From: a bacterium
Lineage (GTDB): Bacteria > JACRDZ01 > JAQUKH01
Assembly (NCBI GenBank): GCA_028719205.1
Contig: JAQUKH010000006.1
Span: 62,001-92,853, forward strand
DNA length: 30,853 nt
Reading direction: 5' to 3'
How positions within the stretch are numbered: the stretch's first letter is position 1; each line of letters opens with the position of its first letter. Shown here in pieces: positions 1 to 30,853 of the stretch. A model generated the notes under the pieces. The model made no database searches. It saw nothing but the letters and a program-made list of their open reading frames with translations, and was not told the origin of the DNA. Made by a program: the position numbers and the translations under genes.

Positions 1-2433
1 ATCATTATATAATTCTTTGTTTAAATACGCGGTGCCCAGTTCGGAATATATTATAAAAATATTTTTATCTGTTTTAAGGGCGTCTTCAAATTCAAAAATT
101 GCTTTGTCATAAGACTTCTGCCTGGACAACGCGGCTCCGAGATAATAATGCGCGGATCCATTTTGGGGCTGCAGTTTTATTGTTTTACTGAATTTGTTTT
201 CTGCTTCCGGCCATTTACCCTGTTTAAAGTAAATAATACCTAAATAGTAATACGCGTCATAATTATCAGGATAAAGTTCAATTTCTTTCTGTAAATTCAG
301 GGCGCCTTCCTGGAATTTGTTCTGTTTGAAAAGGTTATATCCTAAGATAAAATGATCCGTGACAGGCGCGCCCGGAGAGCTCTCGATGCCGCTTGGGGTT
401 ACAGCAGAGACCTTATAATAAGGGGACCGCGTTAAAGTGCTGTCCAGAGGCGCGGAGATAATAAAAAAATTTTCCCGGGTTTTATCAATAAAAGTATAAT
501 TGCCGGTGAGTTCATCATTTTTATAAATATTATATTCAGATACAAATGATTCAGGATTTTTTTTCCATGTAAGTTTTATTTCTTTTTCATTTCCATAAGA
601 AGCCAATTCGCCCGGAGCCTGCGGAGCTTCATGCAGGGCAAAAATCTGGACGCGCTTATTTTCCGTGTCCGCGACGTATATGTAATTTTGATTGTTCAGA
701 TTTTTTACCGCAAGGCCCTGAGGGGTATTAAATTGCCCCATTCCTTTTCCTTCACTGCCGAATTCCATAATAAATTTAGCAGTATTGTCAATGATCTGTA
801 CCCGGTTATTTCCTTTATCAAGCACATATATCTTTTTATCCTTATCCGTGCTGAGGCTGACCGGTTTATCAAATTCCACTTTTCCCTTTCCGTTCTTGCC
901 AAAAGATAATTCATTGTTAAAATTAGCATAATATTTCTGTACGCGGTCATTCCCGGTATCAGCTACATAAATTATTCCATCCTGATCCAAAGCTATATCC
1001 TCAGGGCTATCCAGTTGATTCACCTTATTTCCTGATACCCCGAATTTACTTAAAAATACCCCGTCTTTATTAAATATCTGAACGCAATCATTTTTTTTAT
1101 CGGATACATAAAGTTTTTCACCTTTTTCATCATAAACAAGCCCGGAAGGGCTTAAAAATTCACCTTTTTCTTCTCCTTTGCGGCCAAATCCGAATAAATA
1201 TACTCCTGAAGAATCAAACACCTGGATACGATAATTTTTATTGTCGGATACGGCTATGTTGCCGCCGGGGCTTACTGCCAGGCCTGTCGGGTTTTCAAAT
1301 TTTCCTTTATCTTTTCCTTCCCCGCCAAAAACAAATTTTGATGTTCCGGCGGAATCAAATACCCCTATATTGTTATTTTCAATACTGGATACGTAAATAT
1401 TGCCGTAACTGTCTACTGTTATATCATTTGCCCTGCAGGGTATTTCGCGGATAAATACTACTTCAATAGGCCTCTGGGCGGAAAGTGTGTTATTTGTTTC
1501 ACCATCGGATATGATCTCGTAAACTTCCACGCGGTTATTCTTTTTATCAGCGATATATAATCTATTTTTTTTGTCCATATATATGCTTGAAAGTTCCAGG
1601 AACTGGCCCCGGCCGCTTCCTTTACTTCCAAAAGAATATAAAAAATCGCCCGTATTTGAGAATACATGAATACAGTTGTTTTCTATGTCCGTCGCGTATA
1701 GTATCCCGTTTCCGCTTATCGCGGCGGAAGAAAGCTGCTTGAATTTTTTGCTGTCTTTATCCCCGATCTTTAAAACAAAATATCCCATTAAATTTAATTT
1801 TTGTATACGGTTATTATCCTGGTCAACAACAAAAATATTACGTTCATTATCCACGACTACGCTTGACGGGTAATTGAACTGAGTGGGCAGGTTACCTGAA
1901 ACACCAAAGGACGCAATAAATATCCCCTGGCGGGTGAATACCTGGATACAGTCATTGCCGCTGTCCGCTATATAGATAAAATCATATAGATCTATGGCGA
2001 TCCCGCTTGGAGAGTTAAATTTGCCTTTTTGATTTCCTTTTTCCCCAAAAGCATAAAGATATTTACCGGTATCATCAAAAACCTGAATACGGTGATTGCC
2101 GTGTTCGGACACATATATTTCATCGTGACTGTTTACAGCTATCCCAAAAGGCGTATTAAATTCTCCGTTGCCGGATCCTTTTTTACCGAATTGATAAAGA
2201 AATTCCCCTTTGTTATCGAATACCTGTATACGGTGATTATCACTGTCAACAATATAGATATTACCTTTGCTATCGCCGGCAACCCCCTGAATATTTTTAA
2301 ATTCTTTTGGATTAATGCCTTTTTTCCCTGAAATTTCAAAAAGAAAATTTACTTTTTCAGCATAAAGATAAGAAGAAGTAAAGTGTAAACAGCATAAGAC
2401 ATAGAATAAAATAATAGAAATTGTTTTTCTCAT
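1..2433 (-). CDS. Secreted NHL-repeat (beta-propeller) + fibronectin type III + TPR protein, 3'-truncated by the window edge
   Basis: Not in the ORF track because it has no stop in the window. Hand translation of segments from ATG 2433 (AAGGA upstream): signal peptide MRKTISIILFYVLCC..., NHL repeats (GNIYIVDSDNHRIQVFD; EFNTPFGIAVNSHDEIYVSEHGNHRIQVFD), an FN3-like stretch (IKLTWKKNPE...YYKVSAV), then TPRs (AYYYLGIIYFKQGKWPEA). Confidence 0.85.
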   Translation of the reverse strand, partial: MRKTISIILFYVLCCLHFTSSYLYAEKVNFLFEISGKKGINPKEFKNIQGVAGDSKGNIYIVDSDNHRIQVFDNKGEFLYQFGKKGSGNGEFNTPFGIAVNSHDEIYVSEHGNHRIQVFDDTGKYLYAFGEKGNQKGKFNSPSGIAIDLYDFIYIADSGNDCIQVFTRQGIFIASFGVSGNLPTQFNYPSSVVVDNERNIFVVDQDNNRIQKLNLMGYFVLKIGDKDSKKFKQLSSAAISGNGILYATDIENNCIHVFSNTGDFLYSFGSKGSGRGQFLELSSIYMDKKNRLYIADKKNNRVEVYEIISDGETNNTLSAQRPIEVVFIREIPCRANDITVDSYGNIYVSSIENNNIGVFDSAGTSKFVFGGEGKDKGKFENPTGLAVSPGGNIAVSDNKNYRIQVFDSSGVYLFGFGRKGEEKGEFLSPSGLVYDEKGEKLYVSDKKNDCVQIFNKDGVFLSKFGVSGNKVNQLDSPEDIALDQDGIIYVADTGNDRVQKYYANFNNELSFGKNGKGKVEFDKPVSLSTDKDKKIYVLDKGNNRVQIIDNTAKFIMEFGSEGKGMGQFNTPQGLAVKNLNNQNYIYVADTENKRVQIFALHEAPQAPGELASYGNEKEIKLTWKKNPESFVSEYNIYKNDELTGNYTFIDKTRENFFIISAPLDSTLTRSPYYKVSAVTPSGIESSPGAPVTDHFILGYNLFKQNKFQEGALNLQKEIELYPDNYDAYYYLGIIYFKQGKWPEAENKFSKTIKLQPQNGSAHYYLGAALSRQKSYDKAIFEFEDALKTDKNIFIIYSELGTAYLNKELYND

Positions 2434-2449
2434 AAATGTCCTTTTACGG

Positions 2450-3145
2450 TTATTTGGTTTTTTCTTTCAAAGATTTTAACGCGTTTTCAATACTTTGTTT
2501 TTTCTTGAGTTCTTTCTGCGCTTTTTCTTTTTCCGCTAATTCCAATTCCTTTTTCTTTCTTTCTTCCTCAGCTTGTTTCTTTTGCTGCGCTCCGAGAGTT
2601 TTCTGGCGCCCTATCTCATCTTCGCATTGAGAAATATACCCTAGTATCTGGTCTTTGTCTTTACTGTTCGGGAAGGCTTGAAGTATTTTATTATAGGCTT
2701 CTATAGCTTCAATATATTTGCCTTTTTTCTGCAATTCCATCGCGGAGCTTAATGAATTTTCAGCCTGATTGCCGGTCAGCGAATCTATTCTTTTATTTAT
2801 TTCCCCGGATATGTAGGAACCCGGGTTTTTATTGATTAAATCTCTCAGGATAAATAAACCTGCGTCATTATATTTTTCGTTTACAAGTATATCCGCGATC
2901 GAAACTGTTTTTTCGATCTCCATTTCTTTTTCACAATCAGCTTTTGATTTTTCAGCTTTCTCAACCAGGCTGCTTTCGGAATATTTATAAATAATGATCC
3001 CGTATTCCGAAATAGCTCCGGCAAAATTTCCATTTGCTTCTAATTCTTCCCCTTTACGAAAATGATCTTCCGCTTCTTTTTCAACATTTACGCATCCGGC
3101 CATAAGAAATAAAGAGAAAATAAAAATAAAAATTTTACGCTGCAT
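2450..3145 (-). CDS. TPR-containing lipoprotein (BamD/YfiO-like fold)
   Basis: Lipobox LMAGC; TPR-like helices (GKYIEAIEAYNKILQAFPNS); K/E-rich tail. Confidence 0.7.
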   Translation of the reverse strand: MQRKIFIFIFSLFLMAGCVNVEKEAEDHFRKGEELEANGNFAGAISEYGIIIYKYSESSLVEKAEKSKADCEKEMEIEKTVSIADILVNEKYNDAGLFILRDLINKNPGSYISGEINKRIDSLTGNQAENSLSSAMELQKKGKYIEAIEAYNKILQAFPNSKDKDQILGYISQCEDEIGRQKTLGAQQKKQAEEERKKKELELAEKEKAQKELKKKQSIENALKSLKEKTK

Positions 3146-3262
3146 GATTTATGCCCCCTTTAAATTAATAAGGATGAAATTGAAAAATTTAATCAATTAT
3201 AATACCTATTTTGGTATAATCAAAGGGAAAAAATAGAAATAATTGATGGTGTATAATTTAAT

Positions 3263-3289
3263 TAAAATTTTGGACGTTTTTGCCGATAT
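3263..3289 (+). promoter_or_regulatory. Sigma-28 (FliA/SigD)-type promoter
   Basis: TAAA (3263-3266), 15-nt spacer, GCCGATAT (3282-3289), 24 nt upstream of ATG 3314. Confidence 0.6.
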
Positions 3290-3313
3290 ATAAAATTAAA
3301 AAAGGGGAATATA

Positions 3314-3622
3314 ATGGCTAAACTAAACTGCTGGGAATTCAAGAAATGCGGACGGGAGCGGGGAGGTGCCAAGGCCGGTGAATTAGGTGTTTGCCTGGCA
3401 AATACGGAGGTCCGTGTGAACGGGATCAACGGAGGCATGAATGGCGGCCGTGCCTGTTGGCCGATCGCCGGGACACTATGCGGGGGAGCGATCCAGGGAA
3501 CTTTTGCGATGAAATTAGGGAATTGCCTGAAGTGTGAATTCTATCAATTGGTTACGGCTGAAGAAAAAAAGAATCACCAAAGTTCAAAAGATATATTGAA
3601 GAAACTTAAAAATATTTCTTAG
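3314..3622 (+). CDS. Small Cys-rich two-CW-domain protein
   Basis: NCWEFKKC...C...ACWPIAGTLCGG...CLKCEFY pattern; GGGGA RBS. Confidence 0.75.
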   Translation: MAKLNCWEFKKCGRERGGAKAGELGVCLANTEVRVNGINGGMNGGRACWPIAGTLCGGAIQGTFAMKLGNCLKCEFYQLVTAEEKKNHQSSKDILKKLKNIS

Positions 3623-5315
3623 GCGGTTGTATAAAATCCCTTTGCTGTTTACGTTCGGCAAAGGTTTTTGGTACATAGACCTTTTCCCCTGTAAACGGAT
3701 GTTTTTCTGTCCAGTATATACAGGTGGATAATGTTGAAGGGGACGGGGTAAAATCCTGGATCTGTTCAGGCCTTATATGTTTTTCTAAAAGATATTCCCT
3801 GAGTTCTTCAGCCTCTTTAAGGCTGGTTCCTGGATGGCTTGTAATGAAATAATTGACGACAAAAATATCCTTTTCGATCTTCTTTTTTATCTGATTGAAT
3901 ATTCCGGTGAATTTCTCATAAACCGAAAGGGGCGGTTTATTCATGATCTTTAAAACATTGTCATCTATGTGTTCAGGTGCGACTTTCATCTGCCCGCTGA
4001 CATGAAATCTGCATATTTCTTCAAAATAATCCAGGGCTTCATCTTCGACTAAAAGATCATATCTTATCCCGCTTCCAAGAAAAATATGTTTGATACCAGG
4101 GATAGCGCGGGCTTTGCGGTATAATTCCAGGCATTCTTTATATCCCAGTTTGAGATTTTTGCATTTTTGAGGGATCAGGCATTTTTGTTCGGAGCAAAAA
4201 TTATTTTTCTGCCATAATGAACATTGCGCCTGATAAAGGTTAGCCGTAGGGCCGCCGATGTCTGAGATCGTTCCTTTAAAATCACTTTTTTTTGAAAGAA
4301 GCGCGGCTTCTTTTAAAATAGACTCCATGCTTCGGCTCTGGACGATCCGGCCCTGGTGGAAATAAATACTGCAAAAAGAACATTCTCCACAGCACCCGCG
4401 ATGCGCGGTGATGGAACATCTTACTATTTCAAATCCCGGTATGCCGCCGGATTTGTTATAAGAATAATGCCAGTTATGGATAAAAGGAAGGCTGTAAAGT
4501 TCATCTAATTCTTTTGTCGAAAGCGGCAGCGCGGGAGGAAATTGGATCAGGAATCTCTGGTCATATTTTTGCGCGAGCGGTTTAGCTGTTAGAGGGTTCA
4601 TTTGTTGATAACAGATATTAAACGCTTCACTGAATTTTTCCTTATTTTCTTTAACCTCTTCGAAAGAGGGTAATAAAATACATTCCTTTATAAAATCGAT
4701 ATTTTTTCTTATAACAACAGTTCCCCTGATATTATCCAGGTCTTTGACTTTTTCTCCCTGTTTTAGTCTTTCGGCGATCTCCCAAACCTGCCTTTCACCC
4801 ATCCCATAGACTAAAATATCCGCCTTCGAATCTAAAAGGATCGAGCGCCTGACCTTATTATCCCAGTAATCATAATGGGCTACACGCCGGAGGCTCGCTT
4901 CAATGCCGCCTAAAATGACCGGCACATCTCCGAATAGTTCCCGAAGCCGGTTTGTGTAAACGACCGTGGCACGGTCAGGCCTGAAACCTGCTTTTCCACC
5001 GGGAGAGTAATCGTCATTATGGCGGATCTTTTTGTTCGCGGTGTAATTGGCGATCATTGAATCTATATTTCCCGCGGTCACGCCGAAAAAAAGGCGGGGT
5101 TTCCCTAGCCTCGCGAAATCTTCTTTGTTTTTCCAGTCAGGTTGCGCGATTACGCCGACTTTAAACCCTTTGCTCTCAAGAAAACGCCCGATCAATGCCG
5201 TGCCGTATGTAGGATGGTCCACGTAGGCGTCCCCGCTGACAAGGATAATATCAAGCTCTTTCCAACCGCGTTCTTTTAGGTCTTCTTTTGAAGTTGGTAA
5301 AAATTTATCTTTCAT
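3606..5315 (-). CDS. ygiQ: YgiQ (UPF0313) family radical SAM protein
   Basis: GDAYVDHP, GGIEASLRR, HRGCCGECSFC (CxxxCxxC), DIGGPTAN, KVAPEH, QIQDFTPSP motifs. Confidence 0.9.
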   Translation of the reverse strand: MKDKFLPTSKEDLKERGWKELDIILVSGDAYVDHPTYGTALIGRFLESKGFKVGVIAQPDWKNKEDFARLGKPRLFFGVTAGNIDSMIANYTANKKIRHNDDYSPGGKAGFRPDRATVVYTNRLRELFGDVPVILGGIEASLRRVAHYDYWDNKVRRSILLDSKADILVYGMGERQVWEIAERLKQGEKVKDLDNIRGTVVIRKNIDFIKECILLPSFEEVKENKEKFSEAFNICYQQMNPLTAKPLAQKYDQRFLIQFPPALPLSTKELDELYSLPFIHNWHYSYNKSGGIPGFEIVRCSITAHRGCCGECSFCSIYFHQGRIVQSRSMESILKEAALLSKKSDFKGTISDIGGPTANLYQAQCSLWQKNNFCSEQKCLIPQKCKNLKLGYKECLELYRKARAIPGIKHIFLGSGIRYDLLVEDEALDYFEEICRFHVSGQMKVAPEHIDDNVLKIMNKPPLSVYEKFTGIFNQIKKKIEKDIFVVNYFITSHPGTSLKEAEELREYLLEKHIRPEQIQDFTPSPSTLSTCIYWTEKHPFTGEKVYVPKTFAERKQQRDFIQPPKKYF

Positions 5316-5343
5316 AATGAACTATTTCTTTGGATATATCACC

Positions 5344-5372
5344 TTGACAGTCAGAACAAATTATGTTTTAAT
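5344..5372 (+). promoter_or_regulatory. Sigma-70-type promoter for the 5443-8354 gene cluster
   Basis: TTGACA-17 nt-TTTAAT with an extended -10 TG. Confidence 0.5.
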
Positions 5373-5442
5373 CCTTACTTATTAAAAACAGCATTAACTC
5401 TAAAAAAATTAAACATAAATATATAATTTATTATAGCCTATT

Positions 5443-6438
5443 ATGCAGAAAAAAGCAGTAGTTTTATTGTCAGGCGGGCTGGATAGCACATTAGCCCTTA
5501 AATTAATGATGGAACAGGGGATTGAGGTCTATCCTTTGAATTTTGTCTCCATTTTTTGCCGGTGCAACCGGAAGGGATGCCATGAGGCGACCAGGGTAGC
5601 GGAAGAATTCGGATTAAAAGTCAAGTTAATGGAAAAAGGGCCGGAGTATCTGGATATCCTGAAAAAACCACCGCATGGTTACGGCAAGAATATGAATCCC
5701 TGCATTGATTGCCGGATCTTTATGCTGAAAAAGGCTAAAAAATATATGGAAGAAGTAGGCGCCTCGTTCATGGTGACCGGTGAGGTTCTGGGACAGCGCC
5801 CGATGTCGCAAAGGCGGGAGGCAATGAACCTTATTGATAAAGAGGCGGATGTCCAGGGCTTGGTCCTGCGCCCGCTTTCGGCGTCATTTTTCCCTGAGAC
5901 TGAAATGGTGAAGTCCGGTTTGATCGATCTTAAAAAACTACCGTCAATTTCAGGCCGTTCACGGAAAGAGCAGATAAAACTGGCTGAGGAAAAAGAGATC
6001 AAAGATTATCCGTGTCCAGCTGGAGGCTGTCTTTTAACAGACCCCGCGTTCGGTAAGAGATTAAAAGAATCCTTTAAACATGGAGAAAATTCGTTAAAAG
6101 AAATTTTGCGTTTAAAGGTCGGTAGGCATTTCCGTTTAAAAAACGGTATAAAGATAATAGTCGGACGTAGTGAGACAGATAATAATCAACTGGAGAATAT
6201 GCAGTCTGAAGGAGAATATCTTCTGCAGGTTGAGATCATTCCCGGGCCGGTGGTTCTTTTGAAAGCTGATTGTGATGAGGCGACATTAAAAATAGCCGCC
6301 GGGATTTGTATAAGCTACAGTGATTCGCCTGAGGCGAATAAGTCGGAATCCGTTTTAGTCAGGAAAAAAGACGGGAAAACAAATATAATCAGAGCTGACA
6401 AGGTTGATATGTCGGTAGTAAATGAGTTTATGCTTTAG
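5443..6438 (+). CDS. ThiI/MnmA-like PP-loop tRNA thiolation protein with C-terminal DUF814-like domain
   Basis: PP-loop SGGLDS, NPCIDC, TGEVLGQRPMSQ, PAGGCLLTD, GRHFRL motifs. Confidence 0.75.
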   Translation: MQKKAVVLLSGGLDSTLALKLMMEQGIEVYPLNFVSIFCRCNRKGCHEATRVAEEFGLKVKLMEKGPEYLDILKKPPHGYGKNMNPCIDCRIFMLKKAKKYMEEVGASFMVTGEVLGQRPMSQRREAMNLIDKEADVQGLVLRPLSASFFPETEMVKSGLIDLKKLPSISGRSRKEQIKLAEEKEIKDYPCPAGGCLLTDPAFGKRLKESFKHGENSLKEILRLKVGRHFRLKNGIKIIVGRSETDNNQLENMQSEGEYLLQVEIIPGPVVLLKADCDEATLKIAAGICISYSDSPEANKSESVLVRKKDGKTNIIRADKVDMSVVNEFML

Positions 6439-6449
6439 ATAGGTTGATA

Positions 6450-7109
6450 ATGAAAAACTTTTTAAAAGGAAAAAAAATTCTTGTTTCAGCGGGGTCGACG
6501 TGGGTTGCCATTGACCGGGTAAGGGTAATGACCAGTATTTTTACCGGCAGGACGGGGCTTGCGATCGCGGAATATGCCTGTCAGCAGGGGGCTGATGTAA
6601 CCCTTCTTATGGGATATGGAAGTGTATTTCCGGATAAAAAACTCAAGGATAAGGTCAGGGTTATCAATTTTAAATATTTTGATGAGTTGTATGATCTGAT
6701 AGAGAAGGAAGTTACAAGTAAAAAATATGATGTTCTGATACATTCAGCCGCTGTTTCAGATTACAAACCTGAAAAAATTACTGATGGTAAAATTGGATCA
6801 GGCCGGAAAAATTTAACGATTAAGTTAAAACCCGCCATAAAAATAGTTGATAAAGTTAAAGCTTTTGATCCTTCCATATTTTTGGTAAAATTCAAACTGG
6901 AAGTTGATAAAGCGGATAAAGAATTAATTGAAATTGCGTATAAAAGTATGTTAACGTCACAGGCGGATCTGATCGTGGCAAATAATTTATCTGTCATGGA
7001 AGGAAAGGGCAATACTTATATCATTGACCCGGCTAAGAACATAGTTAAGGTAAAAGATAGAAAAAATTTGCCTGGGGATCTATTAAAGCTTGTGAATCAA
7101 AATTTATAA
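6450..7109 (+). CDS. coaB: Stand-alone phosphopantothenate--cysteine ligase-like protein (CoaB half of Dfp)
   Basis: ILVSAGST..IDRVR, HSAAVSDY, LVKFKLE, DLIVAN motifs. ATG 6450 preferred over TTG 6444. Confidence 0.75.
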   Translation: MKNFLKGKKILVSAGSTWVAIDRVRVMTSIFTGRTGLAIAEYACQQGADVTLLMGYGSVFPDKKLKDKVRVINFKYFDELYDLIEKEVTSKKYDVLIHSAAVSDYKPEKITDGKIGSGRKNLTIKLKPAIKIVDKVKAFDPSIFLVKFKLEVDKADKELIEIAYKSMLTSQADLIVANNLSVMEGKGNTYIIDPAKNIVKVKDRKNLPGDLLKLVNQNL

Positions 7110-7136
7110 ACCATAAATTTACAGAGGGGTTCCATT

Positions 7137-8354
7137 ATGCGAAGATATTTTAAGTTAATTATCGTTTTGGTTTTGTTTTTTCCCGTGAGCGGATGTTTAA
7201 AAAAACCCGCACCGGCATTACCTCCGTCATATACTGAGCTTACAACCAATTTAAAGACAGGGGATATTGTTCATATCCAGACAGGCTATGTCGTCAGTGA
7301 AAAAAATATGATTGATATTATCAGGGGGTCGCGGATCATTTATATCGGAGAAACGCATGATAATATTGAAGCCCACCGGGTGCAGCTGGATGTGATAAAA
7401 AAATTGTACGAATTAGATCCGGATAATCTTTCTATCGGCATGGAAATGTTCCCAAAATCTTATCAAAAAGTGCTGGATAAATGGTCTCGAGGGGAGCTTA
7501 CTGAAAAGGAGTTTATCAAACAGGTTAAATGGTATTCCACCTGGGGAACAGATTTTAAGTATTACGCTGATATCTTTAGTTTTATTAAAGAAAAAAAATT
7601 GCCTCTGATCGGGCTTAATGTTCCGCAGGAGATTATAAAAGATATGAGGATCAATGGTATTGAAAGAACAAAGGAGATATATAAAGAAGATATTCCTGAG
7701 ATAGATACAAGTGATCCTTATTATTTAAGTTTTATGAAGTCTTATTTTTCCGGGCATGGAAGTACCGGAAGGGGATTAGAAACATTCATTCAGATTCAGG
7801 CCATGTGGGATGAAATTATGGCTAAAACAGTTGTTGATTATTTAGCGCGGAAGGATGGGATGAAAATGGTAGTTCTCGCGGGCGGGAACCATGTGAACTA
7901 CGGGTTTGGAATTCCCCGCCGCGCTTTTCGGCAAATGCCTCTTCCTTATAGGATAATTATCCCGAAAGAAATATCTATCCCTGAGGATAAAAAAGAAAAG
8001 TTAATGAATGTAGATCTGCCGGATATGAAAATTCCTGTGGCGGATTTTTTATGGATGGTAAACTACACGGATTTTGATAATGAAAAAATCCGTTTAGGGG
8101 TAATGATAGACGATACGCAGGGTAAAATTGTAGTAAAAAGTATTATTCCGGCCAGCCTCGCGGAAAAATCAGGAATTACGGCCGGGGATGTTATCAGTAA
8201 ATTTAACAATGAGATCCTGACAGAAAATTCTGACCTGATTTATTTACTGGACAAGGAAAAACCGGGAAACCATGCAGTATTGGAAATTATAAGAGGAGAA
8301 GCACATTTAAAAATAGACGTGACCTTAACAATAAGTTCTTCTAAAATTCATTAG
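7137..8354 (+). CDS. ChaN-family lipoprotein with C-terminal PDZ domain
   Basis: Lipobox VSGC; IYIGETHD, IGMEMF, QAMWDEIMA, GGNHVNYGFGIP; PDZ-like LGVMI...AEKSGITAGDVI. Confidence 0.8.
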   Translation: MRRYFKLIIVLVLFFPVSGCLKKPAPALPPSYTELTTNLKTGDIVHIQTGYVVSEKNMIDIIRGSRIIYIGETHDNIEAHRVQLDVIKKLYELDPDNLSIGMEMFPKSYQKVLDKWSRGELTEKEFIKQVKWYSTWGTDFKYYADIFSFIKEKKLPLIGLNVPQEIIKDMRINGIERTKEIYKEDIPEIDTSDPYYLSFMKSYFSGHGSTGRGLETFIQIQAMWDEIMAKTVVDYLARKDGMKMVVLAGGNHVNYGFGIPRRAFRQMPLPYRIIIPKEISIPEDKKEKLMNVDLPDMKIPVADFLWMVNYTDFDNEKIRLGVMIDDTQGKIVVKSIIPASLAEKSGITAGDVISKFNNEILTENSDLIYLLDKEKPGNHAVLEIIRGEAHLKIDVTLTISSSKIH

Positions 8355-8363
8355 TTTATATTT

Positions 8364-9017
8364 TTATTTTCCACTAATAATATTTACATTTTCGAAGGTA
8401 TCTAATTTGCTTAGATCCATTTTCAGGGGAGATGGATCAATTATATTATTGTCTTTAATAGTTATTTTCCATTGTCCCGCCGCAGGTTCAAATGTTAAAA
8501 TGTATTCACCTTTTTCATTAGTTGTGGCAGAAGAATAAATTTTGTTATTACAGAATAATTCCAGAGATATATTAGCGTAAAGGGTTATGGCATCCCTTTT
8601 ATAGACTTTTCCTGAAATTATAACACGGGTCTGTTTAAGCGTATAATCCGCGTCTTTTATATTTTGCCCCTGTTGAAGCTTTATTGGTATATTTGGTTTT
8701 TTAACATATTCATAAGTCTTTTTCATTTTTTGAGGGAATTCAATTGACAAATAATAATTTCCTTCCGGCAGGTTTCCAAACTCATATTTCCCTGTATTGT
8801 CGGTAGACGTGTTATCCACTATGGCTTTTCCTTCCCAAAAGAACGAATCTTTTGCTTCTTTTTCAGAATAGTTCTTTAGCCAAATTTTTATTCCTTTTAT
8901 GGGAGTACCGTTTGTAGATAATATTTTCCCGCTAATTGAACTGGGTTTTGCGCTTTGGGTTTGTTTGATTAATAAAAAAGCAGACAGAAATATTAATAGA
9001 AAAACGATTTTTTTCAT
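8364..9017 (-). CDS. Secreted carboxypeptidase-regulatory-like (prealbumin fold) domain protein
   Basis: Signal peptide; two ISGK...TD/TNxxGxY repeats (STDNTGKYEFGNLPEGNYYL; TTNEKGEYIL). Confidence 0.65.
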   Translation of the reverse strand: MKKIVFLLIFLSAFLLIKQTQSAKPSSISGKILSTNGTPIKGIKIWLKNYSEKEAKDSFFWEGKAIVDNTSTDNTGKYEFGNLPEGNYYLSIEFPQKMKKTYEYVKKPNIPIKLQQGQNIKDADYTLKQTRVIISGKVYKRDAITLYANISLELFCNNKIYSSATTNEKGEYILTFEPAAGQWKITIKDNNIIDPSPLKMDLSKLDTFENVNIISGK

Positions 9018-9142
9018 AATATTTTCTCCTTATCGATATAATTTGTTATACCTTAAATAAGCATATTCGGTTTCTTAACCAAGGCTATTATACAATAATA
9101 ATGTAATATTTGAGAAATATAATTTTATTAACAAGAATACTA

Positions 9143-9171
9143 TTGACATTAGCAGATAAGAGAAATAGAAT
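9143..9171 (+). promoter_or_regulatory. Sigma-70-type promoter of nrdD
   Basis: TTGACA-17 nt-TAGAAT; GGAGG RBS before ATG 9217. Confidence 0.65.
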
Positions 9172-9216
9172 GTAGGGCAATTGATATAATTTATAAAAAT
9201 AAATCTGGAGGTAAAA

Positions 9217-11691
9217 ATGGAACCTTCTATTGTAAAAAAAGAAAATGTTATTTCTCTTGTAGAAAAACAGAAATCGGCCGTTTTAGAGCATTCCCCGGTA
9301 TCCGCCATTAAACATGTCCGGAAACGGAATGGCGAGACAGTAGATTTTGACCAGTCTAAGATCACTGAAGCGATATATAAAGCCGCGCGGGCGGTAGGCG
9401 GAGATGACAGGTTATTGGCAGAGGAAATTTCCAATGCTGTTTCTATGTATTTGAAAAAATTGTATAAAGAAAAGGTTCCCGGCGTTGAAGAAATACAGGA
9501 TGTGGTGGAAAAAGTTCTGATCGAAATGGGGCATGCTAAAACAGCTAAAGCATATATTTTATACAGGGCAAGAAGAAGTGAGATCCGTAAGTCAAAGATA
9601 GAGGCCTTAAAGGATGAAAGGCTAAGTCTCGCGGGCGATTCGACTGATATTTCGCTTTTTGTAAGGACCTCCGATGAGGATATTGTAGGCTGGGATAAAT
9701 ACCGGATCATTAACGCCTTGATCCGTGAAACCGGCCTCGATTTTGCTTATGCCAGGAAGATTTCTCAGGATGTAGAGGAACAAATAATAAATTCCAAGAT
9801 CAAAATGATCACCTCTCCTCTTATACGTGAACTTGTTAACGCTAAATTGATCGAATACGGATTTGAGAATGAACGTAAAAAACATACACGTTTGGGTGTT
9901 CCTGTTTTTGACGCGGAGCAGATCATTGTCAACCGCAATTGTGAAAATGCCAATGTTCCTCATAATCCGGAGGCTACAAATATGACCCTGGCGGAGAACA
10001 TTAAAAAGGAATTCGCGCTGCTTAATGTTTTCTCGTCTGAAGTCGCGGACGCTCATAGTAAAGGCGATATTCATCTCCATGACCTGGGTTTTATTGACAG
10101 GCCTTACTGTTCCGGGCAGTCGGTTGAATATATTAAAAAATTCGGATTAGATCTGCCAAACGCTCTTTCTATTGCCAAACCGCCGAAACATCCGGAAGTA
10201 TTACTCGCGCAAATGCTCAAGATGTCAGCAGCTTTGCAGGGGCACTTCGCGGGCGCGATCGGCTGGGACGCGATAAATGTTTTCTTCGCTCCGTTTTTGG
10301 TCGGCATGTCAAAAGGCGAAATGCGGCAATTAGCGCAGATGCTGATCTTTGAATACTCTCAGCAAGCTGTAGCCCGCGGAGGACAGGCAATTTTCAGCGA
10401 TATAAACATTTATTGGGAAACTCCTAAACATTTTGCCGATGTTCCGGCAATAGGCCCAGGAGGGACTTATACCGGGAAAACTTACGCGGAATATTTAAAA
10501 CCCGCGCAGGATTTCGCATGGGCGTTGTTTGATGTTTATAAAGAGGGCGATGGTGTCGGAAGGCCTTTTTTCTTTCCGAAACCTTTAGTTCATATGACAG
10601 AAAGATTTTTTCATACCGAAGGGCATGAGAAATTTTTACATCACATTTCAGAGGTGGCTACTGAAAAGGGGAATACATATTTTGTTTTTGACCGCGGCGA
10701 AACCGCGAAAATAAGTGAATGCTGCCGTTTGTCGTTTAAACTTGAAGGGACGGATTTTGATGACGCGAAAGAACCCTGGCGTATGAGGTATTCGGCGATC
10801 CAGAACGTCACGGTTAATTTGCCGAGAATAGCTTATCTGGCCAAGCATGACGACGCGAAACTTTTTGAACTGATCGATAAACAACTTGAGCTTTCATGCC
10901 AGGCGCACAGGGAAAAGAAGGCTTTTATTGAAAAGATACTCAGCCTTGGAAGCAAAGGCCCGCTTGCGATGTTAACGATGAAAAGAGATGATTATCCTTA
11001 TTTAAAGATGCATCGCGCCACCTATTTACTTGGGATCCTTGGTTTGAATGAAATGGTCCAATATCATCTTGGAAAACAACTGCATGAAGACAATGATATG
11101 TTGAAATTTGGATTAAAAATAATCGCCCATATGAATTTAAAGGCAAAAGAATTAAACAAAACGTACGGAATGAAACTTGTTTTGGAGCAGACCCCGGCGG
11201 AGTCTACCGCATATCGTTTCGCGAAACTGGACATGCGGCATTTCCCCGGTGAAACCAAACAGGTGATTAAAGGCAACATTGATAAAATGGAAATATATTA
11301 TACAAATTCCACTTATTTGAATGTCGGGATAGAGCTTAGTTCTATTGACCGCGTGAAACAGGAAGGCTTATTTCATCCGTTGATCGACGCGGGCGCTTTG
11401 ACTCATGTCTGGCTGGGAGAGAGCCGTCCGTCACCTGAATCCATAGCTAATTTTGTTGTTAAAACGTTCCGTCATACCCAGAATGCCCAGATCGCGTTTT
11501 CTCCTGAATTTACGTCGTGTAACGCCTGCGGCAGAACTACCCGCGGATTACGCGGGGAATGTTCATATTGCGGTTCCGCGGATGTTGACGGGATCACACG
11601 GATAACCGGATATTATACAAAGATCTCGAGTTGGAACAAAGGAAAACTTGGGGAATTAGCAGATCGACGCAGGGATATAAATCTGGTTTAA
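9217..11691 (+). CDS. nrdD: Anaerobic (class III) ribonucleoside-triphosphate reductase with tandem ATP cones
   Basis: ATP cone VRKRNG..FDQSKI and a second cone (VRTSDEDIVGWDKYRI); GDIHLHDL; TPAESTAYRFA; YYTNS; CxxC..CxxC; glycyl-radical motif RITGYY. Confidence 0.95.
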   Translation: MEPSIVKKENVISLVEKQKSAVLEHSPVSAIKHVRKRNGETVDFDQSKITEAIYKAARAVGGDDRLLAEEISNAVSMYLKKLYKEKVPGVEEIQDVVEKVLIEMGHAKTAKAYILYRARRSEIRKSKIEALKDERLSLAGDSTDISLFVRTSDEDIVGWDKYRIINALIRETGLDFAYARKISQDVEEQIINSKIKMITSPLIRELVNAKLIEYGFENERKKHTRLGVPVFDAEQIIVNRNCENANVPHNPEATNMTLAENIKKEFALLNVFSSEVADAHSKGDIHLHDLGFIDRPYCSGQSVEYIKKFGLDLPNALSIAKPPKHPEVLLAQMLKMSAALQGHFAGAIGWDAINVFFAPFLVGMSKGEMRQLAQMLIFEYSQQAVARGGQAIFSDINIYWETPKHFADVPAIGPGGTYTGKTYAEYLKPAQDFAWALFDVYKEGDGVGRPFFFPKPLVHMTERFFHTEGHEKFLHHISEVATEKGNTYFVFDRGETAKISECCRLSFKLEGTDFDDAKEPWRMRYSAIQNVTVNLPRIAYLAKHDDAKLFELIDKQLELSCQAHREKKAFIEKILSLGSKGPLAMLTMKRDDYPYLKMHRATYLLGILGLNEMVQYHLGKQLHEDNDMLKFGLKIIAHMNLKAKELNKTYGMKLVLEQTPAESTAYRFAKLDMRHFPGETKQVIKGNIDKMEIYYTNSTYLNVGIELSSIDRVKQEGLFHPLIDAGALTHVWLGESRPSPESIANFVVKTFRHTQNAQIAFSPEFTSCNACGRTTRGLRGECSYCGSADVDGITRITGYYTKISSWNKGKLGELADRRRDINLV

Positions 11692-11696
11692 AACTT

Positions 11697-11732
11697 AACC
11701 CCCATATCCCCCTTATCAGGGGGAATATATGG
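11697..11732. repeat. Poly-C/poly-G palindromic (REP-like) element
   Basis: AACCCCCATATCCCCCTTATCAGGGGGAATATATGG; core CCCCCT-TATC-AGGGGG. Confidence 0.4.
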
Positions 11733-11743
11733 ATAGGAAAATT

Positions 11744-11992
11744 ATGATAAAAATTTTTACAAAAAAGGATTGCCCGCGTTGTCCGGGAGCTAAAGAGTTA
11801 GGTCAGAAATTGCATGAAAAGGGAAAAAAGGTGGAATATTTTGATATAGATACCGCCTCCGGCCTGGCGGAAGCGAGTTTTTATACTGTTATGTCCACGC
11901 CGACTGTTATTTTAACCAACCAAAAGGGTGATGAAATAAGTTCCTGGCGGGGCGAAGTTCCAAGTTTAAACAGTATCCTGCCAAATTGCTAG
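11744..11992 (+). CDS. Thioredoxin/glutaredoxin-like redoxin (NrdH-like)
   Basis: CPRC active site, VMSTPT cis-Pro motif, directly after nrdD. Alternative start at 11729. Confidence 0.8.
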   Translation: MIKIFTKKDCPRCPGAKELGQKLHEKGKKVEYFDIDTASGLAEASFYTVMSTPTVILTNQKGDEISSWRGEVPSLNSILPNC

Positions 11993-12016
11993 AAAAATTT
12001 TAATAATTTTTGTCTT

Positions 12017-12053
12017 AAAATAGCTGATGAGAGTTCGTCAGCTATTTTTTTTT
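12017..12053 (+). terminator. Intrinsic terminator after nrdD-redoxin
   Basis: AAAATAGCTGATGA-GAGT-TCGTCAGCTATTTT hairpin followed by a T run. Confidence 0.75.
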
Positions 12054-12121
12054 ATGATTGTGTTTTTTTTCTTTATGGTTTAAAATAAAATAAACCGTTG
12101 TAGCATGGAAGGAGAGCTTTT

Positions 12122-12814
12122 ATGGTGATAAAAGGTTTTATAGAAACTTCTTTTGTGGATTGGGACGGAAAAATATGCTCGGTTATTTTTTTACCGGGCT
12201 GTAATTTTAAATGTGTCTTTTGCCATAATCATAAGCTGGTGTTTAACTATAAGGACCTGCCGGATATTTCATGGAATGAGATCAAGAAAAAATTATTACA
12301 TCATAAAGGATGGGTTGACGGGGTTTGCATAAGCGGCGGAGAGCCGTTGATGGATCCTGACCTGCTTTCTGTAATTGAAGAAATAAGAGACCTGGATCTT
12401 TTGGTAAAGCTGGATACAAACGGATCATTCCCTGATCTGTTAAAAAATTTATTTAAAAAGAAACTGATCAATTATGTCGCGATGGATATAAAAGCTCCGC
12501 TGGATGAGCGCTATGGCCGTATCACTCAGGTTAAGGTGGATTTATCAAAGATCAGGGAAAGTATAAAGCTGATCTTAAAAAGCAGAATTGATTATGAATT
12601 CAGGACGACCATGGTTCCGGGTTATCTGGGAAAAGATGAATTGGTCGCGATCGCCAAAGAAATAAAAGGCGCGAAGAAATTTATTTTACAGAATTTTAAT
12701 CCTAAGGATACATTGTGCGATAATTTGAAGGATGTCCAGCCCTATACGGACAAGGAAATGGATGGTTTTAAAAGGGCGATAGAAAAATATGTAGAATTTT
12801 CAAAGGTACGATAA
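12122..12814 (+). CDS. nrdG: Anaerobic ribonucleotide reductase activating radical SAM protein
   Basis: GCNFKCVFCHN, ISGGEP, KLDTNGS, AMDIKAP, YEFRTT; adjacent to nrdD. Confidence 0.9.
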   Translation: MVIKGFIETSFVDWDGKICSVIFLPGCNFKCVFCHNHKLVFNYKDLPDISWNEIKKKLLHHKGWVDGVCISGGEPLMDPDLLSVIEEIRDLDLLVKLDTNGSFPDLLKNLFKKKLINYVAMDIKAPLDERYGRITQVKVDLSKIRESIKLILKSRIDYEFRTTMVPGYLGKDELVAIAKEIKGAKKFILQNFNPKDTLCDNLKDVQPYTDKEMDGFKRAIEKYVEFSKVR

Positions 12815-12978
12815 TGATGTTCTGAAAAATAGTAAGATATTTATCTGTTTTTTTGGGGGAATAGCGGAAAGCTAAGAAACGAAATTTGTCTGAACAGATC
12901 GAAAAAATATTGATTGATATACTGGAAAGAAAATTTACAAAAAAACTGTTTAAATCGTACAAACAAAAAGTAATTTTG

Positions 12979-14271
12979 CTACCATTGGGGTATATTATTT
13001 GTCCATGCATGAAGGTTGACAAAGAAGTAAACATAATTTGAGTCGCTGAAGAACATTCTAAGATCACCATCTTGAGATATAACAAATGCAAGTGCACCTT
13101 TAACTGCTTTGCAAATTCTAAACGCAGATTGGTGTCTTGTCCCAAGTGTATGGATTTCATCTTCAGAAGCTATCTTTTTAGAGTAATAATCAGCATATTT
13201 AAGACCAGATTTATTTATTTCTTCATCATTTATCAAAATCTTCCCACCAAAACCACATAAGTTAAGTGATCTATCAATAAGAACACATCCGTCCACTTTG
13301 CTTAAAGTTGCAACTGCTTTTATTGCCTCAAAAAGTTTACGATAACCCGAATTCCATATGCGCCCCAAATTTTTGAGCTGTTCGATATCCTTTATGTTTT
13401 GTATTTCTATACAGGTTTGCCAAAAGTCTTTGATTGTTGTTGTGAGTGAAATTTCTTGAAGTTTGTACTTGAATTTTATATATTGAACATTTGTTTCAGG
13501 AAGGATAATGAAAGCTGCACCGGTGCGATTTTCTATCGCTTCGGATAGCAATCCAGACAATAATTGTACTACAAGACTATAAATACCGTCACTACCACCA
13601 AAGTAATCTTTATATTCTTCATGACCGTTTTTAAATAGTGCTTTGTGAATAATTTTACTTAATTCTGAGATCCAATTTTGGACTACTGGTACCCTAGAGA
13701 ATGGTATAATTTCTTTTATTTTTCCGTATTTTAGCATTAAAGATAATCTCTTTTCAGTAATTCGTATTTCTCCCGGCATGTTTATACGTATTAACAAGCC
13801 TGGGAGGGTTGATCTTATATCAACTTCAGGTCTACCAAAAAGCCTTCCGGATTCATCATCTATAGTTGTAACAATTCCGTTACAGAAAAGCTCTTGTTTT
13901 GATTCAACGATTTCCAGAGCATAATCAAGAGAGTCGGAACAGGAAGCAGTAGCGAGACGACGCAATGTATCGATATTGTTGACCAGAATGGGAGGATTAA
14001 AAGTGATTAACCTTGGTGGATTGTTGCCAATTCCTTCCATTGGAACATAAATACGAAATCGTGGATAACGCCCTTCTTCATGAATTTGACTCACATAGTA
14101 GCTCAATTTTAAGAGTGTTCGAACTGCTCCATCGGAGGGATTAAAATTATAACTTGGAAATGTGCGTCGTGTCCAATTTCGCCAACTGATAGATATATCA
14201 GCAAGTTGATCGGGTCCGGCGAAACCTTCAATATTTGGAACAGACCAATATTCTTTCTTTTCAGAAGTCAT
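12979..14271 (-). CDS. Putative sensor-domain + DisA_N/diadenylate cyclase-like protein
   Basis: C-terminal LSKVDGCVLID...GTRHQSA...AFVISQDG matches the DAC DGA/RHR/SxxG layout; soluble N-terminal region containing EEGR. Confidence 0.7.
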   Translation of the reverse strand: MTSEKKEYWSVPNIEGFAGPDQLADISISWRNWTRRTFPSYNFNPSDGAVRTLLKLSYYVSQIHEEGRYPRFRIYVPMEGIGNNPPRLITFNPPILVNNIDTLRRLATASCSDSLDYALEIVESKQELFCNGIVTTIDDESGRLFGRPEVDIRSTLPGLLIRINMPGEIRITEKRLSLMLKYGKIKEIIPFSRVPVVQNWISELSKIIHKALFKNGHEEYKDYFGGSDGIYSLVVQLLSGLLSEAIENRTGAAFIILPETNVQYIKFKYKLQEISLTTTIKDFWQTCIEIQNIKDIEQLKNLGRIWNSGYRKLFEAIKAVATLSKVDGCVLIDRSLNLCGFGGKILINDEEINKSGLKYADYYSKKIASEDEIHTLGTRHQSAFRICKAVKGALAFVISQDGDLRMFFSDSNYVYFFVNLHAWTNNIPQW

Positions 14272-14360
14272 TTGTGAAAATACTTAAATTAAAAATTAAT
14301 AGAATACTTTACATTAATTATAGTTTTGGTTAATAATTTCTTGAAACCGACTACTGTTTA

Positions 14361-14393
14361 ATTATATCATATAATTCAACAATTTCGTGTCAA
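14361..14393 (-). promoter_or_regulatory. Possible sigma-70 promoter for the DAC-like gene
   Basis: Minus strand TTGACA-16 nt-TATGAT, overlapping TG-A-TATAAT; AT-rich context lowers specificity. Confidence 0.4.
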
Positions 14394-14452
14394 TGAAAAT
14401 AGTTGCAAGATAAAATTATTGAAATTTGTGTAATTTGTAAGATATCTGTTGA

Positions 14453-14749
14453 TTAGGGTAAATATTTGTCTATGTCAAGAGCACCGTGAAAGATACCAAG
14501 TATATCTACTTGGTCAGATCCTCGTATAAGGTAAGTAATGCGGTAATGTCCATATAAAAGAATACGAATGTCGCCTTCAATCTCTGTCCGGTATTTATGT
14601 CCGATATCTGGAAATTTAATGAGTATCTGTGCTTTCTCGTATATGCCTTCGATAACTGTAATAGCCGCACTTGGATTATCTATAGCTATATAATCATATA
14701 TATCCTTAAGCCAACGTTCAGCTTCTTTTGTCCAGATTATTTTTGCCAT
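14453..14749 (-). CDS. Type II toxin, RelE/ParE family
   Basis: IIWTKEAERWLKDIYDYIAIDNPSAA...FPDIG...YRITY...ILGIFHGA; overlaps the upstream small gene. Confidence 0.9.
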   Translation of the reverse strand: MAKIIWTKEAERWLKDIYDYIAIDNPSAAITVIEGIYEKAQILIKFPDIGHKYRTEIEGDIRILLYGHYRITYLIRGSDQVDILGIFHGALDIDKYLP

Positions 14750-14922
14750 GCCCGTATCCGATGCTGCATCTCGTCATTAGAAATTACTTTGCCGCTGCGA
14801 GAATCTTCTAAACCACGTTCAACCATACGTTCAAAAGCAAGTTCACGGATAATTTCTTCATAAGTAGCGTCTTCCGGCTGTTTCTGGATTATTTCCGACA
14901 TTCGTGTTTTAACTGATAACAT
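14737..14922 (-). CDS. Cognate antitoxin (61 aa)
   Basis: PEDATYEEIIREL...VERGLEDSRSGKVIS; AAGGGG RBS before ATG 14922; 13-nt overlap with the toxin. Confidence 0.8.
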   Translation of the reverse strand: MLSVKTRMSEIIQKQPEDATYEEIIRELAFERMVERGLEDSRSGKVISNDEMQHRIRAWQK

Positions 14923-15060
14923 TATAATACCCCTTATTTTATATTTTATTGTAACGAACAAAATAATATTATACGATAACTAAACGACCGTCAACAAAAT
15001 TTTGTTTTACCAACCTACATTGTTTCTTTGGACGATTTTTCTGACTTTTGTGCACTGGAA

Positions 15061-15086
15061 TGGATAAAAGCCGCGACTTTTATCCA
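15061..15086. repeat. Inverted repeat between pth and the TA module
   Basis: TGGATAAAAG-CCGCGA-CTTTTATCCA with perfect 10-bp arms and no U-tract after it. Confidence 0.55.
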
Positions 15087-15144
15087 AAGTGGTGAATAAT
15101 AGTCGGAATATCTACAATGTATATGCTTTGATTAAGACAAGGGG

Positions 15145-15708
15145 TCATGACCCCTTGTTAGCAAACTCCATTGCCGCGGCAATGCCTTTCCGGATAAATA
15201 TTTCAACGATCTCGGGTATATTCTTAAGTGAGTTCTGAATTGTTTCTTTTTCCCCCGGAGAGAAGGATTGGAGCACAAATTTTTCCCAGGCAGTATTATC
15301 CGGAGAGCCGATACCTACCCGCAGGCGCGGAAAATCGGAGGAACCCAGGCACTCTATGATCGATGTCATACCGTTGTGGCCTCCGGCGCTTCCATTCGGG
15401 CGCATGCGGAATTTCCCGAGAGGCAGGTTCAGGTCGTCGTAAATAATTAATATTTTATCTAAGGGGATAGCTCTTTTTTTGGAAATAAAACGCACAACCT
15501 CTCCGCTTTTATTCATAAAAGTGAGAGGCTGCGCAAGAATTACTTTTTCGTCAGATATTTCAAGGCGCGCGCCTTCATACAGGTCCTGGTATTTTTGCAA
15601 AGAAACATCAAATTTTTTTGATAATTCATTAATCGCCCAAAAACCAAGGTTGTGCCTTGTATTTGTATATTTCTTACCCGGATTACCCAGCCCAGCAATA
15701 AGGTACAC
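15145..15708 (-). CDS. pth: Peptidyl-tRNA hydrolase
   Basis: GLGNPG..Y..TRHNLG, PLTFMNKSG, GSAGGHNG, RLRVGIG. Confidence 0.97.
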   Translation of the reverse strand: MYLIAGLGNPGKKYTNTRHNLGFWAINELSKKFDVSLQKYQDLYEGARLEISDEKVILAQPLTFMNKSGEVVRFISKKRAIPLDKILIIYDDLNLPLGKFRMRPNGSAGGHNGMTSIIECLGSSDFPRLRVGIGSPDNTAWEKFVLQSFSPGEKETIQNSLKNIPEIVEIFIRKGIAAAMEFANKGS

Positions 15709-15717
15709 GCAGACTCC

Positions 15718-16458
15718 TTATTTTTTCTTTTCTTCCTTTTTCTTATCTTCTTTCTTCCCGGCGTCTTTCTTTCCCGCTTCTTTCTCTTCGCCCTCTTTTT
15801 CTTCACCCTCTTTTTCTTTCTTACCTATTACTTCAGGTTCAGCTTTCGCTGCTGCCGCTGCTGCTTCTACTTCAGTTGCCGCTTTAACTTCTTCTTTAGA
15901 AGGCGCTAACAGAGTTGCCGCGGTTTTATCTTTCGAGGTCAAAATTGTTACTCCCTCTATCGGGGTTATATTGCTTACCGTTATAGAATGGCCGATAGTA
16001 AGGCCGGAGACATCAAGCGTAAATTTCCCGGGAACCTTCAATGGAAGCGCTCTGATCTCTAAATTACGAATAACCTGTTCGAGTACGCCGCCTTCTTTGA
16101 CACCGGCAGGAATTCCAACCAGTTCAATAGGAACAGTAGTTACAAGTTCTTTATCCAACGATATTTCCTGAAAATCAACATGGATTATTGAATCGCTTAC
16201 TATGTCATACTGTATGTCTTTGAGAAGGGTAGTTTTCTCTATTTCTCCATCCTGTTTTTTTATAGCCAAATTAATGATCGCATGGCCGCCATGCACTTTT
16301 TTGGCTATTTTTTTAAATTCTTTCAGATCAAGTTCGAGAGGCAGAGAATTCCCGCTTCCGTACAGGACCCCGGGGATTATTGCCTGTTTTCTGATCCGGC
16401 GTGACGCGTTAGTTCCTTTTTGAGCTCTTGCTTTTACTTCAAATTGAAATACTTCCAT
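15718..16458 (-). CDS. rplY: 50S ribosomal protein L25/general stress protein Ctc
   Basis: RRIRKQAIIPGVLYG, IIHVDF, GVKEGG; lies between prs and pth. ATG 16458 preferred over the track start 16491. Confidence 0.95.
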   Translation of the reverse strand: MEVFQFEVKARAQKGTNASRRIRKQAIIPGVLYGSGNSLPLELDLKEFKKIAKKVHGGHAIINLAIKKQDGEIEKTTLLKDIQYDIVSDSIIHVDFQEISLDKELVTTVPIELVGIPAGVKEGGVLEQVIRNLEIRALPLKVPGKFTLDVSGLTIGHSITVSNITPIEGVTILTSKDKTAATLLAPSKEEVKAATEVEAAAAAAKAEPEVIGKKEKEGEEKEGEEKEAGKKDAGKKEDKKKEEKKK

Positions 16459-16483
16459 ATTTTTTTCCTTTCTTTCCTTAATT

Positions 16484-17428
16484 TTATACAAAAAGCGAAC
16501 TTACAGAATGATTTCTGTAAATTCGGATAATAGCCTCGCCTAACAGATCGGCTACCGATAGAATTTTTATCTTCGGGGACCGTTTGTTTTCCGGCAGCGG
16601 AATAGTGTCAGTTATAACCATTTGTTCTATGGGTGATTCATTTATTTTTTCAATTGCCGATCCTGAAAGTATAGCATGTGTTCCTGCCGCGAAGATCCTT
16701 TTTGCGCCTTTATTTTTTAAAGCTATAGCCGCCTTGGTCAGTGTTCCCGCGGTATCAATTATATCATCAAGCATGATTATATCTTTATTTTCCACATCCC
16801 CGATAATATTCATAATTTCCGCTTCATTTTTTTTGATCCTGCGTTTATCAATTATGGCGAGTGATGCCTTAAGCCGTTTGGCGAAGGACCTGGACCGTTC
16901 AACACCTCCGGCATCCGGAGAGACTACAACGGGTTCTTCCAAAAGGCCGTTAAAATGGTTAAGGAATACCGGTGTGGCAAACAGGTTATCTACCGGTATA
17001 TCAAAGAATCCCTGTATCTGGCCGGCATGGAGATCCATGGTTATGAGCCTGTCAATCCCGGCTTTGGTCATCAGGTTTGCTACGAGCTTAGCGGTTATCG
17101 GAACCCTGGGTTCGGTTTTTCTGTCCTGCCTGGCATAGGAAAAATACGGGATAACAGCTGTAATTTTACTTGCGGAGGACCTTCTTAAAGCGTCCACCAT
17201 GATCAAAAGTTCCATCAGGTGGTTATTTACCGGATTACAAAGAGATTGAATAACAAATACTTCCGCTCCGCGGACATTTTCAGTAATTTTTACAAGTATT
17301 TCTCCGTCGCTGAAAACCGATGTCTCAGAATTTCCGAGAGGCAATTTAAGGTATTTGCAGATGTTTTCCGCAAGGCTTACATTCGCGGTTCCGCTGAATA
17401 TTTTTATGTCATGATTAACAGCTGTCAT
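16484..17428 (-). CDS. prs: Ribose-phosphate pyrophosphokinase
   Basis: FSDGE, YARQDRK, DLHAGQIQGFF, VSPDAGG, DDIIDTAGT. Confidence 0.98.
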   Translation of the reverse strand: MTAVNHDIKIFSGTANVSLAENICKYLKLPLGNSETSVFSDGEILVKITENVRGAEVFVIQSLCNPVNNHLMELLIMVDALRRSSASKITAVIPYFSYARQDRKTEPRVPITAKLVANLMTKAGIDRLITMDLHAGQIQGFFDIPVDNLFATPVFLNHFNGLLEEPVVVSPDAGGVERSRSFAKRLKASLAIIDKRRIKKNEAEIMNIIGDVENKDIIMLDDIIDTAGTLTKAAIALKNKGAKRIFAAGTHAILSGSAIEKINESPIEQMVITDTIPLPENKRSPKIKILSVADLLGEAIIRIYRNHSVSSLFV

Positions 17429-18822
17429 GTATTCTCCTGTTTTTTATTTTTAAATTTTTTATTTGCACCGTTTTCGATATTAATTTGTTTCATCCTTGAT
17501 AAGGATAAAGAAAAAGCCGGCACGTTTTTTGTTATAGTAGAACCCGCGCCTATCAACGCGCCTTTTCCGACCTTAACAGGCGCTACTAATTGGGAATCAC
17601 TTCCTATAAAAGCGTCATTTTCTATAATTGTCTGATATTTTTTAATACCGTCATAATTACAGGTGATTGTTCCTGCCCCGATATTAACCTCATTTCCTAT
17701 TATACTATCACCTAAATAGGATAAATGTCCAATTTTTGTTTTTTTACCGATAAAAGATTTCTTAACTTCCACAAAACTGCCGAGATGCGCTTCATTATTA
17801 ACTACAGTTTGAGGCCTTATATTGGTAAACGGGCCGATCCTGATTTTGTCTTTTATAACGCTTTCATTGATAACCGAAAAAAATATTTCACTTTCATTGC
17901 CTATCTTACAATTTTTTATCTTTATTTGAGGCCCCAAAGAACAGTTTTTCCCGATAATATTTTCACCTTCAATAATGGAAAAAGGATAAATAACGGTATC
18001 CGCGCCGATCCTGGTATTTTCAGAAATAAAAGTTGTATCCGGATCAATGATCGTTATACCGGAAAGCATAAGTTTATTGAGTATTTCTTTCCGTTTATAT
18101 TTTTCCGCCCACGCGAGATCGACCTTTGTATTTATGCCGCGGATCTCATCCTCATTTGTTATCAGGAACGAAGATGTTTTTAGTCCCTTGGAATGTAAAA
18201 TAGCAATAACATCTGTAAGATAATATTCCTTTTTTTTGTTATTTGTTTGAACATTTTTTAAGGCTTTAAACAGGGCATCTGTTTCAAAACAGTATATGCC
18301 GGAATTAATTTCGTCAATATTCTTCTCGTCGGGATCAGCGTCCAATTCTTCAACGATCTTCAGGATCTCTCCATTTTTCTTGACGATCCTGCCGTAACCT
18401 GCCGGGTTTTTGATCCTGCAGGTAAGCACAGTAGCCGATGACCGGGAATTATGATGCTGTTTTAAAAGGCCTTTTAATGTTTTTACTGAAATAAAGGGCG
18501 TATCAGCGCATAAAACTATTAACGTACCATTTTGATCCTTAAAATAAGTTTCCAACTGGTTTATCGCGTGTCCGGTCCCCAATTGTTTATCCTGAATTAC
18601 CGGTGTTACCTGCTCAGATAAGGTTTTTAAAAGTATTTCCTTCTGGTGGCCGATGATCATGAAAATATTTTTTACGGTTAGACCCTTTATTGTTTCCAAA
18701 ATATACCGTATCATCGGTTTTCCGCAAATAGGATGAAGCACCTTAGGATGTTCGCTTTTCATCCTTGTTCCTTTGCCTGCCGCTAATATAGCAATGTTTA
18801 TATTATTTTTATTTTTTTTCAT
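17425..18822 (-). CDS. glmU: Bifunctional UDP-GlcNAc pyrophosphorylase/glucosamine-1-P acetyltransferase
   Basis: LAAGKGTRMKS, QLGTGHA, EYYLTD, hexapeptide repeats, HLSYLGD, NYDG. Confidence 0.97.
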   Translation of the reverse strand: MKKNKNNINIAILAAGKGTRMKSEHPKVLHPICGKPMIRYILETIKGLTVKNIFMIIGHQKEILLKTLSEQVTPVIQDKQLGTGHAINQLETYFKDQNGTLIVLCADTPFISVKTLKGLLKQHHNSRSSATVLTCRIKNPAGYGRIVKKNGEILKIVEELDADPDEKNIDEINSGIYCFETDALFKALKNVQTNNKKKEYYLTDVIAILHSKGLKTSSFLITNEDEIRGINTKVDLAWAEKYKRKEILNKLMLSGITIIDPDTTFISENTRIGADTVIYPFSIIEGENIIGKNCSLGPQIKIKNCKIGNESEIFFSVINESVIKDKIRIGPFTNIRPQTVVNNEAHLGSFVEVKKSFIGKKTKIGHLSYLGDSIIGNEVNIGAGTITCNYDGIKKYQTIIENDAFIGSDSQLVAPVKVGKGALIGAGSTITKNVPAFSLSLSRMKQINIENGANKKFKNKKQENT

Positions 18823-18850
18823 ATTCGTTTAAAATATTTTTAAGGTGTAT

Positions 18851-18879
18851 ACAATACCATATAACCTTATAATTGTCAA
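18851..18879 (-). promoter_or_regulatory. Sigma-70-type promoter of glmU-prs-rplY-pth
   Basis: Minus strand TTGACA-17 nt-TATTGT with an extended -10 TG. Confidence 0.5.
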
Positions 18880-18917
18880 GATTTGGGTTTATTGGGTTTC
18901 TTAAGCTTGATTTTTGC

Positions 18918-18946
18918 TTGACTGGTTAACGTTATTAAAGTAGAAT
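18918..18946 (+). promoter_or_regulatory. Sigma-70-type promoter of glmS
   Basis: TTGACT-17 nt-TAGAAT. Confidence 0.55.
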
Positions 18947-18976
18947 TACCTAAAATTATAGTGTGAAAGGATGCTT

Positions 18977-20812
18977 ATGTGCGGAATAGTTGGTTACATA
19001 GGAAATAAACAGGTTGTTCCGATATTATTGGACGGCCTGCAGAAGCTTGAATACCGCGGATATGATTCTGCCGGCATAGCTGTTCTTTTGGATGGCAAGA
19101 TCGAACGGCGGAGAATAGAAGGCAAGATCGCGGGATTAAAAGAGAAAATGGCTAAAGAACCTATTAATGGTTTTATGGGCATAGGGCATACCCGCTGGGC
19201 TACGCATGGAAGGCCTACGGAGGAAAACGCGCATCCTCATATTGACTGCAAAAATGAAATTGTTCTGGTGCATAATGGTATAATAGAGAATTATTTTACC
19301 CTCAGGCAGGAATTAATAGAACTCGGCCATAAATTTGTATCTGATACCGACACAGAGGTTCTGGCTCATTTAATTGAAGAAAACAATAAAAGCGGGAATT
19401 TCTTAGAGGCTGTAGTTAAATCATTGAAAGAGGCTGAAGGGTCATACGCGTTGGCAATTGTTTTGGATAAAACGCCTGATAAATTATACGCCGCGCGTTT
19501 GGGAAGCCCTTTGGTTATAGGTATTGGCGAAGGTGAGTATTATATAGCGTCGGATGTACTGGCGATACTTAATTATACAAAGAAGGTTATTTTCCTCGAG
19601 GATGGAGAAATAGCGGAGGTCTCAAAAGAGGGTTTTCATATATATACTATCGCTGATCTTTCGCGGGTAAATAAAAAGGCTCAATTGATCACATGGGACC
19701 CGATCACCGCGGAAAAAAGCGGTTATCGGCATTTTATGTTAAAAGAGATCTATGAACAGCCGCGGGTTATTGAAGAAAACATAAAAGGCAGGCTTTCAAA
19801 GGATAAAGAAGAGGTATATCTGGATTTTCCTGATCTTCCCGACAAAGAATTAGAAGGGATAAAAAAGGTATTAATAATTGCCTGCGGGACCTCATATCAC
19901 GCGGGGCTGGTCGGTAAATTTATTTTAGAAAAAATTCTCAGGATCTCTGTTGAAGTGGATATCGGTTCAGAATTCCGCTATCGAGACCCGATAATTGACA
20001 AGAATACGCTCCTTATAGCTATCAGCCAGTCGGGTGAAACCGCTGATACGATTGCCGCGGTTAAAGAAGCTCAAAAAAGCAACGCAAAAATAATTTCAAT
20101 ATGCAATGTTTTAGACAGCAGTATCACAAGGTTATCACACGGGGTAATTTATACCCATGCCGGGCCTGAGGTTGGGGTTGCCTCCACAAAGGCATTCACA
20201 GCTCAATTAACCGCCCTGTACCTTTTAGCTCTATATTTAGGTAAATTAAGAAAGAGTATTTCCAAGATAGAACTGATCGAGCTCATTGATGAGTTGTTAA
20301 AGCTTCCAAAAAAGGTTGAGGCGATATTAGAGAATGATAAGGATATTATTAAATGCAGTAAAACCTATTTCAAATATAAAAATTTTTTATACCTTGGAAG
20401 AGGGATAAATTATCCCATCGCGCTGGAAGGCGCGTTGAAATTAAAGGAAATTTCTTATCTCCATGCCGAGGGTTATCCGGCAGGCGAAATGAAACACGGC
20501 CCTATCGCGCTGATCGACGAGAATATGCCCATCGTTGCGATCGTTCCCCATGGGCAGGTTTATGATAAGATGGTAAGCAACCTGAGGGAAGTACAGGCAA
20601 GACAGGGTGTTATTGTTGCCGTTGGTTATAAAAATGATGAGATAGTAAAAGAAATGTCGGATTATTTTTTCACGATCCCCGAAACAATAGATTTTTTAAC
20701 CCCGATCCTTACCATTATTCCTCTACAGCTTCTGGCGTATCATGTAGCCTTGAAACTGGGAGTCGATATTGACCAGCCGAGAAATCTGGCGAAAAGCGTG
20801 ACGGTGGAATGA
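18977..20812 (+). CDS. glmS: Glutamine--fructose-6-phosphate aminotransferase
   Basis: N-terminal MCGIVG (start 18977), GHTRWATHG, SQSGETAD, C-terminal PRNLAKSVTVE. Confidence 0.98.
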   Translation: MCGIVGYIGNKQVVPILLDGLQKLEYRGYDSAGIAVLLDGKIERRRIEGKIAGLKEKMAKEPINGFMGIGHTRWATHGRPTEENAHPHIDCKNEIVLVHNGIIENYFTLRQELIELGHKFVSDTDTEVLAHLIEENNKSGNFLEAVVKSLKEAEGSYALAIVLDKTPDKLYAARLGSPLVIGIGEGEYYIASDVLAILNYTKKVIFLEDGEIAEVSKEGFHIYTIADLSRVNKKAQLITWDPITAEKSGYRHFMLKEIYEQPRVIEENIKGRLSKDKEEVYLDFPDLPDKELEGIKKVLIIACGTSYHAGLVGKFILEKILRISVEVDIGSEFRYRDPIIDKNTLLIAISQSGETADTIAAVKEAQKSNAKIISICNVLDSSITRLSHGVIYTHAGPEVGVASTKAFTAQLTALYLLALYLGKLRKSISKIELIELIDELLKLPKKVEAILENDKDIIKCSKTYFKYKNFLYLGRGINYPIALEGALKLKEISYLHAEGYPAGEMKHGPIALIDENMPIVAIVPHGQVYDKMVSNLREVQARQGVIVAVGYKNDEIVKEMSDYFFTIPETIDFLTPILTIIPLQLLAYHVALKLGVDIDQPRNLAKSVTVE

Positions 20813-20825
20813 GAGCACCAATTTG

Positions 20826-20860
20826 TTAACAATTGACAATTAAGCATTAACAATTTGCAA
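20826..20860 (+). repeat. Degenerate heptamer tandem repeat (5 units)
   Basis: TTAACAA TTGACAA TTAAGCA TTAACAA TTTGCAA. Confidence 0.55.
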
Positions 20861-20890
20861 TTTAAAAAATAGACATGTTCTTTTTATAAC

Positions 20891-20919
20891 TTGACAACAT
20901 TCAAATATTAAAATACAAT
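20891..20919 (+). promoter_or_regulatory. Near-consensus sigma-70 promoter upstream of the fibre locus
   Basis: TTGACA-17 nt-TACAAT. Confidence 0.65.
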
Positions 20920-20991
20920 ATAACCTATTGTTAATTATTTTAAGTTAGATTTAACTATATAACTGTAGAATAAAGTAGATATTTTTGAATT

Positions 20992-21042
20992 ATGAATTGG
21001 ACATTCTGGCCGGAAATCCAAAGGTATTTAAAAGCATCTTAA
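20992..21042 (+). other. Possible 16-aa upstream ORF MNWTFWPEIQRYLKAS
   Basis: ATG..TAA ending in the 5' arm of the hairpin; no clear RBS. Confidence 0.25.
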
Positions 21043-21079
21043 ATCGGTAAGTATTTTATCGATTTTAGATGCTTTTTTT
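21030..21079 (+). terminator. Terminator-like hairpin in the leader
   Basis: AAAAGCATCTTAAATCGGTAA-GTATT-TTATCGATTTTAGATGCTTTT followed by a T run. Confidence 0.7.
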
Positions 21080-21142
21080 ATTTTGTCATATAAAGTTAAC
21101 CTGTAAGAAATAGCAGGTGGTTAGGGAAAAACAGGGTGGTAA

Positions 21143-21296
21143 AATAAATTTTAATATTTCACTCCTGCGACGCAGGAAAATAAAAGGAGGTTTCCTTAAT
21201 GAAAAGTTTTAAAAAATATAAAATTTGGGTAGTGATGTTGAGCGTGTTTTTGTTGAGTTCAATATTAGGTTCGCAGGCTAAGGCGGGGTGGGTGGA
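21143..21296 (+). repeat. 154-bp direct repeat, copy 1 (5' UTR + signal-peptide coding region)
   Basis: Ungapped match to 25019-25172, 9 mismatches by manual count. Confidence 0.9.
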
Positions 21297-22395
21297 ATTG
21301 AGTGGGAAGATTTATTATGATGGTGGCAATGTTGGCATCGGGACGACGGAGCCGACGGCGAAACTTGATGTGCGTGGCTATATTGCTACGGATGTGGTCA
21401 ATTCATTCCAAGCTGGCGATCCCCTTGAGTTACAATATTCTATTGCGGGAGATGTCATAGTATCTGGTTCAGATAGCAATCTTCAAGTTCAAGGTACGGG
21501 TAATTCATCTTTTACAGGCAATCTCGGCATTGGGATAACGATTCCGGCGTCTAAACTCCATGTTAATGGTGGTCAAACATATTTAGTATATAATCATGCA
21601 AGTTCTCCAGCTCTTGATGTTCGTAATGCGGGTGGTGGGGCAGCAGCTGTATTTGGATTAGGTGGCGGTAATGTAGGCATCGGGACGGCGAATCCGGGTC
21701 ACAAATTAATGGTTATGGGAACCACTAGTGAGTGGATGTCGCGAGTTACTACTGATTGGACATTATCTACTGGTTCCGGACTTATGCTGGGAGTGGGAGG
21801 AAATACAGGAAATACTTTTTCAGAAATCAGGGCCATGTCATCTGGAGTTAATGCATGGAATAATTTAGTGTTACAATCAGGTGGTGGCAATGTTGGTATC
21901 GGGACGACGAGTCCGGCATCTAAACTCCATGTTAATGGTGGTCAAACATATTTAGTATATGATCATGCAAGTTCTGCTGCTCTTGATGTTCGTAATGCGG
22001 GTGGTGGGCCAGTAGCTATATTTGGATTAAATGGCGGCAATGTCGGTATCGGGACGTCGAATCCAACAGCTAGATTAGCTGTTAACGGCACAATAAAGGC
22101 AAAAGAAGTTATAGTTAGCACAACAGCGGCAGATTGGCCGGATGTTGTTTTTAAAGATGATTATGAATTAATGAAATTAAACGATTTGGAACAAAACATT
22201 AAAGAAAACGGCCATTTACCTAATATTCCTTCAGCTGGCGAAGTTGCTGAAAATGGAGTGAGTGTTGGTGAAATGCAGTCTAAACTTTTACAGAAAGTTG
22301 AAGAATTGACCCTTTATGTAATAGATCAGAATAAAAGAATAGCTTTATTGGAAAAAGAAAACGAATCGCTGAAAAAGAGCTATTCTGTAAAATAG
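21199..22395 (+). CDS. Secreted tail-fibre-like protein, paralogue 1 (GNVGIGT modules + S74-chaperone-like C-terminus)
   Basis: Signal peptide ending AKA; five G-N-V/L-G-I-G motifs; C-terminal WPDVVF...HLPNIPSA...LLQKVEELTLY coiled coil; AGGAGG RBS. Confidence 0.8.
   Translation: MKSFKKYKIWVVMLSVFLLSSILGSQAKAGWVELSGKIYYDGGNVGIGTTEPTAKLDVRGYIATDVVNSFQAGDPLELQYSIAGDVIVSGSDSNLQVQGTGNSSFTGNLGIGITIPASKLHVNGGQTYLVYNHASSPALDVRNAGGGAAAVFGLGGGNVGIGTANPGHKLMVMGTTSEWMSRVTTDWTLSTGSGLMLGVGGNTGNTFSEIRAMSSGVNAWNNLVLQSGGGNVGIGTTSPASKLHVNGGQTYLVYDHASSAALDVRNAGGGPVAIFGLNGGNVGIGTSNPTARLAVNGTIKAKEVIVSTTAADWPDVVFKDDYELMKLNDLEQNIKENGHLPNIPSAGEVAENGVSVGEMQSKLLQKVEELTLYVIDQNKRIALLEKENESLKKSYSVK
21517..22035 (+). 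repeat. Intragenic 150-bp module duplicated non-tandemly (21517-21666 and 21886-22035)
   Basis: PASKLHVNGGQTYLVY.HASS.ALDVRNAGGG occurs twice; about 16 mismatches in 150 nt by manual count. Confidence 0.9.
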
Positions 22396-22464
22396 ACTAT
22401 TAATTTTAGAAAAGTAGAAAGTTAAAATATTATTAATTAACATTGTTAATAAAAGGGGGGCGTA

Positions 22465-25020
22465 ATGTTTAAAAAATTAAAGATTTTTTCTTTGTTTATG
22501 TGTATATTTTGCTTTATTTTTATTGTTTCGTTAGAGTCACTTTCTTATGCAACATTGGATATCACATATAAATTAAATCCTGAGGTTGTTTTATCTGCTC
22601 GAAATATAAATGACAATTTAACCAATCCTAGCTTTTTTACTGGTGATCACCTACGATCTTTGTTTCAAGATGGTTATTACCATAGCGTTCTATTTTTTTC
22701 TATGGATAATACTCCAATAAGTCCTGAAGATATTGCACAAAACAATGGTGAGCCTCAAGCTATTTTTATTAGTAGAGATATTAATCTTCCAGAAGGAGAT
22801 TATCTTGCTAGATTTTATCTTTATGTTGATGGAAATGGTTTAAGTAATTGCTCTGATTGGGATCCGCCTGGCGCGTTTTATAGTGGCTGGGAATGTAATG
22901 GTGGTAAAATTTGGAGTGTTAATTATAATAATTTAAATATGTTTTGGCCAGAGGTGAGAATATTAGCTCAACTTTTAGGGTCTGATGTTTTAGATGTTTT
23001 TAGATTAGAAGTTTGGCATAAAGATACTAATGGTGCAGAAACAATAATTGGTTCGGATACAATTCCTATCCGATATTTACTACAGCCTGAAATTAGTGAT
23101 TTTAACGGAGATGATAAACTCTCAAAAATAGACTTGCGATTTTCAACTGGAGGATATCAAAATGGATCTTTTATTTTAAAGGTAAAATGGTTAACTAAAC
23201 AAGGTGATGCTTATAATAGAATAATTAATTTCCCTGGTATGCCTACTACTTGGAATGATCGTGGATATGGCTGGAATGGAGGTATGGAAAAAGTTGAGCT
23301 TTATCAGGCGCCTGGAATAACAAATTTAACAGTAAATGATGGTTTAATGACAGATCTGAATAAAAAGGCGAACTACATTGATAGTGACATTAAAGCAGAG
23401 CATCTTGATAATGGGCAAATTATTAAAATACCTGGTAGTGGTGCTAATCACGATGAAGGAGACGCGGCACTGTGGACTGGTGTCTATGCTGCAACGCAGG
23501 CAATGAAATATAAGACAACAAGAGATCCTGTTGCAAAAGAAAATATGGAAAATGCATTAAGAGCATTAAACAGATTAGTTGATTATGGTGTGAATCATGG
23601 TAACCCTGGTTATGTTCCGAGATACATCGATTATAACCGTGTAGCCTATTCAGGTAACTCTAGCAAAGATACATATACAGGTGTAATGTTTGGATACGCG
23701 ATGGCTTATGATCAAATCGAAGATATTTCGTTAAAAAATGATGTTCAAACAAATGTGAAAATAATAGTTAAACATTTTATTGACCATAACTTTCATTTTG
23801 TAGACCAGGCATCAGGGACAAATGTTGACCTATCACCTTATATGTCTTATTATGCGTTAAGTAATTATGGAATTCTTCAGCCATTAAACTTTGCGGTCTA
23901 TCTTATTTCTACTTTTAGTCAGGGATATTTTGTGCCAGGTTTTTTAAATATAAATAATATGTTCAAATATCTGTATGAATCCCAGGCGTTTGTTTTCTAC
24001 GATAGTAATTTATATAGTTTTGTTGAGAACAATACTATATATAATGACGACTTAAGTAACAAAAAATTCCCTTCTCCTGATAGTTTATTAGGATTAATGA
24101 TGTTAAAAACCGCAGATACAATAATTCCTGACAGCACAATAACATTAGCTAATCCAATAATAATTGATAATATATCCGTATCAAATCCAACATATCGGGA
24201 ATACTATGAAAATAATTTAAGTAATAATTACCAGTTCCTGCCATGGGTCAAAGTAACAAGTGGTTATACAGATTATAATTTAATGAAAAGCATATTCACA
24301 GAAAAGAAATTAGATTTATTGAAGGCTTGCGGGGAAACACATCATTTATCTTGGTTTGCGGCATATACTCTAATGACGCTAGAAAATAATAGTGCTATAA
24401 AAAATGAATATAAAAATTTACTAAAGTATATGTGGCTGCCATATAGTGATGAATATAATTCAATGTATAATTTTATGAATTTTGCGTGTGATCCTAATTC
24501 TACATTTTCTCAAAAAGGCAGATTAGATGGTATTTGGTCATTAAAGGATTTCCCTTATGATAAAATTGGAACAGGGCTTAGAACTTTTCCACTTACAGAA
24601 CAAGGGATTCAAATAAGCGAGGAAGATCTTGGCGGTATAATAGGATATCAGAGTGATACCTCTAAAATTGTTTTGGCATCACCTGTGCCAATGCTTTTCA
24701 GATACAGAAATGCTTTTTGTTGGCAGCAGAGTCCGCGAGATTTTGCGCATGATGACGCTGGTACCAAATACTCCGGATTAGATTATTTATTTGCCTACTG
24801 GTTAGGACGAAGTAATAATATTATCACTGTTCCTCAAAATTCTGAAATAACAAATCAAGAACTTAATGGATTGTATGAAGGTGTTAATGAAATTACAATA
24901 GGGCCAAATGTTACTGTTGAAAATAATGCAAATGTTACTGTAAAAGCAGGGGATCGTATTGTAATTAAACCTTATTTTATTGCAAAAGAAGGTTCTTATT
25001 TACATTTATGTATTGAATAA
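22465..25020 (+). CDS. Large secreted hypothetical protein; helical (alpha/alpha-barrel-like) central/C-terminal region and a short beta-rich tail
   Basis: Hydrophobic N-terminal signal; DAALWTGVY, SSKDTYTG, GLDYLFAYWLGR; tail ITIGPNVTVENNANVTVKAGDRIVIKPYFIAKEGS. The fold is inferred. Confidence 0.6.
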   Translation: MFKKLKIFSLFMCIFCFIFIVSLESLSYATLDITYKLNPEVVLSARNINDNLTNPSFFTGDHLRSLFQDGYYHSVLFFSMDNTPISPEDIAQNNGEPQAIFISRDINLPEGDYLARFYLYVDGNGLSNCSDWDPPGAFYSGWECNGGKIWSVNYNNLNMFWPEVRILAQLLGSDVLDVFRLEVWHKDTNGAETIIGSDTIPIRYLLQPEISDFNGDDKLSKIDLRFSTGGYQNGSFILKVKWLTKQGDAYNRIINFPGMPTTWNDRGYGWNGGMEKVELYQAPGITNLTVNDGLMTDLNKKANYIDSDIKAEHLDNGQIIKIPGSGANHDEGDAALWTGVYAATQAMKYKTTRDPVAKENMENALRALNRLVDYGVNHGNPGYVPRYIDYNRVAYSGNSSKDTYTGVMFGYAMAYDQIEDISLKNDVQTNVKIIVKHFIDHNFHFVDQASGTNVDLSPYMSYYALSNYGILQPLNFAVYLISTFSQGYFVPGFLNINNMFKYLYESQAFVFYDSNLYSFVENNTIYNDDLSNKKFPSPDSLLGLMMLKTADTIIPDSTITLANPIIIDNISVSNPTYREYYENNLSNNYQFLPWVKVTSGYTDYNLMKSIFTEKKLDLLKACGETHHLSWFAAYTLMTLENNSAIKNEYKNLLKYMWLPYSDEYNSMYNFMNFACDPNSTFSQKGRLDGIWSLKDFPYDKIGTGLRTFPLTEQGIQISEEDLGGIIGYQSDTSKIVLASPVPMLFRYRNAFCWQQSPRDFAHDDAGTKYSGLDYLFAYWLGRSNNIITVPQNSEITNQELNGLYEGVNEITIGPNVTVENNANVTVKAGDRIVIKPYFIAKEGSYLHLCIE

Positions 25021-25172
25021 TAAATTTTAATATTTTACTCCTGCAATGCAGGAGAATAAAAGGAGGTTTCCTTAATGAAAAGTTTTAAAAAATGTAAAAT
25101 TTGGATAGTGATGTTGAACATGTTTTTGTTGAGTTCAATATTAGGTTCGCAGGCGAAGGCGGGGTGGGTGGA
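25019..25172 (+). repeat. 154-bp direct repeat, copy 2
   Basis: Matches 21143-21296 at an offset of 3876. Confidence 0.9.
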
Positions 25173-26274
25173 TTCAACAGGATGTACTTATTATATTGGA
25201 GGCTATGCCGGTATTGGGACGACGAGTCCTGCAAGGCAATTGGAAATTTCTGCCGCTGGCGGTTCAAGATTAAGAATTACGAGTACCATTGATAATAATG
25301 CTGATTTAGAGTTTTACACGAATGGAATTAGTCGAGCAATTGTTGAGGGAAATTCCATTGGCATGGCTTTGGGAACCATAGGCGCATTGCCTACGATGTT
25401 TGTTACTAACAATTCCGAAAAAATGAGAATTGACAGCACCGGAAAAGTTGGTATCGGGACGACGAGTCCGGCAAGGCAATTGGAAATTTCTGCCGCTGGC
25501 GGTTCAAGATTAAGAATTACGAGCACCATTGATAATAATGCTGATATAGAGTTTTACACGAATGGAATTAATCGGGCAATTGTTGAGGGAAATGCCAATG
25601 GCATGGCTTTGGGAACCATAGGCGCATTGCCTACGATGTTTGTCACTAACAATTCCGTAAAAATGATAATTGACAGCACCGGCAATGTTGGTATCGGGAC
25701 GGCGAATCCAGAAAGGCAATTGGAAATTTCTGCTGCTGGCGGTTCAAGATTAAGAATTACGAGCACTATTGATAATAATGCTGATGTAGAGTTTTACACG
25801 AATGGAATTAATCGGGCAATTATTGAGGGAAATTCCATTGGCATGGCTTTGGGAACCATAGGTGCATTGCCTACGATGTTTGTTACTAACAATTCCGAAA
25901 AAATGAGAATTGATAGCTCCGGCAACGTCGGCATCGGGACGACTAATCCAACAGCTAAATTAGCAGTCAGAGGTACAATAAAAGCTACAGAATTAGTTGT
26001 TCTTGCGGATAATCCAACCAATTGGCCTGACCACGTTTTTAAAGCTGACTATAACCTAATGAAACTGGATGACCTCGAAGGTAACATTAAAGAAAACGGC
26101 CATTTACCTAATATTCCTTCAGCCAGCGAGGTTGCTGAAAATGGAGTGAGCGTTGGTGAAATGCAGTCTAAACTTTTGCAGAAAGTTGAAGAGTTGACGT
26201 TGTATGTAATTGAGCAAAATAAAGAGATTAGTGTGTTGAAAAAAGAACTTGCGATGGTTAAACAAGAAAAATAA
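25075..26274 (+). CDS. Secreted tail-fibre-like protein, paralogue 2
   Basis: Same signal peptide and C-terminal block as 21199-22395; four GIGT motifs bounding three 80-aa repeats. Confidence 0.8.
   Translation: MKSFKKCKIWIVMLNMFLLSSILGSQAKAGWVDSTGCTYYIGGYAGIGTTSPARQLEISAAGGSRLRITSTIDNNADLEFYTNGISRAIVEGNSIGMALGTIGALPTMFVTNNSEKMRIDSTGKVGIGTTSPARQLEISAAGGSRLRITSTIDNNADIEFYTNGINRAIVEGNANGMALGTIGALPTMFVTNNSVKMIIDSTGNVGIGTANPERQLEISAAGGSRLRITSTIDNNADVEFYTNGINRAIIEGNSIGMALGTIGALPTMFVTNNSEKMRIDSSGNVGIGTTNPTAKLAVRGTIKATELVVLADNPTNWPDHVFKADYNLMKLDDLEGNIKENGHLPNIPSASEVAENGVSVGEMQSKLLQKVEELTLYVIEQNKEISVLKKELAMVKQEK
25201..25920 (+). repeat. Three tandem 240-bp (80-aa) intragenic repeats
   Basis: Units start at 25201, 25441 and 25681 and are near-identical at nucleotide level. 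Confidence 0.95.
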
Positions 26275-26286
26275 GAGAATTGTTTT

Positions 26287-26341
26287 CTCCTTTTGCCCCC
26301 TCTTTTTTTAAAGAGGGGGTAGGGGGAGTTTCTTCTTTCTT
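26287..26341 (+). terminator. Long hairpin (terminator or REP-like) closing the fibre locus
   Basis: CTCCTTTTGCCCCCTCTTT-TTTT-AAAGAGGGGGTAGGGGGAG followed by a T-rich tract. Confidence 0.6.
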
Positions 26342-26398
26342 GCTGGTTATATTTCTCACCTCAAGTATCCTAAAATTTGCAACTATTTATAAATAAAC

Positions 26399-26434
26399 AA
26401 TGTAATTGAAATTAGGCGGCAATTACATTATAAT
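26399..26434 (+). promoter_or_regulatory. Sigma-70 promoter with an overlapping 10-bp inverted repeat
   Basis: TTGAAA(26406)-17 nt-TATAAT(26429); AATGTAATTG-N11-CAATTACATT. Confidence 0.55.
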
Positions 26435-26496
26435 ATATACAATTTTTCAATTAATTTAAGGAAATAAAAGTACTTTTTATAAAGAAATAATCAGTA

Positions 26497-27501
26497 ATGA
26501 AGAGATTGAAGTTAATAATTTTATTATTTTTAATATGTTTCCTGCAATTCAATAATGTTCTTTTTGCTGCTTTTGCCGACAACGCCTTTGCTTATTGCAG
26601 GCTTAATCTTGAGAAAAGCGGGAATCAGGATATTTTGGGTTTGGTAAATGATATTTTACAAAAAAGCCCGGAGAGCTCTTTAAAATATGATGCTATTTTA
26701 AAGGCTGTTTCTATAGTTTCTATTAAAGATATTAAAGGTTACGTGTTCCCTGAGAATAAAAACGGCCAACTGGATTATTTAGTAATTATTGATTTTTCTG
26801 ATAAATTTTCCATGGAGGTTGGAGGAAGAACAATTGAGTTTGAGATTAAGGATAAAGACAGCCTTGCGGCCGCGAGAATGGCTGCTGTGGAGAAATTGTT
26901 AAAGGAATCTTTGGGCGGGGACGCGAAATTAGGATCAATAGAGATCCTTCAAAATAAAATATTTTTTAACGAGGAAAAAGAAAATCACGGGGAATTATCT
27001 TCCTTTGTGACTATGCCCGGCAAGGTTATCCTGGCAAGCAGTAAGATATTGATCAGGGGATTTTTGAAAGAAGGTTTTATCAGCGGAGAAAAGATCGAGA
27101 GGTTTAGTGAAATTGTTAAAAAAGTACCTTTGCAAAAAGGAGGAGTTATATTTATTGATAATAAAAACGGGGATATTACGAAATTTGCCATAAAAATAGC
27201 GGCAAAAAAGAATGTTCAGGTGCCTGATATCTGGACACAGATAACAATGGCAGGTTTTTCTTTCGAGCAGGTAAACCCTGAAAAAATAAAAGCTAATTTA
27301 ACAGTTCAGGCTCCAAAAAAATTAAACGAGACAGTTGAAAAACAGATACAAACTCTAACAGCATATGAGGATCTGAAAATAAAAAAAGAAAACGATCCGC
27401 AAAATAATTATTTGTTTATTATGGCCGATTTTATTTGTAATAAGGATGTTATAGATAAATTGATTGGTGTGGATACCGGCGTTGTGAGAGGGCAAAAATG
27501 A
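26497..27501 (+). CDS. Secreted hypothetical protein
   Basis: 334-aa ORF with a signal peptide; ATGA overlap with rfbD. Confidence 0.7.
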   Translation: MKRLKLIILLFLICFLQFNNVLFAAFADNAFAYCRLNLEKSGNQDILGLVNDILQKSPESSLKYDAILKAVSIVSIKDIKGYVFPENKNGQLDYLVIIDFSDKFSMEVGGRTIEFEIKDKDSLAAARMAAVEKLLKESLGGDAKLGSIEILQNKIFFNEEKENHGELSSFVTMPGKVILASSKILIRGFLKEGFISGEKIERFSEIVKKVPLQKGGVIFIDNKNGDITKFAIKIAAKKNVQVPDIWTQITMAGFSFEQVNPEKIKANLTVQAPKKLNETVEKQIQTLTAYEDLKIKKENDPQNNYLFIMADFICNKDVIDKLIGVDTGVVRGQK

Positions 27502-28409
27502 AAATAGCTATAATTGGCGCTAATGGGATGTTGGGGGCGGATCTGTGTGAAATACTTCGCGGGAATAAAAAGTTTGAGGTGGTTCCGTTCTATGGGCCGG
27601 TAAGTGAAGGCATAGGGCATAGAGCAAAGGGCATAGAGCAAGACAAAGAAGTTATTATTGATATAACTAATCAAATAGAGACAGAAGCAGAAATTGTTAA
27701 GAGTAAACCGGATGTTATTATCCATACCGCGGCTTATACTGATGTTGACGGGTGTGAATTAAACAAAGAAAAAGCTTATCTAATAAATAGTACAGGGACA
27801 CAAAATGTTGCTTTGGCCGCGAAGAAAAGCGGGGCCTTTTTAATTTATATAAGCACTGATTATGTTTTTAACGGAGAAGGAAAACGCCCCTATAGGGAAA
27901 ACGATACACCTGATCCGATGAGTATTTATGGAAAGACGAAATTAGACGGAGAGAAATTTGTACAAAACATTTTAGAAGAATGGGCTATTATACGGATATC
28001 ATGGTTATTCGGTAAAAATGGTAAAAATTTTATAAAGGCAATTTTAAATCAAATGGCCAAGAGCCAAATTTTAAAAGTTGTTGATGACCAAATTGGTTCG
28101 CCCACTTATACTAAAGACCTATCTAAAGGTATAAATTATTTTATACAAAAAGGCTGCGAAACAGGTATATATCATTTGACTAATCAGGGATTTTGCAGCT
28201 GGTTTGAATTCGCGAAAAAGATCGTTGAGTTGACAGGAAATGCAGGAAAGATAACGGTTGAGCCGATTAATTCATTGCAATTAACCCGCCCGGCTAAACG
28301 GCCGCATAATTCTGTTTTAGAAAATTACGCGTGGAAGTCAAAAGGTTATCCGCTTCTTCAGAATTGGGAAGATGCGTTAAAAGAATATTTAAAAGAGGAG
28401 AAAAAATGA
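27498..28409 (+). CDS. rfbD: dTDP-4-dehydrorhamnose reductase
   Basis: GANGMLG, AAYTDVDGCE, ISTDYVFNG, YGKTKLDGE, VVDDQIGSPT, PAKRP. Confidence 0.93.
   Translation: MKIAIIGANGMLGADLCEILRGNKKFEVVPFYGPVSEGIGHRAKGIEQDKEVIIDITNQIETEAEIVKSKPDVIIHTAAYTDVDGCELNKEKAYLINSTGTQNVALAAKKSGAFLIYISTDYVFNGEGKRPYRENDTPDPMSIYGKTKLDGEKFVQNILEEWAIIRISWLFGKNGKNFIKAILNQMAKSQILKVVDDQIGSPTYTKDLSKGINYFIQKGCETGIYHLTNQGFCSWFEFAKKIVELTGNAGKITVEPINSLQLTRPAKRPHNSVLENYAWKSKGYPLLQNWEDALKEYLKEEKK
27607..27641 (+). repeat. Heptamer tandem repeat inside rfbD
   Basis: AAGGCAT AGGGCAT AGAGCAA AGGGCAT AGAGCAA. Confidence 0.75.
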
Positions 28410-29518
28410 ACGTTCCATTGGTAGATATGAAAGGCCAGTATAATTTGTTAAAGAAAGAGATCAATATGGCTGTGTTGAGAATTGTCGAGAGCGGTATGTA
28501 CATTGGTGGAAAAGAAGTAGAAAAATTTGAAGAAGAACTGGCCCGCCATTGTAACGCGAAATACGCAATTGGTGTTTCATCCGGCACGGACGCGTTATAT
28601 CTGGCATTGCGGGTATTTGATATCGGGCCCGGAGATGAGGTTATCAGTGTACCTTTTACATTTATGGCAACTACGGAAGCGATCTGTCTGACCGGCGCTA
28701 CACCTGTGTTTGTTGATATCGATCCGAAAAATTTTAACATGGATGCGAGTAAGATAGAAAAAGCGATAACTAAAAAGACCAGGGCGATAATGCCGGTTCA
28801 TTTATATGGGCAGGCGGCTGATATGGATCCGATAATGAAAATTGCAAAAAAATATAAACTGGTTGTTATTGAAGATGCCGCGCAGGCTATCGGCTCGGAA
28901 TATAAAGGTAAACAGGTCGGCAGTATCGGCGATATCGGTACTTTGAGTTTTTTTCCATCAAAAAATCTGGGTGCCTGCGGAGACGCTGGAGCGATATTAA
29001 CGAACAGAAAAGATCTGATCCGTAAACTTAAGATGCTCAGGGAACATGGTTCAGAGAAAAAATATTATCATGAATATGTAGGTACAAACAGCCGTCTGGA
29101 TGCCTTACAGGCGGCAGTCTTAAGTGTTAAATTAAAATATCTCGATGGCTGGACAAAAAAAAGAAGAGAATTGGCAAAGATCTATGACAACACGATCAAA
29201 CCGCAAAAAAATATGATCCTGCCGGCCGAAGAGCCTTATAATAAGCATATTTATAATCAATATACCTTGCGTGTAAAAAAGAGAGAAATTCTGCAAAAAT
29301 TTTTGCAGGCGAATGGTATCAGCAGTATTTCCTATTATCCGCTGCCTATGCATCTGCAAAAAGCCTTTAAGTTCCTGAAATATGAAAAAGGAGATTTTCC
29401 TGAGAGTGAAAAAGCCGCGAAAGAGGTTCTGTCTATTCCGATTTGGCCGGAATTGGGTGAAGAAAAGATAAAATTTGTTTCTGAAAAGATAATTGAATTT
29501 TGGAGTGGACATAAATAG
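28406..29518 (+). CDS. DegT/DnrJ/EryC1/StrS family sugar aminotransferase
   Basis: SSGTDAL, PVHLYGQ, IEDAAQA, SFFPSKNLGACGDAG, NSRLD. Start 28406 (GAGGAG RBS, ATGA overlap with rfbD). Confidence 0.93.
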   Translation: MNVPLVDMKGQYNLLKKEINMAVLRIVESGMYIGGKEVEKFEEELARHCNAKYAIGVSSGTDALYLALRVFDIGPGDEVISVPFTFMATTEAICLTGATPVFVDIDPKNFNMDASKIEKAITKKTRAIMPVHLYGQAADMDPIMKIAKKYKLVVIEDAAQAIGSEYKGKQVGSIGDIGTLSFFPSKNLGACGDAGAILTNRKDLIRKLKMLREHGSEKKYYHEYVGTNSRLDALQAAVLSVKLKYLDGWTKKRRELAKIYDNTIKPQKNMILPAEEPYNKHIYNQYTLRVKKREILQKFLQANGISSISYYPLPMHLQKAFKFLKYEKGDFPESEKAAKEVLSIPIWPELGEEKIKFVSEKIIEFWSGHK

Positions 29519-29671
29519 GCTTTTTATGTTAGTATCAAAAAACAATAAATAAAGCCATTCAGAAGAATTTAACGGCTACAGTCGTAAACGTGTTTCAAAA
29601 ATACTCAAAATTTGCAGTTTATATGTAGATATTCTAAAAGAAATTTTAAAGCTGATCGGGAGGTAAAGAAA

Positions 29672-30454
29672 ATGGATAATCCAGAGTATGAAAATGAAGA
29701 GATTAATATAAAGGAGATAATTGACGTTATTTTTAAAAGAAAAAAGATGTTTTTAGGTATAATGTTTTTTATTGTAATTTGTACAGTTGCAGTAAGTTTT
29801 TTTATTCCAAAAACTTATGAAGTCCAGGCGGTTATTCAGCGAGGAACTATTAATGCGCCTATTTTAAGTTATCCGGAAACAGTTACTATTTTAAAATCCA
29901 GTTTTTTCACAAAACCAATTTTCAAAAAATTAAATGTTGATATTTTGGAGGAAGAAAATATAGTAAAACAAATTAATATAGATAATATAAAAGATACCAA
30001 TTATTTTATAGTAACAATTAGATTAAAAGATAAGGAATTAAGTTATTTATTAATACAGGAAATAATTAACTCTTATATTGAATATGGAGCTGTACTTTAC
30101 AATATTCAGTTTAATTCAATAAAAAACAATATCAGCCAGTTTGAAAATTTAATAGAGAGAACTAATCTGGAAATAGATAGCGAATTGTCAAATAAAAAAG
30201 GGAATAATTTAAATGTAATTTTTCCTAATAATAAGGTGCAACTTAAAGATTTATTAACCCAAAAATTTCAACTTGAGAATCAATTGCTTTTCGCCAAAGA
30301 ATTTAAATTAATAAATGAGCCTGTTAAACCAAAAAAACCGGTTTCCCCGAAAAAGTTATCAATGGTTATTGTTTCTTTTTTTATAGCTTTTGTGATTAGT
30401 TTATTTTGTGTATTTTTGAGTGAAAGTCTGGAAAAAACAAAATCAAAAAGTTGA
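29672..30454 (+). CDS. wzz: Wzz/FepE-family polysaccharide chain-length determinant
   Basis: EEINIKEIIDVIFKRK, N-terminal TM helix, PKTYE, PxxPKKPVSPKK before a C-terminal TM helix; GGAGG RBS before ATG 29672. Confidence 0.8.
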   Translation: MDNPEYENEEINIKEIIDVIFKRKKMFLGIMFFIVICTVAVSFFIPKTYEVQAVIQRGTINAPILSYPETVTILKSSFFTKPIFKKLNVDILEEENIVKQINIDNIKDTNYFIVTIRLKDKELSYLLIQEIINSYIEYGAVLYNIQFNSIKNNISQFENLIERTNLEIDSELSNKKGNNLNVIFPNNKVQLKDLLTQKFQLENQLLFAKEFKLINEPVKPKKPVSPKKLSMVIVSFFIAFVISLFCVFLSESLEKTKSKS

Positions 30455-30484
30455 AAATATTTTTTGTAATTCGAGAACATTAAT

Positions 30485-30853
30485 GTGGATATTAAAAAAG
30501 AAATAATAAAAATTATAGATATTGAGATTGATTCTTTGTGCTCTCTCAGGAAAAGAATATGCCCGGAATTTGAAAAGGCCATCAATGCTATTTATAAATG
30601 CCGAGGGAAAATAGTTGTGACAGGCATGGGAAAATCAGGTGCCGCGGCGAAAAAAATAGCATCTACATTCTCCAGTACAGGGACCCCCGCTGTTTTTATG
30701 CATCCTGCCGAGGCCATGCATGGAGATCTGGGAATTATCTCCAAAGGGGATATCATTTTAGCAATTGGTAAAAGCGGAGAAAGTTCGGAGCTTACTAGCC
30801 TCTTTCCAGCCTTTAAAAAAATCAAGGTCAAATTAATTGTTTTAACTTCTAAT
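30485..30853 (+). CDS. kdsD: KpsF/GutQ family arabinose-5-phosphate isomerase, 3'-truncated by the window edge
   Basis: Not in the ORF track. Hand translation from GTG 30485: GKIVVTGMGKSG..AKKIASTFSSTGTPAVFMHPAEAMHGDLG. Confidence 0.88.
   Translation, partial: MDIKKEIIKIIDIEIDSLCSLRKRICPEFEKAINAIYKCRGKIVVTGMGKSGAAAKKIASTFSSTGTPAVFMHPAEAMHGDLGIISKGDIILAIGKSGESSELTSLFPAFKKIKVKLIVLTSN

Follow-up and report, generated by a model that had tools for sequence, protein, structure and literature searches.

An in-frame DNA box at the module borders of two MAT-like bacterial fibre genes as a possible joint for homologous recombination

Introduction

Fibre proteins set the binding targets of phages and of predatory or adhesive bacteria. 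Their mosaicism is well known, but how modules are exchanged at the DNA level has been described mainly in T-even phages. In the bacterial contig stretch of 30,853 nucleotides analysed here, hereafter referred to as the window, two paralogous fibre genes carry nearly the same string of codons at every module border, which raises the question of whether this string acts as DNA or is simply inherited along with the protein motif it encodes. The original prediction, made from the letters alone, held that fixed synonymous positions at nine module junctions point to a DNA function, either an in-frame recombination site or a microhomology box through which modules are exchanged. A codon-conserved joint at every border would predict, in a testable manner, where natural chimeras form, and would also serve as a marker of exchangeable modules in sequence data.

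The island and its genes

The two fibre genes are part of an island (20813..26496), which lies between glmS and the next conserved gene and consists of fibre gene 1, a middle gene and fibre gene 2. In a congener, glmS is directly followed by the homologue of window positions 26497-27501, and the region from 20813 to about 26560 has no counterpart at the glmS locus of that genome. No convincing terminal inverted repeats were found at the ends of the island. All features of the island described below are located on the + strand. A promoter-like site (20891..20919), a consensus match only with 11 of 12 positions, precedes fibre gene 1 (21199..22395). The encoded protein P0001 (398 aa) comprises a putative signal peptide, five motif-led modules and a conserved helical C-terminal domain; it has more than 4536 homologues and matches PHROG tail-fibre families. 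Fibre gene 2 (25075..26274) codes for P0003 (399 aa) and shares the 5' and 3' blocks of gene 1; its middle differs and consists of three 80-aa repeats, so that the motif is the sole common part of the two middles. It is followed by a terminator-like hairpin of 19 pairs and a T run (26287..26328). Neither P0001 nor P0003 has a match in Pfam, and both hence lack a Peptidase_S74 C-terminal domain. A third fibre gene of the same genome, located on another contig (C7), encodes Peptidase_S74 and collagen repeats. A metagenome scan with P0001 returned three distant loci only. The middle gene (22465..25020) encodes P0002 (851 aa), which has a signal-peptide-like N-terminus and whose residues 290-800, approximately, are modelled as a helical-hairpin barrel. 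P0002 appears orphan-like and enzyme-like; no P0002-like gene was found beside fibre genes at other loci, and an atlas similarity look-up gave a best score of 0.75 and no lead.

Nine boxes in two reading frames

A pattern search with GGYATYGGGACGNCG, allowing at most two mismatches, revealed exactly nine sites in the window, all on the + strand, while 0.19 are expected from shuffled sequences and none of 100 shuffles reached nine; the junction cores of the original prediction were thus recovered at their positions. All nine are in frame and within the two open reading frames 21199-22395 and 25075-26274, where they encode the protein motif GNVGIGT(T/A/S)xP that opens each module of both fibre proteins, five times in P0001 and four times in P0003. 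In gene 1, box c1 (GGCATCGGGACGACG, 21334..21348) closes a shared 5' block termed U, the deviant copy c2 (GGCATTGGGATAACG, 21526..21540) opens block Y, c3 (GGCATCGGGACGGCG, 21676..21690) closes it, c4 (GGTATCGGGACGACG, 21895..21909) opens the second Y copy, and c5 (GGTATCGGGACGTCG, 22045..22059) closes this copy and opens the shared 3' block C. In gene 2, c6 (GGTATTGGGACGACG, 25210..25224) opens the tandem array X, c7 (GGTATCGGGACGACG, 25450..25464) and c8 (GGTATCGGGACGGCG, 25690..25704) lie within it, and c9 (GGCATCGGGACGACT, 25930..25944) closes it. Boxes c4 and c7 have a 27-nt exact match in common, and their flanks are unrelated.

The codon table agrees with the predicted pattern: the second glycine of the box is GGG in all nine copies, the next codon is ACG in eight (ATA at 21526), and the one after that is NCG in eight of nine. 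Genome-wide, GGG accounts for 20.8% of glycine and ACG for 15.9% of threonine codons (1382 long ORFs), and the AT-rich fibre genes have GGG at only 5 of 71 glycine codons outside the motifs, so that these codons stand out from their surroundings. A search of the whole 2.59-Mb genome found no box elsewhere, and the hexamer GGGACG gave no signal in the genome, with 368 copies versus 387.5 expected. The genome also holds 38 CCCGAT-loop-ATCGGG hairpins. The idea that the box itself forms a hairpin was rejected, since neither fibre gene contains a + strand CCCGAT arm.

The box encodes a border motif of MAT-like fibres

A profile of 31 family members (A1), searched against the PDB, matched Bd2133 (8ond, E 1.3e-21), a mosaic adhesive trimer (MAT) fibre of Bdellovibrio bacteriovorus, followed by the further Bdellovibrio MAT structures 8oml (2.5e-9), 8ojn (1.3e-8), 8ol4 (1.7e-8) and 8on4 (1.2e-5); P0003 alone matched 8ond with an E value of 7.9e-10. 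In the latter alignment the motifs align, and after addition of 661 to the chain residue numbers, motif 1 begins at G683 and the last residue of motif 2 is E813; the published limits of the Bd2133 beta-helix domains are G683-E813 and N814-A907 (PMC10769870). The same source gives a capping-loop consensus, V-G-G/N-pi-x-x-P-x-x-x-L, which is one residue shorter than the motif described here. It also describes, for all 21 Bdellovibrio MATs, a beta-rich domain, about 130 aa long and conserved, that follows the signal peptide (PMC10769870). P0001 and P0003 both start with a hydrophobic N-terminus ending in AKA, which reads as a candidate signal peptide, and the first motif begins at residue 43 of P0001 and about residue 44 of P0003, only about 17 residues after the putative signal peptide, so that such a domain would not fit. 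The two proteins are therefore filed as MAT-like relatives outside the Bdellovibrio MAT set. By sequence, they look tail-fibre-like and would be surface fibres of the MAT type, putatively trimeric; the AlphaFold model of the P0001 monomer is poor (pLDDT 61, pTM 0.25).

Homology blocks end at the boxes

The window contains four long self-similarity blocks, and all four end in a box or at most 10 nt away from one. Block U (copy 1 at 21143..21348) covers the upstream leader, the putative signal peptide and the N-terminus, is 88% identical to 25019-25224 and ends on the last base of the box. Block Y (copy 1 at 21517..21695) is 88.8% identical to 21886-22064 and has a box at each end, and block C (copy 1 at 22035..22359), which encodes the C-terminal domain, is 79.5% identical to 25920-26247 and begins 10 nt 5' of the box. 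The array X (25201..25950) has a period of 240 with 3.1 copies and 93% matches, the copy number of this repeat being uncertain, and carries a box at its start and its end (c6 to c9). Identity falls across a box: it is 0.72-0.97 where the flank is shared and 0.32-0.43 on the opposite side.

The expectation that breakpoints between paralogues map to the box was also borne out in other genomes. Of 333 distinct internal block ends, 85 fall within 15 nt of the motif versus 27.7 expected, a count that is somewhat inflated by BLAST extension through the conserved motif; 32 of 101 ends do so when the blocks share at least 85% identity (8.3 expected), and 13 of 38 in non-C-terminal blocks (3.7 expected), the latter from six loci. 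In independent genomes, block ends are thus enriched three- to fourfold at the motif. These block ends could also come from selection for intact modules.

The same blocks determine how much weight the codon pattern of the window can bear. Block homology collapses the boxes into two groups, {21334, 25210, 25450, 25690, 25930, 22045, 21676} and {21526, 21895}, so that the original caveat, namely that several copies are not independent, is right and stronger than it was stated. Boxes joined by a shared block are 0.73-0.93 identical versus 0.72-0.97 for the shared flanks; the box is thus conserved no more than the surrounding homologous DNA, which is not what a site for a dedicated, site-specific recombinase would be expected to show. 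Only one of seven four-fold columns is invariant, and a neutral chain model predicts 0.3-1.5. Because recent duplications link all nine boxes in a chain, the constancy of GGG and ACG in the window is weak proof. Fixed synonymous sites cannot be taken as a sign of a DNA function here, since recent shared descent predicts them, and within the window nothing needs more than recent descent.

Codon use at the motif in chromosomal and viral homologues

In chromosomal homologues (232 motifs, 71/76 loci), codon choice at the motif follows the background: GGG reaches 15.1% versus 14.5%, ACG 13.8% versus 15.1%, GGG-ACG is found at 5 of 232 motifs and GGG-ACG-NCG at none. None of the 24 chromosomal loci with at least four motifs has a uniform codon choice, one identical pair of 21-mers from different loci was seen among 7098 pairs (null 3.3), and 121 canonical sites in chromosomal homologues lack a GC3 peak at the motif. 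A domain-wide sample of 29 genomes has GGG-ACG at 10 of 43 sites versus 3.0 expected; all ten belong to GC-rich genes, and the 17 sites at which GC3 is below 0.5 include none of them. The original prediction had named background codon usage in independent homologues as evidence against it, and for the chromosomal homologues this is what was found.

Viral contigs differ: here the motif codons are strongly over-used. A degenerate, codon-neutral scan of the first 140 stretches among the matches listed, in which contig relatedness is only partly controlled, yielded 224 sites in 139 loci. GGG is used at 29% of the motif sites versus 11% in the same ORFs, and ACG at 40% versus 14%; GGG-ACG is present at 46 of 224 sites, spread over 32 loci, with about 1.6% expected. 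Contigs whose GC3 is below 0.4 have it at 27 of 165 sites, and 20 of 106 flank clusters carry it. The 20-nt box of the window itself is found at 6 of 222 viral sites versus 0.03 expected, and in at least 133 viral stretches. The over-use is limited to codons -2 to +6, and the signal as a whole to about 45 nt; from codon +8 to codon +9 the excess comes to an end, despite the conservation of Pro +9 and Leu +13. At Pro +9, CCG is used at 14% versus a background of 13%, and GC3 has returned to the expected level. Particular codons are enriched, namely GGC at the first glycine, GGT at the second, GGG at the third and AGT at +7, which rules out generic GC-biased conversion as the sole source of the viral signal. 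The synonymous choices are linked in a haplotype-like manner (odds ratio 8.2, p 9e-8). Compared between viral loci, flanking sequences show no relationship at 60 nt or more, with the exception of nine pairs, all of which are one-sided.

A proposed passive joint and its alternatives

With about an even chance of being correct, the reading favoured here is that the box is a passive in-frame joint for homologous recombination, for which a dedicated recombinase is unneeded because ordinary homologous recombination suffices. The box is the coding DNA of GNVGIGT(T/A/S)xP, a loop motif at the borders of beta-helix modules, and the protein motif fixes about two thirds of its bases, thereby placing near-identical in-frame DNA at each module border. 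General homologous recombination may then cross over at this stretch by unequal crossing-over, slipped pairing or gene conversion and, in phages, by single-strand-annealing recombinases. Such events could have triplicated the 240-nt unit in gene 2 and duplicated Y in gene 1, and could have left two genes with common 5' and 3' ends and unrelated middles. Concerted evolution by recombination at the joints would keep their DNA alike, and is proposed as the reason both for the uniform GGG-ACG in the window and for the recurrence of one joint haplotype of GC-rich codons, independent of local codon usage, in unrelated viral contigs. The identity and structural position of the motif, the block ends at boxes, the codon statistics and the island are observations; that recombination, and not codon selection, causes the likeness of the joint DNA, and which recombination machinery would act, we infer. 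Rearrangement at boxes was not seen directly in contigs; apparent joints have sides of 18-32 nt and 85% likeness, come from fibre genes of other organisms and speak neither for nor against rearrangement. A wider version, put forward tentatively and rated as doubtful, is that the joint is a pool-wide, in-frame recombination handle, some 45 nt long and covering codons -6 to +8 on either side of GNVGIGT, which exists in a few fixed haplotypes of GC-rich codons whatever the codon usage of the carrier, and at which phage and host recombinases swap beta-helix modules among fibre genes of unrelated phages and bacteria. If so, modules with the common haplotype would stay exchangeable and spread. More modestly, the window alone is a clean case in which modules were duplicated and exchanged at a structural motif, with a sister species that lacks the island. 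The in-frame recombination site or microhomology box proposed originally is hence backed by the breakpoints and the viral over-use of codons, and not by the codon constancy in the window or by a dedicated recombinase.

The strongest competitor, which is unlikely but has to be taken seriously, is descent alone: the boxes would copy one or two recent ancestors, and the DNA string would have no special role. The collapse of nine boxes to two groups, the fit of the neutral model to the four-fold columns and the chromosomal homologues without a signal all agree with it, and linked synonymous sites are what descent predicts. Block ends would coincide with the motif since only recombinants of whole modules fold and survive, and the viral signal would reflect related fibre genes in which the hypervariable flanks can no longer be aligned, whereas the synonymous sites of the constrained motif have yet to saturate. 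However, unsaturated sites should then also show at Pro +9 and Leu +13, beyond the point at which the viral excess ends, and the viral flanks are unrelated apart from the few one-sided pairs. Furthermore, an array that opens and closes with a box requires pairing between boxes.

Selection at the codon level, which could act through translation speed, co-translational folding, trimer registration or local mRNA structure, is improbable. In AT-rich contigs the enriched codons are seldom used (background 10-12%), and they are located at a domain border, as such selection would have it; however, the 121 canonical chromosomal sites encode the same protein motif and have no effect, and neither does the third fibre gene of the genome, which uses GGA, GGT and GGC at the glycine that is GGG in the boxes. 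In addition, rare as well as common codons make up the enriched set, which behaves like a haplotype rather than site by site, and the fibre genes contain no partner arm for a hairpin.

Far less probable still is a dedicated site-specific system, shufflon- or cassette-like, that rearranges modules at the box in a programmed way. Repeated in-frame sites conserved at the DNA level do look like recombination sites, and the box is common to many viral contigs; however, no recombinase (as had been noted originally), transposase or reverse transcriptase was found among the 19 flanking ORFs of the window. The search for a recombinase that co-occurs with these genes, as proposed originally, revealed no regular neighbour, with one integrase among 80 ORFs beside homologues (the largest of 190 non-fibre ORFs). 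The boxes are all direct repeats, with neither inverted partners nor silent cassettes, and vary at five of seven four-fold columns.

An assembly artefact, in which a metagenome with many box-bearing fibre genes would have yielded a chimeric join at the boxes, is barely credible: look-alike contig depth does spike at boxes, up to 1419 (bin 25900-26123), and many contigs match the box alone over about 20 nt, but contigs from a second assembler, probably of the same sample as the window, span c1 and c2 (21249-21579), c3 and c4 (21562-21948), c5 (21931-22224) and c8 (25614-25764) with 0 differences, boxes match one another exactly over no more than 27 nt, and the shared blocks are 75-95% identical, short of full identity.

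Comparison with known systems

In the antigenic-variation systems pilE/pilS and vlsE and in shufflons, variable cassettes are flanked by conserved DNA, and recombination takes place there. The locus described here differs from these systems in that it is devoid of a silent cassette array, inverted sites and a dedicated recombinase. Phage fibres and spikes of the S74 type, such as K1F endosialidase and T5 pb1, and the PHROG tail-fibre families 9942 and 18345 share the loop motif and the beta-helix modules, whereas P0001 and P0003 do not have the S74 chaperone domain. In the literature searched, neither the motif string GNVGIGT nor GIGT tied to tail fiber gave a match.

The gp37/gp38 tail-fibre adhesins of T-even phages are similar in that variable segments are parted by short conserved motifs (PMC3157838), and exchanges occur in or near these motifs (Tetart et al. 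1996, 1998, cited in PMC3157838). They are unrelated in sequence and fold, and they are phage genes, whereas the genes studied here lie in a bacterial chromosome island. To our knowledge, no joint whose codon dialect is foreign to the gene around it has been reported for the T-even adhesins.

The closest relatives are the MAT fibres (Bd2133, PDB 8OND; Caulton et al. 2024). The available text of that paper (PMC10769870) mentions recombination in methods passages only and gives no DNA-level joint. The window proteins are about 400 aa long versus about 1000 aa for MATs, and they appear to end in a helical, coiled-coil-like region, according to a poor model, whereas MATs carry a beta-sandwich, TNF-like, lectin or S74 tip. 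Common to both are secretion, which is putative for the window proteins, a mosaic build, and a repeated GN(V/L)G(I/L)GT..P..KL motif that borders the beta-helix domains (PMC10769870).

Boxes and repeat blocks of the two fibre genes

Searching the window with GGYATYGGGACGNCG, with two mismatches allowed, recovered nine sites, all on the + strand, while 0.19 would be expected by chance; the nine box coordinates of the original prediction are thereby borne out. The reading frame is kept in all nine boxes (c1 to c9), which lie within two ORFs only, namely fibre gene 1 (P0001, 398 amino acids; 21199-22395, + strand) and fibre gene 2 (P0003, 399 amino acids; 25075-26274, + strand). Both flank the middle gene (P0002, 851 amino acids; 22465-25020, + strand). 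Every module of P0001 and P0003 opens with the peptide GNVGIGT(T/A/S)xP..(K/Q)L, and the box lies within its coding DNA. The codon table agrees with the predicted usage of GGG in 9/9, ACG in 8/9 and NCG in 8/9 boxes. In the 2.59-Mb genome, which has a GC content of 37.6%, GGG accounts for 20.8% of the Gly codons and ACG for 15.9% of the Thr codons, and outside the motifs only 5 of 71 Gly codons of the two fibre genes are GGG.

Self-comparison of the region 21000-26400 revealed four long blocks, each of which ends at boxes. Block U (21143-21348 and 25019-25224, 88% identical) stops with the final base of the box, block Y (21517-21695 and 21886-22064, 88.8% identical) has a box at both ends, and block C (22035-22359 and 25920-26247, 79.5% identical) starts 10 nt before the box. 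The tandem array X (25210-25710 and 25450-25950, 93% identical) has a period of 240 and 3.1 copies according to Tandem Repeats Finder, the copy number being uncertain in the assembly; its layout, box-X-box-X-box-X-box, is the expected product of pairing between two boxes. At each junction, the shared side is 0.72-0.97 identical and the opposite side only 0.32-0.43, and the motif is the only part that the middles of P0001 and P0003 have in common. The longest exact match between two boxes is that of c4 and c7 (27 bases), whose flanks are unrelated; in other box pairs it measures 4-21 bases. A small hairpin, TAGGCGCATTGCCTA, is found at 25379-25393 and 25619-25633 in the 240-nt units of fibre gene 2 and is probably simply part of this repeat.

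The fixed codons inside the window prove little. Tied together by the blocks they share, the nine boxes fall into just two groups. Within the blocks, each link shows differences at 12-27% of the four-fold sites, and thus a site would remain unchanged over seven links with a probability of 0.21, or 0.045 when chance agreement between the two groups is required. The motif has seven four-fold columns, of which this descent model expects 0.3-1.5 to be invariant; one, the third Gly, was observed, so that the fixed codons are by themselves no sign of a DNA function. Block-linked boxes are 0.73-0.93 identical, no higher than the shared flanks.

Codon usage and breakpoints in chromosomal homologues

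The homologue set consists of 76 loci derived from the best 80 of 509 confirmed matches in the genome collection (L074 overlaps L073 and was counted under the latter); 71 of the loci contain the 232 motifs examined. In these motifs the share of GGG is 15.1%, compared to 14.5% in the same ORFs, and that of ACG 13.8%, compared to 15.1%. GGG-ACG occurs at 5/232 sites, GGG-ACG-NCG at none of the 232, and no GC3 (third-position GC) peak is present at the motif. Codon use is uniform in none of the 24 loci that have at least four motifs; agreement within loci between motifs with unrelated flanks is slightly raised (0.38 versus 0.32 and 0.44 versus 0.31). Identical 21-mers were shared between loci in 1 of 7098 pairs, compared to 3.3 under the null (121 canonical sites, 49 loci). 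On the chromosomal evidence, codon choice at GIGT therefore follows the background, the outcome that the original prediction had named first as speaking against it.

The expectation that breakpoints fall at the box held for all four blocks of the window and also in the homologue loci, in which 85 of the 333 distinct internal block ends found by self-comparison are no more than 15 nt away from a motif, compared to 27.7 expected, counts that are inflated by BLAST extension through the conserved motif and by selection for whole modules. The same applies to blocks of at least 85% identity (32/101 versus 8.3 expected) and, with C-terminal blocks excluded, to 13/38 ends versus 3.7 expected, which come from only 6 loci.

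A third fibre gene of the same genome (483 amino acids; L008:679-2130, - strand, contig C7) encodes collagen triple-helix repeats together with, at the C-terminus, a Peptidase_S74 chaperone domain; at the Gly that is GGG in the box, its three copies of the motif have GGA, GGT and GGC.

The joint in viral contigs and cellular genomes

Viral contigs were scanned with GGNAAYGTNGGNATHGGNACN, a pattern neutral to codon choice, and 140 stretches among the matches listed were sampled, yielding 224 sites in 139 loci. Among these listed matches, GGG is used at 29% of the third-Gly positions (11% in the same ORFs) and ACG at 40% of the Thr positions (14%), and GGG-ACG is found at 46/224 sites in 32 loci, where about 1.6% would be expected; 27 of 165 sites have it on contigs with a GC3 below 0.4. 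The excess is codon-specific and thus indicates a haplotype: in the same listed matches, GGC is enriched at the first Gly (49% versus 21%) and GGG at the third, AGT at +7 (72% versus 22%) and TCG at +8 (29% versus 6%), and CGY, GAC and AGC upstream of the motif. A general GC bias as the source of the signal is ruled out by this specificity. On low-GC3 contigs among the matches listed, the Gly and Thr choices are linked (odds ratio 8.2, p 9e-8). The 20-nt box of the window itself was found at 6/222 listed sites in 4 loci, compared to 0.03 expected, and occurs in at least 133 viral stretches.

In a domain-wide search, sites fitting the codon-neutral pattern were present in 39 of 400 other genomes. 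By hand count among the matches listed, GGG-ACG is present at 32/143 sites in 14 genomes, and several of these sites repeat the string of the window as far as the Pro codon. In the 29 genomes with stored loci, GGG-ACG occurs at 10/43 sites versus 3.0 expected, all 10 in genes with a GC3 of at least 0.62, and at 0/17 sites with a GC3 below 0.5. One fibre cluster of a 0.8-Mb genome (G073, C1:745889-749061) carries three joints of the AT type (GGWAATGTGGGAATTGG.AC.) and, after them, three of the GC type (GGCAAYGTCGGCATCGGGACG), which suggests imported modules.

The genome of the window also contains 38 copies of a dispersed hairpin (CCCGAT, a 2-8 nt loop, ATCGGG), for example at C6:27577 and C6:27603 (outside the window), C1:132599/132626 and C20:11781/11808. 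Many copies have common flanks and some form tandem pairs, hence it is a REP- or MITE-like element. Its 3' arm resembles the box core; the fibre genes lack the partner arm.

History of the joint

The joint, the DNA around the motif, exists as a few haplotypes that read like GC-rich coding DNA. GC-rich genomes are their natural setting. In AT-rich viral contigs and in the AT-rich island of the window they are common despite being foreign there, and the vertically inherited Bacteroidota family lacks them. Among the viral matches listed, flanks are alike over at least 60 nt between loci in only 9 pairs, all of them one-sided, and the GC3 excess is limited to codons -2 to +6, with GC3 at expectation again from +9 onwards despite the conservation of the residues Pro +9 and Leu +13. 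Such sharp limits and one-sided likeness are consistent with a short segment that has a separate history, which recombination inside the joint would provide. The size of the segment matches the homologies of some 25-50 nt used by phage annealing recombinases and RecA.

The strongest competitor is pure descent with hypervariable flanks, which we consider possible, albeit doubtful. Weighting the listed viral matches by their 106 flank clusters lowers GGG to 23%, ACG to 36% and GGG-ACG to 15.7%, and GGG-ACG is present in 20 of the 106 clusters. Selection on the codons themselves appears improbable.

Genomic setting and the middle gene

The cassette is preceded by glmU and glmS and followed by a gene without assigned function, rmlD, a DegT-type aminotransferase gene and a Wzz-like gene. 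A promoter-like site (20891-20919) and a strong terminator-like hairpin (26287-26328) bracket its three genes. In a congener (G001), glmS (88% identical) directly adjoins the homologue of 26497-27501, and the fibre/enzyme-like/fibre cassette is thus an island of about 5.7 kb (20813-26496, directly 3' of glmS) missing at this place. The region 3' of glmS is well known as an insertion hotspot. Relatives of P0001 were matched neither in the two congeners nor in three same-phylum genomes. A dedicated recombinase system acting on the boxes is unlikely: as predicted for the window, no recombinase gene, and no phage gene either, is among the 19 flanking ORFs scanned, and the island carries no mobility genes and has no terminal repeats, inverted ones included, at its ends. 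An assembly chimera is unlikely since contigs of a second assembler, probably from the same sample, cross six boxes without differences.

P0002 is a secreted-looking protein whose gene has a GC content of 32%, compared to 37.6% for the genome. A word-indexed search found one weak relative, and an exhaustive search found 389 remote ones, spanning residues about 285-800. No Pfam family was detected in 13 of 14 relatives scanned; the fourteenth, P0128, matches FG-GAP_3, FG-GAP and PliI. The structural model (44-sequence alignment; mean pLDDT 68, pTM 0.71) shows confident helical hairpins at residues about 290-800. Foldseek matches are weak (best E 4e-3, none at or below 1e-3), most of them to (alpha/alpha)6-barrel sugar-acting enzymes (cellobiose 2-epimerase, GH76, GH9, GH15). 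The predicted fold thus weakly hints at a carbohydrate-active enzyme of this type, a lead rather than an assignment.

In other genomes, the ORFs downstream of fibre genes often encode very large secreted proteins, which echo the fibre-plus-enzyme layout of the window. Among 80 ORFs scanned next to fibre genes (L009-L084), Pfam matches include type IX secretion sorting tails (6), Sortilin-Vps10/BNR (5) and SpvB, alone or with FG-GAP (4), as well as assorted peptidases and lipases.

Relation to known fibre systems

With more than 4536 proteins at E 1e-3 among the 8000 candidates scored, the P0001 family is of very large size; its members are mostly unnamed or labelled 'tail fiber protein', and many are from Bacteroidota. 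A 31-member alignment revealed the motif and a helical C-terminal domain as the conserved parts. In Pfam, P0001 has no match and P0003 a marginal one to DUF7256, and PHROGs gave matches to tail-fibre families. Against the PDB, the family profile matched the solved mosaic adhesive trimer (MAT) fibres of Bdellovibrio bacteriovorus, 8ond (Bd2133) with an E-value of 1.3e-21 and four others. In the alignment of P0003 with 8ond, the motifs of the window stand opposite SGNLGLGTAAP, TGLVGINTAAP and AGNVGIGATAP. The 8ond chain covers residues 662-1031 of Bd2133, and by the numbering computed here G683 is the first residue of motif 1 and E813 the last of motif 2. The published description places the limits of the beta-helix domains at G683-E813 and N814-A907 (PMC10769870). 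The motif edges thus coincide with domain limits, and the 'module junction' is a structural loop at the module borders; it is for structural reasons that the protein motif is conserved.

By sequence similarity and motif, P0001 and P0003 are MAT-like relatives. They differ from the Bdellovibrio MAT set in lacking its N-terminal 130-amino acid domain, and from S74 fibres in lacking the S74 domain. The new element relative to these systems is the conservation of the joint at the codon level, in a dialect that, among the viral matches listed, is foreign to its carrier.
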